This document shows positions 1-64,000 of a DNA stretch of 64,000 nt, piece by piece. The number at the start of each line of letters is the position of its first letter. The stretch's first letter is position 1. The stretch is from a virus, in the IMG/VR virus record IMGVR_UViG_3300035491_000322, positions 5,034-69,033 of that record. One strand, 5' to 3'. Under the pieces are notes generated by a model, which had not been told where the DNA came from, did not search any database, and saw only the letters and a list, made by a program, of their open reading frames with translations. Both the position numbers and the translations under genes were made by a program.

Positions 1-2165
1 ATCTGCTGACCCAGGTGGAAGACTACGCCGCCAGTGCCCTGTTTGCCCATTACCAGTACCGGCTGAAAAAAGGGCACAAACCGTCTGGCGTAAACACCTG
101 GCTGCGGCGCATGGTGGCCAAAATCCAACAGCACGCCACCCGCTTTCCCCTGCCCCTGCGGATGATTGCCAACGAACTGAAACGGGCCAACATCGCCCGG
201 GAATGGGCCAGCGCCGTGGCCGCCATCATCCAGGAGCAAACCGCCAACTTTACCCGCCAGGTGCCGGTGCGTCAGTTGCTGGATGCCGCCATGGAGCCGG
301 CCCGCCGCTGGGGGATCTCCCCGCTGCTGCCGGTGATCAAGAAGGAAGCCACCGACCGCCAGCTGGACATGGCCGCCAGTGCCCTGGCCCGGCTGCAGGA
401 TGCCCAGTGGTGGGAGCGGCAAATCACCCAGGCCTGGCGCCGCTACACCGAGCATGTGGCCATTTTGGTGGGCCGGGTACGCCGGGGCGTGAGCGCCTAT
501 GTGTCGCAGCGCACCCTGCAGGAGCACCTGGAACGCAAGCGGGCGGGCATGGCCTGGCTGAAAACCATGTATGCCATCAACGAGGAACTGGAGCTGGAAA
601 TCCCCTTGGCGGACGCGGTGAAAGCCAGCGTGGCCAATCCCGAGATCCGCCGGATGGAGCTGATGGTGCGGATGCGCGGCTTTGAAGACCTGGCCGAAGA
701 GCAGGGCCTGGTGGGCGAGTTCTACACCTGGACCGCACCCAGCAAGTACCACGCCTGGACGGTGGTGGATAACCGCAGCAAAGCGAAAAACGGCGAAAAG
801 CTGGAGAACTGGGTAAGGACCATCCAAAACGACAAGTACCAGGGCTTTACCCCCAGCGAAACCCAGGCCTACCTGTGCCGCCAGTGGAACAAGGCCCGCG
901 CCAAGCTGGACCGGCTGGGCATCCGCCGCTTTGGCTTTAGGGTGGTGGAGCCGCACCACGACGGCACCCCGCACTGGCATTTGCTGATCTTCGTGCACCC
1001 CAGCCAGCGCCGGCTGCTGCGCTCGGTGCTGCGCCATTACGCCATCGAGCACGACCGTCAGGAGCTGGGCAAAAAGGGCTACCGCGCCCGCTTCGACTGG
1101 AAGGAAATCAAAAACGAGCTGGGCAGCGCCACCGGCTACATCGCCAAGTACATCAGCAAGAACATCGACGGCTTCAATATGGACTGGGATGAAGAATCCC
1201 AGGAAGCCGCCTCCAGCTCGGCCCCGGCCGTGGCCGCCTGGGCCAGCCGGTGGCGCATCCGCCAGTTTCAGCAAATTGGCGGCCCCAGCGTGCAGGTGTG
1301 GCGGGAGCTGCGCCGGCTGCGCGAGGCCACCCGCAACCCCATTATCGAACCCGCCCGCCGTGCCGCCGACACCGGCAAGTGGGCCCAGTTTGTGGAAGCC
1401 ATGGGCGGCATCGACAGCCCGCGCCGGGATCATCTGATCAAGCTGGCCCACATCATCAAGCCCGCCGCCAGCAAATACGGGGAAGACGTGGCCAAGCTGC
1501 TGGGCCTGCGCACCATCGACATCACCACCAGCGTTAACGGCATCCCCACCGGGGTGATGGTGGGCGTGTCCGAGGCCCAAACCCGCCACCAGGGCTGGAC
1601 CTTGTCGCGGACCGGCCTTGGCGAGCGCAGCGAGCTGCCCTTAAGCGGCGGCAGCCGCGCCCCTTGGAGTTCTGACAATAACTGTACGGAGGATCAAAAA
1701 CCGGCAGGAAACGATCCGCTGGACCGGGAATTGGCCATGCTCGGCCTCGATGCCCGGGACAAGGAACGGCTGCTGAACGGCGCCGTTATCGAAATTGATG
1801 GTTTATTCATCAGCATTCGCAACGGCTGCCTTAACACCGGCCGCCACCGCCCGGGCCTGCGCCCGGCAGAAGACCCCCTCGCCATCTGGGAAGAGAACGA
1901 GTTCGCCGAACTTGAGTACGAGCGCACCCAAGAGCTTGCCGCCCATTTCCGGTACCAAGTTGCGCAGTTGCTGGACGGCGGGGGCAACATTGAAGCCTGG
2001 CTGGCCACCGTCCCCGAAGCGCACCTGCAGCTGGCCCTGGAGCAGGCCGACGTCCTACTGATGAAGATAGAAAAAGAGGCCCGCTGGATGGAAGCCGCCG
2101 AACCCAAGTACCACGAAGACGATTTTGAAGACTGGATGAACGAACTTTGCCAAGACCAGCTATGA
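1..2165 (+). CDS. P2-type replication endonuclease gpA (5' end outside window)
   Basis: Frame open from the window edge; motifs YTWTAPSKYH, RVVEPHHDGTPHWH, GYIAKYISKNIDG, WRIRQFQQIGG of rolling-circle protein A. Confidence 0.95.
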   Translation, partial: LLTQVEDYAASALFAHYQYRLKKGHKPSGVNTWLRRMVAKIQQHATRFPLPLRMIANELKRANIAREWASAVAAIIQEQTANFTRQVPVRQLLDAAMEPARRWGISPLLPVIKKEATDRQLDMAASALARLQDAQWWERQITQAWRRYTEHVAILVGRVRRGVSAYVSQRTLQEHLERKRAGMAWLKTMYAINEELELEIPLADAVKASVANPEIRRMELMVRMRGFEDLAEEQGLVGEFYTWTAPSKYHAWTVVDNRSKAKNGEKLENWVRTIQNDKYQGFTPSETQAYLCRQWNKARAKLDRLGIRRFGFRVVEPHHDGTPHWHLLIFVHPSQRRLLRSVLRHYAIEHDRQELGKKGYRARFDWKEIKNELGSATGYIAKYISKNIDGFNMDWDEESQEAASSSAPAVAAWASRWRIRQFQQIGGPSVQVWRELRRLREATRNPIIEPARRAADTGKWAQFVEAMGGIDSPRRDHLIKLAHIIKPAASKYGEDVAKLLGLRTIDITTSVNGIPTGVMVGVSEAQTRHQGWTLSRTGLGERSELPLSGGSRAPWSSDNNCTEDQKPAGNDPLDRELAMLGLDARDKERLLNGAVIEIDGLFISIRNGCLNTGRHRPGLRPAEDPLAIWEENEFAELEYERTQELAAHFRYQVAQLLDGGGNIEAWLATVPEAHLQLALEQADVLLMKIEKEARWMEAAEPKYHEDDFEDWMNELCQDQL

Positions 2166-2346
2166 AAAACCATCCGTACAACACCCGTACAAAATCGTTG
2201 ATCTTGAGTGCTCTAATCGCTATAGTTTGTGTACGGCTATCAGACGGGCAGCTCACAACCCTGACGCAGTTAGTGGCAATGACTAGTCCCCTGAAAGCTG
2301 TGTTTACAGTGGAGTTACTTTTCTACATTGAGAAGTAACCACAACC

Positions 2347-2366
2347 AGCACAAAAAGTGCTTTTTT
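2347..2366 (+). terminator. Probable intrinsic terminator after gene A region
   Basis: AGCAC-AAAAA-GTGCT hairpin followed by a T-run; short stem. Confidence 0.45.
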
Positions 2367-2505
2367 CAAGGAGTAAAACATGGAGCTCAATTTTTCGTTT
2401 GCAAGGATAAAATTATTTTTAATCTTATTTGAACCCAACAAATGGATTCTAAATAGATCCTAAAAATAGAAGGAGATTATCAGACTAATATATGAGGTAT
2501 TTGTT

Positions 2506-2826
2506 ATGGCAACTGTTGCACTGAGAAGAGATAGATCTACTCCTGCACTGCCTAAATCTAAAGATAGCAGGATAGAGCTAAAAACTAATCAACTGGTCAA
2601 AGAGACCCTTCGAACTGCGGCTGCATTCAGTGGTGTTGATTTAACGGCTTTCATTATCCAAGCAGCGTCAGAGAAAGCTCGTCGATTGCTGCTGGAGAGT
2701 CAGATTACGATGCTTTCAGCTGAAGAGTTTGACAAGGTGAACGCTCTAAATCAAGCTAATGATGCTCCAGCAGAAGGGTTAATTGACCTCATGTCCGGAG
2801 AGCTTTTTAATGAGCGCAAAGAGTGA
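2506..2826 (+). CDS. DUF1778-family (TacA/AtaR-like) RHH antitoxin
   Basis: 106 aa; KDSRIELKT..VKETLRTAAAFSGVDLTAFIIQAASEKARRLL...ITMLSAEEFDK pattern; overlaps a GNAT gene. Confidence 0.85.
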   Translation: MATVALRRDRSTPALPKSKDSRIELKTNQLVKETLRTAAAFSGVDLTAFIIQAASEKARRLLLESQITMLSAEEFDKVNALNQANDAPAEGLIDLMSGELFNERKE

Positions 2827-3385
2827 TGTAAGTCAGGAAAAAGAAGTTACATTCGAGACCAAGGTCTTCTCGAATGAAAAAAAGAAAGACCTTAAGGACT
2901 TTGACTGCGGCGATGCGGTCCTTAATAACTGCCTTATTAATGGCAAGATTAAAGACTTGGTGAGCCAGTCAATTATCACTTGCAAGTTGCTGGTTGAAGA
3001 GAAAAACTCAAAGGTTGTTGGTTTTTATACTCTTAAAAACCACACCCTTGCCCGCGGTGACTTTGAGATTACGGGGAAATTTCAAAATATACCTGTGACT
3101 AAACTTGATATGCTTGCAGTAGATAAAGGATATCAAGGTCAAGGGTTAGGCATCAAGTTGCTGAGGCAAGCTATTTCCAATGCTTTTGAAGCATCAAAGC
3201 ATGTTGGATCCAACGGCATTTATCTTGAGGCCGTAGAAGATAAAGTTAATTTCTATAGCAGGTTGGGGTTTACTGTTATAGGCGAGGCAAAGTCTCATAG
3301 TAGTGGTAATAGCCTCGTACCTATGTATCTGTCTATGCTTCAAATAAAGGCTGCTTTGAGTTGCAGAAAGGATGATGTAGCTTAA
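2810..3385 (+). CDS. GNAT acetyltransferase toxin (TacT/AtaT-like)
   Basis: LKDFDCGDAVLN, VVGFYTL, LAVDKGYQGQGLG acetyl-CoA loop, FYSRLGF; start ATG at 2810 assumed. Confidence 0.88.
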   Translation: MSAKSDVSQEKEVTFETKVFSNEKKKDLKDFDCGDAVLNNCLINGKIKDLVSQSIITCKLLVEEKNSKVVGFYTLKNHTLARGDFEITGKFQNIPVTKLDMLAVDKGYQGQGLGIKLLRQAISNAFEASKHVGSNGIYLEAVEDKVNFYSRLGFTVIGEAKSHSSGNSLVPMYLSMLQIKAALSCRKDDVA

Positions 3386-3391
3386 TCGGAT

Positions 3392-3412
3392 AGGGGCGCA
3401 TATAGCGTCCCT
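3392..3412 (+). terminator. Hairpin after GNAT toxin
   Basis: AGGGGCGC-ATATA-GCGTCCCT then a weak T tract. Confidence 0.4.
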
Positions 3413-3508
3413 TCTAACTTTCATCTCCGCTCTCAAATATCAAAGCATTCACCAACCATTCTACATTATGTTGCCACTAAAACAGAACTAACCAAGAGTG
3501 TAAGCTCA

Positions 3509-4027
3509 ATGCATTCTAATCAATACTCTATAAAGCCTATATACTTATGGGTCATACTGCTTTTGGCGTCAATCATATTATGGTCATATCAGAAGTATGA
3601 TTTATTCTTTACATCATCAATTCTCTCGTTCTTTTTTGGACTGATAACTCTTCTTGAATTGGAAACAGAACAAATCTTAAAGGGAGTATTATTGATTATC
3701 ACAGGAGCAGGATCAGGAATAATAATACAATCCCTTGCTTCTCAAGAGATAATGGAAAACTCCCCCAAAACAATACTGCATTTAGGGATCTTGAAAGACA
3801 TAATTATCTATTCATTCTCTGGTGCAGGTGGCGGGATACTTGCGACGTATGCCGACAGATATAGACATAAAACAGAAAAGGTTAACTTCCCCTGTCAAAG
3901 GCAAGAGTCATTAGTTATTAATGAGCTAAGGGAAGACATAAGAAACTTAAGAAAAAATATTTTTTATTTTTTCTCTTTTATAGCAATAACTTTAACTGCT
4001 TTGATAGTGGTGATATTGATTAAGTAA
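3509..4027 (+). CDS. Orphan multi-pass membrane protein (AT-rich cargo)
   Basis: 172 aa, several hydrophobic segments plus C-terminal coiled-coil and TM; no family recognised. Confidence 0.7.
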   Translation: MHSNQYSIKPIYLWVILLLASIILWSYQKYDLFFTSSILSFFFGLITLLELETEQILKGVLLIITGAGSGIIIQSLASQEIMENSPKTILHLGILKDIIIYSFSGAGGGILATYADRYRHKTEKVNFPCQRQESLVINELREDIRNLRKNIFYFFSFIAITLTALIVVILIK

Positions 4028-4051
4028 TTTCATAAAAAGATAATTTAAGAT

Positions 4052-4077
4052 AAAAAAGGGCGCTTACCGCGCCCCTT
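4052..4077 (-). terminator. Intrinsic terminator of ogr (convergent with cargo gene)
   Basis: AAAAAAGGGCGC-TTACC-GCGCCC; T-run on the minus strand. Confidence 0.65.
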
Positions 4078-4318
4078 CCAGTTCCCTCAGTAAATCTTTC
4101 TGTGCCCCTGGTGGCAAAGCCTTCATCAGTTGGAACGCCATCTGGGTGGTGGTTTTGGCGCTGGGGCTCAGGCTGTGCCGGTAGCCGGCGCCCATCACCC
4201 AGGTGTGGCCGCACTCGGCATCGTTGCACTGGCAATACAACTCGGTGTAATCCCGGCTCAGGCGGTTGGTTTTTGTTATCCGCCCCTTGCTTCCGCACTC
4301 TCTGCAGTAAACCCGCAT
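4064..4318 (-). CDS. ogr: Ogr/Delta zinc-finger late-gene activator
   Basis: CRECGSKGRI...LYCQCNDAECGHTW, Cys4 motif of the Ogr family. Confidence 0.92.
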   Translation of the reverse strand: MRVYCRECGSKGRITKTNRLSRDYTELYCQCNDAECGHTWVMGAGYRHSLSPSAKTTTQMAFQLMKALPPGAQKDLLRELEGAR

Positions 4319-4401
4319 GTTTAAAACTCCCCCGAGTAAACATGCACCTATGATAAATCATCCGGCACCGGATGGCAGCAAACCACTGTGTTTTTATCCA
4401 G

Positions 4402-5397
4402 TCACTCCAGCGCAAACTGCAGGGCCAGCCGCGCCGGAATATCCGGGTCCGAGTTAACCACGTCGGCGATCAGCTCGCACAGCGGCGCCACCTCGTTGCG
4501 GGTGTAAACGGCGTCGTATTTCTCCGGGTCGCCCAGGCCGCCGGTGTTGGTGGGGATGATGCCGGCCAGCCCGGGCGGAAAGCGGTGCGCGGTGAGCACG
4601 TCCTGGGCGCTGATGTTCTTGATGCGGTCAAAGTCGTCCTTGGTGGCGATGTCTCCCACCGGGATCAGCTTCACCCCGTCCGGGTTGCCGTTGGGGATGT
4701 TGATAAACAGGCTGCGGAAGTTGCCCACCCCCTTGGAGCTTTGGATCTTCTCCTTCAGCTCTTCTTCCTGGCTTTCGCTCAGGTTGGGGTCGGTGGCGTA
4801 GAAGATAAAGCCCATGTGGGCGCCGTTCTGGTAGTAGCGCCGGCGGAACAGGGTGGCGTCCCGGTTCAGCAGGGCGGACTGGATGCCGCCCAGGTAGTCC
4901 GGCAGGCCGTAGATCTGTTGGCGGGGGTCGTACTGGCTCAGGAAGATAACGTCGTCTTCCCGGTAGCGGATCTGCTGGTTGTTGGCCTGCAGCAGCACAA
5001 AATCCCCGCTCTTGTGCCGGCGCAGGTACATGGAGGGCAGCGGATGCAGCCGCACCACCCGCCCCAGGCCGTTGCGGATCTTCAAAAAAGCGGCGTCGCC
5101 GAACTGGATCAGGTTGTGGGCAAAGGCCTGCATCTGCACCCGCTTCATGCCCCCGCCGCCCTTGAACTTGCCGGCGATCATGTTGCGCCGGGCATAGAGC
5201 AGGGCCCCGTGGTGGGCGTTGGTGTTGGCAATCTGGGCCAGCCCCTGGCGGCTGACCGGGGTGCTCCAGTAGTCGGCGTAATCGTCGTAAAACAGTTCGG
5301 TGTAGTCGGTCAGCCAGCGGCCGGGCTCGATGGCCTCCGGCTCGCCAAAGCTGAACGCAACCAGATTGTTGGATTGATGGCTGGCTTGCTCGGTCAT
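4402..5397 (-). CDS. PBSX-family portal protein (P2 gpQ-like)
   Basis: Start MTEQASHQ; [45 protein letters not shown]. Confidence 0.93.
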
Positions 5398-7223
5398 GCT
5401 TGTATGGCCCAGGTTGAGGTGCGTTGGTTGGAGTGGTCCAGCGGCTCGTTGATCACCGCGTGGGCGATGGCGAAAAAGGCGTCGGCGTGGCCGGTGGTGG
5501 CGTCCCGCCCCGCCTTGAAGGTCATGGCATTGCCGGATCCGGTGGTGGTGCGCTTGATGGCCATAAACGCCAACGGAATGTCCTTGTGCAGCCGGTCCCA
5601 GCTGATGCGCCCGGCCTCCACCACGTCGATCATCTTCAGCACCAGGCGGTTCTTGCTCTCCACCGAGTAGTGGATGGCGTGCGCCTCGCGTGGGTACTTG
5701 GTCTTGATAAGGTCGAACACCCCGGCGCCGATGCCGGTAATGTCCACCCCGATGTAGGTCACCCGGTAGCGCTTGAACAGCTTGGCGATTTCGGCCACAT
5801 GGTGCTGAAAGTTGAGCCCCCGCCAGTGGTGCTTTTCCAGCACCCGGAACGGCTCGCCGCCGACCAGCGGCGGGGCCAGCACCACCAGGGTGGCGTTGTC
5901 GCGGGTGCGGCTCGGGTCGTAGCCCAGCCACACCTCGCGGGTACCGAACGGCCGGGCCGCGCGCGGGTCGAAGTCTTCCCACTGGGCGGTGTCGACGCCG
6001 CAGCCTTCCAGCTGGTTGAACTTGAACACGCTGGCTTCGTCGTCGACGAACTCGCACATAAACAGGTTGCGGAACACCTCGTCGGCGTACTCGTCGCGCA
6101 GCTCGTCAACGTCAATGAGGTTGCAGCCGCTGGCCACCGCGTCTTCCACCGTGATGGCGTAGCGCCATTGCCGGTCCGGGCATACCCGGCCGCCGTCCTG
6201 GTAGTCGGCCAGGGTCGGGAATTCGATATCCTTGCGGCTGTCCTTGCCGTCCTTCCAGCTGTCGCCGGTCCAGAAGCCATAGCCCGGGTGCGACTTGGCC
6301 GAGGGGGTGGAGAAGTAGGTTTTCCGCCACCGGCTCTGGGTGGCCATGGCAGAGGCCACGTTGGACAGCTTGGTAAAGCCCGGGATCCAGAAGTATTCGT
6401 CGATGTAGACGTTGCCGGAGCGGGACTGGGCGCTGTTGGAGTTGGTGGACAGAAAGTGCAGCTCGGCACAGTTGCTTAAGATTATCGGGTTGCCCGACAG
6501 CTCCACCCCCAGAAACTCCCGGGCGATGTTGATGATGTAGGAGCGGAACACCTCGGCCTGGGCCCGGGTGGCGGACAGGAAGATCTGGTTGCCGCCGGTG
6601 ATGACGGCGTCTTCCAGGGCCTCGCCGGCGAAGTAGTAGGTCATGCCGATTTGGCGGCTTTTCAGGATGTTGCGGGTGCGCGGGATGGCCGGGTCGTTCT
6701 TGGCCTCGCGGCAGCGCAGCTGATAGCCGAACAGGGTGCCCAGCCAGCCCTCGAAGTCCTCGGGCAGCAGCTCGCCGATGTCGTTCTTGCGCTGCTTGCC
6801 CCTCTTGCCTTTACCACCCTTGGCCTGGCCCCCGCCGCGCTTGCCGCGCCGCCCGTTCGGCTCCGGCCATTCATCCGCCGGCACCCCGGCGGCCAGGGCC
6901 GCTTCCCGCTCCTTCAGGGCCAGCTCTTTCTCGCGCAGCTGCACCAGGTCTTTCTTCAGCCGCACATGCTGGCCGATCAGCCGGTCCAGTTCGTCCAGCT
7001 CGGCCGGGGTCTTCTTTTCCCGGGCCAGCAGCAGCTGCACCCGCCGGGCGATGGCGTCTTCCAGCTGCTCGTCGGACAGCAGCGCGTCCCAGCTGTATTT
7101 TTCCACCCACTGGTACACCACCCGCGCCGAGTTCAGGCCCAGCTCCTGGGCGATTTCCCGGGGCAGCCAGCGCTTGAGGTAAAGCCCCTTGGCGGCGTTG
7201 CGGATTTCTTCGGTGTAGGCCAT
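5394..7223 (-). CDS. Terminase ATPase subunit (P2 gpP-like)
   Basis: [44 protein letters not shown]. Confidence 0.95.
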
Positions 7224-7286
7224 GGCGGTCCGTGGTGGTGATGAATGCGGCCATCATACCCACCGAAAACCGCCACCTATCGCCAT

Positions 7287-7325
7287 GAAATTCCGAGAAA
7301 TTCCGATTTCCCGAAAATCGGAATT
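7287..7325. promoter_or_regulatory. Palindrome in the divergent late-promoter region; candidate Ogr-family activator site
   Basis: AATTCCGATTT-N5-AAATCGGAATT (7299-7325) plus tandem GAAATTCCGA x2 (7287-7306). Confidence 0.5.
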
Positions 7326-7399
7326 CGGTGGAACGGCCCTTGATGAAATCCCCTTCACAAGCCCCTAGCCTGTCGCCATCACAGAACACGAGCAGGCAC

Positions 7400-8278
7400 A
7401 TGAAACCCGATTCACGGTTACGCACAGGCTGGATTTGCATTGCCACCGAGGGCAACAGCATCGACGGGCGTTTTATCTCCCGCGAGTGGCTGACCGACAT
7501 GGCCGAAACCTACGACCCGGACCACTACACCGCCGTTATCTGGCCGGATCACTCTCGCTGGTCGGCCATGGGCACCGTGGAAGCGCTCAAGGCCGAGCCA
7601 GTGGACGGCAAGATGAAGCTGTTTGCCGTGCTGCGCCCGACCCGGGATCTCATTTACTACAACCAGCTTGGCCAGTACCAGTTCTGCAGCATCGAGCCCC
7701 TGGAGCAATTCGCCGGCGGCGACAAAACCTACCTGGGCGGCCTGGGCGTCACCGACCGTCCGGCCAGCACCGGCACCACCCGCATGCAGTTCAGTGCCAA
7801 GGACAAAGCCCCCAAGCTCATCGGCGAAAGCCAGCCGCTCAGCCTGGCCGAACTGGCCGACCGCGAGCAGGAAGCCGGCCTGTTCAAGAAGTTTATGGCC
7901 TGGTTCAAAACCCAGGAACAAGAGCCCCCTGCCCCCACCAATAACACCCCCGAGGATCCAGCAATGGACAAAGAGCAGTTCAACGAGCTGATGAACACGG
8001 TTAAAGGCATCGCCACCAAGCAGGGCGAGCTGGAAACCAAGTTCGAGCAGTTCAGCAAAAAAGACGAGCCCGCCCCCGAGCCGGAAGTAAAGCCCGAGCC
8101 CGCCCCGGCCCCCGCCGGCGTCACCGCCGAGCAGTTCAGCGAGCTGCTGAACGCCGTCAAGGGCGTGGCCGAGAAGCAGGGCGCGCTGGAAACCCAGTTT
8201 TCCGCCCTACTGAAGGAAGCGCCCGGCCAGAACCCCAATCCCGCCCCCGCCGGCGGCGACGTCTATCACCTGGTGTAA
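7400..8278 (+). CDS. Capsid scaffolding/protease (P2 gpO-like)
   Basis: WICIATEGNSIDGR, MAETYDP, YLGGLGVTDRPASTGT. Confidence 0.92.
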   Translation: MKPDSRLRTGWICIATEGNSIDGRFISREWLTDMAETYDPDHYTAVIWPDHSRWSAMGTVEALKAEPVDGKMKLFAVLRPTRDLIYYNQLGQYQFCSIEPLEQFAGGDKTYLGGLGVTDRPASTGTTRMQFSAKDKAPKLIGESQPLSLAELADREQEAGLFKKFMAWFKTQEQEPPAPTNNTPEDPAMDKEQFNELMNTVKGIATKQGELETKFEQFSKKDEPAPEPEVKPEPAPAPAGVTAEQFSELLNAVKGVAEKQGALETQFSALLKEAPGQNPNPAPAGGDVYHLV

Positions 8279-8287
8279 GGAGCCGAC

Positions 8288-9337
8288 ATGAGCATGATCC
8301 TCACCCCCGCCGCCGGCGCCATGCTGAATAAATACTTCAGCCAATTGGCCCAGGGCTACGGCATCGACCTGGGCGCGCTGCAGCGCGGCGAGAAGTTCAG
8401 CGTCACCCCGCCGATGGAAACCCGGCTGCGCGCCGCCCTGCTGGAGTCGGCCGACTTCCTGCGCATGATCACCCTGGTCGACGTGGACCAGATCAAGGGC
8501 CAGGTGGTCGACGTGGGCATCGGCAGTATCCACACCGGCCGTAAAGCCAATGGCCGCTTCCTGAAAAACGTGGGCGTGGGCGGCCACGGCTATGAGCTGG
8601 TGGAAACCGACTCCGGCGCCGTGCTGCCCTGGTCTACCCTCGCCGGCTGGGCCAATGCCGGCAGCGAAGGCGAATTTATGCGCCTGGTGAACGAGTTCAT
8701 CAACCGCACCTTCGCGCTGGACATGATCCGGGTGGGCTTTAACGGCACCTCGGCCGCCGCCGATACCGACCCGGCGGCCAACCCCCTCGGCCAGGACGTG
8801 AACAAGGGCTGGCAGCAGCTGGTGCGCGAGTGGAACGACGGCTCGCAGATCGTGGGCTCGGCCCAGAGCAAGATCTACTTCGACCCCGACGGCCAGGGCG
8901 ACTACAAGACCCTGGACGCCATGGCCTCGGACCTTATCAACAGCACCATCGACCCGGCGTTTCGCAACGATCCGCGCCTGACCGTGCTGGTGGGTGCCGA
9001 TCTGGTGGCCGCCGCCCAGGGCCGGCTTTATCAGGAAGCCGACAAGCCCAGCGAGCAGATCCTGGCCCAGCAGCTGGCCACCAGTGTTGCCGGCCGCCGT
9101 GCCATCACCCCGCCCTTCTTCCCGGGCAAGCGCATGGTGGTGACCATTCCGGCCAACCTGCACCTCTACACCCAGCGCGGTACCCGCCAGCGCAGCGCGG
9201 CCCACAACCAGGACCGCAAGGGCTTCGAGAGCCAGTACTGGCGGATGGAAGGCTACGCCGTGGGCGAGTACCGCGCCTATGCCTCCTTCGACGAGTCCGG
9301 GATCGAAATCGCCCCGGCACCGGCACCGGCGGGCTAA
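8288..9337 (+). CDS. Major capsid protein, P2 family
   Basis: FSVTPPMETRLRAALLESADFL, LDMIRVGFNGTS, NPLGQDVNKGW. Confidence 0.93.
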   Translation: MSMILTPAAGAMLNKYFSQLAQGYGIDLGALQRGEKFSVTPPMETRLRAALLESADFLRMITLVDVDQIKGQVVDVGIGSIHTGRKANGRFLKNVGVGGHGYELVETDSGAVLPWSTLAGWANAGSEGEFMRLVNEFINRTFALDMIRVGFNGTSAAADTDPAANPLGQDVNKGWQQLVREWNDGSQIVGSAQSKIYFDPDGQGDYKTLDAMASDLINSTIDPAFRNDPRLTVLVGADLVAAAQGRLYQEADKPSEQILAQQLATSVAGRRAITPPFFPGKRMVVTIPANLHLYTQRGTRQRSAAHNQDRKGFESQYWRMEGYAVGEYRAYASFDESGIEIAPAPAPAG

Positions 9338-9341
9338 CTGA

Positions 9342-10055
9342 ATGAGCACCCCGGCCCAGCGGCATCGTGATCGGCACCGCGCCCTGCAGGCGGCCACCCA
9401 GGCCGCCTGCACCGGGCAAGCCGAGGGCGAGCTGGCCCACAGCCTGCACCTGCAACTGCTGGCCCTGGAGCAGGACCAGCAGCGGCTGAAGGCGCTGGAC
9501 CGCATCGGCGACAAGATTGCGCTCAAGCGCGAGCTGCTGCCCAAGTACCGCCCCTATGTGGAGCAGTACCTGGCCGGGGACAAGAGCCACCAGAACCCGC
9601 TGTTCGCCACCCTCATCGTCTGGCTGTTCGACCTGGGCGAGTTCGAGCAGGCCCTGGACTGGGCCGAACGGGCGATTGCCCAGGGCCAGCACACCCCGCC
9701 CCGGCTCAAGCGCGACTTTCCCCACTTTGTGGCGGACACCGTGCTGGAGTGGGCCGAGCAGCAGGCGGCCGAAGGCCAGGCGGTAGAGCCCTACTTCGGC
9801 CGGGTGTTCGCCCATGTGGTCAAGGACTGGCGGCTGAATGAAAAGCTCACCGCCAAGTATTTCAAGTTCGCCGGGCTGCTGTTGCTGCGCGACGCCACCG
9901 GCGAGCCCCGGGCCAGCGCAGTGAATGATCCGGACGTACTGGAACAGGCCGACGCCCTGCTGGCGAAGGCCCACGAATGGGATCCGGTGGGTGCCCAGGT
10001 AAAAACCCACCGGAGCCGGATTGCCATGCGCCTGCGAGCGCTCGAGCAAGACTAG
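9342..10055 (+). CDS. Terminase endonuclease (small) subunit (gpM-like)
   Basis: Position after capsid; KIALKRELLPKYRPYV, IVWLFDLGEFEQALDWA. Confidence 0.88.
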   Translation: MSTPAQRHRDRHRALQAATQAACTGQAEGELAHSLHLQLLALEQDQQRLKALDRIGDKIALKRELLPKYRPYVEQYLAGDKSHQNPLFATLIVWLFDLGEFEQALDWAERAIAQGQHTPPRLKRDFPHFVADTVLEWAEQQAAEGQAVEPYFGRVFAHVVKDWRLNEKLTAKYFKFAGLLLLRDATGEPRASAVNDPDVLEQADALLAKAHEWDPVGAQVKTHRSRIAMRLRALEQD

Positions 10056-10161
10056 CTCCAACGCCGCCGCCCCCCGGCGGCCAGGGTCCGGCCAGGCCAT
10101 GCCATGAGCCGAGTCCCTAAGCCGTGGCCAGGGGGGCACCTATTCAACCAGAGGGCAAGCC

Positions 10162-10620
10162 ATGTTCAACGGCAACAGCACCGAGTACCAGCAAGCCACC
10201 GTCAGCAATGACGGCTTCTGGCCGGATATCGAGGTGGGCGACTTCGAGCGAGACCGGGCCATGCCGGCCGACCTGCAGCCCGCCACCGTGGCCGGTGCCG
10301 TGCTCTCGGCCGTGGCCCAGGTCAACATCGAGCTGGCCTTTACCAAGGCCCGGCTGAACGCCGAGGGGCACTGGACCGCCGCCGAGGTGCCGGGCCCCCA
10401 GGTGAACGGCCAGAACCAGCTCACCGTGCTCTATCGCCAGGCGGTGTTCGCCCGCGCCAAGGCCGACCTGGTCACCGAGGCCGGCAGCCTCAGCCAACGC
10501 GAGGTGGGCAACAACCAGGCCACCCAGGGCGGTGACGTGCGCGCCGCCCTGCTGGCCGAAAGCCAGCAGCATATCCGGGCCATCAAGGGTGTGCACCGCT
10601 GCGGGATTGAGCTGCTGTGA
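10162..10620 (+). CDS. Head completion/stabilisation protein (gpL-like)
   Basis: NDGFWPDI, LYRQAVFARAKADL. Confidence 0.88.
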   Translation: MFNGNSTEYQQATVSNDGFWPDIEVGDFERDRAMPADLQPATVAGAVLSAVAQVNIELAFTKARLNAEGHWTAAEVPGPQVNGQNQLTVLYRQAVFARAKADLVTEAGSLSQREVGNNQATQGGDVRAALLAESQQHIRAIKGVHRCGIELL

Positions 10621-11114
10621 GCCAGGGCTACTACCTGCACCAGCTGAGCGCCGCCATCAAGGCCGTGCTGCCGGCCAAGTGCCACAAAAGCTTCGATGCC
10701 TGGATGCAGAACGGCAGCCTGCAGCTGGTTCCCAAGCACGGCGGCAACGGCCTGCAACTGGCCCGGCTGAATTATCAGGCGGTGTTTATGGTGGAGGATC
10801 TGCCGTTTCGGGAGCTGGACCCGGCGGTGGTGCTGGCCACCGTGGCCGCCTGGCTGCAGGACTTTGATGCCGAGCGCGAGCAGCTGGAGCTGCCCGATCC
10901 GGACTACGACGTGGAGCCGGTGGACGAGCACAGCGCGGACTTGACCATCAGCGTGCCCTTCAGCGAACCGCTTTACCTGCTGGCCGACGCCGCCGGCCCG
11001 GTGCGCTACGGCGGTCAGCGCTACCGGGTGGCGCCCTATGAGGTGTGGGTGGCCGAAGCCGGCAAGCTGTGGGTGAACCAAAGCGGGCCCTATCCGCTGG
11101 GAGGTGGTGCGTGA
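10617..11114 (+). CDS. Tail completion protein (gpR-like)
   Basis: Synteny; ATGA overlap. Confidence 0.7.
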   Translation: MSQGYYLHQLSAAIKAVLPAKCHKSFDAWMQNGSLQLVPKHGGNGLQLARLNYQAVFMVEDLPFRELDPAVVLATVAAWLQDFDAEREQLELPDPDYDVEPVDEHSADLTISVPFSEPLYLLADAAGPVRYGGQRYRVAPYEVWVAEAGKLWVNQSGPYPLGGGA

Positions 11115-11773
11115 TCCACTTCGATCTGAAAGGCGCCGTGTCGGTTGCCGACCGGCTAAAGCTGGCCATGCTGCCCCCGGATCGCCGGCGCCGTCTGCTC
11201 AACACGGTGATGCGTCAGGCGGTGGACGACGCCAAGGCCAACCTGAAGGCCCAACGCGGCCCGGATGGCAAACCCTGGCCCAAGCGCAAAAAGGGCCGCA
11301 AGAAGATGCTCGGCAAGCTGGGCAAGAGCCTGGTCAGCCACGCCAACGCCGATGAAGGCACCGCCGAGTGGAAGAACAAGCTGGCCGGGCAAACCGCGTT
11401 CAAGCACCAGTACGGCCTGCCGGAGATCTACACCAAGGCCAAGGCCCGCCGGCGTAGCAACAGTGCCAAGGAGGCCGCCGACCAGAACGGACCGGCGACC
11501 CGGCATCAGGCGCGGCTGCTCAAGCAACTGGGCTACAGCATCACCGTCGGTAAACGGGTCAAGCGTACCCGCCAACCCGGTATCGCCTGGATCCGCAAGA
11601 ACCTGAGCTTCGAGCAGGCAGGTCAGACGCTGAAGATGCTGATTGCCGAGAAGCGCAACCAACGCCAGGGCAAAAGCAGCTGGGAGATCCAGGTACCGGC
11701 GCGGCCCTTTCTGGAAATCGACAAGCAGCGGGTGCTGGATGCCCTGGCCGCTGAACTCAACCGCAGAGGTTAA
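11111..11773 (+). CDS. Virion morphogenesis protein (gpS-like)
   Basis: GTG start; QRGPDGKPWPKRK, HQYG, PARPFLEI. Confidence 0.8.
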   Translation: MIHFDLKGAVSVADRLKLAMLPPDRRRRLLNTVMRQAVDDAKANLKAQRGPDGKPWPKRKKGRKKMLGKLGKSLVSHANADEGTAEWKNKLAGQTAFKHQYGLPEIYTKAKARRRSNSAKEAADQNGPATRHQARLLKQLGYSITVGKRVKRTRQPGIAWIRKNLSFEQAGQTLKMLIAEKRNQRQGKSSWEIQVPARPFLEIDKQRVLDALAAELNRRG

Positions 11774-11775
11774 CC

Positions 11776-12894
11776 ATGACTCCAACTATCCAGGTAAACA
11801 ACCAAAACCAGATGCAGGGGCCGACCAACGAGGTGGAACGCCACTTCCTGTTTGTGGGTCAGGCCACCAAGAACAGCGGCAAGCTGCTCTCGCTCAACAC
11901 CCAGTCCGACCTGGACGAACTGCTGGGCAGCGAGGACAGCCCGCTGAAAACCAATGTGCAGGCCGCCCTGCTGAACGCCGGCCAGAACTGGAGCGCCCAC
12001 GCCCGCGTGCTGGCCCTGGGCGAAGACTGGACCCAGGCCGTGCTCGACGCCCAGAAAACCGCCTCCTTCGAGGCGGTGGTGCGGGTGGACCCGGTGGACC
12101 AGGTGGACGAGATCAACGCCGCCCAGGCGCTGCGCCAACAGCTGATCGCCACCTGGGGCCGCTGGCAGTTCATCATGCTGGCGGTGCCCGGCATCGATCC
12201 CGCGCTGCAGAGCTGGTCCGATTACGAGCTGGAGCTGGCCACCCTGGCCGACGGCATCGCCGCCGACGGCGTGATGCTGGTGCCCCAGTTGCACGGCAAC
12301 AACGCCGGAGCCCTGGCCGGGCGCCTGTGCAACCGGGCGGTGACCATTGCCGACACCCCCATGCGGGTAAAAACCGGCGCCCTGGTCGGCCTGGGGCCAA
12401 CCCCGGTGGACAGCGGCGATCTGCCGTTGCCGCTGTCCACCCTGCAGACCCTGGAAGCGGCCCGCTACTCGGTGCCCTGGTGGTTCCCCGATTACGACGG
12501 CATCTACTGGGCCGACGGCAACCTGCTGGACGTGGAGGGCGGCGACTACCAGGTGGTGGAGAACCGCCGCGTGGTCGACAAAATCGCCCGCCGCCTGCGC
12601 ATCCGGGCCATCAGCCGCATCGGTGATCGCCAGCTCAACAGCACCCCGGCCTCCATGGCCGCCGCCAAGCTCTACTTCATGCAGGATCTGCGGGCCATGA
12701 GCAAGTCGGTGACCATCGCCGGCATCACCTTTCCGGGGGAGATCATGCCGCCCGACGACGGCGACATCGTCATCGAGTGGCTGAGCAAGTACGAGGTGGC
12801 CATCTATGTGCTGGCCCGCCCCTACGACTGCCCCAAGAAAATCGGCATCAACATCATCCTCGATCTGACCCCTCCGGGAGGTAACGCCCAATGA
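11776..12894 (+). CDS. Tail sheath protein, HP1 type (DUF2586-like)
   Basis: VNNQNQMQG..EVERHFLFVG, GALAGRLC, YSVPWWFPDYDGIYWADG. Confidence 0.85.
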   Translation: MTPTIQVNNQNQMQGPTNEVERHFLFVGQATKNSGKLLSLNTQSDLDELLGSEDSPLKTNVQAALLNAGQNWSAHARVLALGEDWTQAVLDAQKTASFEAVVRVDPVDQVDEINAAQALRQQLIATWGRWQFIMLAVPGIDPALQSWSDYELELATLADGIAADGVMLVPQLHGNNAGALAGRLCNRAVTIADTPMRVKTGALVGLGPTPVDSGDLPLPLSTLQTLEAARYSVPWWFPDYDGIYWADGNLLDVEGGDYQVVENRRVVDKIARRLRIRAISRIGDRQLNSTPASMAAAKLYFMQDLRAMSKSVTIAGITFPGEIMPPDDGDIVIEWLSKYEVAIYVLARPYDCPKKIGINIILDLTPPGGNAQ

Positions 12895-13346
12895 GCCGCC
12901 GCATCTCCGGCATCAACTTCGACGTGGAAATCCTGGGCACCATGATCCACATCGAAAAAGCCACCCTCACCATCAACGACAGCTCCGCCGTGGCCCAGAC
13001 CCGGGGCATCACCGACGGCTATGTGGACGGCGACGTCACCGCCGACGTGGAATATGAGCTGGATACCAAGAACTTCAACCGGCTGAGCGACGCCGCCCGC
13101 CGGGCCGGCTCCTGGCGCGGCATCGAGCCCCACGACGTGCTCTATTACGCCAACACCGGCAGCGACGAGTTCAAGGTGGAGGCCTTCGGCATCAAGCTGC
13201 AGATCTCCGACCTGCTCGATATCGACAGCAAGGGCGGCGACAAGAGCATCCACAAGCTGAAGGGCTTTGTCACCAGCCCGGACTTTGTGCGCATCAACGG
13301 GGTGCCCTATCTGTCCGGTGACGACACCCGTCACCTGATCGGGTAA
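12891..13346 (+). CDS. Tail tube protein, HP1 type (DUF2597-like)
   Basis: RISGINFD, GYVDGDVTA, VTSPDFVRINGVPYL. Confidence 0.85.
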   Translation: MSRRISGINFDVEILGTMIHIEKATLTINDSSAVAQTRGITDGYVDGDVTADVEYELDTKNFNRLSDAARRAGSWRGIEPHDVLYYANTGSDEFKVEAFGIKLQISDLLDIDSKGGDKSIHKLKGFVTSPDFVRINGVPYLSGDDTRHLIG

Positions 13347-13351
13347 CCGCC

Positions 13352-13555
13352 ATGGATCTGATCGACCGCGCCAATGACTTAAGCGACTGGCTGCTGGCCA
13401 AGCAGCTGGCCGCCCAGACCGGCCACCGACCCGCCGGCGACAGCCGCGCCGACTGCCTAGAGTGCGGCGAGCCCATTCCCGAGGCCCGCCGGGTGGCCCT
13501 GCCGGGCGTCACCCTGTGCGTGCACTGCCAGACCCTGATGGAGAAAAGACGATGA
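13352..13555 (+). CDS. TraR/DksA C4 zinc-finger protein
   Basis: CLECGEPIPEARRVALPGVTLCVHCQ. Confidence 0.88.
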   Translation: MDLIDRANDLSDWLLAKQLAAQTGHRPAGDSRADCLECGEPIPEARRVALPGVTLCVHCQTLMEKRR

Positions 13556-13923
13556 GCAAGAACAGCTTTGACGGGCTGCACTTCCAGCGCCGTGAATTCG
13601 CCTGCAAATGCGGCTGCGGTTTCGATGCCGTGGACGCCGAGTTGCTGGGCGTGCTGGAGCAGCTGCGCGCGGATCTGGGTGGCCATGCCGTGACCATTAC
13701 CAGCGCCTGCCGCTGCGACAGCCACAACCGCAAGGTGGGCGGTGCCCGCAACAGCGTGCACCGGCTGGGCAAGGCGGCGGATATCCAGGTGCGGGGCATT
13801 GCGCCCGCCAGGGTGGCCGATTACCTGGAGCGCACCTACCCCGGCCGCTATGGCATCGGCCGTTACGCCACCTTCACCCACATCGACGTGCGCGAGCAGG
13901 CCGCCCGCTGGGGGCAGTCATGA
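13552..13923 (+). CDS. Endolysin, peptidase M15 (Zn D-Ala-D-Ala peptidase fold)
   Basis: EFACKCGCG, ITSACRC..HNRKVGGARNSVHRLGKAADI, FTHIDVR. Confidence 0.88.
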   Translation: MSKNSFDGLHFQRREFACKCGCGFDAVDAELLGVLEQLRADLGGHAVTITSACRCDSHNRKVGGARNSVHRLGKAADIQVRGIAPARVADYLERTYPGRYGIGRYATFTHIDVREQAARWGQS

Positions 13924-14525
13924 GCCAATGGAAAGATATCGCCGGCACCGTCGGCCGCCTTGCCGGCACCCTGGCCCCGCTCTTGGGCGGTCCGGTGGGC
14001 CTGGCCGCCAGTATCGGCGGCCAGATTGCCACCGCCCTGGGCACCGATGCCCGCCCCGATGCCGTCCAGCGCGAACTGGTCCAAAACCCCGAGGCCGCGC
14101 TCAAGCTGCAGCAGTGGGCCCATGAAGAACGGGAGCAGATCCGCCAGGCCCACATCCGGCTGCAGGAGCTGGAACTGGCCCGAACCGAGGCCACGCTGGC
14201 CGACGTGCAGCACGCCCGGCACAGCCACGGCGAACACTGGATGCCGGCCCGCCTCACCCTGCTGCTGGCCCTGATGGTGGTGGCCCTGACCGTGGCGCTG
14301 ATGGCCTGGTCGGTGCCCGAGGGCTCCAAGGAAGTGGTGTTCTACCTGGCGGGCCAAATCGTGACCGCCTTCCTCGCTGCCGTGACCTACTGGCTGGGCA
14401 GTTCGCGGGGCAGCGCGGAGAAGCAGAAAAAACTGGAGCAACTCACGGGAGGCACCCTTGGCACAAGTAGCGGAATGGCTGGGACTGGCCATCGCGGCGG
14501 TGGGCTTGTTGATCGGGGCCCTTAG
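13920..14525 (+). CDS. Lysis-cassette membrane protein ('3TM holin'-like family)
   Basis: Gly-rich amphipathic N-terminus, coiled coil, two TM segments, YWLGSSRGS; homologous to 51189-51803. Confidence 0.75.
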   Translation: MSQWKDIAGTVGRLAGTLAPLLGGPVGLAASIGGQIATALGTDARPDAVQRELVQNPEAALKLQQWAHEEREQIRQAHIRLQELELARTEATLADVQHARHSHGEHWMPARLTLLLALMVVALTVALMAWSVPEGSKEVVFYLAGQIVTAFLAAVTYWLGSSRGSAEKQKKLEQLTGGTLGTSSGMAGTGHRGGGLVDRGP

Positions 14526-14712
14526 CCCGGTGCTGACCAGCCTGTTCGGCAAAATCAGCCGGCAGCAGATCGACATGGCCAACCACCGGGCCCACGTGGC
14601 CGAGAACTACGCCACTAAGGCCGAAATGACCGAAGGCATCAACCGCCTGGAAAAACGCATCGACAGCGGCTTCAACCGCCTGGATGAAAAACTGGAGAGA
14701 CTGAACCAATGA
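14458..14712 (+). CDS. Small TM + coiled-coil phage protein (possible lysis protein)
   Basis: TTG start behind GGAGG; N-terminal TM, ENYATKAEM..INRLEKRID. Confidence 0.6.
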   Translation: MAQVAEWLGLAIAAVGLLIGALSPVLTSLFGKISRQQIDMANHRAHVAENYATKAEMTEGINRLEKRIDSGFNRLDEKLERLNQ

Positions 14713-14972
14713 GCAAGCAAACCATCACCCTGATCGTGAACGGCACCGAGCTGGCGTTCGAGCCCACCACCCAGGCGTACAACAAGTACATCAACGAGCT
14801 GAGCATGGACGACAAGGTCGCCCCGGCCCACAACTACCTCAACCGCATCGTGGCCGCCGACAGCAAGGACGCCCTGGCCAGGGTGCTGGCCCTCACCGGC
14901 GCCGGCCTCAAGCTCGCCGCCAAGGTCAACGAGGCCTTCGTGCCCGAGCTTGAGATCAGCATAAAAAACTGA
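14709..14972 (+). CDS. Tail assembly chaperone
   Basis: Directly upstream of the tape measure region; ends at slippery A AAA AAC TGA. Confidence 0.85.
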   Translation: MSKQTITLIVNGTELAFEPTTQAYNKYINELSMDDKVAPAHNYLNRIVAADSKDALARVLALTGAGLKLAAKVNEAFVPELEISIKN

Positions 14973-15160
14973 CCCGCCGGGCCCGGGCCATCGAGGCCAA
15001 CCAGCTGGAGCAGGTGCTGGCACTGCGCCGCCACTACCTGCCCCAGGAGCCCGATGACGAAGAGACCCTGGCCCGGGCGCTCTGGCTCGACAAACAGCAC
15101 TGGGACAACACCGCCCACGCCATAGCGGCGGGCATAGCGAAGGCGTTCAACGGCACATGA
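14963..15160 (+). CDS. -1 frameshift extension of the tail assembly chaperone (missing from ORF track)
   Basis: -1 frame KKLTRRARAIEANQLEQVLALRRHYLP...WLDKQHWDNTAHAIAAGIAKAFNGT*, no own ATG; TGA overlaps tape measure ATG. Confidence 0.8.
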   Translation, partial: KKLTRRARAIEANQLEQVLALRRHYLPQEPDDEETLARALWLDKQHWDNTAHAIAAGIAKAFNGT

Positions 15161-17385
15161 AGCACCTGGAACAATTGATGCTCACGGTGAGCCTGGTCGA
15201 CAAGGTGACCAAGCCCATCCAGGGCATCAACCAACAGCTGAAACACACCGGCGAGATGGGCCGCCAAAGCTGGGACAAGGTCGCCGGCGGGGCGGCCGGC
15301 CTGGCCGCGTCCGGCGTGGCCCTGTACCAGGCGCTGATGCCCGCCATCGAGATGGATCGGGTGCTGGGAGAAGTGAAATCGCTCGGGGTGGTGCAGGACG
15401 ACCTGGACCAGCTGGCCCACACCGCCGCCGACTTTTCCATCGAGTTCGGCAAGTCGGCCACCGAGTTTGTGGGGGCAGCCTACGACATCAAGTCCGCCAT
15501 GGGCGAGTTGTCGGGCAAGGAGCTGTCGGGCATCACCAAGGCCTCCGCCGTGCTGGCCGCCGCCACCAAGGCCGACACCGCCACCATCACCGGCTACATG
15601 GGCACCATGTATGGCGTGTTCAAGCAACAGGCCGAGGCCATGGGCAAGGACAACTTCGCCGCCATGGTGGCCGGCCAGACCGCCCAGGCGGTGGAGATGT
15701 TCAAGACCACCGGCGCCGAGATGAGCGCCGCCTTTACCAGCATCGGCGCCGCCGGTACCGCCGCCGGCATTGCCATGCACGAGCAGATGGCGGTGCTCGG
15801 CACCCTGCAGGCGACCATGTCGGGATCCGAGGCCGGCACCAAGTACAAGGCATTCCTGGCCGGTATTGCCGGCGCCCAGGACAAGCTGAACCTGAGCTTC
15901 GTGGACGGCAACGGCAACATGCTGGGCATGGTGGCCATCCTGCAGAAGCTCAAAGACAAGTTCGGCGACACCTTCACCGTGGCCGAGTCCGACGCCCTGA
16001 AAAAGGCCTTCGGCTCCGACGAGGCGGTGGCCCTGATCAAGCAGATGATCCCCGATATCGACGGTCTGGCCCACAGCATCGACGGCGTGGGCCGTCAGAC
16101 CGGCATGGACAAGGCCACCCAGATGGCTCACGCCATGACCGACCAGTGGGAGCGGCTGGGCGCGGTGTGGTTCGCCCTGCGCGCCGGCGCCGGGGCCAGC
16201 GTGCTGCCGACCATCAGCGCGGTGGTGGGCGGCATCGTCGACGGCATGGCGGTACTGGTGAAGTGGACCCAGATGTTCCCCCACCTCACCGAGGCGGTGA
16301 CCTGGACCGCCCTGGGCCTGGCCGGCCTGACCGCCGTGGCCGCCAGTTGGACGCTGATCATGGGGATCGGCGGCAGCATGTCGCTGTTCTTCGGCAGCAG
16401 CCTGCGCCTGTTGCTCAGCCCGCTGAAGCTGGTGCGCCTGGCCATGATCGCCATGCGCCCGGCACTGATTGGCCTGAACATGCTGATGGCGGTCAACCCC
16501 GCCGGCCTGATGGTGGCCGGCATCATCGCCCTGATCGCCGCGCTCGGGGCGGCGGTGTTGGCCGTGTACAAGTTCTGGGAGCCGATCCAGGCGTTCATCG
16601 GCGGCTTTATCGCGGGCTTTATCCAGGCGGCGGCCCTGGGTGAACTGTTCACCCCCTTTGTGGGACTGTTCCAGGTATTTACTGCGGTGCTGGGCTGGGC
16701 GGCGGACTTGCTGGGGGCCTTGCTGGGCGGCTTTCTGGCCCTGCTTTCCCCGGTGGAAATGACCACCGCCCAACTGGACGGGGTGGCCGCCGCGGGCCAG
16801 AACATCGGCAACGTGTTCGGTGCCATCTTCAACGCCATCCTGTTCCCGATCCGCATGGCCGGCAAGCTGGTGCAGTGGCTGCTGGAAAAGATGAACCTGA
16901 TCCCCGGGGTGGATATCGACCTCAGCGGCGTGGATATGGCCCTGCCGGAGCAGGCCGAGCTGCCGCCGGTGACCCAGGAGGTGGTGCGCCGTCAGGTCGG
17001 CGAGGCCGAGTTGGCCACCCCGGCATTGCTGGCCGCCACCCCGCTGCGACAGGCCCGGGCGCCAATGCCCTTACCGGTACCCGAGCAACGCACCATCGAG
17101 CCCCTGCCGCTGGCACCTCCCCTGCCGGAGCAACGAACCATCGACAGCCTGCCGGTGGCACCGACGATCCCCGCAGGCCACGCCCGGCTGCAGCAGCCGC
17201 TGGCCGAGGCCCGGGCGCCGGACACCCTCAAGGCGCCGCCGGCGCCCATCCTGCCCCAGTTGGCCCGGGTCGCCAGCCAGAATAATGGCAAGACGGTGCA
17301 CTTCGGGGATGTGCATATCAAGAACGAGCAGGGCATGGATCCCCATACCCTCGCCGAATGGGAGGAACTGCAGTATGGCTTCTGA
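15157..17385 (+). CDS. Tail tape measure protein (TP901-like core)
   Basis: 742 aa, Ala-rich helical; GTLQATMSGSEAGTKYKAFL. Confidence 0.92.
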   Translation: MKHLEQLMLTVSLVDKVTKPIQGINQQLKHTGEMGRQSWDKVAGGAAGLAASGVALYQALMPAIEMDRVLGEVKSLGVVQDDLDQLAHTAADFSIEFGKSATEFVGAAYDIKSAMGELSGKELSGITKASAVLAAATKADTATITGYMGTMYGVFKQQAEAMGKDNFAAMVAGQTAQAVEMFKTTGAEMSAAFTSIGAAGTAAGIAMHEQMAVLGTLQATMSGSEAGTKYKAFLAGIAGAQDKLNLSFVDGNGNMLGMVAILQKLKDKFGDTFTVAESDALKKAFGSDEAVALIKQMIPDIDGLAHSIDGVGRQTGMDKATQMAHAMTDQWERLGAVWFALRAGAGASVLPTISAVVGGIVDGMAVLVKWTQMFPHLTEAVTWTALGLAGLTAVAASWTLIMGIGGSMSLFFGSSLRLLLSPLKLVRLAMIAMRPALIGLNMLMAVNPAGLMVAGIIALIAALGAAVLAVYKFWEPIQAFIGGFIAGFIQAAALGELFTPFVGLFQVFTAVLGWAADLLGALLGGFLALLSPVEMTTAQLDGVAAAGQNIGNVFGAIFNAILFPIRMAGKLVQWLLEKMNLIPGVDIDLSGVDMALPEQAELPPVTQEVVRRQVGEAELATPALLAATPLRQARAPMPLPVPEQRTIEPLPLAPPLPEQRTIDSLPVAPTIPAGHARLQQPLAEARAPDTLKAPPAPILPQLARVASQNNGKTVHFGDVHIKNEQGMDPHTLAEWEELQYGF

Positions 17386-17701
17386 CCGCCGCTATATCGA
17401 CCTGCTGGTGGAGGACTTCGGCCTGGTGCTGGACGCCGGCGCCCAGCCGGTGACCACCGACAACCGCCACAGCATCGGCCAGGACATCAAGCACGCGGTG
17501 CTGGAGTCGGGCCTGGCCCGGGCACTGATTGGCGAGCGCAGCCCGGTGCTGCGCGCCGATATCCGCACCCAACTGCGTATCCTGGTGGAGCAGGACCGGC
17601 GCCTGGTGCCCGGTACCGCCGAGGTGCGCGAAGAGACACCCGACCGCTACCTGCTCACCGCCCGCACCTATGAGTTCGGCGATCTGGAGGTGTGGCTATG
17701 A
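17375..17701 (+). CDS. Baseplate-associated protein (DUF2590-like)
   Basis: YIDLLV, SIGQDIKHAVLESGL, RLVPGT; HP1-type synteny. Confidence 0.75.
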   Translation: MASDRRYIDLLVEDFGLVLDAGAQPVTTDNRHSIGQDIKHAVLESGLARALIGERSPVLRADIRTQLRILVEQDRRLVPGTAEVREETPDRYLLTARTYEFGDLEVWL

Positions 17702-18882
17702 GCGTGCGTCCCCAGGTGGATTTTGCCCGGCTGCTCGCCGCCGATGGCATTCCCACCACCACCGACGCCCTGGAGCAGGAACTGGCCCGGGAGGTGACCG
17801 CCGCCGGCTCCATCATCACCAACGACAGCCGTATGAGCCCGTTCTGGCGGCTGCAGCGGGCCATGGTGGTCAAGCCGGCCCTGTGGCTGCTCAATCAGCT
17901 GCTGGTCGGCCACGTGCTGCCCAACAGCTTCGCCGCCACCGCCAAGGGCTATTACCAGGATCTCAAAGCCTGGGACGTGGGCCTGGAGCGCAAACCCGCC
18001 ACCGCCACCCGGGGCTGGGTGGAGTTCGTCAAGGACAGTCCGGCCACGGCGGTGACGATAGAAGCCGGCACCCGGATCAGCACCGAACGCATCAACGGCC
18101 GCCTCTATACCCTGGCGGTGGTGACCACCGTGGTGATCCCCGCCGGCCAGGCCTCGGGCCTGGTGGTGTGCCAGGCCACCGAGGCCGGCACCGCCTGGAA
18201 CCTGCCCGCCGGCTATTACTGCATCCTGCCCAGCCGGGTGCCCGGCATCAGCGCGGTACGCAACCCGGTGGACTGGATCACCGAGCCCGGCGACAACGAG
18301 GAAGACGACGACGCCCTGGGGCTGCGCATCCAGAACCAGTATTCGGTGGTGGGGCGCTATCACATCGACGCGGTGTACCGGGCCATGCTGGCCGCGGTGG
18401 CCGGCATCCGCTCGGACAACATCTTCTTCGAGCATGACGCTCCGCGCGGCCCCGGGACCGCCAACGCCTACATCCTGATGGAAGTGGGCCCCACCCCGGC
18501 GGCCCTGATCGACAAGCTCAACCGCTACGTCAACCAGGAAGGCAACCATGGCCACGGCGACGACCTGCAGTGCTTTGCCCTGCCCGACACCCAGCATGCG
18601 CTGACCCTGCACCTGTGGCCCCGGGCCTTCCTTGGCGATCACGACAAGGCCCAGCTCAAGAGCCAGGCCGAAGCCATGGTGCGCGCGGCCTTTCGGGAGA
18701 CCTCCGACTATCCGGAGATCACCCGCACCAAGCCCTTCAGCCGCTTCAGCTTCAGCCGGCTGGGGGCCGAGCTGCACCGGCTGCTGCCCGACCTCGACAG
18801 CCTGAGCGTGGACCAGCCCGACATTCACAGTGAACAGGCCATTCCCCGGCTGTCCTCCCTGGAGGTGATCCTGCATGGATAA
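17698..18882 (+). CDS. Baseplate J-like protein
   Basis: ITNDSRMSPFWRL, PGDNEEDDDALGLRI, HDAPRGPGTANAY. Confidence 0.88.
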   Translation: MSVRPQVDFARLLAADGIPTTTDALEQELAREVTAAGSIITNDSRMSPFWRLQRAMVVKPALWLLNQLLVGHVLPNSFAATAKGYYQDLKAWDVGLERKPATATRGWVEFVKDSPATAVTIEAGTRISTERINGRLYTLAVVTTVVIPAGQASGLVVCQATEAGTAWNLPAGYYCILPSRVPGISAVRNPVDWITEPGDNEEDDDALGLRIQNQYSVVGRYHIDAVYRAMLAAVAGIRSDNIFFEHDAPRGPGTANAYILMEVGPTPAALIDKLNRYVNQEGNHGHGDDLQCFALPDTQHALTLHLWPRAFLGDHDKAQLKSQAEAMVRAAFRETSDYPEITRTKPFSRFSFSRLGAELHRLLPDLDSLSVDQPDIHSEQAIPRLSSLEVILHG

Positions 18883-19441
18883 ACACGACCAGCAGGCCCC
18901 CGCCCTGCCCGAGTACCGTCCGCCCTGGTGGATGGACGGCCGGCAGCAGCGGGAGCCGCATTTTCTGAACACCGGCCTGCAGGCCTTTTGGCAGCGGCTG
19001 CGGCAATGGCTGTTGACCCCGCTTCGCCAGCTCGACCCCTTGCTATGCAGCGAAGCCATGCTCGACCTGCTGGCCTGGGACCGGGGCATTCAGCGCTTTA
19101 GCAACGAGCCGCTGACGCTGTACCGCCGGCGGGTGAAGTTCGCCTTTGCCAATGCCCGGGACGCCGGCGAGGCCGCCGGCTTCAAGCGGATTTTCGAGCG
19201 CCTGGGGATCGGCTGGGTAGACATTCACGAACGCCAGGCGGGCAATCCCTGGGACGTGATCACCATCGAGCTGGCCGACGGCGAGTTGGCCAGCAACCAA
19301 CAACTGCTGAAGGTGCTGATCCAACACTACGGCCGCACCTGCCGCCGCTACCGCTTTCAGGTGGTGTACCCCCGCCCGCTGCATCTGCGGGCCCGCCGTT
19401 TTGACGGCAGTTACCAGACTTTTGGAGCCAAACTCGGATGA
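18875..19441 (+). CDS. Baseplate/tail protein (gpI-like)
   Basis: LDLLAWDRGIQRF..EPLTLYRRRVKFAFANARDAG. Confidence 0.82.
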   Translation: MDKHDQQAPALPEYRPPWWMDGRQQREPHFLNTGLQAFWQRLRQWLLTPLRQLDPLLCSEAMLDLLAWDRGIQRFSNEPLTLYRRRVKFAFANARDAGEAAGFKRIFERLGIGWVDIHERQAGNPWDVITIELADGELASNQQLLKVLIQHYGRTCRRYRFQVVYPRPLHLRARRFDGSYQTFGAKLG

Positions 19442-21690
19442 GCCAAACCGCCATTACCCATGCCTTCGAGCATTACCTGGCCGAGCAACAGCTGGGCGGC
19501 CAGACCGTGCTGCTGGACGAAATCGTGCTGGCCCACCTGCCCGGGCTCGACCTGACCCAGCCCATCGACCGCGCGGCCGGCCTGCCGCCGGCGGCGCAGA
19601 TTGTGCACCGCCAGGCGGTCGACCAGCGCGGCAAGGTCAACGCCAACGGCGTGGCCTACTCCATCATCATGGATACCCGCATCGGCAACTTCACCTTCAA
19701 CGCCATGTACCTGGTGAACAACGCCAGCGGCTTGGTGGCCATGGTGGTGCACAAGGAGGAAGAGCAGAAGCTGAAAACCCAGGGCGGCCAGACCGGCAAC
19801 AGCCTGGTGAAGTCGATGCTGATGGAATACCAGGGCGCCGCCCAGGCCACCGACACCCAGGTGGACGCCGGCACCTGGCAAATCGACTTCTCGGCCCGGC
19901 TGCTCGGGCTGGACCGGGACATTCAGCTGCAGGCCCTGGATCATTACGGCGAGGCCGCCTTTATCCAGGATGGCTTTGCGGTACGCCCGGGGCCGGGCGT
20001 GGACGAGTTTGTGGTGGCGCCGGGCCTGGGCTACATCGCCGGCCTGCGTGCCCTGCTGGCCGGCGAGCAGTCGCTGGTGGTGAGCCAGCGCCCGGCCACC
20101 CTGTACGCCGATGTGTACCATGCCGGCACCCTGCTGTCGGACTGGCATACCCAGGTGCAGATCCGGGCCAGTGCCACCCCGCTCGCCGATTACGTGGACG
20201 GCGCCGGTTACCCCCACTACGTCACCCCGCTGGCCCAGTTGGCCGCGAACGGCACCGTCACCGATCTGCGCGGCCGCGGCGGCCTGTGGTGGCACGAGAA
20301 CCGGCCATTGGCCCACACCAAGGCTCAGGTCGGCCTGGGCAACGTGGAAAACTACCCGCTGGCCAGCCAGGCGGAAGCGGAAGCCGGCAGCAGCAGCGCC
20401 CGCTACATGACCCCGTTGCGGGTCAAGCAGGCCATCGACAAGCTGGTCGGCGCCGCCACCCAGGCCCTGATCAATACCAAGGAAACCCCGGCCGGCGCCC
20501 AGGCCAAGGTCAACGCCCACGCCAACCGCACCGACAACCCCCACGGGGTGACCAAGGCCCAGGTGGGGCTCGGCTCGGTGGAGAACTACCCGCTGGCCAC
20601 CCAGGCGGAAGCGGAAGCCGGCAGCAGCCTGGTGCGCTACATGAGTCCGCTGCGGGTTAAGCAGGCCATCGACAAGCTGATCGGCGCCGCCACCCAGGCC
20701 GCCATCAATGCCAGGGAAACCCCGGCCGGCGCCCAGGCCAAGGTTAACACCCACGCCAACCGCACCGACAACCCCCACGGGGTGACCAAGGCCCAGGTGG
20801 GGCTCGGCTCGGTGCAGAACTACGCCATGGCCACCCAGGCCGAAGCGGAAGCCGGCAGCAGCTCGGTACGCTACATGAGCCCGCTGCGGGTCAAGCAGGC
20901 CATCGACAAGCTGATCGGCGCCGCTACTCAAGCCGCCATCAATGCCAGGGAAACCCCGGCCGGCGCCCAGGCCAAGGTCAATACCCACGCCAACCGCACC
21001 GACAACCCCCACGGGGTGACCAAGGCCCAGGTGGGGCTCGGCTCGGTGCAGAACTACGCCATGGCCACCCAGGCCGAAGCGGAAGCCGGCAGCAGCTCGG
21101 TACGCTACATGAGCCCGCTGCGGGTCAAGCAGGCCATCGACAAGCTGATCGGCGCCGCCACCCAAGCTGCTATCAATGCCAGGGAAACCCCAACCGGCGC
21201 CCAGACCAAGGTCAACGCCCACGCCAACCGCACCGACAACCCCCACAGCGTCACCAAGGCCCAGGTGGGGCTCGGCTCGGTGCAGAACTACCCGGTGGCC
21301 ACCCAGGCCGAAGCGGAAGCCGGTGCCGCCAGCAACCGCTATATGACCCCGCTGAGGGTGAAACAGGCGATTGGCAAATTCGCATTTACTCCCACCGGGG
21401 AAGCCTTTGCCGACGGCAGTGGCTGGGCAGTAATCGGTAGTATTTCCACCCCACAAGGTGTGAAGCCCCTGATCAAACAGTGGGGGGATATATCCATTAC
21501 AAACGGAATGAAGATCAACTTCCCAATCTCATTTCCAACAAAGGTCACTGATATTTACCTGACAGACCAAGACACCGGTGCATCAAGCCATGAGCTACAC
21601 ACCGTTAGAATCGATAGCCCTTCATTGACAGGGTTCATCATTAACGCCGCAGCAGCAGGCATTACCTACTGGCAAGCATTCGGATACTGA
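19438..21690 (+). CDS. Tail fibre protein with 78-aa tandem repeats and a variable C-terminal tip
   Basis: N-terminal baseplate-attachment region; TKAQVGLG(N/S)V repeats; C-terminal LIKQWG..FPISFP..YWQAFGY. Confidence 0.9.
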   Translation: MSQTAITHAFEHYLAEQQLGGQTVLLDEIVLAHLPGLDLTQPIDRAAGLPPAAQIVHRQAVDQRGKVNANGVAYSIIMDTRIGNFTFNAMYLVNNASGLVAMVVHKEEEQKLKTQGGQTGNSLVKSMLMEYQGAAQATDTQVDAGTWQIDFSARLLGLDRDIQLQALDHYGEAAFIQDGFAVRPGPGVDEFVVAPGLGYIAGLRALLAGEQSLVVSQRPATLYADVYHAGTLLSDWHTQVQIRASATPLADYVDGAGYPHYVTPLAQLAANGTVTDLRGRGGLWWHENRPLAHTKAQVGLGNVENYPLASQAEAEAGSSSARYMTPLRVKQAIDKLVGAATQALINTKETPAGAQAKVNAHANRTDNPHGVTKAQVGLGSVENYPLATQAEAEAGSSLVRYMSPLRVKQAIDKLIGAATQAAINARETPAGAQAKVNTHANRTDNPHGVTKAQVGLGSVQNYAMATQAEAEAGSSSVRYMSPLRVKQAIDKLIGAATQAAINARETPAGAQAKVNTHANRTDNPHGVTKAQVGLGSVQNYAMATQAEAEAGSSSVRYMSPLRVKQAIDKLIGAATQAAINARETPTGAQTKVNAHANRTDNPHSVTKAQVGLGSVQNYPVATQAEAEAGAASNRYMTPLRVKQAIGKFAFTPTGEAFADGSGWAVIGSISTPQGVKPLIKQWGDISITNGMKINFPISFPTKVTDIYLTDQDTGASSHELHTVRIDSPSLTGFIINAAAAGITYWQAFGY
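20317..21375 (+). repeat. 234-bp tandem repeat x4 plus a partial fifth copy, inside the tail fibre gene
   Basis: ACCAAGGC(T/C)CAGGT recurs at 20317, 20551, 20785, 21019, 21253. Confidence 0.95.
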
Positions 21691-21691
21691 T

Positions 21692-22234
21692 ATGAATTAT
21701 GACTATTCCCCCTCTGCGAATAGCTTTTTTCCTAATGGGTTGGCAGTGTCCGATGACGCCATCCCCTGCCCCCGCGAGCGTTATATGGCTACGCGCAATC
21801 CATCCCCGGGCAAACTCCGCCAACCGGGCCCGGACGGTCTGCCGGAGCTAGTGGACGATCCCGACTACCAGCCGCCCGGGCTGGCCGATGTTGTGGCCAC
21901 CAAACACGTCGAAATCAACGCCTGGCGCGACCAGCAGGAACTGACCACCGTGGCGCACAATGGCCATCGCTGGGACGCCGACCCCACCAGCCGTGCCCGT
22001 ATCGAGTCGGTGCTGCTGGCCGGTGCCATGCCGCTGGATTACTGGACCGACGCCGACAACGTGGACCGGCCCATGACCCTGGAACAACTGCGCGCGCTGT
22101 ATGCGGCCATTGTCCAGCAAGGCGGTCGCATTCACGACCGGCAACGGCAGATGAAGGCCGAGGTGGCCGCCCTCACCACCATCGACGCCGTACAGGCCTA
22201 CCCCATCGGCTGGCCCGACGAGGCAGGCGCATGA
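21692..22234 (+). CDS. Tail fibre assembly protein (DUF4376-like)
   Basis: KHVEINAWRD, WDADPTSRARI, WTDADN, RQRQMKAEVAALTTIDAV. Confidence 0.8.
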   Translation: MNYDYSPSANSFFPNGLAVSDDAIPCPRERYMATRNPSPGKLRQPGPDGLPELVDDPDYQPPGLADVVATKHVEINAWRDQQELTTVAHNGHRWDADPTSRARIESVLLAGAMPLDYWTDADNVDRPMTLEQLRALYAAIVQQGGRIHDRQRQMKAEVAALTTIDAVQAYPIGWPDEAGA

Positions 22235-23121
22235 GCTGGAGCCAGACCACCCTCACCTGGCCGCCGAGTGCGGCCAGTATTGAACAGGCCCTGGCCCCGA
22301 CCCTCTCGGCCCTGCCCGGCGCGGGCCAGAGCGCCCTGGCCCGGCTCAACCAAGCAGCGGGCAGCGTCGGGTTCAACCGTCATGCCCTGAGCGAGCAGGC
22401 CGCGGGCCGGCTGGCGTTGCGGGCCCAGTTGGAGCAACTGCTGGTCGACGGCCTGCGCCTGACGGTCACCCCCTACGATCACGACGTCGGCATCGCCACT
22501 GATAACGGCCACTACCTGGCCCCCGGCAATGCCGCCCGCCGGCTGGCGGACAAGCTGCAGGACAGCACCGATCCCCACTGCCCCGGCGGTACGCTGCACG
22601 CCGTCGGGGTACTGGTCACCGCCACCGCGCTCGGCGAGTTCGCCGAGGCCCTGCGGGTGCTGACCGCCGTGCTGCCCCTGCCCGAGCTGGCCGCCTGCGC
22701 CCGGCGCGCCGCCGCCGAGCAGGGCCACCTGACCGCCCGCATGGCGATTCCCGGCCGGGCGCTCACCCCCAAGTGGGTGCCGGGGCGGCTTCACAGCAGC
22801 CCGCTGCGCCCGGCCCTGGCGGCACTGGGGGCCCAACTGACCCAGCTGGAATCCCTGGCCGCCGATGCCACCAGCCCCATCGGCAAGCTGGAGGCGCTGG
22901 CCGCCAGGCGCGCGGTGTGGCTGGACGAGCAGCAGCAGGCCCTGGCCGAGCTGAAGGCCGGGATGGGCGGCCGGGTGTTTAGCTTCTCGGCCAGCGGCAC
23001 CCCCGCCAGCCTTGCCGGCGCCCTCACCGGCGGCCTGCCCGGCTATGAGCAGGCCCACACCGCCGCCGTGCTGCTGGTCTCCAATCAACCCCTGACCTTC
23101 TTCAAGGAGCTGCTGCCATGA
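22231..23121 (+). CDS. Conserved HP1-type tail/baseplate protein
   Basis: ATGA coupling; synteny. Confidence 0.65.
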   Translation: MSWSQTTLTWPPSAASIEQALAPTLSALPGAGQSALARLNQAAGSVGFNRHALSEQAAGRLALRAQLEQLLVDGLRLTVTPYDHDVGIATDNGHYLAPGNAARRLADKLQDSTDPHCPGGTLHAVGVLVTATALGEFAEALRVLTAVLPLPELAACARRAAAEQGHLTARMAIPGRALTPKWVPGRLHSSPLRPALAALGAQLTQLESLAADATSPIGKLEALAARRAVWLDEQQQALAELKAGMGGRVFSFSASGTPASLAGALTGGLPGYEQAHTAAVLLVSNQPLTFFKELLP

Positions 23122-23681
23122 TTGCACTGGATGGCGAACTGCTGCGCCTCAAGTCGCCCCGCATTACCCTCAGCATGGAGTTCAAGGAAAAGGACACCTC
23201 CGGCCAGACCTCCGGCACCAGTGGCGCCGAGCAGGGCGAGAAGGGCAAGGAGCTGCAGGTGACCGGGCTGGTGCCGTTTCGGGACCAGGCGGCCCTGGCC
23301 CGGCTGTTCGAGCTGGCCCAAGCCAAGGGCGACGGCAACGAACGCCAGGTGTACCGCATCGGCTGCGAGCTGGCCGAGGCGGTGAAGATTTACCAGGTGA
23401 AGTTTGCCGGCCGCATCCTGGCCCCCGAACAGGAGGGGCTGCTGGCCTGGCGGGTGTCCTTCACCCTGCGCGAACACCTGTCGGTACCGGAGAAGCGGGA
23501 GCTGCGCCGGCCCAAGCCCGAGGCCGTGCTCGGCCAGGCCACCGAAGGCACCACCCCGGCGCTGCCGCCGGCCGACACCGAACAGGGGGCAGACCCCGAG
23601 CTGGGCCGTACCGAAAAAGTGCTCAAGTACCTCGACGACAAGCTGGCCGGCAGGAAGGACACCACCGATGAAACTCAATAA
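23118..23681 (+). CDS. Conserved HP1-type baseplate complex protein
   Basis: KDTSGQTSGT..AEQGEKGKELQVTG, WRVSFTLREH. Confidence 0.7.
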   Translation: MIALDGELLRLKSPRITLSMEFKEKDTSGQTSGTSGAEQGEKGKELQVTGLVPFRDQAALARLFELAQAKGDGNERQVYRIGCELAEAVKIYQVKFAGRILAPEQEGLLAWRVSFTLREHLSVPEKRELRRPKPEAVLGQATEGTTPALPPADTEQGADPELGRTEKVLKYLDDKLAGRKDTTDETQ

Positions 23682-25392
23682 ACGCCTGCGCCTGGGCGAC
23701 CAGGACGTCCACCTGGTGGACGACAAGTGGCTGCTGGAGCTGTCCTCGGCCGGGCGGGGCTTCGTCACCATCGCCGGCACCGCACAACCGAACACCCTGG
23801 TGCGCTTCGACATGGGCTACGGCACCACCCTGCACCGCTGGTTTACCGGGGTGGTGGCCCGGGCCGAGCCGGCCGACAACGGCCACACCCGGCTGCTGGT
23901 CAAGGAACTGGCCTGCGCGCTCGGTACCCGCATCACCCTGAGCCTGCAGCATGCCACCCTACGCCAGGTGATCACCCAACTGGCCGAGAAAACCGGGCTG
24001 AACATCCTGCTTCCCCAGGCCGACTATGTCGACACCCCCATCCCCAACTTCACCACCGCCGGCACCGGGGCCCAGTTGCTGCAACATGCCGGCCGCGCCT
24101 TTCATGTGCCCGAGTTCTGCTGGTACCAGCAGCCGGACGGCCAGATCTACGTGGGCAGCTACCAACATTCCCGCTGGCCGTCGCGCCCGGTCACCCTGGA
24201 AGCCGAGGTCAGCAGCCAGCAGGCCGGCGGCAACAGCCTGACCCTGCCGGTATCGCCGGTGATGCGCCCCGGCGCCCTGATCAACGGCCATCGCATCACC
24301 CAGGTGGAGTTCGACGGCACCCACATGACCCTGCGCTGGCAGGGCCGGGAGAAAACCGCCCAGCAGCGGCAGATGGAGCAGTCCTTTCCGGAGCTGGCCG
24401 CCGGCTTCCACCTGCCGGTGTTCGGCCGGGTGGTGGCGGTGGCGGACCATGCCCGGGCCGGCCAGCTGAACGATCCCTTCCGTCCCCGCTACGCCGTGGA
24501 CGTACAGCAACTGGACGAGAACGGCCAGCCGGACGACGAGGTGCCGGTGTTCAAGGCGGTGCCGCTGCCCGTGCTGTTCGGCGGCCCCGAACAGGGCCAG
24601 TTCCAGTATCCGGTAGAGGGCACCCTGGTGGAGCTGGGCTTCGCCTTTGGCCGCGCCGACCAGCCCTTTATCCGCACCGTGCTCGGCACCGGCTGGCCCC
24701 TGCCCGATATCCAGCCCGGCGAGCAGCTGCAGCAGCAGCGGGCCGAGGTGTACCAGCGTACCGATCCGGCCGGTAACCACACCCTGGCCACCGACCAGAG
24801 CATTCACCACATTGCCGCCCAGCTCAGCCAGCAGGCCGACGACTACCGCGGCGAGTTCGGCAGCCACCACACCACCGTGGCCCAGCACAGCACCGAGGAA
24901 GTGGCCGGCCGCAAGCTGATCGAGACGCTGGGTGCCATCGAGCTGCTGGCCGGCGACGATATCGACCTGGCCACCCTGGCCAATCTGCACATGGTGGCCG
25001 CCGGCGAACGGGTCGACGTGACCGGCGCCGACTACCAGCACGGCATCGGCGGCAACAGCACCACCACCATCCAGGGCAACCGCAGCCTCACCGTGCAGGG
25101 CGACGAACAGCGCTCTACCCAGGGCAACACCACCGAGCAGGTCACCGGCACCCGCAGTAGCACCGCCCAGACCCAGGTAATAAAGGGCGATAGCATCGTG
25201 CTGGGCAACGGTACCCACAACATGCTGGCCCTGATGATCGGCATGATGGCCAACGTCCAGGAAGCCCTGCAGAAGCTCGACGGCCACACCCACCCCGACC
25301 ATGGCCGCCCACCCAACGTCCAGGGCCAGGTGGCCGGCCACGCCGGCAACATCGGCACCATCAAGGGCAACCTGCAAAGCTTCACCGGCTAA
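23668..25392 (+). CDS. Baseplate hub/spike-like late protein (gpD-like N-terminus, spike-like C-terminus)
   Basis: Start MKLNKRL; RPRYAVDVQQLDENG, C-terminal beta-repeat IGGNSTTTIQGN and HTH-P motif. Confidence 0.7.
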   Translation: MKLNKRLRLGDQDVHLVDDKWLLELSSAGRGFVTIAGTAQPNTLVRFDMGYGTTLHRWFTGVVARAEPADNGHTRLLVKELACALGTRITLSLQHATLRQVITQLAEKTGLNILLPQADYVDTPIPNFTTAGTGAQLLQHAGRAFHVPEFCWYQQPDGQIYVGSYQHSRWPSRPVTLEAEVSSQQAGGNSLTLPVSPVMRPGALINGHRITQVEFDGTHMTLRWQGREKTAQQRQMEQSFPELAAGFHLPVFGRVVAVADHARAGQLNDPFRPRYAVDVQQLDENGQPDDEVPVFKAVPLPVLFGGPEQGQFQYPVEGTLVELGFAFGRADQPFIRTVLGTGWPLPDIQPGEQLQQQRAEVYQRTDPAGNHTLATDQSIHHIAAQLSQQADDYRGEFGSHHTTVAQHSTEEVAGRKLIETLGAIELLAGDDIDLATLANLHMVAAGERVDVTGADYQHGIGGNSTTTIQGNRSLTVQGDEQRSTQGNTTEQVTGTRSSTAQTQVIKGDSIVLGNGTHNMLALMIGMMANVQEALQKLDGHTHPDHGRPPNVQGQVAGHAGNIGTIKGNLQSFTG

Positions 25393-25881
25393 GCCCCTGC
25401 CACGCCACCCAGGCGGCCCACAGCGGCCGCCTTCTTGTATCCCCAGCCCACGGCACCCGGCCGGCACAGCCACGGCAGCCGCCCACGCACGCGCTCGCCC
25501 CACGGAAACCGCGCTCCTCCGCGCCCGCCTTCGCGCTTTGTGTCATAAAAATTGGGAAATTCTGCGGGGGTGCAAAACCCACCGCCAGGCCGCGCCGGTA
25601 CTGGGATCTCGGCTTGATCTGAGGATCTGCAACCAGTGAAGGGAATTGCACGAAAATGAAGGAATTAGCGGCCGGCAAGATCACCCGCAGGATCGGCAAA
25701 GCGGCACCGCGCTTGGTGTTCGCGCCGTTTACGTGGGAAAGACAGCCGAGTAGCAAGAGTCACAAGGCATCAACCATCCCACGTAAACCCAGTCCCAGCG
25801 GGCTCTTCGGCCAGATCAACCGGCTGACGGAAATTTCAATCTTCTTCCAACAGAAATGATAACCACCATAACCACCAAAAA

Positions 25882-25916
25882 TTGACCAGCCAACTATCAG
25901 TGGTTACTATAACCAC
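25882..25916 (+). promoter_or_regulatory. hicAB promoter with operator palindrome
   Basis: TTGACC-17-TACTAT; GTGGTTA-CTA-TAACCAC (25900-25916) overlaps the -10. Confidence 0.65.
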
Positions 25917-25941
25917 CAAGAGCAACGAGAATGGAGGACGC

Positions 25942-26130
25942 TTGAAAAGCGCCGACGTAATCCGCCTGCTCAAGGCGAACGGTTGGGAACTGGTGAGGGT
26001 AAAAGGTGATCACCACCAGTTTAGGAAGGAAGGCAACCCCTATGTGGTAACCGTTCCCCACCCAACCAAAGACATAAAAATCGGCACCTTGAAGAACATT
26101 CAGCGGTTGACCGGCATAACAATGAAGTAA
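25942..26130 (+). CDS. hicA: HicA-family mRNase toxin
   Basis: TTG start after GGAGG; GWELVRVKGDHHQFRK..VTVPHPTKDIKIGTLKNI. Confidence 0.92.
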   Translation: MKSADVIRLLKANGWELVRVKGDHHQFRKEGNPYVVTVPHPTKDIKIGTLKNIQRLTGITMK

Positions 26131-26189
26131 GAACAGCGCCCTCGGGCGTTTTTGCCCAGTCATGGAACGAGCATAGAGAGTGGAAGACC

Positions 26190-26221
26190 GACCATAGAGG
26201 ACCAAGACCATAGAGGACCAA
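26190..26221 (+). repeat. 16-bp tandem duplication covering the hicB RBS
   Basis: GACCATAGAGGACCAA x2. Confidence 0.85.
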
Positions 26222-26223
26222 CC

Positions 26224-26628
26224 ATGAACTATCCGGTATACATCCATCAGGATCCAGATGGCAGCGCGAGCGGCTTCTTTCCTGGCGTGCCGGGCTGCTA
26301 CTTTGCAGGCGAATCATTCGAGGAAGCCCTGGCCGACGCGGCCCGCGCCCTGGATGCTCACTTCGAAGTGCTGGCAGAGCTGGGACAAGACATTCCCAAG
26401 CCTACCGCCATTCACGAACATCAGAACGACGAAGACTGCGTTGGCGGGGCCTGGGGTCTAGTCAACCTGGACATCAGCAAATTTGAAGGCAAGGCGCTAA
26501 AGCTCAACATCACCCTTCCCGAACTGCTGGTGGCCAAGATTGATGAATATGTAAAAGCGCACGGAGAATACGGCAGCCGCTCCGGCTTTCTGGCCATGGC
26601 CGCCCGCCATGAGATGAAACACGGTTAA
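26224..26628 (+). CDS. hicB: HicB-family antitoxin (RNase H-like + RHH)
   Basis: YPVYIH..FPGVPGCYFAGESFEEA; KLNITLPELLVAKID..SRSGFL. Confidence 0.92.
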   Translation: MNYPVYIHQDPDGSASGFFPGVPGCYFAGESFEEALADAARALDAHFEVLAELGQDIPKPTAIHEHQNDEDCVGGAWGLVNLDISKFEGKALKLNITLPELLVAKIDEYVKAHGEYGSRSGFLAMAARHEMKHG

Positions 26629-26649
26629 ATTTGAGACTGCGCTTTTCGC

Positions 26650-26679
26650 AAAAAGCCGCCCTTAAAAGGCGGCTTTTTT
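26650..26679. terminator. Bidirectional intrinsic terminator
   Basis: AAAAAGCCGCC-N7-GGCGGCTTTTTT. Confidence 0.85.
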
Positions 26680-26709
26680 GTGAACTTTCTGGCAGGGAAG
26701 AAAAACCGC

Positions 26710-26728
26710 TGTCGCCACTTTGTCGCCA
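26710..26728. other. Candidate integrase arm-type sites of the P2-like prophage
   Basis: TGTCGCCA direct repeat at 26710 and 26721, about 60 bp from the att core. Confidence 0.55.
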
Positions 26729-26789
26729 TTTTGGGGAAACGCTGCAAATCGTGCTTGGGCTAAAATTACTGTAAGTGCTTGATTTTCAA

Positions 26790-26848
26790 TGGTGCCCGGA
26801 GCCGGACTTGAACCGGCACGCTGTTACCAGCGAGGGATTTTAAATCCC
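26790..26848 (-). tRNA. 3' fragment of tRNA-Leu(TAA) (anticodon arm to CCA); att site, not an intact tRNA
   Basis: Minus strand GGGATTTAAAATCCCTCGCTGGTAACAGCGTGCCGGTTCAAGTCCGGCTCCGGGCACCA; no D-arm or 5' acceptor strand in the adjoining sequence. Confidence 0.88.
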
Positions 26849-26888
26849 GTGTGAGATCGGGACGGAGAGCGGCGGCGTGATGGGTTTC

Positions 26889-26949
26889 GGGGAATATTTT
26901 CAGGTGTTAACCCATTGTTTTGGTTGAATACCGGCTTTTAATATTCCCC
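26889..26949. other. Inverted repeat, candidate integrase arm sites of the lambdoid prophage
   Basis: GGGGAATATT (26889-98) ... AATATTCCCC (26940-49). Confidence 0.45.
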
Positions 26950-26952
26950 AGT

Positions 26953-27153
26953 TTATACAGTAGAAATGATAAACGGCGTGGATGGCCAGTGTGGGTGCCA
27001 CACCATCGCGATCTCCGCCTTCCCCCCTGTGTGTTCAGCAGCCATATCAGCAGCCTGCTGCGGCCCTGTCGCCATGATTTTTCCCTCCCAGATTAGAATG
27101 TCCTCCCTCATCATTTTCACGGTAAATTCCACCAGCGCTTCGTTCTTCTCCAT
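26953..27153 (-). CDS. Small hypothetical protein
   Basis: 66 aa, GGGAG RBS upstream. Confidence 0.5.
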   Translation of the reverse strand: MEKNEALVEFTVKMMREDILIWEGKIMATGPQQAADMAAEHTGGKAEIAMVWHPHWPSTPFIISTV

Positions 27154-27382
27154 GTACTCAGCTCCCGTTTGCTATAACGCACGGCCATCATTACCCCAAC
27201 CCGGGTTCCCGCTCAAGTCGCACACATTTGTTAAACCAAGAAAAACCCTTAACTTTCATTTGCTTATAAACAAGAATGTGCAGTTTTGTGGATGATTCTG
27301 GGGTTCTGTTCTATACGATTCAACGGGTTAGAAATGATGCGGCCGGCGGATAAAATGATTTTTTAATTGTTGTTTTTGTGAT

Positions 27383-28651
27383 CTATTTCACTTTCGGTAT
27401 ATCGCTGATCCTCGTGGTGTAGGCCGGTGACAGGTAGGCTCGCTTCATCTGCCAGGGCTTGGCGATGCCTTCGGCGGCCAGAAACACTCTCCCCTTGCCG
27501 GTATGGTTGATGCGGTCCATCACCGTCATCAGCTCGCTGCTCTTGGGCTTGCTGCTGGCAATGTCGAACAGGCCGGGCTGGTAGCTCCCGGGCGGCCAGA
27601 AATCGGTCAGCATGACTCCCGCCTTTTGATAGCGATATTCCGCCCGCCAGATTCGCTCCAGCCCCAAGGCTGCGGCGGCAACCAGCTCCCGGCTGTCATC
27701 TGTAGGTATTGTCAGTTCAATGCAGGACGAGTGGCTGTAGTAAGGCTCGCCTGAGAACGGGCTGGTGCGGATAAAAACCTGCACCAACCGGCAATACTGC
27801 CGCTCCTGTCGCAGCTTTTCGGCGGCCCGGGCGGCGTATTGGCTTACCGCCTCGCGCAGGGGCTGCAGCTCGGTTACCCGGTCACCAAAACTACGGGAGC
27901 TGATAATCTGTCGTTTGGGCTCGGGGTGCTCCTGCAGGCCAATGCAGGCCTGCCCGTTCAGCTCGCATAGGGTGCGCTCGAGCACCACCGAGAACTGGCG
28001 GCGGATCACCTTGCCATTGGCCCGTGCCAACTGCCATGCCGTTCTGATCCCCATCTCTTCCAGCCGCTTGCTCAGCCGGCGCCCTACTCCCCACACGTCG
28101 CCCACCGGGGTAATCTTCATCAGCCGTTGCTGGCGCTCCGGGCTGGTAAGGTCCACCACGCCGCCGGTGGCCGGCCAGGCTTTGGCCGCATGGTTGGCCA
28201 GCTTGGCCAGCGTCTTGGTGGGCGCAATCCCCACCCCCACCGAGATCCCCACCCATTTCGCCACTGTCTCCCTTACCTGCTGGCCAAAATCGGCCAGCTC
28301 CATCACCTTGGCCACGCCGGTCAGATCCAGAAACGCCTCATCAATGCTGTACACCTCGACCCTGGGCGCCAGCATTTCCAGCACGCGCATTACCCTGGAG
28401 GAGATATCGGCGTACAAAGCGTAATTGGACGAAAAAGCTATGCCGCCGGCTCGCTCGTAGGCGGTTTTGATTTTGAAGTAGGGCTCTCCCATCTTGATAC
28501 CCATCCGCTTGGCGAACTGGCAGCGAGCGACCACGCAGCCATCGTTGTTGGAGAGCACGACGATCGGCCGTTCGCGCAGGTCGGGCCTGAACAGTCGTTC
28601 ACAGGAGGCGTAGAAATTGTTGCAGTCTACCAGGGCAAAGGCTTTGGTCAT
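27383..28651 (-). CDS. umuC: Y-family translesion polymerase V subunit UmuC
   Basis: FALVDCNNFYASCE, VLSNNDGCVVAR, YSIDEAFLD, C-terminal WQMKRAYLSPAYTT. Confidence 0.96.
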   Translation of the reverse strand: MTKAFALVDCNNFYASCERLFRPDLRERPIVVLSNNDGCVVARCQFAKRMGIKMGEPYFKIKTAYERAGGIAFSSNYALYADISSRVMRVLEMLAPRVEVYSIDEAFLDLTGVAKVMELADFGQQVRETVAKWVGISVGVGIAPTKTLAKLANHAAKAWPATGGVVDLTSPERQQRLMKITPVGDVWGVGRRLSKRLEEMGIRTAWQLARANGKVIRRQFSVVLERTLCELNGQACIGLQEHPEPKRQIISSRSFGDRVTELQPLREAVSQYAARAAEKLRQERQYCRLVQVFIRTSPFSGEPYYSHSSCIELTIPTDDSRELVAAAALGLERIWRAEYRYQKAGVMLTDFWPPGSYQPGLFDIASSKPKSSELMTVMDRINHTGKGRVFLAAEGIAKPWQMKRAYLSPAYTTRISDIPKVK

Positions 28652-29073
28652 GAGCGTATCCTTCGCACCATGCTGACGACCACACCGAAGATATCCAGGG
28701 TTTCCCCTTCCGCCGGGACCAGGGGGGCATACGCCGGGTTCTCGGACACCAGGCGCACCCGGGGCGTTAACTCCAGCCGCTTGCATACCATCTCGCCATT
28801 GACCGCGGCGATCACTATATCCCGATGCTGGGCGGTGAGGCTGCGATCTACGACCAGCACATCCCCTTCGATAATACCGGCACCGCGCATGCTGTCGCCC
28901 GAGGCCTGCACCAGGTAGGTGGCGGCAGGGTGCCGCACACAGTAGTCGTTGAGATCGATACTCTGCTCAATGTAGTCCTGTGCCGGGGAAGGAAAGCCGC
29001 AGGGTGCACGATCAAGCACAAGAGGAAGCCCGGCCTGTTCGCGGCGGCGGCAACGGCTGGTGATACTATTCAT
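28648..29073 (-). CDS. umuD: UmuD (S24 autopeptidase)
   Basis: CGFPSPAQDY cleavage site, GDSM Ser, VCKRL Lys. Confidence 0.95.
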   Translation of the reverse strand: MNSITSRCRRREQAGLPLVLDRAPCGFPSPAQDYIEQSIDLNDYCVRHPAATYLVQASGDSMRGAGIIEGDVLVVDRSLTAQHRDIVIAAVNGEMVCKRLELTPRVRLVSENPAYAPLVPAEGETLDIFGVVVSMVRRIRS

Positions 29074-29087
29074 AGGAGTCCGCTCAA

Positions 29088-29107
29088 TACTGTTTATTTG
29101 TACAGTA
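29088..29107. promoter_or_regulatory. LexA (SOS) box upstream of umuD
   Basis: TACTGTTTATTTGTACAGTA = CTG-N10-CAG with TA flanks. Confidence 0.9.
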
Positions 29108-29217
29108 TATTGAGGCTTTGGGAAGGCGGCAAGGATCGAGCGGATCTTGTCTACCGGGGAGAAAGATCGGGTCTGGGTCGGATAACCATGGCAATCCGGA
29201 AGATGAAATGAGCCTGC

Positions 29218-29505
29218 CTACCCCCTGGGCCCATCCTCAATACGCACCACCCTGCCGTTGATAACGGTCACCATTTGGGTGAACTGATCCTTGCCCATGT
29301 GGTAGGTCCAGCGCTCGCCAATGGGCGGCGGGGCGATGCCCTTGCCATAAATCACTTCCCGGAACAGGGGCTGGCCGCAGTGGATGAGCACGCTGGCGGG
29401 TGTGTCCCGGGTGGAGATGAGATGGTTGCCGCAGCGCATGGCGTTGGCCTGGGCCGGCGGGCTGAGCGCCAGCAGGGTGCCCAGCAGGCAGAGTGCTTTG
29501 TTCAT
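29218..29505 (-). CDS. Exported DUF2845-like protein
   Basis: Signal peptide, MRCGNHLIS..VLIHCGQP, ERWTY, VVRIE. Confidence 0.75.
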   Translation of the reverse strand: MNKALCLLGTLLALSPPAQANAMRCGNHLISTRDTPASVLIHCGQPLFREVIYGKGIAPPPIGERWTYHMGKDQFTQMVTVINGRVVRIEDGPRG

Positions 29506-29544
29506 TGCGTATCCCGTCGCTGTGTCAGGGATCAGTTTAGCCCA

Positions 29545-29784
29545 TCAATTCACCTGCAATTCGTAGTAGGGCAGATCGGCGGCGGGGCCGGTGATCTGCC
29601 CGCCATCTATCCAGCATTTGTTGCCGGGGCTGACGTTGGTGCCGAGCACCGAGAGCTGTTCGCCGGTGCGCAGTTGTACGGTGCTGCGGCCCAGGGCCGG
29701 GTCTACGCTCTGCACCGTGGCGATGACGCGCACCGGTCCGGGCAGCAGGCCGCGAAACTTGAGCCAGGGGTTAACTGTGGCCAT
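29545..29784 (-). CDS. Small tail-tip protein
   Basis: NPWLKFRGLLP..last gene of the tail operon. Confidence 0.65.
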   Translation of the reverse strand: MATVNPWLKFRGLLPGPVRVIATVQSVDPALGRSTVQLRTGEQLSVLGTNVSPGNKCWIDGGQITGPAADLPYYELQVN

Positions 29785-31726
29785 CGGGTACCTCCAGGGT
29801 GATGGTCTGGCTGACCACCGGGGCCTGCACGCTGATGCTGGTGCTCAGGCAGTAGCCGCGGTGGTGGCTGTTGTCCTTGGGATCGTGGTAGGCCACTATC
29901 TCACCGGGTTCGCACAGCTCGGGCGCCGAGCCGGGCGGGAACAGCGGGGTGACCAGGGTGGTTTCGTAATAGTCGCCGGTGTCGCTCAGGATGTTGCGGG
30001 CCCGCTCCACCGCCTGGGTGGTGTCCTGGTGCAGCACGTCGTACAGGTCCGGTGCCGGCAGGCTGCCGGGCTGGCCGGCGCGGATGGCGTTGACCGCCAC
30101 CCCGGCCACGGTGCCGGCGAGATACACGCTGTCGTACCGGGGGCGGCGCACCAGGGTACTGGACGGGGTGCGGATCTGGTTGGCGGCAATGTGATTGCGG
30201 ATGGCGTTCACATTCATGGTGGCCAGTTGCCAGGGGCTGACCAGGTAGCGGGGCTGCAGGATCAGGGTGTCGTCGGTGCGGTGCGGCACCAGCACGGCAC
30301 CCACCGCCTGGGCCACCTGGCCGAGCACCTCCAGCGGGGTGAGGCCGGTGTAGCTGTAGCTGCCCCCGGCAATCACCCAGAACGGGCTGGTGATGGTCTC
30401 GGCGTCGTCGCGCCACGCCACGCTGAAGCCGGTGTTGAGCAGCTCCTCGTTGAGGATCTGCTGGGCGGCGATGTCGGTGGTGAACAGCCGGGAGCGCAGC
30501 GGCGCATGGGGGGCGCCCAGGTAGGCGGTACGGCTCTTGCCGGTGAGGCGGAACACCTCGCCCGGGGTTTCCAGCGCCCGCTGGTAGCCCTCCACCATGA
30601 TCACCCACTGCCAGCCGTTGATGTTCACCTGCAAATGCTTGTGGCCGCTGCCGTCGGGCTTGATGTGCGCCAGCGCCCCCTCCCCGCGCAGATCGCCGGT
30701 GAACTGCCAGGCGGCGGTGTCGATGTCCCGGCTCAGGGTGATGTTGTCTACCCACAGCGGGGTGAGGCTGGGCAGGGCGTAGATGGCGACGTTGTTCATC
30801 AGCTGGTAGCTCCGCTGGTTGTTGGGGCCGGGTACCGGGTCCATCGGCAGGGGTTGCTGGTTCTCCCAGGGCAGCGGGGTCCAGCGGTCGCGCAGGTTGC
30901 CGGCGCCCCAGGGCAGAATTTTGTTGGGGTCCAGCGGGGTGCCGATGCCCCAGGGCAGGATGCTGTGGGTATCGGTGGTGTAGGCGGCCTGCTTGTCCCG
31001 GCCCTGGCCGAAGGTGAACTCGATGGCGTCCGGCGGCTGCGGCTGCCAGTCGGCGCCCAGGGGGATCAGCAATTGGCCGGCGGGGTCGCGCAGCAGTGGC
31101 GGCACCAGGTCGCGGGGGTACACCGGGCGGGTGATGTGGGGGTTAACGCTGAACCAGCGGCCCTTGGCGCCCAGGTCGGCCCAGCGGGCATCCTCATAGG
31201 CCGCGCCGGTGGCCCGGTCACGCGGCGTGATGCTGTGGTCCCACCCGCCGGTCAGTTGCCGGTCGCTGGGGACGGTGGCGGCCCACAGGCTGAGGGTGCG
31301 GGCGTCCTGCGGGATGGCGGCCTGCCAGCCGAACACCGGCGCCGGATCCAGCGGCCGGGCCCGGGACCAGGGGTTAACCATGCACAGGTCGGCCGGGGTG
31401 CCTTGCTCCCAAGGGCTGACAGCGTGCCGGTCAGCCAGGGCGGCAAACAACAGGGCGGGCCGGATATCACGCCGCAAGGGGCTGCCCTGCTGCCAGGGCA
31501 GGCGGGCGGCGCGGCCGATGGCCGGTACCGGGGTGGGCTGGGGCCGGCCGGTGCCGATGACCAGCAGCAGCTCATGAGCGGCGCGGGTGTCGCTGGGGGT
31601 GGCGAGCCGGTGGGTGGCATCGGGCTCGGCGGTGAGCAGCTCCAGCCACAGGGCATCGGCCGGGGCCTCGCCGGCCGGGTGCCGGAGGGTAAAGCCGCGA
31701 TAGTGGGCGCCGCTGGTGTAGCTCAT
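29771..31726 (-). CDS. Tail tip/hub protein
   Basis: 651 aa; Pro/Trp-rich repeat N-terminus, C-terminal hub-like region; tail synteny. Confidence 0.65.
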   Translation of the reverse strand: MSYTSGAHYRGFTLRHPAGEAPADALWLELLTAEPDATHRLATPSDTRAAHELLLVIGTGRPQPTPVPAIGRAARLPWQQGSPLRRDIRPALLFAALADRHAVSPWEQGTPADLCMVNPWSRARPLDPAPVFGWQAAIPQDARTLSLWAATVPSDRQLTGGWDHSITPRDRATGAAYEDARWADLGAKGRWFSVNPHITRPVYPRDLVPPLLRDPAGQLLIPLGADWQPQPPDAIEFTFGQGRDKQAAYTTDTHSILPWGIGTPLDPNKILPWGAGNLRDRWTPLPWENQQPLPMDPVPGPNNQRSYQLMNNVAIYALPSLTPLWVDNITLSRDIDTAAWQFTGDLRGEGALAHIKPDGSGHKHLQVNINGWQWVIMVEGYQRALETPGEVFRLTGKSRTAYLGAPHAPLRSRLFTTDIAAQQILNEELLNTGFSVAWRDDAETITSPFWVIAGGSYSYTGLTPLEVLGQVAQAVGAVLVPHRTDDTLILQPRYLVSPWQLATMNVNAIRNHIAANQIRTPSSTLVRRPRYDSVYLAGTVAGVAVNAIRAGQPGSLPAPDLYDVLHQDTTQAVERARNILSDTGDYYETTLVTPLFPPGSAPELCEPGEIVAYHDPKDNSHHRGYCLSTSISVQAPVVSQTITLEVPDGHS

Positions 31727-32289
31727 GCGGGTATGGTGATCAGCAGGGGCACATCCGGGCCGTAGGCCTCGGGCCGCATGTATTGCACCGCCACCGCCTT
31801 GGCAGTGCCGATCAGTTGCTCGTTACCATCCCCGTTGGGGTCGGTCCACCACAGCGGCTCAATGCCCGGCAGCGTACCCTGCTGGGTCACGCGGTACACA
31901 TAGCCGAGCCAGGGGTGGGTGTAGGGGTGGATGATATCGCCGATATTCACCACGGCGTTGGCGGTAAACGGCTGGCCGAAGCGCTGGATGGCCAGCACAA
32001 ATACCTCGGTGTAAATGCCGGAAAACTCCACCGAATAGGTGCCCTCGGCGTTGGCCTGGCCCTGGCCCAGCTCTTCGGGCGCGTCCAGCCCCAGCACGCT
32101 GATGTGGGCCCGGTGCGGGCGGCCCTGCAGGCTGACCCGGCCGGAGACCATCGACACCCGGTCTTGCACCAGCCAGTCGGGCGAATCGAGCACGATCGCA
32201 TTCCAGGCCGGCGGGGTGTATGGGTCCGGGTCCGGCGCCGCCAGCGGCAGGTTGCCGCCCAGCTCGGGAGTGAGATAGGGCGTGGCCAT
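31723..32289 (-). CDS. Tail-tip accessory protein, paralogue 3 (beta-sandwich + CBM5/12-like C-terminus)
   Basis: IGDIIHP..GYVYRVTQQGTLPGIEPLWW. Confidence 0.6.
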   Translation of the reverse strand: MATPYLTPELGGNLPLAAPDPDPYTPPAWNAIVLDSPDWLVQDRVSMVSGRVSLQGRPHRAHISVLGLDAPEELGQGQANAEGTYSVEFSGIYTEVFVLAIQRFGQPFTANAVVNIGDIIHPYTHPWLGYVYRVTQQGTLPGIEPLWWTDPNGDGNEQLIGTAKAVAVQYMRPEAYGPDVPLLITIPA

Positions 32290-33377
32290 TACACCGGCTC
32301 CTGGGTCAGCAGATCTACCAGCACCGGCTTAACCGGGCCATGCACCGCCGGGGCGTACACCGGGCTGGGGGTGAACACCGCCGCGCCCACGATCAGGTTG
32401 CTCCCGGTGGGCCAGGGCTCCTCCGGCAGGGTGGCGCCGCTGTTGCCGGCGGTGGTGCAGGTGTAACGGTAGCCGTTGGGCTGCTGGGGGTGGACTATCT
32501 CGCCCAGGGCATAGCTCTTGTTGGCCAGCAACTGGTGGCCGTAGTGCTCCAGCGCCATCACGAACACGTGATCGGCATAGAGCCCGGTGGGCAAAAAGAA
32601 GGAGCCGTCGGGGGCGGACTGGGTCTCGGCAATAAACCTGAAGTCCCCCGGCGCCAGCGCCACCACGGTGCGCTCGGCGGCCACGTTGGAGAGGCTGACA
32701 TTGCCCTTGACCGCATAGCCCTGGATCAGGTGCACCACCGGCTGGGGCTTGAGGCGGGGCGGGCTGGCCCCGTCCACAACCCACAGATCGGGCAGGGCGG
32801 TTAGGGCTGGATAGTGGGCGGGGTTGTAGGGGTCAGGGTCACCATATAGATCAGTAGCAGACGGAAATGCGCCAGTATCCAGCTTGAATGAATCGACCAC
32901 CATACTGGAAGAGTGCTGGCCCCATGCTTTGGGCGTCAGATTAATGCAACGTTCGGACCTATCTCTATTTGTTCCATTGGTAAGTTGCCATCCCGCTGCA
33001 TTCCATACTCCCATAACGACAACATCAGACAACACGGTATTATAGGCGGGGTAGTACCTCTCAAAAAAACTATTGGAGGTATGCCCTGCAACCCCGCCAT
33101 TAAACGTTACTTTTTCAATTTTTCCTGATTCGAGGCGAACACCGCGATTATTGGGCCCACTGGTTCCTTTTAATCCCGTGATAGTGTGGCCATTTCCATT
33201 AAAAACGGATCGCCAGTAGTTATTTATTGATGACAATCCTGATGCGTCGATATCAGCGACCAGTTCGGCATAAACACCTGCAACATGAGCACCGCCCTGG
33301 AGAAATGCATTCATCGCCGCTTCGTTATGGATCACATAGGGGTCACTCTCAATCCCCGAACCCTTCAAATACGCCAT
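32289..33377 (-). CDS. Putative receptor-binding protein, paralogue 2, with AT-rich variable N-terminal domain
   Basis: GSGIESDPYVI..FNGNGHTITGL adhesin-like N-terminus; LGEIVHP..GYRYTCTTAGNSG..EPWP. Confidence 0.6.
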   Translation of the reverse strand: MAYLKGSGIESDPYVIHNEAAMNAFLQGGAHVAGVYAELVADIDASGLSSINNYWRSVFNGNGHTITGLKGTSGPNNRGVRLESGKIEKVTFNGGVAGHTSNSFFERYYPAYNTVLSDVVVMGVWNAAGWQLTNGTNRDRSERCINLTPKAWGQHSSSMVVDSFKLDTGAFPSATDLYGDPDPYNPAHYPALTALPDLWVVDGASPPRLKPQPVVHLIQGYAVKGNVSLSNVAAERTVVALAPGDFRFIAETQSAPDGSFFLPTGLYADHVFVMALEHYGHQLLANKSYALGEIVHPQQPNGYRYTCTTAGNSGATLPEEPWPTGSNLIVGAAVFTPSPVYAPAVHGPVKPVLVDLLTQEPV

Positions 33378-33388
33378 CCCCTACCCCC

Positions 33389-33829
33389 TTATAATACCGC
33401 TGGATAAATGGGCCTGGAGCAGCCCGCTGATTTGTACACTACCGCCTCGGCGGCGGCGGTGCCGATAAGTCCCAGGCCCTGACTCCACCAGTCGGGCTCG
33501 GTGCCGCCGGCCTCCCCGGCGCTGGTGACCTGGTACACCAGGCCGGCGAACAGGGTGGGCCGCACCCGCTGGCCCACGGCCAGGCTCTCGCCGGGCTGCC
33601 AGCGGGTGCCGGCATCGTCCAGCGCCAGCACCATCACCGGCTTGTCGTAGTCGCCCAGCTCAATGTAAAAGGCCGCGCCCGAGTCGCTCACCGCCTCGCC
33701 CAGGATCTGCCGCCGCTCGCGCAGCGGGTTGTCTTGGTCCGGCTCGTTGTAGTAGCTGAGCACCAGCACCCGCCGGTTGGGTGCGGCCTGGCCATCCAGG
33801 GTGACGGTGCCGGCAACGTAGGTGGTCAT
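33389..33829 (-). CDS. Tail-tip accessory protein, paralogue 1
   Basis: VAGTVTLDGQAAPNRRV..; WQPGESLAVGQRVRP..GLVYQVTSAGEAGGTEPDWW. Confidence 0.6.
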   Translation of the reverse strand: MTTYVAGTVTLDGQAAPNRRVLVLSYYNEPDQDNPLRERRQILGEAVSDSGAAFYIELGDYDKPVMVLALDDAGTRWQPGESLAVGQRVRPTLFAGLVYQVTSAGEAGGTEPDWWSQGLGLIGTAAAEAVVYKSAGCSRPIYPAVL

Positions 33830-36800
33830 CAGTCGGCGTCTCCCCGTACCAGCAGTTCAAAGTCGTCGTCCGGGTGGGTGGCCACCCCGGGCAGGATCAC
33901 CCTGGCCACCCACAGCGGGCTGAGCGCCGCCTCGGTGTTGAAGCGCACCGCGTTGCCGCTGACCCAGCCCACGCCCCAGCCCTCGGCCGGCACGGTGAAA
34001 TAGGGCTTGCCGGTCACCGGGTTGAGCGGCGCAGTGACGGTGCTGGTGGAGCCGGAGCCGATGATGCCGCGCTCCTCGCCGACGATGTTGAAGGCGGTGC
34101 TGCTGGTGAACACCAGGGCCCAGCGCTCGGTAATGGCGCCGGAGTTGAGCATCACCGGCGGAAAGTCGATGGTGTTGTAACTGGCGGAGGGCGCCGCGCC
34201 GATCCGGGCGTCGCTCCAGTTGGGGCTGCCCGAGTTCCACACCGCCTGTTCGAACCAGTTTTTGGCACGGGCCGCCTTGTCGCCGTAGGTGACGGCGCTG
34301 GCCACGATGGTTTCGCCAGCGGGAAAGTCGTGGGCGCTGGGGGCAATGCCGGTCAGGGTGCCGCCGATCTGCACGTCCGAGAGCATGGTCATGTGCTCGA
34401 TGCGGTGGCGCACGGTGATGGGCGGCGCCAGCGGGGTAGCGTCCGCCGCTTGCAGGGTGAGCGGGTTGGCAAAGGTGACGGTGCCCGCCTCCCGATCCTC
34501 AAGGTATTGGTTGGGGTCCAGCGCCAGCCCGTTCGAGTCAATCACACGAAATTCGGCAATAAACTCGCGGCCCACGTCCACCACCTGGTCGGCGGCCGGG
34601 GTGCCGGCGTCCACCTCATCCCAGTGCAGCAGCACCACCACGTCCGCCGGCTGAAACACCGGCACCCGGCCATCGGGCGGCAGGCGCACCGGATCCAGGC
34701 CAATCAGGTTGGCGTTGAGCGGCAGCCGGGTTTCCAGCACGGTGTTAAAGCGGATGCTTTGCGGATACACCGGTATGCTGCTGGCCCCGGTGTCGTCGTT
34801 CGGGTCGGTGGTGAAGTAGATGTCCGCCACCCCGGTGTTTACGTCTATCTGGCCGTGCACCTTGCCGCTTTGGCTGCTGATCACCCCCTCGCCATCGGCG
34901 CTGGCGGTAAGGGTGTCGCCGAACAGGCTGACGGCGGTGAGCTGCAGGCTGGCCACCTGCACCGGCCGGCCCGGGGTGCGCAGGCTGATGTAGGCGGTCA
35001 TCAGTTGATCGTTCATGGTGGCCATGCTCTGGATGGTCAGGGTGTCGTCGTTGGCCCCCGCCGGGTAGGTGGAAAGGGTGACCAGGGCGGTGTCGTAGTC
35101 GATGCGCCCCACCAGCACCCCGGCGTTGGTGGCCGGGGCATAGTCGGTATAAATGCCGCCGTCCCGGTCGAAGTAGGTTATGCCCTCCCAGGTGAACCAC
35201 AGGCTGCCGGGCAGCACCGGGTTGGCCTCGGGGCCCAGCAGATCCAGGGTGAGCGGCACATTGAGCAGGCTGGCGGGCGGGGTGGAAGCGGTCACCGGGT
35301 TGGCCTGGGCGTAGGTGGCCGTCACCGCGCCGACCAGGCGGGCGGTGATGTTTTCGCCCCAGGCGCGCCAGGCGGTAAAGCTGCCCTGGACGGCATTCTG
35401 TGCCGGGTAACTGTAGCCCTTGGTGTCGATATGCTTTTGCCGCAGCCCCTGGGGCAGGCTGATATGGCCGGTGGCGTAGTTGATGGTGCCGCCGGCGTTG
35501 AAGCCGGTGGTGCCGTTGCCGATCAGCAGGATTTCGCCAAAGCCGCCGGCGCCGTTGTCAAGCAGGTACACATCCTGGTTATAGGTGTTGCCCCGGCTGT
35601 CGTTGCCCCAGGTCACCCGGTAGCGCAGCACCACGGTGCCCGGCTCGATGGGGGTGTTGCTCAGGGTGAGGCTGAGCGCGGTGCCACTGATGGCGCCCGG
35701 CACGGTTTCGGTAACCGCTTCGCTCACGCTGGCATTGACCACATAGGCCTGGTCCGCCGTTTTGGCGATCTCGATGCTGATCTGCCCGGTGCTGTAGTCG
35801 ATGGTGCCGCCGGACACATCGCCGGTAAAACCGCCCTGGCCGTTATCGGTGGCGGTTTTGGCCACGGCGTCGGCGTTCCAGGTGATGGTGACGGTACCCG
35901 GGTGCACCTGGTGGCCGGGGGGCACTTCTATTTGCAGGTCCACCACCCTAGCACTGAGGGTGCGGGGGCCGTTCCAGGTTTCCAGTTCGTAGGCGCCGCT
36001 GCCGGCCCAGCTGTAATAGACCCGGGTGCCGGCATCGGGCAGGTAGGCCAGGGTCAGGCTGGTGGAGCCGGTGCCGAACTGGATATTGCCGGTGCCGTCG
36101 CCTTCCAGGGTGCCGTCGCCCCGGTCGGCCAGGGTCAGCCATTTGCCCATGGCCAGGTAATACACCCGCAGGGTGCCCGGGCGGGGGATGGAGTCGGCCA
36201 GGTTGAGCACGAACACAAAGCCCCGGTTCTGGTTGGTGACCTCAAACGCACTGGTATGCACCGGGCCGGAGAACAGGCCGCCGGGCATAAACTGGATATT
36301 GGCGGTGCCGGTAAAGGTGCCGCTGGTGCGGGTGGCGTCGATCTGGCCGGACTCATGGTCCAACTGGATCAGGCTGAAGTTGTTGTTGCCGCTGCTGTGT
36401 ACCAGGGTGCCGCTGCCCTGGCTGTCGACATAGGTGCCGCCGTCCAGGGTAATGCTCAGGCTGCCGGGCACGCAGGGCGAGCCGAGAAAGGCCCGGCTGG
36501 TGGTGCCGGACACCCCGGCAAAGGCCCGGCTCAGGCTGAGCGGCACGCTACGCGCCGGCACCACGGTAAGGTATTCACTGGCCACCCGCTCGTCGATCAC
36601 CGGCACCTGCTTGAGCGCGCTGGGTACCAGCGCCTGCAGCACGTTGTCCACCTTGTAATCCAGCGCCCCCACCGCCACCGGCTCGGCCAGGTAGGCGGCG
36701 CCGTAGTAGCGGGCGGCGTCCACCACCTGGGTGTAGTAGCTCTCGGCCATGGGCACGCCATTGATGGGGCCCAGCCCGACGCGGGTGACCTCGCCGCCGG

Positions 36801-37407
36801 GCAGGTCGTGGTTGAGCGGGTTGGCCAGGCCCAGGGTGAGCACCCGGCGCTCCACGTCTACCGCTTCCTGCTGCCATACCACGGTGAAGATCTGGGTGCT
36901 GTAATCCACGCTGGTCACCCGCACATACTGGTTGTTGCCGCTGGTGGGGTCTTCCAGGTAGTAGGTTTCGCCCACTTCGGGGATCACCGAACGAGTGTAC
37001 TGGGCCACGGAGAGGGTGCGCTGGCCGCGCAGGTGGTTGCCGAGCAGGCCGAAGTCCGCCGGCCGGCCGCGGGTGACGTAGCTCTCGATGCGGTCGCGGG
37101 CGTCACTGCGCTGATCCTCGTAGTTGGCGGTGTCGAACAGTACCACGCTCACGTTGGCGTCGCGCGGCTTGAGGCTGAGGATGCTGTGGGCGCCGAGGAA
37201 CACATCGTCGTCGTCGGTTTGCGGGCCACTGTAAACTTTGCGCAGGTGCACGGCGCCCACGGTACGGTTCAGGCGCGAGATGTCGGGGAACAGGTTGTTG
37301 ACCAGGCCGCTTTCAATCTCGCGGTTGGTGGCGCGGCCGCCGCCGTCCGGCTCGTCGGTGAGGCGCTCGGACTCCAGCAGTTTTACGGCATCGGGGGTGA
37401 TCGGCAT
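33829..37407 (-). CDS. Large tail/baseplate structural protein with about six degenerate beta-domains
   Basis: 1192 aa; ESERLTDEPDGGGRAT..NNLFPDISRL; recurring PG(S/T)..D.G.G..G.I(D/N)Y.TG. Confidence 0.75.
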   Translation of the reverse strand: MPITPDAVKLLESERLTDEPDGGGRATNREIESGLVNNLFPDISRLNRTVGAVHLRKVYSGPQTDDDDVFLGAHSILSLKPRDANVSVVLFDTANYEDQRSDARDRIESYVTRGRPADFGLLGNHLRGQRTLSVAQYTRSVIPEVGETYYLEDPTSGNNQYVRVTSVDYSTQIFTVVWQQEAVDVERRVLTLGLANPLNHDLPGGEVTRVGLGPINGVPMAESYYTQVVDAARYYGAAYLAEPVAVGALDYKVDNVLQALVPSALKQVPVIDERVASEYLTVVPARSVPLSLSRAFAGVSGTTSRAFLGSPCVPGSLSITLDGGTYVDSQGSGTLVHSSGNNNFSLIQLDHESGQIDATRTSGTFTGTANIQFMPGGLFSGPVHTSAFEVTNQNRGFVFVLNLADSIPRPGTLRVYYLAMGKWLTLADRGDGTLEGDGTGNIQFGTGSTSLTLAYLPDAGTRVYYSWAGSGAYELETWNGPRTLSARVVDLQIEVPPGHQVHPGTVTITWNADAVAKTATDNGQGGFTGDVSGGTIDYSTGQISIEIAKTADQAYVVNASVSEAVTETVPGAISGTALSLTLSNTPIEPGTVVLRYRVTWGNDSRGNTYNQDVYLLDNGAGGFGEILLIGNGTTGFNAGGTINYATGHISLPQGLRQKHIDTKGYSYPAQNAVQGSFTAWRAWGENITARLVGAVTATYAQANPVTASTPPASLLNVPLTLDLLGPEANPVLPGSLWFTWEGITYFDRDGGIYTDYAPATNAGVLVGRIDYDTALVTLSTYPAGANDDTLTIQSMATMNDQLMTAYISLRTPGRPVQVASLQLTAVSLFGDTLTASADGEGVISSQSGKVHGQIDVNTGVADIYFTTDPNDDTGASSIPVYPQSIRFNTVLETRLPLNANLIGLDPVRLPPDGRVPVFQPADVVVLLHWDEVDAGTPAADQVVDVGREFIAEFRVIDSNGLALDPNQYLEDREAGTVTFANPLTLQAADATPLAPPITVRHRIEHMTMLSDVQIGGTLTGIAPSAHDFPAGETIVASAVTYGDKAARAKNWFEQAVWNSGSPNWSDARIGAAPSASYNTIDFPPVMLNSGAITERWALVFTSSTAFNIVGEERGIIGSGSTSTVTAPLNPVTGKPYFTVPAEGWGVGWVSGNAVRFNTEAALSPLWVARVILPGVATHPDDDFELLVRGDAD

Positions 37408-37409
37408 GG

Positions 37410-37787
37410 TTAGACCTCAATCAGGCGAAGGGTGGCGTCGTAGTAGTGGCCGGGCTCGGCCGCCGGGTGAGCCAGGCGCTGCACCTCGGTGGCGGCAATG
37501 GCACCCTCGCTGTGGCGCCAGGCCACGGTGTAGTCGGTGCCGTAGTAGCTGAGCAGCAGGCTGCCCGGGGTGGCGGCCAGGCCGCGCAGGGCGTCGAGCT
37601 GGGCGCGGGTGAGCCAGGCGCCGGCGCTCACCAGGGTGATCGGCCGCCCGGCCAGGCGGCTGATCTCGTCGATGTGCAGGGCGCCGGCGGCGCTGGTGTG
37701 GGTAGCCTGCAGCACCGGCGACCAGCTGAGTTCGTCGGGCCATTGCATGTCGTCGGGCAGGGTGATGCCCCCCAGTATGATGCTCAT
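37410..37787 (-). CDS. Distal tail protein-like
   Basis: Immediately after tape measure; LPDDMQWPDELSWSPV, GRPITL. Confidence 0.7.
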   Translation of the reverse strand: MSIILGGITLPDDMQWPDELSWSPVLQATHTSAAGALHIDEISRLAGRPITLVSAGAWLTRAQLDALRGLAATPGSLLLSYYGTDYTVAWRHSEGAIAATEVQRLAHPAAEPGHYYDATLRLIEV

Positions 37788-40700
37788 CAGCGCCTCGTCA
37801 GTGTGGTGCGGGACAGGTTGGCCAACAGGTCGATAAAGGCGGTTTCTTCACCGGGCTGGGCAAACACGGTGGTGGCCGGCTGCCCGGGCAGGTTGAGTAC
37901 GATCGGCTGCAGGCCGGTGTTGGCCTCCGGCACCCGGGTCACGGTGGGATCCGGGGCGCGTTGGGCTGGCTGGTCGGCGGCCTGGCGCTGCCGGGCCTGC
38001 TGTTGCAGCCGTTGCAGTTCGTCGTTGGCCCGCTGGATCTGGCCGAGGCGGGTGTCGCTGAGTACGTCGGCGATGCTGCCGGGCAGGCGGCCGCTGTTGC
38101 GCCGATATTCCAGCTCTTTTTCCAGCTCGGCCTGGACGTTGAGGATCTCCTTCTCGATAGCGCCCAGGTCGCCGCGGATGCGGTTGAAGTCCAGCTGGCT
38201 GGAGTAGGTTTGTACCGAGATGGGGCCTTTGCGGGGGTTGCCCTGGCCACCCGCTATCGCCTGCCCCATGTCTTCGGCGGCCCGGCGGGTGTTGTCCATT
38301 TCGCCCTGGGTTTTCTTCAACTCGCCGCGCATCCGCTCCAGCGCCTTGCGCGCCTTGTCTTCGGCGGTATCGAAGCCATCGCCGATCTCGGTGGCCTTGG
38401 TTTTGGTTTCGGCTATTTTCTCGTCTATCCAGGCCAGGGCGCGGGTGACTTCTTGAGCTGCCACCTTGCCCTCGTCTGCTGCCTTCTTGAATGCCGCACG
38501 TAGCGCCAGCAGTTCCTTTTCTGTATCCAGCCGATTGGCTGCGGCTTTGAAGGCGGCGGCAATCTCCCTGCTGCTGGCACTGGCATCCTGGGTGATGAGC
38601 GAGAAGGTCTGTAGAATATCCTGGCCAGTTTCATCTATGCCGGTGCGCAGTTCCTGCAGCGAGAGACCCAGTTTCTTGAATGCCGCACTGGTTACTCCAT
38701 CCACCACACTGGCCAGTTGCTTGGCACTTTCACCGGCAGCACCAAAGGCGGCCTCGGCGGCGATACGGAACTTGACCAGATCTTCACTGCTCAGCTTTTC
38801 CAGCTGGCCGGAAAGGTAGGTGTTCATCTCGTCGGCGGTGATCTGGCTGGTTTCAGCCAGCTCCACCAGGGTGCCGATCAACTCGCGCACGCCGTCCACG
38901 GCCGTCAGGTCAGCATTTTTGAACAGGTCATCCAATGCCTGGCGGGCGGTTTTGCCCTGGCTGGTGAGGGTGCCGAACTCGGCCACCAGTGCCTGCACCG
39001 CCGGGCTGAGCCGGGTTTGCACCGAGGTGGCGGCCAGTTGAATACCGGCGTCCACATCGGCAAAGCCCTGCCGCATGCGGGCCAGGGCGTCGTCTATCTT
39101 TATCGCCTCGGCGTTGGCGGTTTCGCCCAGTTCCTGATAGGCCTTTTTCACGTTGAGCTGGGCGGTCAGGTATTCGCGCAGGCCGGCCAGCCGGGCCTGG
39201 TAGGCTGCCAGTTCGTCGGCGGTGAGCGCGGCCACCTGCTCGGCAGTGAGGATCTGCACGTTGCGGAATTGCTGGAACTGCTGCATGGCCTGGATGTTCT
39301 GGGCCGCCAGCTGCTCGTAGTAGGCCCTGGTCTGGGCTGCCACGCGCTGTTCCACCTCGCCGGCCTCGCCCATCTTGGCGGCCCACTCCCCGGTGGCCTT
39401 GGCCGCCTCGTAGCTCTTGCTTATCAGCAAATCCAGCCCGGCAATGATCAGCCCGGCCTTAAAGGCGCCGGGAATGGCCATCAGCGCCAGCCGGAGCTTG
39501 CCGGCCTGGGCGGCGGCGGTGCCCATTTTGGCGGAGGCCTCCACCGTGCTGGCCACCAGCTTGGTGCGGATGGCGCCCGCCAGCAGGCCGATATCCCGGA
39601 TCATGCTGGCCACTTTGATGGCCACCCAGGCCTTGGCAATAAACAGAATGGCATCGCGCCATTCGTAAATGGTGGTGATCAGCCCCTTGATGGCCTGGCC
39701 CATGGCCACCAGGGTGTCGCTCACCTGTTGGGCCAGTTGCTTTAGCCGGCCGTCGTTCGCCATGGCGCGGAACTCGGCGTTGACCGCGGCAAGCTGCTCC
39801 TTCAGCCAGTCGAGAACGCCACCACTGGCCACTTCGCGGTAGAACTCGACGATGTTGTCTTTGGCGTTGGAGATCAGGCCAGACAGCTGACTCATGCCGG
39901 AAGCCGCGGCACCCTGGTTGGCCCGGCCCATTTCATCAAGCAGTGCCTTGATGACGTCCCGGCCCAGTTGCCCCTGGGAACTGAGCTGTTGCAGCTCTTC
40001 GGTGTTTTTGCCGGTGACCTTGGCGAGCAGGTCCCACACCGGCACCCCGCGCTCGATCAGTTGGAGGATTTCTTCACCCTGCAGCTTTTGCTTGGCCCAG
40101 GCCTGGCCCAGCGCCAGCGATATGCCCTCCACCTCCTGGAAGCTGCCGCCGAGTTGGTAGGCCTGGTCGATCACCGCCTGCATGGTGCCGTCCATCGGGT
40201 CCAGGCCAAAGGCCTTGAGCCTCACAAAGGTCTGGGTCACCTCTTCAAGCTGCAGTGGGGTGTCGCGGGTGAACTGCTCTATCCACTTCACCGCGCTCTG
40301 GCCCGCTTCCAGGCTGCCCATCAGCCCGGTGAGCTGGCTTTCGAGCCGCTCGAACTGGTCACCGACGGTGAAGATTTGTCGGATCTGGTTGGCCAGGGTG
40401 TTGAGCCCGAAAAAGGCCGCCACGGTGGCGGTGGCGGTGCGCGCCAGGTTGCCCAGCTTGCTACCGGTGGCGTCCGACTCAGTCCCTACTTGCCGGAGCG
40501 CGGCAGCCTGTTGGGCCGCAGCCTGGCGGGTCTTATCCATCTCGGCCTTGAGCTGCTTTTGCCGCTCGGCCAGGTTGCGCTGGGTCTGGTTGAGCTGGGT
40601 GGTGCTGCCGCCCAGGCTGTTAATGGCCCGGCGGGACTGTTCCAGCTCCTGGCGCTGCCTGGCGTATTCGACCTTGGCGCCGGCGGCGGCGGTTTTGGAT

Positions 40701-41335
40701 CGGTCGAACTGCTTGGCCAGCTCGCGGGTGTTGCGCTGGTTGTCGTTCACCGCGCTACCCAGGCGCTTGACCTCGCCGGCGGCTTCCTTGTTGGCCTGGG
40801 TGCTCTGGGCCAGCGCCTGGCGGTTGGCGTCGTGCGCCTTTTTGGCCTCATTAACCCGCTGCTCTGCTTTGTCCAATTCCTGGGCGTACTGGCCGGCGTC
40901 GATCTTGCCTTTTTCAAAGGCGGTATTGAGCCTGTTCAGCTCGCGTTCGGCTTCCCGCTGGGCTTTGGCCGACTCGGTAACGGCCTGGCGTTGCTGCTTG
41001 ATGGCGGCGGCGCTGTCGCTGACCGTGGCCTTGGCTTCACGCCATTGGCGGTTTAGCCCCTCGCCCGCCCCTTCGCTGTCCCGCAGTTCCCGCGCCAGCC
41101 CGGCCACCGCGCGGGTGCCCTGCTGGTAGGCCTGCTCGGCGTCATCGACGGCGCGTTTCTGTTCACCGAATCCCTGGATAATGCGCTGGGTGTCCTGCAA
41201 TTTATCCAGCTCGGTCTTCAGTTCTTTGGTGGTATCGCGCAGGGATTCCAGGCTGTCTTCCGCCTCGGTGGCGGTACCGGAAAACAGGTTTTTGCCCCGG
41301 ATCACCAGGTTGACTATCTTGTCGGTAAACGCCAT
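37787..41335 (-). CDS. Tail tape measure protein
   Basis: 1182 aa coiled coil; tape_meas domain FTRDTPLQLEEVTQTFVRLKAFG, KLQGEEILQLIERGVP. Confidence 0.93.
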   Translation of the reverse strand: MAFTDKIVNLVIRGKNLFSGTATEAEDSLESLRDTTKELKTELDKLQDTQRIIQGFGEQKRAVDDAEQAYQQGTRAVAGLARELRDSEGAGEGLNRQWREAKATVSDSAAAIKQQRQAVTESAKAQREAERELNRLNTAFEKGKIDAGQYAQELDKAEQRVNEAKKAHDANRQALAQSTQANKEAAGEVKRLGSAVNDNQRNTRELAKQFDRSKTAAAGAKVEYARQRQELEQSRRAINSLGGSTTQLNQTQRNLAERQKQLKAEMDKTRQAAAQQAAALRQVGTESDATGSKLGNLARTATATVAAFFGLNTLANQIRQIFTVGDQFERLESQLTGLMGSLEAGQSAVKWIEQFTRDTPLQLEEVTQTFVRLKAFGLDPMDGTMQAVIDQAYQLGGSFQEVEGISLALGQAWAKQKLQGEEILQLIERGVPVWDLLAKVTGKNTEELQQLSSQGQLGRDVIKALLDEMGRANQGAAASGMSQLSGLISNAKDNIVEFYREVASGGVLDWLKEQLAAVNAEFRAMANDGRLKQLAQQVSDTLVAMGQAIKGLITTIYEWRDAILFIAKAWVAIKVASMIRDIGLLAGAIRTKLVASTVEASAKMGTAAAQAGKLRLALMAIPGAFKAGLIIAGLDLLISKSYEAAKATGEWAAKMGEAGEVEQRVAAQTRAYYEQLAAQNIQAMQQFQQFRNVQILTAEQVAALTADELAAYQARLAGLREYLTAQLNVKKAYQELGETANAEAIKIDDALARMRQGFADVDAGIQLAATSVQTRLSPAVQALVAEFGTLTSQGKTARQALDDLFKNADLTAVDGVRELIGTLVELAETSQITADEMNTYLSGQLEKLSSEDLVKFRIAAEAAFGAAGESAKQLASVVDGVTSAAFKKLGLSLQELRTGIDETGQDILQTFSLITQDASASSREIAAAFKAAANRLDTEKELLALRAAFKKAADEGKVAAQEVTRALAWIDEKIAETKTKATEIGDGFDTAEDKARKALERMRGELKKTQGEMDNTRRAAEDMGQAIAGGQGNPRKGPISVQTYSSQLDFNRIRGDLGAIEKEILNVQAELEKELEYRRNSGRLPGSIADVLSDTRLGQIQRANDELQRLQQQARQRQAADQPAQRAPDPTVTRVPEANTGLQPIVLNLPGQPATTVFAQPGEETAFIDLLANLSRTTLTRR

Positions 41336-41349
41336 GGCAGCCTCTAACG

Positions 41350-41375
41350 AAAAAGCCCCGGCAAATGCCGAGGCT
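41350..41375 (-). terminator. Intrinsic terminator-like hairpin just upstream of tape measure
   Basis: AAAAAGCCCCGGC-AAAT-GCCGAGGCT. Confidence 0.65.
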
Positions 41376-41383
41376 CAGATATG

Positions 41384-41408
41384 AAAAAACCCGCCGAAGC
41401 GGGTTTTT
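41384..41408. terminator. Bidirectional terminator after the DUF3883 gene
   Basis: AAAAAACCCGC-CGAA-GCGGGTTTTT. Confidence 0.85.
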
Positions 41409-41435
41409 GATGTAGGCGAGAATCAACAGTGAAAC

Positions 41436-42413
41436 TTACAGCCTGATCCTGGCACTAACCTTCTCTTCGATGGTTAGTTTTTTATGGCTGTCACCCTCGA
41501 TAATCCAGCCATTCCTTTCTTGGCTGAATCGACAGATATGCAGCACGGGTGTTTCCAGGGCCTGGGTTACTATCGCCAGCCGGTAATCCTGTGCTTGTGC
41601 TTGAAACGCCTGATATTCGTTGGCCGTCAGTTGCACCAGAGCTTCTCCGCCCGAAAGCCCTTTGACCTCGACCCTCAGCAGAACGGACTCGGCAGAAATC
41701 TCCAAATCCCAACCACAATTGTCCTTTTCTACACTGGTCACAGAGTAGTTGAGTGCCTCATAATACTGCTGAACCCGAGCCACCGCTGCCAACTCAACTT
41801 GAGCATTGTGCCAGGGGTCTACGGTCTTGACCGTGGTGACTCCCGGAGAAAGACGCTTTCCTCCAATAACATCCAGCACCGGCTGAATATTCGCCCGAGC
41901 TTGGGGCGTGTCGGCATACCAGATATTCGACTGCCCCATTCCGCCCTGTACTCGGCGGGGGACAGGGAGACGCCGCCGTTCATCAAGCGGCAGTAAATGC
42001 ACATCCGTCTCCCTCGCCCTGATCCAGTAGCCATGCAGACCGTTGCGCTCATGAACCGGCATCGACCGAGTAAAAGGTTGGAAATTGCGATAGAGGGTGG
42101 CGTGTTTGTACCAACCCACAACCACCGTATTACCTCCAGGCTGTCTGGCCGTCCAAATCACAAGGATGTCATCGACACTGGCCTTGCCCTTGGCATCAAA
42201 GCGGTCGATGTTGATGGTTCCCTGCCCCTGCTCGGGTTTGGCTCCCGGAGGTTGAACGTATCCATAAACATGGCCGTCCACGGCAAGAAAGTTGCAAACT
42301 TCATGCCCCCTGCCATGGACGTCGACATAGGCACCTCCTCCTTTGATTTGATCCAGCTCACTCTGTCCTTGGTAAAACTCCATCCAGCCAATGTTACAAA
42401 CAATCCATTTCAT
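41436..42413 (-). CDS. Moron: N-terminal unknown domain + C-terminal DUF3883 (PD-(D/E)xK-like nuclease)
   Basis: C-terminus VELAAV..QYYE..GWDL..RVEVKG..LTANEY..YRLAIV; lower GC than flanking tail genes. Confidence 0.8.
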   Translation of the reverse strand: MKWIVCNIGWMEFYQGQSELDQIKGGGAYVDVHGRGHEVCNFLAVDGHVYGYVQPPGAKPEQGQGTINIDRFDAKGKASVDDILVIWTARQPGGNTVVVGWYKHATLYRNFQPFTRSMPVHERNGLHGYWIRARETDVHLLPLDERRRLPVPRRVQGGMGQSNIWYADTPQARANIQPVLDVIGGKRLSPGVTTVKTVDPWHNAQVELAAVARVQQYYEALNYSVTSVEKDNCGWDLEISAESVLLRVEVKGLSGGEALVQLTANEYQAFQAQAQDYRLAIVTQALETPVLHICRFSQERNGWIIEGDSHKKLTIEEKVSARIRL

Positions 42414-42468
42414 CTTGTGGAATCCATATTTGTCGGCGGTAAATCGCCTTCAGTGTAGCGAAGCACTA

Positions 42469-43200
42469 TCAGTTCTGCGCCAAACGGCGGAAGAACTGGG
42501 ACTTGCCCACCGGCTTGCTGGTGTCCGCCAGCACTTCGCCTTCCAGCGGGAACTCGCCGAACTCTTCCGAGATCAGGCCCAGGCCGGTGGTGGGCGCCGG
42601 TTTCCAGCGGTACACATCCAGCACCGCCCGCTTGCCGGTGTTGTCGTTGAGGCCGTCCATCACCACCGCCACTTCGGCGCCCGATTCCACCAGGGCCTCC
42701 AGCGCGGAGCCGGCCACCGAGGTGTAGCTCACCTTGATGATGTCGTCTTCACTGATGGCCCCGCCCGGCAGCGGCAGTATGCCGGCGGCGGACACATCAA
42801 AATCGGTGCCTTTCACCAGGGGCTGGTCCAGCTCGTCCTTTACGGTGACCGGCTCGGCCAGGTCGATCATGTGGGCGGTGCGCACCAGGTTGACCCCGGC
42901 GGCCACGGTGTATTCGGCATCGGTCACGGTCTGGGCGGTGAGCACGTCCACCTTGCCGCGCAGGGCCAGCGCCAGGTTTTCGTTGTTGAATGAATCCAGG
43001 GTCAGGCTCAGGCGCACGGCGGAGACCCGCTCCAGGGTGGCCGCGTTGCCGCCGCCGCCACGGAAGTTGGGCCGGTTGACGGTGTTCACCTCGATGGCGA
43101 AGTTGGCGTTGGACACGTTGCCCACATCCCGGCCATCGACATAGATAATGCCGGAGCCGATATATTGCTCATTACGGATTTCGAAGGCCATGATGGTCAC
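42469..43200 (-). CDS. Major tail (tube) protein
   Basis: YIGSGIIYV..RDVGNVSNANF, LISEEFGEFPLEGEVL; synteny. Confidence 0.8.
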   Translation of the reverse strand: MTIMAFEIRNEQYIGSGIIYVDGRDVGNVSNANFAIEVNTVNRPNFRGGGGNAATLERVSAVRLSLTLDSFNNENLALALRGKVDVLTAQTVTDAEYTVAAGVNLVRTAHMIDLAEPVTVKDELDQPLVKGTDFDVSAAGILPLPGGAISEDDIIKVSYTSVAGSALEALVESGAEVAVVMDGLNDNTGKRAVLDVYRWKPAPTTGLGLISEEFGEFPLEGEVLADTSKPVGKSQFFRRLAQN

Positions 43201-43628
43201 TCCAGATTGGTCAGTTGATCGGTGTAGTTGAGGGTGATCGGGGTCTGGCTCACGTAGATGTGGTCATACCCTTCGGGGATGAAAAACTCGGTGGAGCCCA
43301 GCTCAAAGGTGTTGCCGCCCAGCTGCTTGAGCCGGTTGCCGTAATAGAGCGCACTGCGCAGCGCCAGCAGGGCGGCGTCCATGGCGTCGTCCTGCGCCGG
43401 ACCGGCGTTCACCGCCAGCATGATGTGGCACACACGGCCGGCGGAAAGCACCGACTCGTTGGTTTTGCGCGGCTCGTCGGTGGCCGGCTGCAGGGTGATC
43501 AGCGGGCTCTGCTCCAGCCCCCGGGCAATGTGCAGGTATTGGCCAAGGAAGCCGGCGCGCACATCGGCGCCGGGAATGGCCTGCAGCCGGGCGATCAGCG
43601 CCTGGCGTTGGGTGATGATGGTGCTCAT
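43197..43628 (-). CDS. Tail terminator-like protein
   Basis: Synteny between minor tail Z and tube. Confidence 0.6.
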   Translation of the reverse strand: MSTIITQRQALIARLQAIPGADVRAGFLGQYLHIARGLEQSPLITLQPATDEPRKTNESVLSAGRVCHIMLAVNAGPAQDDAMDAALLALRSALYYGNRLKQLGGNTFELGSTEFFIPEGYDHIYVSQTPITLNYTDQLTNLE

Positions 43629-44174
43629 TCACAACTCCAGTTGGCGGAGGAATTCGGCCAGCAGCAGGTCGTCCACCTCGGGGGCAATCTGCTCGCGGAT
43701 GTTCTGCCACAGCTGATCGACGGAGGGGCCGTAGCGCACCTTGTAGTCTTTCCGGCCGGGGCCTTCCCGGGTCACTACGCCCAGGTTGCCGTTGTTCAGC
43801 TTCATCAGCCAGGCGCCGGGCATCACTTTTTTCTGCCCGGGCTTCACCTCCACCTGTACCCCGGCCAACTTGCGCTTGCCGGGCAGCTTGGCCTTGCCGG
43901 TCAGTTGGCGGGCGTTAAAGCGGCTGAGCTGGGTGCCGCGTCCTCGGCCGCTAATCATGGTGGTAATATCATGGGGGTTAGCCCGACGCTGAACGAACAG
44001 GCGCTCGTTCACATAACTCGCCATTAACTTCACTTCTTCGCGGATCCTGGCGCTGCCCAGGGTACGGCCCCGCTGGGCGGCGTGGTTGACCGCCCGCACC
44101 AGGGCGCGGGTGGTGTCGTTGTCCAGCTTGCCCAGCATGCGCTTGGCGGCCTCGAGTTCGGCTTCGGCACTCAT
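43629..44174 (-). CDS. Minor tail protein Z-like
   Basis: RALVRAVNHAA, basic, RYGPSVDQL. Confidence 0.75.
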   Translation of the reverse strand: MSAEAELEAAKRMLGKLDNDTTRALVRAVNHAAQRGRTLGSARIREEVKLMASYVNERLFVQRRANPHDITTMISGRGRGTQLSRFNARQLTGKAKLPGKRKLAGVQVEVKPGQKKVMPGAWLMKLNNGNLGVVTREGPGRKDYKVRYGPSVDQLWQNIREQIAPEVDDLLLAEFLRQLEL

Positions 44175-44476
44175 GCGGGGATCACCCGGTAGCGAATAAA
44201 CGGCCGCTCTTCCATCAACTGGTTGAGCATCCAGGTCTCGCCGCCGGCCAGGCGGATGCGATCCCCTTTGTTATGATTGGGCTGCTCGGCCCGGGGCCAA
44301 CTGATTTCGGTCACGCCGACAATGGCCCGGCCGTATTCGTCCCGCGCCTCCACATCCCGGTCCACGATCACCGACACCGGTACCTCCCCGGGTAGGTAAT
44401 GGGCCGGCTCGTCCTCCCCGAACGCCGCCAAAAAGGCCGGCACCGCGCGATCGAAGACGTCTTCAAACTGGCTCAT
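44171..44476 (-). CDS. Head-tail joining protein (gpFII-like)
   Basis: Size and synteny. Confidence 0.65.
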   Translation of the reverse strand: MSQFEDVFDRAVPAFLAAFGEDEPAHYLPGEVPVSVIVDRDVEARDEYGRAIVGVTEISWPRAEQPNHNKGDRIRLAGGETWMLNQLMEERPFIRYRVIPA

Positions 44477-44510
44477 GGGGTGCTCCAGAAAGGGGCCGGA
44501 GCCCCTGATC

Positions 44511-44825
44511 TCAGTTGATCAGCCAGGCGTTGGCGTAGCCGCCGGCTTCGTCGGTGGCCAGCTTGCCAAAGGCCACGGCCTCCGCCGTAGCGGCCGCCAC
44601 CAGTTCGCCGGCCAGCCAGCCCACGGCGGCGCCGGCGGTCAGGCCGGTGGCACAGGGCAGCAGCCAGACACCGCCGGTGCGGCCGGCAAATTCTTCATCC
44701 TGGGCGGCATCCACCAGCGGGATCACGGTGATGGTGCCAATGGTCACCGGGGTACCGGCGGTCACGCCGCCGGCCGGGGCGATCAGCTCCAGCACATCCC
44801 CTTCTTGCACATAGTTACGGGCCAT
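44511..44825 (-). CDS. DUF2190 capsid cement-like protein
   Basis: MARNYVQEGDVLELIAPAGGVTAG. Confidence 0.85.
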   Translation of the reverse strand: MARNYVQEGDVLELIAPAGGVTAGTPVTIGTITVIPLVDAAQDEEFAGRTGGVWLLPCATGLTAGAAVGWLAGELVAAATAEAVAFGKLATDEAGGYANAWLIN

Positions 44826-44886
44826 AATGGTTCTCTCTCTAAAGCGGTGAGGGAGGCGGCAGGGTCAGGCTGCCGCCGGTAAGGGG

Positions 44887-46989
44887 TTAGGCGCCGGTGG
44901 AGTGCACCAGGCCGCGGTAGTCGAGCGGTGCCACACCCGCGTCGATGCGCACCTTGGTGGCCACGCCGTCCACGGTAAAGCCCTGTTGCTGCTCGATGTA
45001 GGGGGTGTCCACGCCGTTGAGGTAGGCCACCTCAATGGTGTCGGAGCCCGCCTTGGCAGCCAGATACCAGGCGGTATTGGTGCCGGCCTCGCCGTCCAGG
45101 CGGGGTTCGCCAATCACTTCCGCAAAGTTGCGGATGGGGTTGTCGATGCCGCTGTTGATGTCGGCGCCGGCCACCGAGGCGGAGCGGATCACCTGGTTGG
45201 CCTTGGCCTCCAGGCTCACCGGCACCAGCACATAGGCCGGGCGGATGTTGAGGGTGCGCGGCTTGCCGCTCTCGGTCAGGGTCTTCTGGGTGCGCATCAG
45301 GGTGCGGGCCTTGTCCAGGTTCTCCACGGTAATGGCACCGGTGGTGGTGTTCTTGTGGGTGGCATGGAACAGGGCCACGTTGTCGGACAGCTTGGGGTTG
45401 TCCATCAGCACCGCATACACCAGATCGCCGACGGTGGCCTTGGCCGCCATGCCCATCTTCATGGGGATGGCGGTCAGTGCGCTCAGATCGTCGTTGATGA
45501 TGGCCTGGCGGGTGATGCTGAACACTTCCCCATAGGTGGCCAGCTGGATTTTTTCGCCAGTGTCGCCCAGGGTGATGTGCTTGTATTCTGCCCCTTCGCG
45601 CACCTGGCGCAGGGAGGGGAATTCGCCCAGGCCGACCCGGTGGGAGATTTTGAAGTCGCTGAGCTGGCCGCGCCGGGTCCATTTCTGGAAGGTCTCTTCC
45701 GCTTCCTCCCAGCCCTGCAGCAGCGCCTTGTGGGCGACGTCCAGCAAGATCTGGCCAAAGTCACTGGTGCTGTGGGTGAAGGCCAGCCCCACCATCTGCA
45801 TGGGGTTGTAGGCAGCCACGCCAATGCCCCTGTCCACCAGCGAGGCTCGCGCCAGCTCGCGCAGGGTCATGTGGTTGTAGGCGTTGTCGGCCTCGGCGTT
45901 GGCCAGGCCGGCGCGCGCCATCACGCTCGCCCGCACCCCGTCCCCCACCAGGTTGCCGTTGCCGGCGTGGATGTGGGCATGGTTGGCCGGGGTGCTGGGG
46001 GTGGTGCCCTGCCCCATGGCGTCCAGCAGCTGGGCGCGGGCCTGGGCCGGGGTGGTTTCCAGGTTGCCCAGGCACTCGGCCATCAGTTCCAGGTGGCGGT
46101 TGCCGGCCAGGGCGAACAGGTCGCGGATTTCGGCCTGGCGGGCCTGCTCCTGTTGGCGGAACTGGGCCTGCAACTCGGCGGCGGTAGGCTGCTGGGCTGC
46201 AGCGGGCTGAGCCGGCACGGCCGGAGCCGGTTGGGCCGGGGCTGCGGCGGCGGGCTGGGTGGGTTGCGCTGCGGGTTGGGCAGGCGGCGGGTTCTGGCCG
46301 TGGGCCTTGGCGCCCATCAGGGCTTTCAGTTCGCTGGGCATATTAAGCTCCTCGGTGCGATGGTTGAGTGCAGCCGCCGCCTTGAGCGGCGCGATAACGT
46401 GGTTGGCAAAACCGTGCTCTACCGCTTCCTGTCCGTTGAGCCAGGTTTCGGGCTTGAGCATGGCTTTGATCTCATCTTCGGATTTGCCGGTTTTGTTGAC
46501 GTAGGCGCGGATCAGCATGGCCTCGTTGCGGTCGAGAAATTCGGCGTAGTCGCGCATGTCGTCCGCATCCCCCATGCTGCCGCCCCAGGGCTTGTGGATC
46601 ATCAGCCAGGCGTTTTCGGGCATGTGCAGGGTGGCGTTGGGCAGGCAGGCAATCACGCTGGCCATGCTGGCGGCCATGCCGTCCACATAGATGTCAATGC
46701 GGGCAGTGAGCCCGGACAGGATGTTGTAGATGGCAAAGCCGTCCATCACGTCGCCACCCGGGCTGTGGATGCGTATGGTGATGGCCTTGGCTTCGAACAG
46801 GCCCTTGTCCTTGGCCTCCTTGATGAACTGCTTGGCGGTCACGTCCCAGCCGATCACGTCGTAAATGGCGATCTCCATGGCCTGGGTGCTGGTGGCGGCC
46901 TGAATGCGATACCAGCTATCGCTGCCGACGGCGGCGGCGGCCGCTTTCGGGCTCGTCAGTCGGTTCAGAAGATGGGTTGCTTGGTTCAT
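44887..46989 (-). CDS. ClpP-type prohead protease / scaffold / major capsid fusion
   Basis: IHSPGGDV, DGMAASMASVI, MIHKPW; capsid part HSTSDFGQIL, VREGAEYK, KVRIDAGVAPLDYRG. Confidence 0.93.
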   Translation of the reverse strand: MNQATHLLNRLTSPKAAAAAVGSDSWYRIQAATSTQAMEIAIYDVIGWDVTAKQFIKEAKDKGLFEAKAITIRIHSPGGDVMDGFAIYNILSGLTARIDIYVDGMAASMASVIACLPNATLHMPENAWLMIHKPWGGSMGDADDMRDYAEFLDRNEAMLIRAYVNKTGKSEDEIKAMLKPETWLNGQEAVEHGFANHVIAPLKAAAALNHRTEELNMPSELKALMGAKAHGQNPPPAQPAAQPTQPAAAAPAQPAPAVPAQPAAAQQPTAAELQAQFRQQEQARQAEIRDLFALAGNRHLELMAECLGNLETTPAQARAQLLDAMGQGTTPSTPANHAHIHAGNGNLVGDGVRASVMARAGLANAEADNAYNHMTLRELARASLVDRGIGVAAYNPMQMVGLAFTHSTSDFGQILLDVAHKALLQGWEEAEETFQKWTRRGQLSDFKISHRVGLGEFPSLRQVREGAEYKHITLGDTGEKIQLATYGEVFSITRQAIINDDLSALTAIPMKMGMAAKATVGDLVYAVLMDNPKLSDNVALFHATHKNTTTGAITVENLDKARTLMRTQKTLTESGKPRTLNIRPAYVLVPVSLEAKANQVIRSASVAGADINSGIDNPIRNFAEVIGEPRLDGEAGTNTAWYLAAKAGSDTIEVAYLNGVDTPYIEQQQGFTVDGVATKVRIDAGVAPLDYRGLVHSTGA

Positions 46990-48445
46990 TTTGCCCCCGG
47001 TCGTTGGCTGGGTCGGTGTCGGTGATAATCTGGTGGTTGCGGTTAAAGTCTTTGTCGGCCACCCGCTGGCGGCGGACCTCGTCGGGGTTGCGGCCCCGGG
47101 CGCGGATCCATTCGCTCTCGGAGGCGGCGCCGCCCCGGATCTGGTCGCGCCAGCCCTTGCTCTCCTTGGCCGGGTCAATCCACGGCATCACCGGCGCCAG
47201 GTAGAGGGCGTTGAACAGGCTGTTGCGGTCCACATCCTTCGGTAATTTGATGCCACCGGCGGCGATGTCCATGGCCAGCCAGTGGCGATACACCGGCCGC
47301 GACCACTGGGCGACAAAGGCGTCCTGCAGCACGGCAAAGCCTTCGAACTGCTCCACCAGCTCCTGGCGCTGGGCGCTGTAGGTGCCGTCGTAGTCGCGGG
47401 CAATGCTGGAGTAGCCGGAACGGGCGCCGGCGGCAGCGCTGCGCAGCTGGCCCTCGCGCCAGATGTTGAGCGCCACGTTGGGCCGGTTGCTCTGGATACT
47501 GCCTACCTCTTCGCCCTGGCGCAGATCGTCAAAGGTCATGCCCGGGGCGATGGGGAATTCCCGTGGCGCCTGGGGCTGGCTGCTGTCCGGCGGGCTGTAC
47601 ATGTCCGCCGTGCCCTTGCGGATGAAAAAGGCCAGGGCGGCGGAGATGCGGGCGGCGACGCGTTCGGACTCTTCCACATCCTTGAGGTCGGCCAGCCGGG
47701 TGATGATGCCGTGCAGCAGGCTGACTCCGCGCAGCTGATGCAGCCGCTTGACCAGGGCCAGATGGAGCATGCGCTCCGCCGGGATCTCCTTGGTTTTGTG
47801 GCGCATGCCGAGATCGCCGGGATGGTCGTACAGCACCTGGTAACCCAGGATGCGGCCCCAGGCGTTGAGCCGGCAGCCCTGGCGGATGTTGTTGCCCGGC
47901 TCGTTGAGCTCATAGGGCACAAAGTCGGGCTCCAGCAGTTCAATGGCGAAGGGGGTGGCGGTGGCGTACTGGTAGCCGGGTACCCGGCCCTGCAGCAGTT
48001 GGCCAAACACTTCGCCGTCGCGCAGCCAGGTGCGAGCCACCAGCCGCTCCATTTCCGGGCGGCTCATCCGGCCGGTGACTTCCGGCCTGAGCGACCATTC
48101 GGCCCAGCGCTCGCGGATGGTGGCGGCCAGCTCTTCGTGGATGTCGCCGCCGAGGGTCATCGGCTGGGGCTCTATCTGGATGCCGCGGGCGCCGACGATG
48201 CGCTCTTCCATCTTGTCGAGCAGGCCGATCACGATGTCGTGGTTTTCGTCCAGCCAGCGGGCCTGTTCGCGCAGGCTGCGGCCGGCGGCGAACACCGCCT
48301 GGTTGCCGTTGCGATGCTCCCGGGTCGCCTTGTGGGTGCGGCTGGGGTTGGCCGCCTCGTAGCCGTACAGCTCCAGCCGTTTGCGGGCCCGGGCCGCGCC
48401 CCAGGCGGGCGCCAGCTCGTTGATGAGGGTGTCGAGCCAGTTCAT
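46916..48445 (-). CDS. Lambda-family portal protein
   Basis: LREQARWLDEN, IELLEPD, HQLRGVS, PVMPWIDPAKE. Confidence 0.94.
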   Translation of the reverse strand: MNWLDTLINELAPAWGAARARKRLELYGYEAANPSRTHKATREHRNGNQAVFAAGRSLREQARWLDENHDIVIGLLDKMEERIVGARGIQIEPQPMTLGGDIHEELAATIRERWAEWSLRPEVTGRMSRPEMERLVARTWLRDGEVFGQLLQGRVPGYQYATATPFAIELLEPDFVPYELNEPGNNIRQGCRLNAWGRILGYQVLYDHPGDLGMRHKTKEIPAERMLHLALVKRLHQLRGVSLLHGIITRLADLKDVEESERVAARISAALAFFIRKGTADMYSPPDSSQPQAPREFPIAPGMTFDDLRQGEEVGSIQSNRPNVALNIWREGQLRSAAAGARSGYSSIARDYDGTYSAQRQELVEQFEGFAVLQDAFVAQWSRPVYRHWLAMDIAAGGIKLPKDVDRNSLFNALYLAPVMPWIDPAKESKGWRDQIRGGAASESEWIRARGRNPDEVRRQRVADKDFNRNHQIITDTDPANDRGQNEPSNPSSEPTDEPESGRRRRRQR

Positions 48446-48657
48446 CAGAATTTGGCCAGGCTGTACTGGGGCCGGGTGCGGGCGGTGGGGCTCAGGGCGG
48501 CCAGGCGCGACTCGACCTCATGGCGGCCCTTGCGGATTTCGCTCAGGTTTTCCCGGTTGATCTGCTTGTTGCCCCACATCACCCACTTGCCGGCCAGCAG
48601 GTCTTTTTCCGCCTGCACATAGCGCGCCAGCAGGTCTTGCAGTTCGCTTTTGGTCAT
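48445..48657 (-). CDS. Head-tail adaptor (gpW-like)
   Basis: LARYVQAEKDLLAGK..RENLSEIRKGR. Confidence 0.8.
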   Translation of the reverse strand: MTKSELQDLLARYVQAEKDLLAGKWVMWGNKQINRENLSEIRKGRHEVESRLAALSPTARTRPQYSLAKF

Positions 48658-50600
48658 AGCCATCCGCCTTTGTTGACGCCGCCCAGCCAGCCGCCGCCCG
48701 GTTTGGCCGGGGGCGCCGGGGTGGCGGCCTTGATGGGTTTGGGCGCCGGCTGTTGCTCGGGCCTGGGCTGGTTGAGGTTCCAGCCGAAATGCTGCTGGCC
48801 AATCCGGCACGCCGCCAGGGCGTACACGGCACAGTCGGTCGGCTCGTTGCGGGCGTGGCCCGGGTTGACCCAGCGGTACACCCGTTTGCCCTTGATGAAG
48901 TCGACTTTTTTCACCTCGCAGCTGAGTCCCTTGAAGTAGTCGTCATCGGCCCAGTCGGAGATGGGGTGATGGCGATAGCCCGGGTTGGGCTGTTCCAGGC
49001 CCACCGGCAACTGGGTCAGGCGGCCATAAAGCACGTCCTTGGCGTTGTCGGTCCCCACTTCCGTCAGGTAGACCCCCTTGCGGGTCCGCTTGCGCGGGAA
49101 GTTGGCGATCGGCTTGCCGTAGACGCTGGCCCCCTTGATGGGGATCCACTGCATGGGCCGCTGCTTGCAGAAGCTGTACACCTCGTCGGTGTAGTGGCCG
49201 CCCGAGTCGATGCAGGCCAGTTTGATGTCCATTGGCTGACCGTCGGCGCGGAGGAACTGGCGGGTGAGCAGCTCGCGCAGCTTGTCCCACAGTTCCTGCT
49301 TGCCCGGGTCGCCATAGAGCCGGAAATAGTGCAGCACCCAGGATTCCTCGCCGCTGCCCCAGCCGGTCATTTCCCCTTCGATGCGGTCATCCTGAACGTC
49401 GATGCCGGCGCTGACGTAGAGCACCGGCAGGGGGGCTTCGGCCGGGTAGAGCTCGCGCCGGCCGGCGATGGCTTCCCACTCCAGCTTGGTGCCTTCGGTG
49501 TCGTCGAAGGTTTCGCCCAGGGTGGTGTTGATAAAGGTCTTGAGCTTGCCCCTGTCGTCCTTGGCCTTGAAGAAGTCCTTCACCACCTGCTCCCAGGTGG
49601 TGAAGGGGCTGTAGGCGGTCCAGATGTGGAAGGTCAGGCTGTCCGGGGTGGCGCAGGGCGTGCCGGTGGCGTCGAACCAGTCGATGCCGTTTTGGGTGTT
49701 GAGGCCGGTGTGGTCGCAAATCCAGCGGCCCGGGCCCTGGTCCAGCTCGCTCTGCTCGATGGCGCAGCCGTTGTGCTCGCAGCAGTAGTAGGCCGTGCCG
49801 GGCTGGCCCTTTTGCCATTTGATGCCAAAGTCGCAGTCCGGGCCGCCCCACTTCAGGTGCTGCAGTTCACCGCAGTGCGGGCACGGCACATGGAACCGCA
49901 GGAAGTGAGGCGACTCGCCGGCCGCCCGCTCTATCTGACACTGGCCGGCAATTTTGGGGGTGGAGCCGCGGATCGACTTGGGGAAGGTCGAGCCTTCGAT
50001 GCGCTTGTCGCCGAGGAAGGTCGGGCTGCCTTCTTTTTCGATATCTTCGTCGAAGGAAGCCAGTTCGTCGTAGACGATGAAGTCGAACGATTTTTCCCGG
50101 AAATTGCGGGCCGCCTTTCCGCCCAGGATCTCCAGCCCGTTGCCGTTGGCGAAGCGCTTCATGCTGAGGGTGTTGTCCCGGTGGCGCTTGCCATACCAGG
50201 GGGCCAGCGCCAGCAGTGGCGGCACGTCGCGGATCATGGGCTCGACGTGCTTTTTCATAAAGGCGTCGGCATCGGAGTCGGTGGGCTGGTAGATGCCGCC
50301 GTTGCGCCGCTTGTGTTCGAGGAAGTAGGCGGTGACCCCGAGCAGCATTTTGGTGTAGCCGACCCGGGCGCTTTTGATGAAGTTCACTTCCCGGATATCG
50401 TCGTTGCCCATGGCGTTGACGATGGCCACCTGGAACGGCAGCGTCTCCCACTGGCCCTCCTGATAGGAGGACTCCTTCGACATGTAGTAGTTTTCGTCGA
50501 GCCACTCTACCGGGGTGAGCGGCTCGGGTTTGTAGAGCGCGCTGAGCCCGAGCGCGACCGCACGGCGCAGCGATTCAAGTTGTGCGGTCGAGATAGTCAT
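48654..50600 (-). CDS. Terminase large subunit (lambda gpA family)
   Basis: KSARVGYTK, YDELASF, GSTPK, VPCPHCG, GIDVQDDR, RNEPTDCAVYA. Confidence 0.96.
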   Translation of the reverse strand: MTISTAQLESLRRAVALGLSALYKPEPLTPVEWLDENYYMSKESSYQEGQWETLPFQVAIVNAMGNDDIREVNFIKSARVGYTKMLLGVTAYFLEHKRRNGGIYQPTDSDADAFMKKHVEPMIRDVPPLLALAPWYGKRHRDNTLSMKRFANGNGLEILGGKAARNFREKSFDFIVYDELASFDEDIEKEGSPTFLGDKRIEGSTFPKSIRGSTPKIAGQCQIERAAGESPHFLRFHVPCPHCGELQHLKWGGPDCDFGIKWQKGQPGTAYYCCEHNGCAIEQSELDQGPGRWICDHTGLNTQNGIDWFDATGTPCATPDSLTFHIWTAYSPFTTWEQVVKDFFKAKDDRGKLKTFINTTLGETFDDTEGTKLEWEAIAGRRELYPAEAPLPVLYVSAGIDVQDDRIEGEMTGWGSGEESWVLHYFRLYGDPGKQELWDKLRELLTRQFLRADGQPMDIKLACIDSGGHYTDEVYSFCKQRPMQWIPIKGASVYGKPIANFPRKRTRKGVYLTEVGTDNAKDVLYGRLTQLPVGLEQPNPGYRHHPISDWADDDYFKGLSCEVKKVDFIKGKRVYRWVNPGHARNEPTDCAVYALAACRIGQQHFGWNLNQPRPEQQPAPKPIKAATPAPPAKPGGGWLGGVNKGGWL

Positions 50601-51117
50601 CGAGTAACTCCGGGATCATGGCGTCCAGCCCGGCGGCTATGTTCCGGGCCTTGGCAATCTCCCTGGTGAGATACTCGATGTGTTTGGTCTGCAGCTCCGG
50701 GAATCGCCGCCGAACGCTGAGCGGTAGGGTGTCGAGTTTGCTGGCCACCTCGGCCGCGATGCGGGTCAGGGCAAAGGCCGCGAATTCGGTTTCCACCACG
50801 TTGCGCTTGGCCTTTTCGTTATCCAGCTCCTGGGCGTCGGCGCGGGCCTTTGTCAGCCGCCAGTTCTGAAACTCCAGATCGTGCTCGCTGAGGTCTTTGG
50901 GCTCGTCAGGTTGGTGTTTGGCCCGCTCCCGCTCCAGTCGGTTCTCCAGCACTTGGCGGACGTCGAAATACACCGAGGTGCCGATCTTGGCGATCGGCTT
51001 CACGCCCCATTTGTCAAAGGCCTGCACGCTGATCCCGAGGCTCGCCGCCATCTGCACCTTGTTCAGCCAGTGCGGCTCCGGCTGCGGCTTATCCGATGAT
51101 GCGGGTCTCTTAGCCAT
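50575..51117 (-). CDS. Terminase small subunit (Nu1-like)
   Basis: wHTH LNKVQMAASLGISVQAFDKW; RLTKARADAQELDNEK. Confidence 0.9.
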   Translation of the reverse strand: MAKRPASSDKPQPEPHWLNKVQMAASLGISVQAFDKWGVKPIAKIGTSVYFDVRQVLENRLERERAKHQPDEPKDLSEHDLEFQNWRLTKARADAQELDNEKAKRNVVETEFAAFALTRIAAEVASKLDTLPLSVRRRFPELQTKHIEYLTREIAKARNIAAGLDAMIPELLDDYLDRTT

Positions 51118-51146
51118 AAACAACAACCAACCCCCATGGAAACCTC

Positions 51147-51207
51147 ACGAATAGCGAAAATCCGCGCCTCCACGACCCCGTAATGGGGCTACCCCCCGGG
51201 AGTACCT
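51147..51207 (-). other. Lambda-like cos site (cosQ-like, cosN, start of cosB)
   Basis: Minus strand TTACG^GGGTCGTGGAGG^CGCGGATTTTCGCTATT versus lambda TTACG^GGGCGGCGACCT^CGCGGGTTTTCGCTATT; AGGTACT 22 nt upstream. Confidence 0.8.
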
Positions 51208-51803
51208 TTTGAATTTTGATTTTGGTTCGAACGAATCCAATTGAAGCCGCCACCCAGGTCAGGCGCCGGCCGTTCCGCCAGTTGCTCTATCTTGCGTTGC
51301 TTGTCAGCACTGCCCCGTGAGCTACCCAGCCAATAGGTCACGGCAGCCAGGAACGCGGTGACGATCTGCCCAGCCAAGTAGAACACCACATCCTGCGAGC
51401 CGGTCGGTACGTTCACCCATAGCAGAGCCATGGTGAGGGCGGTGACCATGGCGGCCAGTGCCAGGGTAAGCCGAGCCGGTACCGGGTTGGCCTGGTGCTG
51501 GCTGCGGGCATGCTGTACATCGGCCAGGTGGATACGCTCACGCTCGATGTCCAGTTCTTGCAGCCGGATGTTGGCCTGGCGGATCTGCTCCCGCTCCCGG
51601 TGGGCCCACTCCTGCAGGCGCAGGGCGGCATCCGGGTTGTTACGCAGCTCTGCCGCCACTGCCTCGGGTGTGGTGTCGGTACCCAGTGCGCCGGCAATCT
51701 GGCTGCCAATGCTGACCGCCATTCCCGCCGGGCCACCAAGTAACGGGGCCAAGGCACCGGCCACACGGCCAACCGTGCCGGCTATCTCACGCCATTCCAT
51801 CAC
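51189..51803 (-). CDS. Lysis-cassette membrane protein ('3TM holin'-like), homologue of 13920-14525
   Basis: Shares VVFYLAGQIVTAFLAAVTYWLGSSRGSA exactly. Confidence 0.75.
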   Translation of the reverse strand: MMEWREIAGTVGRVAGALAPLLGGPAGMAVSIGSQIAGALGTDTTPEAVAAELRNNPDAALRLQEWAHREREQIRQANIRLQELDIERERIHLADVQHARSQHQANPVPARLTLALAAMVTALTMALLWVNVPTGSQDVVFYLAGQIVTAFLAAVTYWLGSSRGSADKQRKIEQLAERPAPDLGGGFNWIRSNQNQNSKGTPGG

Positions 51804-51809
51804 TACCCC

Positions 51810-52481
51810 CTAACCGAAGTTCACCGGCAGCAGCCCGGCGTTGAGCTTGGCTTCTATCTTGGCCACCGCCTCGCCCCGGGTGATCACGCCATCACGGTTG
51901 GCATCGAGCCCGCTGTTCTGGCGGTAGGTGGTGGGCCTGTGGTTGCGGTCCCACATTACCCAGTTGCTCGCCTGGCCAATGCCGGCCGGCCAGAGAATGG
52001 CCATGTACACATCGCCCAGGTTTTGCAAGCGGCCCCGGTAGGGCTTGAAGTAGCGGTATACATAGTTGATCTGGTCTTCTGCACTCATCCTGGCCAGGGC
52101 ATCGGTACTGGTGCCCAATGCCCGTGCCGTGTCCGGCATAAACTGAATCAACCCAGTGGCGCCGCTGCCGGCCGCGTTGCGCACATCGGCACGGAAGGTC
52201 TCGCCGCTCTCGAAGGCGATGCAGGCCATCAGCCAATCCGCACTGGTACCCAGGGCGTCGGCGGTCCAGCGGATCCGGTCGCGGAAAACCTGGCTCACCC
52301 GCTTGCCCCAGGCCATGCCCTGCCCGGATGGTTGCTCGCTCACCTGGACCTCATTGCGGGCCCGGGCCGCCTCCAGCAGTGCCAGGTATCCCGTTTCGCT
52401 GAGGCTGCCCCAGACACCATCAACAATGCCGTCGTACAGGCCCAGGGATTTCATATCCTGTTGCAGGCGGGAGACTTGCAT
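51810..52481 (-). CDS. Endolysin: short PG-binding domain + lytic transglycosylase (SLT-like)
   Basis: GLYDGIVDGVWG; LMACIAFESGETF, GATGLIQFMPDTA. Confidence 0.88.
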   Translation of the reverse strand: MQVSRLQQDMKSLGLYDGIVDGVWGSLSETGYLALLEAARARNEVQVSEQPSGQGMAWGKRVSQVFRDRIRWTADALGTSADWLMACIAFESGETFRADVRNAAGSGATGLIQFMPDTARALGTSTDALARMSAEDQINYVYRYFKPYRGRLQNLGDVYMAILWPAGIGQASNWVMWDRNHRPTTYRQNSGLDANRDGVITRGEAVAKIEAKLNAGLLPVNFG

Positions 52482-52483
52482 GG

Positions 52484-52717
52484 TCAATCCCTCCACTTCA
52501 CGGCACGGAGCAGGCCGAACGCCGCCCCCACCGTACCCACGGCCAGACCGGCCAGGGTGGTGATATCGGAACCGTACAGGGTGAAGTTGCCCGCCATAAT
52601 CTCGGAAAGCGGCGAGCTGAGCAGGCTGGCATGGGATTGCGCGGATTCGTAGGCGGACTTGCCCACCACGGCGGTGCTGGAGAGCATGGTCACCAGCAGG
52701 GTCACTTTGTCTGACAC
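52484..52717 (-). CDS. Small membrane protein, probable holin
   Basis: 77 aa, two hydrophobic segments, basic C-terminus, first gene after pR'. Confidence 0.6.
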   Translation of the reverse strand: MSDKVTLLVTMLSSTAVVGKSAYESAQSHASLLSSPLSEIMAGNFTLYGSDITTLAGLAVGTVGAAFGLLRAVKWRD

Positions 52718-52733
52718 CAGGCCTCCAGAAACG

Positions 52734-52757
52734 CAAAAACCCCGCCGGAGCAGGGTT
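52734..52757 (-). terminator. Second late-leader hairpin/terminator
   Basis: Minus strand AACCCTGCTCCGGCGGGGTTTTT. Confidence 0.6.
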
Positions 52758-52758
52758 C

Positions 52759-52794
52759 AAATAGAAAGGGGGAATGCGCTAAGCGCACTCCCCC
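52759..52794 (-). terminator. tR'-like terminator
   Basis: Minus strand GGGGGAGTGCGC-TTA-GCGCATTCCCCC-TTTCTATTT. Confidence 0.8.
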
Positions 52795-52806
52795 ACCATG
52801 GATTCA

Positions 52807-52834
52807 ATTCTGGTCAAAATTTCCCAGATGTCAA
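52807..52834 (-). promoter_or_regulatory. pR'-like late promoter
   Basis: Minus strand TTGACA-16-CAGAAT just ahead of the tR'-like hairpin. Confidence 0.6.
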
Positions 52835-52869
52835 GACCGCTTTCCTTGCTAACTGAGCTTGCCCACTTG

Positions 52870-53304
52870 TCACGCCTCTTTTACCGGGTCTTTTTCTCTA
52901 TTCACAATGTGAGCTTTTTTAAGAGAGGTGGCAGCTGCCTCAACTTCGGCGTTCATGTCACTGTCAAATACCTCACCCAGTTCACTTTGAACTGCATTAA
53001 CGACCAGCTGGTTTAGGCTGACACCAGACGCTGCCGCGGCGGCTACAGCCAGGCGATGTAGTTCGCTTGAAGCTCTAACTTGGAATTTTCCAGAGAAGGC
53101 GCGGAATGGGCTGATACCCTTTTCCGCGCATGTCTCCATAAACACGCGAAGTGAGATTTCACCTTCACGACGCAGGCCATCCACGCTGTCAGCGTAAAAA
53201 TCAGCACTACCATTGAGGCCAACGAACTCACCACGAAATAACTCAATCTCGGGGTCATACTGGACTACTGCTCGTTGACCACTTATAACCATCATGTTTT
53301 TCAT
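52870..53304 (-). CDS. hicB: HicB-family antitoxin (second type)
   Basis: VVQYDPEIELFRGEFVGLNGSADFYA..FSGKFQVRASSELHRLA. Confidence 0.9.
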   Translation of the reverse strand: MKNMMVISGQRAVVQYDPEIELFRGEFVGLNGSADFYADSVDGLRREGEISLRVFMETCAEKGISPFRAFSGKFQVRASSELHRLAVAAAAASGVSLNQLVVNAVQSELGEVFDSDMNAEVEAAATSLKKAHIVNREKDPVKEA

Positions 53305-53555
53305 GGCGCTACTCCGTTTTCTTCGAACCAACTTCGGATCGAGGCGACTGCTCCCTTGTCAGTCTCAGGGCTTGGGTGCGGACGATGAAAAACGCGCACT
53401 TGGCCAAACAGTATGACCGCAACCCTCGACCCCTCTCGCTCCTCGATTTCAGCCCCCAACTCCTCAAATAAGGCTTGGATATCTCTCCAGTGTATGGTTC
53501 CTGACACGGGCCTTCGGAATATTGCCGCGAGGGTCTTGATGTGCTTTGTCTTCAT
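53301..53555 (-). CDS. hicA: HicA-family toxin (second type)
   Basis: TLAAIFRRP..IHWRDIQALF..EREGSRV..FHRPHPSPETDKGAV. Confidence 0.9.
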   Translation of the reverse strand: MKTKHIKTLAAIFRRPVSGTIHWRDIQALFEELGAEIEEREGSRVAVILFGQVRVFHRPHPSPETDKGAVASIRSWFEENGVAP

Positions 53556-53571
53556 CAGATTACACCCACAG

Positions 53572-53596
53572 TATAGTGTCACTTTATGATACTATA
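53572..53596. promoter_or_regulatory. HicB operator-like palindrome
   Basis: TATAGTGTCA-CTTTA-TGATACTATA. Confidence 0.7.
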
Positions 53597-53672
53597 CATC
53601 TGATGGTGATGAAATTTTATCAACTGCTTTTTGATGCTTTGGGTTGAGTATAGGAATAAGGGCTGATCGCCA

Positions 53673-54284
53673 TCACCCCCTCACCCCGTAGTAACACCGC
53701 TCGGCTTCGGCCTCGTGCTGGTAGCACCAGGCCACCATGTTCTTGTGCATGGGCTCCCAGTGCCGCAGGTAGGCCTTGTAATCCAGCTCCACGATCTTGG
53801 AAATGCCGCGCCAGCGGGTGGCGGCGGTGATGGGCTTAAGGCCGGTGCCGCCGCAGCGTGGGCAGACCTTGTCCACCGGCTTGCTGTGGGCCCGGCTCAG
53901 CTGCATGTCACGCACCATGCCGGATCCGCCACAACGGCAGCGCGCACCCGGGGTGCTGGGCGTGCGCAGGTACTCCGCCAGGGCCATATCCGCCAGCTGG
54001 CGCACTGCAACCCCCGTTCTTCGGTTGCGCTCCATCCGGATGCCCCGCGCCAGCCGGGCCGCCTCCTGGTGCATGGCGGTTTTTACCGGGCCCAGAAACG
54101 CCGGCTCGTCGGTATACCGGGCGTACATCAGCGCCAGCCCCAGCGGCTGCTGGCGCTGCACCCAGCCCAGCACGGTGAGGATATCCGCCCGGGTCAGCTG
54201 GCTGCGCGACGTGTCGGCGGCCTGCACCTCGGCGGCCATCACCGAGCGGGGTTGATGTAGTGTAAGAGCATATTCCAAGCGCAT
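53673..54284 (-). CDS. Late antiterminator Q-like protein
   Basis: Zn motif CRCGGSG..CPRCGGTG; position upstream of pR'. Confidence 0.8.
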   Translation of the reverse strand: MRLEYALTLHQPRSVMAAEVQAADTSRSQLTRADILTVLGWVQRQQPLGLALMYARYTDEPAFLGPVKTAMHQEAARLARGIRMERNRRTGVAVRQLADMALAEYLRTPSTPGARCRCGGSGMVRDMQLSRAHSKPVDKVCPRCGGTGLKPITAATRWRGISKIVELDYKAYLRHWEPMHKNMVAWCYQHEAEAERCYYGVRG

Positions 54285-54292
54285 GTTTCCCC

Positions 54293-54628
54293 CTAAAATT
54301 CCTCGGTGGTCCAGCCCACCTTCGCCTTCTGCACCGCCACGAACCTGAACATCCAGTGCTGCTCTGCGGCCACTTTAATCTTTACCCGGGCATCGTCTTC
54401 CCAGAAGCCCTTCACCTCGTGCAACTCCACCATCCCCCTGCGGATCACCAGAAAATCGGGGGTGTAAAACGTCTTGTTGGCCAACCTCAGCTTCACCGGC
54501 TCGAAGGCGTAATGCTCAATCTCGCCGGCCATCAGCAGCGTTTTCAGGTGCTGGCCATAGGCCTGCTCGGTCTTGTTCATACTGCCGGGCACCTGTTTGG
54601 GCCTGGCGCGGGCCTTGAATTGCCTCAT
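54293..54628 (-). CDS. Small PD-(D/E)xK nuclease (DUF1064-like)
   Basis: MNKTEQAY, YTPDFLV, HEVKGFW. Confidence 0.8.
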   Translation of the reverse strand: MRQFKARARPKQVPGSMNKTEQAYGQHLKTLLMAGEIEHYAFEPVKLRLANKTFYTPDFLVIRRGMVELHEVKGFWEDDARVKIKVAAEQHWMFRFVAVQKAKVGWTTEEF

Positions 54629-55623
54629 CCAATCACCCCCAACTCCAGCGCCCGGCGCTGGGTATGGATCACATGCTCCCACTGGCTGCCGTGCTCGTGC
54701 TCCCAGCGCTGCCAGCCATGGCTGTGCAACCGCTGGTGCTCCGCATGACACAGGGGAAACGCGAACAAATCGTGGGCCTTAATCGCCATGCCGCTTTCGC
54801 CATGGCCGATCACATGGTGCGCTTCCACCGCCTCGGTCACGCCGGTCGCCACACAAGGCTGAGTGCGCACCCAGGCCAGATAAGCCTCGTTGTGCCAGCG
54901 CCGGGGCTTGGGCCGCAACATGTGCACGCTGGCCGGCTCCGGGTCCACCTCAAACCGGATGGGCTTAACCATTTCGCGGAGATCCGCAATATGGTCCCGC
55001 TGGGTAAAGCGGGCGTCCGTTTCCCGAAAGCCCAGCCCGGTATCCCGGGCATCATCCTGCCACCGGCGGTTCAGCCCGTGCGCCAGCACCACCGCCGGCA
55101 GCATCTCGCCCAGCCGATGGCTCACCGCCCACCAGCACAGCTCCGCCACCGAGGCCCCGCCCTCACGCCCGCTCCAGGCCGCCACCCGCGCCAGCCCAAA
55201 CTGCAACAGCTGGCGCCGGGCCAGATCATCCAGCGCCGGCAGCTCCCCGGCCCGGTGCGCATTGTCGTGATGCCAGCACAGCGGCAGCGGAAACACCCCC
55301 TGGCTCATCACCCGCTCGCCGGTACACCCCTCACCCACCACGCAGCCCAGGCCCTGCTGCCAGTCCCACATCGCCACCAGGCCCCCCAGGGCGGCAAACA
55401 CCGCCGGCCGCCCAAAAAATCCGGTCAGCGCCGGCACCAACCGCGCCGGGATCGCGCCTTTGCGCCGCTCATGCAGCCCTGCCGGCAGAGTGCCGGGGCT
55501 TAACTGCGCCAGCGCTCCCCGGCAGGCCTCCCGCATCGCCGCAACACTGCGGCCGTCCGTCTGCAGCACAATCAGCCCCATCGCCTCCACGAACTCCGCC
55601 CTTGCCACCAACGCCTGTGTCAC
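54625..55623 (-). CDS. DUF968-like nin-region protein
   Basis: YLAWVRTQPC, AHHVIGHG, HDLFAFPLCHAEHQRLH. Confidence 0.85.
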   Translation of the reverse strand: MTQALVARAEFVEAMGLIVLQTDGRSVAAMREACRGALAQLSPGTLPAGLHERRKGAIPARLVPALTGFFGRPAVFAALGGLVAMWDWQQGLGCVVGEGCTGERVMSQGVFPLPLCWHHDNAHRAGELPALDDLARRQLLQFGLARVAAWSGREGGASVAELCWWAVSHRLGEMLPAVVLAHGLNRRWQDDARDTGLGFRETDARFTQRDHIADLREMVKPIRFEVDPEPASVHMLRPKPRRWHNEAYLAWVRTQPCVATGVTEAVEAHHVIGHGESGMAIKAHDLFAFPLCHAEHQRLHSHGWQRWEHEHGSQWEHVIHTQRRALELGVIG

Positions 55624-55853
55624 AGTTTCTCCCCCCGCCTGACCCGTGCCCGGTGATAGTCAATCCACTTCACCAGATGCTCTTTGATATCGTCGTCGGC
55701 CCGGCTCACCGCCTCGGCCACATCGTGCTTGTTGGCCTTGCCGTCGCGCCAGCGCCTCACCAGCTCCAGCGCCGTAAAATAGGTGCCGTTAATGCGCTCC
55801 TGCTGCTCGGTCATGCCGAGCAGTTCAATCCGCGCCGGTGACCGTTGTTGCAT
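55620..55853 (-). CDS. Hypothetical phage protein
   Basis: ATGA-coupled, 77 aa. Confidence 0.55.
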   Translation of the reverse strand: MQQRSPARIELLGMTEQQERINGTYFTALELVRRWRDGKANKHDVAEAVSRADDDIKEHLVKWIDYHRARVRRGEKL

Positions 55854-56568
55854 AACGTTGCGCCAGCCAGTCCACCCCCTTGGGCGTGACCTTGGTTTGC
55901 ATCCAGGAATGCCCGTTCGCCTCGCCGGTCTTCAGCGCAAACAGCCCCCGATCCAGATACTCCTGCCTCGGCACCAGGGCCCCGCCAGAGCGGTAGAGGA
56001 TCTTGTCTTCCTCCAGCAGCCGCGAGAACTTGATCGGCCCGTAACGCAGCATCTTGGCCACGTTGCTCAGGTTCTGCAGGCCACGCGCCTCCACATAGCG
56101 ATCCACAAAGGCCGCCTTGGGTGCCGCCTGGGCCAGTGCGGCCCGGGCCTGCTCCAGTTGCGCCGACTTTTCCTTGATCACCGAGTCCGCCACCTGCAAC
56201 GCCCTGGCCATCAGCAGGGCCGGATCCGCTTCCTGCTCCTGCCCGGCCACATAACCGCCATGCTGGCGGATGCTCGGCAACACCGTGCCCACCACCCACT
56301 CCTCGAACCGCTCCGCACTGGGCAACTTGGAACGCATGATCAGGCGGTACAGGTCGCGCTCCGGAATCACCGTCATGCTCTGATTGCCGCCCGGCGTAAG
56401 GACGCCCTGAATCAAGGCCCCCTTGCAATGCTCCGCAATGGCGTTGCGTGGCTTGGCGTAGCCCAGCGCCTGGGCCACATCCTTGGCCACAAACCACGGC
56501 TGCCCATCCCGCTCCGTCACCCGAATGGGCAGGGTGTCAAAATCAAACTGCAGCAGTTCAGTGCTCAT
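55825..56568 (-). CDS. Antirepressor: BRO-N + KilAC domains
   Basis: PWFVAKDVAQALGY..IPERDLYRLIMRS; APKAAFVDRYV..QTKVTPKG. Confidence 0.92.
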   Translation of the reverse strand: MSTELLQFDFDTLPIRVTERDGQPWFVAKDVAQALGYAKPRNAIAEHCKGALIQGVLTPGGNQSMTVIPERDLYRLIMRSKLPSAERFEEWVVGTVLPSIRQHGGYVAGQEQEADPALLMARALQVADSVIKEKSAQLEQARAALAQAAPKAAFVDRYVEARGLQNLSNVAKMLRYGPIKFSRLLEEDKILYRSGGALVPRQEYLDRGLFALKTGEANGHSWMQTKVTPKGVDWLAQRYATTVTGAD

Positions 56569-56974
56569 GCCCGCCACTCCCCTCCACCAGGTAATCGATC
56601 AGCTCGTGCAGATAGGCGCCCTGGTACATCACCTGCGGCTGTAACAGGCCTTTCAGGTCATAGAGCTTTTCGCTGGCCACGGTGTCGAAGAACGCCTCGC
56701 TCTCCAGCTCCTCGGCCTGGCCCAACTGCGCCAGCAGCTCCCGCGCCAGCGCCGCCCGGCCCGGCTCACTGGCCCGGCTTTCCAGCTCCAGGGTGTCGTG
56801 CAACCGCGCCAGCACCTCACCCATCATCAGGCTCTCGGAATTGGCCGCCATCGACTGCTCCGCCGCGGCAGTCAATTCGTTGCTCACCGTTTGCAGCATC
56901 TCGCCCAGCAGGGCCACCTCTTCCTCAGTGGTGGGCACCGCCAGCGGCTGGCCCATAAATTTCAGCTCTGCCAT
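56558..56974 (-). CDS. Hypothetical phage protein
   Basis: Operon coupling, acidic helical. Confidence 0.6.
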   Translation of the reverse strand: MAELKFMGQPLAVPTTEEEVALLGEMLQTVSNELTAAAEQSMAANSESLMMGEVLARLHDTLELESRASEPGRAALARELLAQLGQAEELESEAFFDTVASEKLYDLKGLLQPQVMYQGAYLHELIDYLVEGSGGHEH

Positions 56975-57516
56975 CACCGCCTCCACAGGTTTTGCAACAG
57001 GGCGTTGGCGCGGCAAACCCGAGCCTCTTCCCGCGCCTCGTTATCCAGGGTTTTGGCCTTGGCAAAACTGCGGCGCGACGGGCTCCCATCCCGCCACACC
57101 CAATACAACCCCGGCCCCCGCTTACGGCAGGCCAACCCCTGCAAAAAGCGGATATTGCGCAACGCCACCTCTGCCGCCCGCTCATCCAGCGCCAGCCACT
57201 CCGCCGCCTGGCCTACCGTTACCTCTCCCCCCTGGGCCAAAGCCCGCCGGGCCAGCAGCTTGGCGCGACTCGGCCGGGCAGCCACCCACCTCAACACCCG
57301 CACCACCCACACATATCCCTTGCCCGCCTCCGCCAACTGATAACAATCCTGCCGCTCGCGGATAAGGCGAAACACCCGCGCCACCGCCGACCGGCTCAGC
57401 GCAAAACGGCGCTGTACCTCCTGGCGCTTTACCGGCCGCCCCTGGCGCAGGCAGTAGCCTGCCACCCGCGCGTGCAACGGCAGCGCTTCCCACTCAGCAC
57501 TGTGCGTCATCATCAA
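56974..57516 (-). CDS. Hypothetical basic protein, possibly tandem wHTH
   Basis: Operon coupling; Arg-rich. Confidence 0.5.
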   Translation of the reverse strand: MMMTHSAEWEALPLHARVAGYCLRQGRPVKRQEVQRRFALSRSAVARVFRLIRERQDCYQLAEAGKGYVWVVRVLRWVAARPSRAKLLARRALAQGGEVTVGQAAEWLALDERAAEVALRNIRFLQGLACRKRGPGLYWVWRDGSPSRRSFAKAKTLDNEAREEARVCRANALLQNLWRR

Positions 57517-57676
57517 TCCCCACCTCGCGCTTCATCCGCTCCAGCTCGTCCCGGCACTCCAACTCCCGATCCCGGTAGGTCCGGGGCAGCGTCACCTCTG
57601 GCTGGCACAGGCCGTACAACGCCAGCCCGGACAACACCAGGGCCGCAATGCCCCACAACAACACGAATACGCTCAT
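57494..57676 (-). CDS. Small N-terminal TM protein
   Basis: 60 aa, hydrophobic N-terminus. Confidence 0.45.
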   Translation of the reverse strand: MSVFVLLWGIAALVLSGLALYGLCQPEVTLPRTYRDRELECRDELERMKREVGIDDDAQC

Positions 57677-58335
57677 CAGACTCTCCCGCGCAGCAGCGCT
57701 TTCAGCTTGGCCACCCCCTGGCGGCCGGTTTGGTGGTAATACTCGGGGGAATGGGTTATTTGCTCCCGGCTGGGCAGCGCCTTGTGCAGCTCGGCTTCCA
57801 GGTCTTCGCCGTTCATCAGCCGGCGCACCAGTTGCTCGTAGGCCTGGGCAAAAACGGGCCGGTATTCCTCGGCGGTGAGGGTTTGCCGCTCGAACCGGGT
57901 GGCCCGGGCCGCCAGCACCACCGCCGGGTGAGAACGGCGCCGGCGGGCCACATCGTCAAACGCCTGGTCAACAGTGGGCAGGCCCAGGCTTTCCGGCGTG
58001 AGTTCGCACCACTTGATGAACATACCCGGGCTGGGGAAAAACGGAATGTCCTGCTGGCGGGCCACCCGCATACCCCGCTCCAGCTGATCACGGCGGGTAC
58101 AATCGGCCTCGACCAGCGCCTTGGTCCACTCCTGGTTCGCCCGTTGCTCCGCCTGCGCGGTGGGAAACGCCTTGCCCCAGGCCGGAAAAATGATTTTCAG
58201 CTGCGCCAGCAAGGTGTTCACTACCCGGGCATCGTGCTCGGTCATGGCCGGGCGGTTGCCGGTGGCTTCCGGCGCCAGCGGGCGGTTCAGCTTATCGGCC
58301 AGTTGGCCCAGACTCTTGGGTTGGCTGTGTCGCAT
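57676..58335 (-). CDS. Replication protein P-like (helicase loader)
   Basis: QLKIIFPAW, EWTKAL, GMRVARQQDIPFFPSPGMFIKWC. Confidence 0.88.
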   Translation of the reverse strand: MRHSQPKSLGQLADKLNRPLAPEATGNRPAMTEHDARVVNTLLAQLKIIFPAWGKAFPTAQAEQRANQEWTKALVEADCTRRDQLERGMRVARQQDIPFFPSPGMFIKWCELTPESLGLPTVDQAFDDVARRRRSHPAVVLAARATRFERQTLTAEEYRPVFAQAYEQLVRRLMNGEDLEAELHKALPSREQITHSPEYYHQTGRQGVAKLKALLRGRV

Positions 58336-58337
58336 GG

Positions 58338-59222
58338 TCAGTACCCCCAATCGCCCTGGGTCCAGGACGTATCATTCTCGTCGTGCCAGTGGGCGCCGCC
58401 GGGCACCGGGCCCTTGTTGCGCCGGGCCTCCAGCGTGTTCCACTGCTTGCGCAGCTTGGATGGGCTCAGAATGTTGGTGCACCAGAACGGGTCTTTGCTG
58501 GCAAAGTCGAACAGGCTGCAAATCTCGTGGTGAGTGCGCTCGTCTATCTCGCGCATCAGGCGCACCGTGTTGGCCCAGTCCGGCCAGTTCGGCTCCCGGC
58601 TGGTGGGCACAATGATCTTGATGCGGTCGAACATCCAGCGCGCGGCCTTCAGGTCGTCGGCAGTGCCCCAGGCCTTGCCGTTGGGGGTAAACACCGCCGC
58701 CTCGGGATGATCGGCCAAAAACGGGTCGGGACTCGCGTCAGCGAGTTGCGACGAAGAGATCTTGTCTTTTGTCTTTTGAATAGTGTCTTTTGTGTGTACC
58801 CGTTTCGGGTAATTACCTGTACCTGTTTCGGGTACAGTTTTTGTACCTGTTTCGGGTACACTGTGCCCGTTTTGGGTACACGTCAGATTCCAGTCAGAAA
58901 CCACCTTGTTTACGCCGATCTTTGTGCCGGTTTTCACCAGCAGTTTCATCGCCAGGAGACTCTGCTTTGCCTTGTTTACCTTGTGTCTCAGCAGCCCGGT
59001 TGCTTCAGCTATCTGGCTATCGCTGATCCTGTCCACGGGCTTGTTGAAGCCATAGGTCTTGCGAATGACGGCCAGCATGACCTTGTACTGGTGCTTCGTC
59101 AGATCAGCCATCACCAGCTCATCCAGCAGCTCGTTCGCAAGCCGGGTATAGCCCTCATCCACATCCGCCACACGGCCTCCTGCTTTGCCCTCGGGCCGGG
59201 CCAGCCGCACCACATTGCTCAT
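58338..59222 (-). CDS. Replication initiator O-like
   Basis: DEGYTRLANELLD, VIRKTYGFNKPVDRIS; C-terminal FWCTNILSPSKLRKQW. Confidence 0.92.
   Translation of the reverse strand: MSNVVRLARPEGKAGGRVADVDEGYTRLANELLDELVMADLTKHQYKVMLAVIRKTYGFNKPVDRISDSQIAEATGLLRHKVNKAKQSLLAMKLLVKTGTKIGVNKVVSDWNLTCTQNGHSVPETGTKTVPETGTGNYPKRVHTKDTIQKTKDKISSSQLADASPDPFLADHPEAAVFTPNGKAWGTADDLKAARWMFDRIKIIVPTSREPNWPDWANTVRLMREIDERTHHEICSLFDFASKDPFWCTNILSPSKLRKQWNTLEARRNKGPVPGGAHWHDENDTSWTQGDWGY
58795..58880. repeat. Replication origin: four 19-bp iterons inside gene O, next to an AT-rich tract
   Basis: TGTACC(C/T)GTTTCGGGTA(C/A) at 58795, 58818, 58842; TGTGCCCGTTTTGGGTACA at 58862; T-rich 58753-58795. Confidence 0.9.
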
Positions 59223-59443
59223 ACCCCACCCCGCTGCCAGTTCGCCAGCATCGCCGCCGCCTGCTCCCGGCTGGCCTCCAGCCACACCCCCATCACCCGC
59301 ACCCGGTAGCGCACCATGCCGGCGCCAAATTGCGCCTTGATGTATGGGCGTACAGTGGCTATGCTTCGAGGTACTTCTGCCCTGAAGTGCTGTATTAAGT
59401 GGCCGCCCCCGCACAGGGCGGCTTTCTTTTGCGCTGCTCTCAT
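59219..59443 (-). CDS. Hypothetical phage protein
   Basis: ATGA overlap with O. Confidence 0.5.
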   Translation of the reverse strand: MRAAQKKAALCGGGHLIQHFRAEVPRSIATVRPYIKAQFGAGMVRYRVRVMGVWLEASREQAAAMLANWQRGGV

Positions 59444-59446
59444 ACC

Positions 59447-59971
59447 TCACCCCACCATCGCTGATACAACTGCATCCAGGCCCGAGCCGCACACCGGCAC
59501 CGCCTGCTCTATCTCCACCCCAATGCGCACGCATTGGGTCTCTATCTCCGCTATCAGCTGGCGCACCCGGCCCACCACCCGCTGGGTGACCCGGCCGCCC
59601 TCGCGCACCGCCACCACCTCGGCACTCAGGGCCCCGGCAGCGGCAGTCAGCGCCAGCGTGTCGTTCACCAGGTTGCCCCGCGCGCCAGCAGCAGGCAGCC
59701 GCACCGCCGCCATGCCCACATCCAGCATCAGGCCCTCTATCAGCCGGGTATTGCCGCTGGCGCGGGTAATGGCCACCAGTTCGTCCACCGTCAGCCGGTG
59801 ATTGCCCTGGTTGGGGTTGAGCTTGTTGCGCAACCGCTGTCCGTTCAGCCCCGCCGCCCGGGCGGTTTGCTCCATGTTCACCTCGGCCGCAAACAGCCGG
59901 TAAGCGGTGGCCATGCCGGGATGTATGGACCTGCCTGAATCAACCGTTGTTCTTGAGTGTTGGTGTGCCAT
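59447..59971 (-). CDS. CII-like regulatory protein
   Basis: LRNKLNPNQGNHRLTVDELVAIT. Confidence 0.8.
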   Translation of the reverse strand: MAHQHSRTTVDSGRSIHPGMATAYRLFAAEVNMEQTARAAGLNGQRLRNKLNPNQGNHRLTVDELVAITRASGNTRLIEGLMLDVGMAAVRLPAAGARGNLVNDTLALTAAAGALSAEVVAVREGGRVTQRVVGRVRQLIAEIETQCVRIGVEIEQAVPVCGSGLDAVVSAMVG

Positions 59972-59978
59972 GATTAAC

Positions 59979-60185
59979 TCATCCGTAAATGTCTGGGCGC
60001 AGCAGCTCACGGGAGACGGCGCCAGCAGTGGCTTTTTCGATATCCTTGGCGAGGGTCGGGCCGGCAGGCCGGCGACCACCAAATACATGTCGCAGGTGAC
60101 CAAGGGTGGCGTTCACCTGGCTGCACAGCTCAGCCCGCTGTTCCGGGGTAAGTGCGCGCCAGAAACCTTGGAGATCATTGGCCAT
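59979..60185 (-). CDS. Cro-like (YdaS-type) HTH regulator
   Basis: LTPEQRAELCSQVNATLGHLRHV..VSRELLRPDIYG; divergent from cI. Confidence 0.88.
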   Translation of the reverse strand: MANDLQGFWRALTPEQRAELCSQVNATLGHLRHVFGGRRPAGPTLAKDIEKATAGAVSRELLRPDIYG

Positions 60186-60200
60186 ATACACCTCACTGAA

Positions 60201-60269
60201 TGGACTTTTACTGTCAACACTATAGATGGACATTTGTGGACTGTCTACACCATGGACAATTAAAGTCCA
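60201..60269. promoter_or_regulatory. OR-like operators TGGAC-N7-GTCCA
   Basis: TGGACTTTTACTGTCAA (60201), TGGAC half-site (60227), TGGACAATTAAAGTCCA (60253); 26-bp spacing. Confidence 0.7.
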
Positions 60270-60302
60270 CGCGGGTGTAATACCCACGGATGGAGGACAT
60301 AG

Positions 60303-60971
60303 ATGAAAACAGCTGCAGATATCAGGCGGGAAAACGTCAGAAGACTGGCCAAGAAGTGGGGTGGTAACAACGCATTCGCTGCCCGCATAGGCCGTGACGC
60401 CAGTCAGGTCAGTCGTTTGATTGGCGACAACGCGTCAGTCAACATCGGCACCCGAGTGGCCAGAGACATCGAAAAATCGCTGAACTTGCCAACGGGATAC
60501 CTGGACAGTGAGCACCTGGAAATGTCCGAAGCCGCCCAGACAGCCTCCCCCCAAGAGCTCGACATCTGCGATCGCCCCATACTGGAGTTGCAGCGCGACA
60601 TTGAAACCGGCAGCGCCATCTTCAAGGTGGTGGGGCACCAGCGGGTGGAAGCTGAACAGCTGGAGATGGTCAACGTACGGCCGCAGGACGTGTGCATTAT
60701 CCAGACCGTGGACGACGGCCTGGGCAGAACCATGGGAACCGGGGTGCGGCTGGCCATCGACCGTAGCAAGCCGCTGGCCGACGGCAAGATTTTCGCCCTG
60801 CGCTACGGCAACCTGCTGCGTATCAGGCTGGTATTTCAAAAGCCGGACGGCGGTCTGTTACTGAAGGCGCTAAACCCGGACTACCCCGAAGAGTTGATCA
60901 GCGCCAGCGAGCGCGCCGAGATGGTGGAAGTGGTTGGCCTGGCATTTATGGCTCTGAACGTACCGCTTTAA
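60303..60971 (+). CDS. CI-like repressor (HTH + degenerate S24 domain)
   Basis: IRRENVRRL..FAARIGRDASQVSRLI..ARDIEKSLNLPTGYLD; S24 fold GKIFAL..NPDYP. Confidence 0.9.
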   Translation: MKTAADIRRENVRRLAKKWGGNNAFAARIGRDASQVSRLIGDNASVNIGTRVARDIEKSLNLPTGYLDSEHLEMSEAAQTASPQELDICDRPILELQRDIETGSAIFKVVGHQRVEAEQLEMVNVRPQDVCIIQTVDDGLGRTMGTGVRLAIDRSKPLADGKIFALRYGNLLRIRLVFQKPDGGLLLKALNPDYPEELISASERAEMVEVVGLAFMALNVPL

Positions 60972-60982
60972 AATGCGTTTTC

Positions 60983-61471
60983 TCAGTCAACCCTGAACAC
61001 CCAGCTTGCCAAGTGAACCCTTGTTTCCTGTTGGTCGATATACCCCATAGGGGTTAACACGCAGGTTACCCCGCTCACTACCTTGTACCCTCCCGTCAGC
61101 ACCCTTGAATGCACATTCAGATTTAGCTCTCGCCGGAAAGGTGTTGACCCTCCCTCCGGGTACTCAACCAGGGTCACCGAATACCCATTCAAGTACGCAC
61201 TGCGAGGATCATGCAGTCTTGGCTTATAAAGCTCGAAGCACTCGCTGATCACCGCCTCTTCAACCGAGTCATTATGATGGGTGCGCCGGGTTGGTGAGCT
61301 TGCCTCGGGTGCCGGCTGGATGATCGGTGGCTTACCTCGTTCTGCATTGTTATCTGTCAGCTGCACGACTTCCCCGCCGGCGCAGGGAATATCCTGAAAG
61401 GTGCCGCCACAATTGTAAATCTGCGCCTGGGCCGGCAGCGCCAGCAACAGCGCCATCCATCGCAATTTCAT
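60983..61471 (-). CDS. Exported protein, DUF4124-like N-terminus
   Basis: Signal peptide, AQIYNCGGTFQDIPC. Confidence 0.6.
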   Translation of the reverse strand: MKLRWMALLLALPAQAQIYNCGGTFQDIPCAGGEVVQLTDNNAERGKPPIIQPAPEASSPTRRTHHNDSVEEAVISECFELYKPRLHDPRSAYLNGYSVTLVEYPEGGSTPFRRELNLNVHSRVLTGGYKVVSGVTCVLTPMGYIDQQETRVHLASWVFRVD

Positions 61472-61497
61472 CCCGCCTCTCCCGCCAAATGGGCCGT

Positions 61498-62409
61498 TCA
61501 ACCAATCAGCGTTTTGGTATGCGCCAGCCACTGCTCTTCATTCAAAATTTGCAAGCCGGTGTTGTGCCTGTCTCGATAATCAACGGCTTTTTCGATCTTC
61601 CGGCCGTGGTTGGAAAACCGCCAGTCACGTGAAGAAAGCGTACCGATCACCAGATAATCCAGCTCACGAACAATTCGCTCTCTGGGCTCGGCCCCAAGCA
61701 TTTCGGCTACTTCATGGCATTTTTTGCGAGTGCCGGAGAGAAAACGACCGGTAAAACAGATAGTGCTGCCCTGCAACTGAATAACCGGGTTCGGCGTTAG
61801 CGGCAGCAGGGTGGCCATACCGTCCGCCACTCCCTCTGCCATGGGTTTGCCAATATATAGATCAATCGCCTCTCTCAGCTGCCGGCGTTCGTCGTCGCTC
61901 ACCCGGCCATCGGCTAGGATATCGGACACCAACTGGTACAGTTCCTTGCCCGGAAAGGTGGTTTTCAGCATGCCGTTCACACTCAGCCACCACTTGAGGT
62001 AAGCCACCTCTTGATCATTCAGTTCAGGATTGGCCAGCACCCCTTTGCACAACCCCTCCAGCAGCGACTTGTCGGACTCTTGGGAATAAAAATCGACACC
62101 GGGTAATTCGGTAAGGGCCTCTATGAACTGGGGTAGCAGCTTGCTGAGGTGCTCCAGCTCTTCGCTTGTGATCACCCCGTCGGCCAGCACCTCTTCAATA
62201 TGGTCACAAAGCTTCGAGAAAGCCCAGTTGTCATCAAGTTGCTTGGCGTCTTTCAGCCAAACGTCGAGATACAGCACTTCCTGCTCATCAATTCTGCTAT
62301 CCGCGACGACACCGTTAAGAATGCCAACCAGGTTGTTCAGCAGCTTGTCACGGTTGCGCTTATAGTTGAACGCCCCGAGCGGCTGCCCATGTTCATCCAG
62401 TTGCTTCAT
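61498..62409 (-). CDS. Two TerB-like helical repeats + C-terminal BRCT domain
   Basis: G..ADSRIDEQEV..L..WL / G..ANPELNDQEV..L.WWL, both followed by LADG; ICFTG..R..A..LGA..LDYLVIG..KIEKA..ILNEEQW. Confidence 0.8.
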   Translation of the reverse strand: MKQLDEHGQPLGAFNYKRNRDKLLNNLVGILNGVVADSRIDEQEVLYLDVWLKDAKQLDDNWAFSKLCDHIEEVLADGVITSEELEHLSKLLPQFIEALTELPGVDFYSQESDKSLLEGLCKGVLANPELNDQEVAYLKWWLSVNGMLKTTFPGKELYQLVSDILADGRVSDDERRQLREAIDLYIGKPMAEGVADGMATLLPLTPNPVIQLQGSTICFTGRFLSGTRKKCHEVAEMLGAEPRERIVRELDYLVIGTLSSRDWRFSNHGRKIEKAVDYRDRHNTGLQILNEEQWLAHTKTLIG

Positions 62410-62582
62410 CGTCCCTGCTCCCTTGTTGTTATACCGCCATCCCTGCCCTGTTTTTTAACCATCTAAATTTAGCACCCACTATCCAAACGGCCAGAATCCA
62501 TTCTCCCGCAAAACTTTAAACCTTTAATTGTCAATAGCTTGTCCACAATATGGACATTTAAGGCACCTACCACCTTGCAATA

Positions 62583-62601
62583 ATGGACTATTACTGTCCA
62601 T
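62583..62601. promoter_or_regulatory. OL-like operator
   Basis: ATGGACTATTACTGTCCAT; further TGGAC half-site at 62551. Confidence 0.75.
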
Positions 62602-62693
62602 AATCATTTCACACCGCCGGAGCAGCCCCGGCTAGCCAGGCAGGCAGCGAAATGCCCGCCCTGACCCCGACGAGGGACCGATCAGCAACATGA

Positions 62694-62762
62694 GTTCTTT
62701 GACGAGAATGCCCGCTTGCGAGCGGGCACCCTAAAGCCGGCTTACGAGCCGGTTTTAGGGTG
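62694..62762 (+). other. boxA-like motif plus two hairpins with identical loop motif in the pL leader
   Basis: GTTCTTTGAC; TGCCCGCT-TGCG-AGCGGGCA; CACCCTAAAGCCGGCT-TACG-AGCCGGTTTTAGGGTG. Confidence 0.6.
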
Positions 62763-62807
62763 TGACTACAACTCGGTCCACAACCACTGCACTGATAGGA
62801 GGCGAGC

Positions 62808-63047
62808 ATGGAACCGCAATTTGAAATGACTCCCTATGGCCAGGGATGGGCATGTTGTTTTGGCGGCGGCAGTGAAAACGACAACCCACACCCCGCTGGC
62901 TCGGCCGATTTTCACGACTGGCAGCAAGGGTATAGGGAGGCTGCAGCGGAAAGCTACGATGAGCACCATCACAGCCTCAACCCGGAGTGGCTAGGCGACG
63001 AGCAATTTTGTCGCACCTGCGGCCGGAAAACCGGCGAGCAGGAATAA
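62808..63047 (+). CDS. Hypothetical early protein
   Basis: AGGAGG RBS; acidic; C-terminal CxxC. Confidence 0.6.
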   Translation: MEPQFEMTPYGQGWACCFGGGSENDNPHPAGSADFHDWQQGYREAAAESYDEHHHSLNPEWLGDEQFCRTCGRKTGEQE

Positions 63048-63163
63048 ATTTACTCTCTTCGCCCGGCCAGCCAGGGCCTACTTTTTGGCATGGGCAAGGG
63101 TTTTCATCGTTTTGACCGAGCGACTGCCCTACCCATATGCCGATATGCACCAGGAGCAACACC

Positions 63164-63442
63164 ATGCCCAAACGAATTATCATCCTGCCCAAGGCCGGCA
63201 TTCACATCGACGCCTATCACGACGACAACGAGCTGCACATTTTCATTGAGAACGTGGGCGGCATCTGGACATGGCCCGAGCATTGCCGGGTAAAGGAACC
63301 AGACAAGGATGAGAGAAGGAAGCGCCACAGCCTGATCATCACCTCACCGAACAGTCGCATGATGGCAGTGCTGTTCATCAATGACCCCACCGAAGCCGAG
63401 CTGCTGGCCGGCGTGCTGGCCGGACTGAAGGAGAGCCAATGA
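63164..63442 (+). CDS. Hypothetical early protein
   Basis: CAGGAG RBS; overlaps the next gene's ATG. Confidence 0.6.
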   Translation: MPKRIIILPKAGIHIDAYHDDNELHIFIENVGGIWTWPEHCRVKEPDKDERRKRHSLIITSPNSRMMAVLFINDPTEAELLAGVLAGLKESQ

Positions 63443-64000
63443 GCAAAGACAACTGGGGCACGCCGCTGCCGGTGTATATGCCCCTGGATGAAGAGTTCAA
63501 CTTTCAGGCCGACCTGTGCGCCAGCGAGTCGAACGCAAAGCATCCCTATTACCTGACGGAGGCCGACAATGCCTTGGGAGATTTAACTCCCAGCAGATTG
63601 GCCTTGTCGGTAATGCCCGGCAGTTACACCTGGTGCAATCCGCCCTACTCCGCCATTGGCCCCTGGGTAGATTTGGCCGCCACCCTTCAGCGTCGCGGCA
63701 TAGGCACCGTGATGTTGGTGATGGCCGACACTTCGGTGGGTTGGTACTACCAGGCCTTGCAGCACTGCAACGAGATCCGCGAGATCGTGGCTGGGCGCCT
63801 GGCCTTTATCAACGCCGCCAGTGGCGAGCCGGTCAGTGGCAATAACAAGGGCTCTCTGCTGCTGATCTTCGACCCCTACGGCAGGCAGGGTAATCCGCGG
63901 CGCAGCTACATCACCCGGGACGAACTGCTAGCCCGAGGACACCAGTTGATGACCGAACCTGGGCACCTGATGGCGCTATATGCGGAGCCCACCCCTGAAT
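63439..64000 (+). CDS. Phage N6-adenine DNA methyltransferase (Dam-phage family), 3' end outside window; missing from ORF track
   Basis: MSKDNWGTPL..DLCASESNAK..WCNPPYS..VMLVMADTSVGWY..GRLAFIN..NNKGS; no stop before the window end. Confidence 0.9.
   Translation, partial: MSKDNWGTPLPVYMPLDEEFNFQADLCASESNAKHPYYLTEADNALGDLTPSRLALSVMPGSYTWCNPPYSAIGPWVDLAATLQRRGIGTVMLVMADTSVGWYYQALQHCNEIREIVAGRLAFINAASGEPVSGNNKGSLLLIFDPYGRQGNPRRSYITRDELLARGHQLMTEPGHLMALYAEPTPE

Follow-up and report, generated by a model that had tools for sequence, protein, structure and literature searches.

DUF1778–GNAT toxins have been studied extensively in connection with persistence and plasmid stability. The biochemistry of the family, namely acetylation of aminoacyl-tRNA, has been described, and the DUF1778-linked GNATs were assigned to one 'true TA clade' (Bikmetov et al., PMC9177977). 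The characterized systems whose toxins gave the best sequence matches to the toxin analyzed here are AtaR–AtaT of E. coli O157 and KacA–KacT of Klebsiella pneumoniae. TacA–TacT1/2/3 of Salmonella, GmvAT of Shigella and AtaR2–AtaT2 represent the same family and fold as our pair, for which the same chemistry is expected, and their toxins are specific for Gly-tRNA (clade D, PMC9177977). [quoted passage not shown] 2022, PMC9122126). In the available part of the table of that study, a GNAT is placed in one arrangement, there without the DUF1778 partner.

The DNA analyzed here, referred to as the window, is a 64,000-nucleotide stretch of an IMG/VR provirus record of 75.9 kb; it starts within gene A of a P2-like prophage. 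The slot downstream of gene A resembles the old/tin locus of the E. coli hotspot in position, high variability and foreign composition. It differs from the E. coli arrangement in that ogr sits between the slot and the portal gene, and its cargo is a classical toxin–antitoxin (TA) pair, not among the systems tested in the E. coli hotspot. With a probability of roughly 0.8, we consider the segment 2166–3412 to be a self-contained DUF1778–GNAT type II TA cassette, carried by the P2-like prophage as exchangeable, horizontally acquired hotspot cargo. The features of the region are collected in Table 1.

Table 1. Features of the slot and its surroundings (window coordinates).
Feature	Position	Strand	Basis or remark
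gpA replication protein	15..2165	+	PF05840 Phage_GPA, 1.3e-88; N-terminus cut by the window start; left edge of the slot
Constrained non-coding region of the TA cassette	2166..2505	+	93.8% identical to the O. smirnovii prophage copy (L005)
Tandem 11-bp repeats CATCCGTACAA/CACCCGTACAA	2171-2192	+	
Promoter-like site TTGATC-17-TATAGT	2198-2226	+	Bracketed by CCGTACAA repeats
Folding leader, ~135 nt, three hairpins	2232-2368	+	-46.5 kcal/mol, z -4.26
Inverted repeat copy TTGTGTACGG	2233-2242	+	
Weak terminator hairpin and U6	2347-2367	+	Last of the three leader hairpins
27-codon ORF with AAGGAG ribosome-binding site	2380-2463	+	Between the leader hairpins and the antitoxin gene
Antitoxin, 106 aa, DUF1778/TacA1 type, ribbon-helix-helix (RHH) N-terminal part	2506..2826	+	PF08681
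GNAT toxin, 191 aa, acetyl-CoA loop Q109-G114, catalytic Tyr149	2810..3385	+	Sequence and fold matches
Hairpin after the toxin stop codon	3392..3412	+	-16.2 kcal/mol, z -4.43; similarity to L005 ends
172-aa orphan, multi-pass membrane-like, separate from the TA cassette	3509..4027	+	Topology assigned by eye
ogr/delta zinc-finger late activator	4064..4318	-	PF04606, 1.8e-12; right edge of the slot
Portal protein (gpQ equivalent)	4402..5394	-	PF04860, 7.1e-14
Large terminase	5394-7223	-	Beyond the portal gene
gpO scaffold	7328-8278	+	Beyond the large terminase gene

The slot between gpA and ogr and its relatives

The nearest sequenced phage was Aeromonas phage phiO18P (Bielevirus, Peduoviridae), with ~70% nucleotide identity. 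Two related IMG/VR proviruses, L005 and L006, encode a gpA with 83% identity to that of the window; L005 is the same as L010, the prophage of Oceanimonas smirnovii ATCC BAA-899. The closest prophages were found in O. smirnovii and Oceanisphaera. Elsewhere in the window, the segment 44493–51211 showed 80% identity over 6.7 kb to the genome of O. smirnovii ATCC BAA-899, where its counterpart and the P2-like prophage lie on separate contigs; the segment could stem from the host or from a second prophage common to both. The closest prophages, together with this 6.7-kb match, suggest that the host is probably Oceanimonas.

With a gpA profile, 80 loci were obtained from species-representative genomes and added to the viral and phage records, and the 54 non-redundant loci in which both slot boundaries could be placed served as the comparison set. 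The slot in these loci was 327–5892 bp long (median 2410 bp), and its GC content was below that of the flanks in 53 of the 54. In the window, GC content in 300-nt windows amounted to 0.61–0.70 until ~2100, 0.32–0.43 over 2250–4050 and 0.57–0.65 beyond 4050. The slot mean of 0.38 against 0.63 in the flanks gives a deficit of 0.25, the largest of the 54 related loci. At the right boundary, a hairpin (4058–4074, -12.5 kcal/mol) overlaps the ogr stop codon.

The 119 ORFs present in the slots were scanned with Pfam and PADLOC. The domains recognized were C5 DNA methylases (8), HicB-like antitoxins (3), CAP12/Pycsar-type TIR (2) and DUF4760 (2), besides ParE-like, RES, Gp49, putative AbiC and others. 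The slot of L006 (8444–11971) contains a small methyltransferase-like gene (weak, below-cut-off Pfam match), a zinc-finger-like ORF, an Xre–RES pair and a 356-aa orphan protein gene of GC ~0.31, and the slot of L007 (gpA 67% identical) contains a HicB-like gene. A third GNAT encountered in the relatives' slots was checked as possible kin of the window toxin and turned out to be unrelated.

The earlier note on this DNA had described an abrupt fall of GC content right after the gene A stop codon (2165), its recovery at ogr (about 4060), these two genes as the edges of the slot, and the slot between rep and portal as a hotspot in which the pair is variable cargo. All of this held: GC content fell sharply from ~0.63 to 0.38 and was at least 0.57 from 4050 onward, the boundaries lay where claimed, and the 54 loci varied in length and contents of a low-GC slot. 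The slot comparison across relatives, proposed in the same note, showed that the pair is not fixed, being shared with only one of the 53 other non-redundant loci, the O. smirnovii prophage. The label HP1-like for the prophage had to be given up, phiO18P being closer than HP1.

Homologues were found in only 17 of 50,697 phage records, none of them P2-like. Metagenome scans gave no match by protein patterns or by a 26-nt motif from the upstream region, and the viral scans returned the O. smirnovii provirus only.

The L005 copy was used as the comparison copy for the DNA of the pair. Similarity between the two begins directly after the gpA stop codon and ends at the hairpin that follows the toxin gene; the cassette, with the 340 bp that precede the antitoxin gene, is thus common to the window and L005/L010, and the downstream genes differ. 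The hairpin probably marks both the end of the TA transcription unit and the right edge of the shared cassette. The antitoxin was 93% identical to its L005 counterpart (dN/dS 0.12, dS 0.30) and the toxin 83% identical (dN/dS 0.19, dS 0.50; Nei–Gojobori method in both cases). Both TA genes are under purifying selection, as these dN/dS values against the O. smirnovii copy indicate. The dS of the flanking ogr was 0.69 against 0.30–0.50 for the pair, and the TA genes have been diverging on roughly the timescale of the phage backbone.

Further cargo follows the cassette. The 172-aa ORF (GC ~0.35) gave no significant Pfam, NCBIfam or PADLOC match, and its protein-atlas matches were to unnamed clusters only. 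Besides the shorter gene call of the window itself, its homologues were P0155 (79% identical, full-length) and one partial sequence; kinship with the low-GC 356-aa protein encoded at the equivalent position of L006 was considered and rejected. The ORF is absent from L005, which carries the TA pair, and is therefore separable from the pair. P0155 and the toxin homologue P0159 have the same longest listed contig (15,026 bp), so these two may travel together. Downstream of the TA pair in L005 (9376–10316) lie two genes without obvious toxin partners, one ParD-like and one resembling CopG/RHH antitoxins, which may be orphan antitoxins.

The antitoxin and toxin genes

The pair possesses every defining feature of the DUF1778–GNAT family that can be tested in sequence. 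The antitoxin matched PF08681 TacA1 with 48.5 bits (cut-off 21) over profile positions 1–76 of 80, and gave weak PDB matches to KacA, AtaR and further DUF1778 chains. As in AtaR–AtaT and KacA–KacT, the antitoxin, of the TacA1/DUF1778 family, is encoded first and the genes overlap: the antitoxin stop codon (2824–2826) lies inside the toxin ORF, which starts with ATG 2810, so that 17 nt are shared, and L005 is arranged alike. Such an antitoxin-first order with overlap is the canonical layout of type II modules. The longest form of the toxin ORF begins with TTG 2783, and ATG 2810, preceded by GGAG at 2797–2800, gives the 191-aa product found in public gene calls (P0001).

The toxin matched GNAT Pfam models with E-values from 5e-11 to 1e-8. 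Its best PDB sequence matches were AtaT (6e-16), KacT (6.5e-15) and 7byy (5e-13), followed in the ranking by GmvT, AtaT2 and TacT1–3; all PDB sequence matches down to 7.4e-7 were tRNA-acetylating toxins, and unrelated GNATs appeared at E-values of at least 1e-3. The catalytic tyrosine is kept, Y149 being aligned with Y144 of AtaT (Y145 of KacT), the residues named in the titles of PDB entries for the Y144F (AtaT) and Y145F (KacT) mutants. In an alignment of 62 members, F31, C33, G71, G114, F148, Y149 and F154 were near-invariant. The whole length of the toxin was also covered by phrog_1758 (PHROGs phage acetyltransferase, 3.2e-31).

An AlphaFold2 model built on the alignment of 62 relatives had a pLDDT of 89.5 and a pTM of 0.84. 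When it was searched with Foldseek against the PDB, ranks 1–36 among the matches listed were all tRNA-acetylating toxins: 7byy, AtaT (including the complex with acetyl-Met-tRNAfMet), KacT, TacT1–3, GmvT and AtaT2. Target-normalized TM-scores were 0.76–0.89 for the tRNA-acetylating toxins (~0.8 for AtaT and KacT), and generic GNATs followed after a gap with 0.52–0.68; the E-value also jumps after rank 36.

The two genes had been called an RHH antitoxin and a GNAT toxin with an intact acetyl-CoA loop. These assignments are upheld by the PF08681 match (8.5e-13) in the proposed DUF1778 HMM check, by the GNAT Pfam models together with the match to AtaT, and by the alignment of the loop Q109-G-Q-G-L-G114 with the QGQGWG loop of AtaT (ending at G108). 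In a public homologue of the toxin that is 86% identical (P0002), the loop reads QGQRLG where the window has QGQGLG, and this protein may represent an attenuated variant.

Several traits set the pair apart from AtaRT and KacAT. Its toxin is only ~26–28% identical to AtaT and KacT in fold alignments (24–28% across the characterized toxins) and has an additional C-terminal helix in the AlphaFold2 model (residues 176–189), whereas its antitoxin has ~20 additional N-terminal residues compared with AtaR and KacA. Unlike AtaRT and KacAT, it occupies a hotspot of a P2-like prophage and is preceded by a long region under constraint. When 1.84 billion representative proteins were searched, 2066 relatives of the toxin were obtained at E ≤ 1e-3; above 50% identity there was the toxin's own cluster only, and the next relative, from Aeromonas species, was 43% identical. 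These Aeromonas relatives (P0006 cluster) were considered as the characterized AcaT, which was ruled out by the different N-terminus given in the supplement of the paper. Judged by sequence, the window pair is a rare, divergent member of the large, well-characterized DUF1778/GNAT TA family. The toxin lies on a sparse branch and, with its next relative at 43%, its substrate could differ from those of the characterized toxins.

TacT, GmvT and AtaT2 were further from the window toxin (41–47 bits) than AtaT and KacT (57–62 bits). Since the best scores were obtained with AtaT and KacT, which belong to clade A and have broad specificity, the score ranking suggests that a Gly-only tRNA target would not be the default expectation. 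By analogy, we infer toxicity and tRNA acetylation for the window toxin; toxicity and its neutralization are assumed from homology at ~26–36% identity to the characterized toxins.

The conserved region upstream of the pair

The non-coding stretch between the gpA stop codon and the antitoxin gene was found only in the window and L005 and was absent from all other loci. Its distance to the L005 copy (~0.064) is 5–10 times smaller than the dS of the neighboring genes (0.30–0.69). The repeat pair CATCCGTACAA/CACCCGTACAA was likewise specific to this cassette among all loci compared. A scan for consensus promoters showed no enrichment over shuffles. In the predicted stems of the leader, four substitutions separate the window from L005, and pairing is kept in all four in this comparison of two sequences. 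No Rfam family was matched in the scan of 1900–4500.

Two short ORFs were inspected. The 27-codon ORF shows two differences from L005, both synonymous when inspected by eye, and it could be a leader peptide or a chance occurrence. A 63-codon ORF at 2147–2338 was not accepted as a gene, since an indel in L005 moves its end and, again by eye, several of the few differences from L005 change residues. An RNA or regulatory function explains the conservation of 2147–2338 better than coding does.

We read 2166–2505 as a putative autoregulated TA promoter with RHH operators one helical turn apart and a long structured leader. More broadly, the region may comprise an operator, a promoter and a structured leader, or may encode a small RNA; the candidate operator and promoter are named from unenriched consensus scans and two sequences. 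In these two sequences, the constrained structured leader matches nothing described and was the least expected feature of the cassette.

Possible roles of the pair: defence, addiction and others

Following the characterized family, the C-terminal part of the antitoxin would bind the toxin, and its RHH domain would repress the operon, probably at the CCGTACAA repeats flanking the promoter-like site. Once the supply of the labile antitoxin ceases, the GNAT toxin would be freed and, with acetyl-CoA, would acetylate the amino group of charged tRNAs, which would halt translation and growth. That the GNAT is no toxin at all, but acts on another substrate (a small molecule or a protein of host or phage) next to a DUF1778 protein that is merely a transcription factor, seems very improbable to us. 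The low identity to the characterized toxins in fold alignments speaks for such a role, as do the NCBIfam matches, which were weak, below the cut-off and to assorted GNAT enzymes. Nevertheless, the top fold and sequence matches are without exception tRNA-acetylating toxins, clearly set off from other GNATs. The toxin gene is also paired, in the canonical order and with overlap, with a gene for the DUF1778 antitoxin specific to the family, and the DUF1778-linked GNATs form the one TA clade already mentioned.

P2-like prophages are stable integrants already. The gain from a module that serves addiction or selfish retention only, arresting or killing cells which lose the prophage or the pair itself and leaving other phages unaffected, is therefore unclear; we still give this reading a chance that comes close to even without reaching it. 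Type II TA modules carried by mobile elements classically serve addiction, and the TA-type module in the slot differs among the four closest prophage lineages (TacA–GNAT, Xre–RES, HicB-like, and the orphan ParD-like and CopG-like genes). This pattern among the nearest kin resembles turnover of TA modules rather than a defence repertoire. The dS of the pair is of the order of that of ogr, which argues for long retention with the phage lineage. On the other hand, more distant relatives have the slot filled with defence-type proteins (CAP12/Pycsar TIR, putative AbiC, DUF4760), and these also count in favor of the reading, raised in the earlier note, in which the main selected role is abortive-infection defence. 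There, infection by another phage would deplete or displace the antitoxin, and the freed GNAT would block translation, so that the infected lysogen would yield no progeny. The pair would then act in the manner of ToxIN, DarTG and CapRel, TA systems in which infection triggers the toxin and phage yield drops. The position of the pair equals that of the gpA–gpQ hotspot with its protective old and tin, its own conserved upstream control region would permit expression in the lysogen, and tRNA-targeting toxins recur in phage defence, as reported in PMC11559606 and PMC12409363. Against this stand the lack of a model match for either protein in PADLOC-DB 2.0 (no match for the antitoxin, only a chance-level one for the toxin, to a type II restriction enzyme with E 0.043), a full-text literature search that gave no report of an anti-phage DUF1778–GNAT pair, and the occurrence of homologues in so few phage records, none P2-like. 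The hotspot position also fits non-defence cargo, such as the C5 methylases in the slots of eight relatives. Defence as the main selected role thus stays a tentative reading, rather doubtful in our judgment. TA turnover in the nearest kin fits addiction or selfish carriage as well as defence, and addiction is compatible with defence, the two roles not being mutually exclusive; the probability left over from defence and addiction only falls to both roles together, or to neither.

A more elaborate arrangement, in which the cassette is a three-part abortive-infection system with the structured RNA and/or the 27-codon ORF (2232–2463) as a regulatory or sensing element, we regard as unlikely. If true, the TacAT/AtaRT family would thereby gain its first demonstrated role against phages. 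Beyond the leader and the value of the locus as a test bed, the finding is unremarkable, the pair being one divergent representative of a large family already known. The conserved structured leader could point to an additional level of TA control. The window and its sister prophages, with their Xre–RES and HicB-like modules, offer a clean natural test bed in which defence and retention can be set against each other for type II TA modules in a prophage hotspot.
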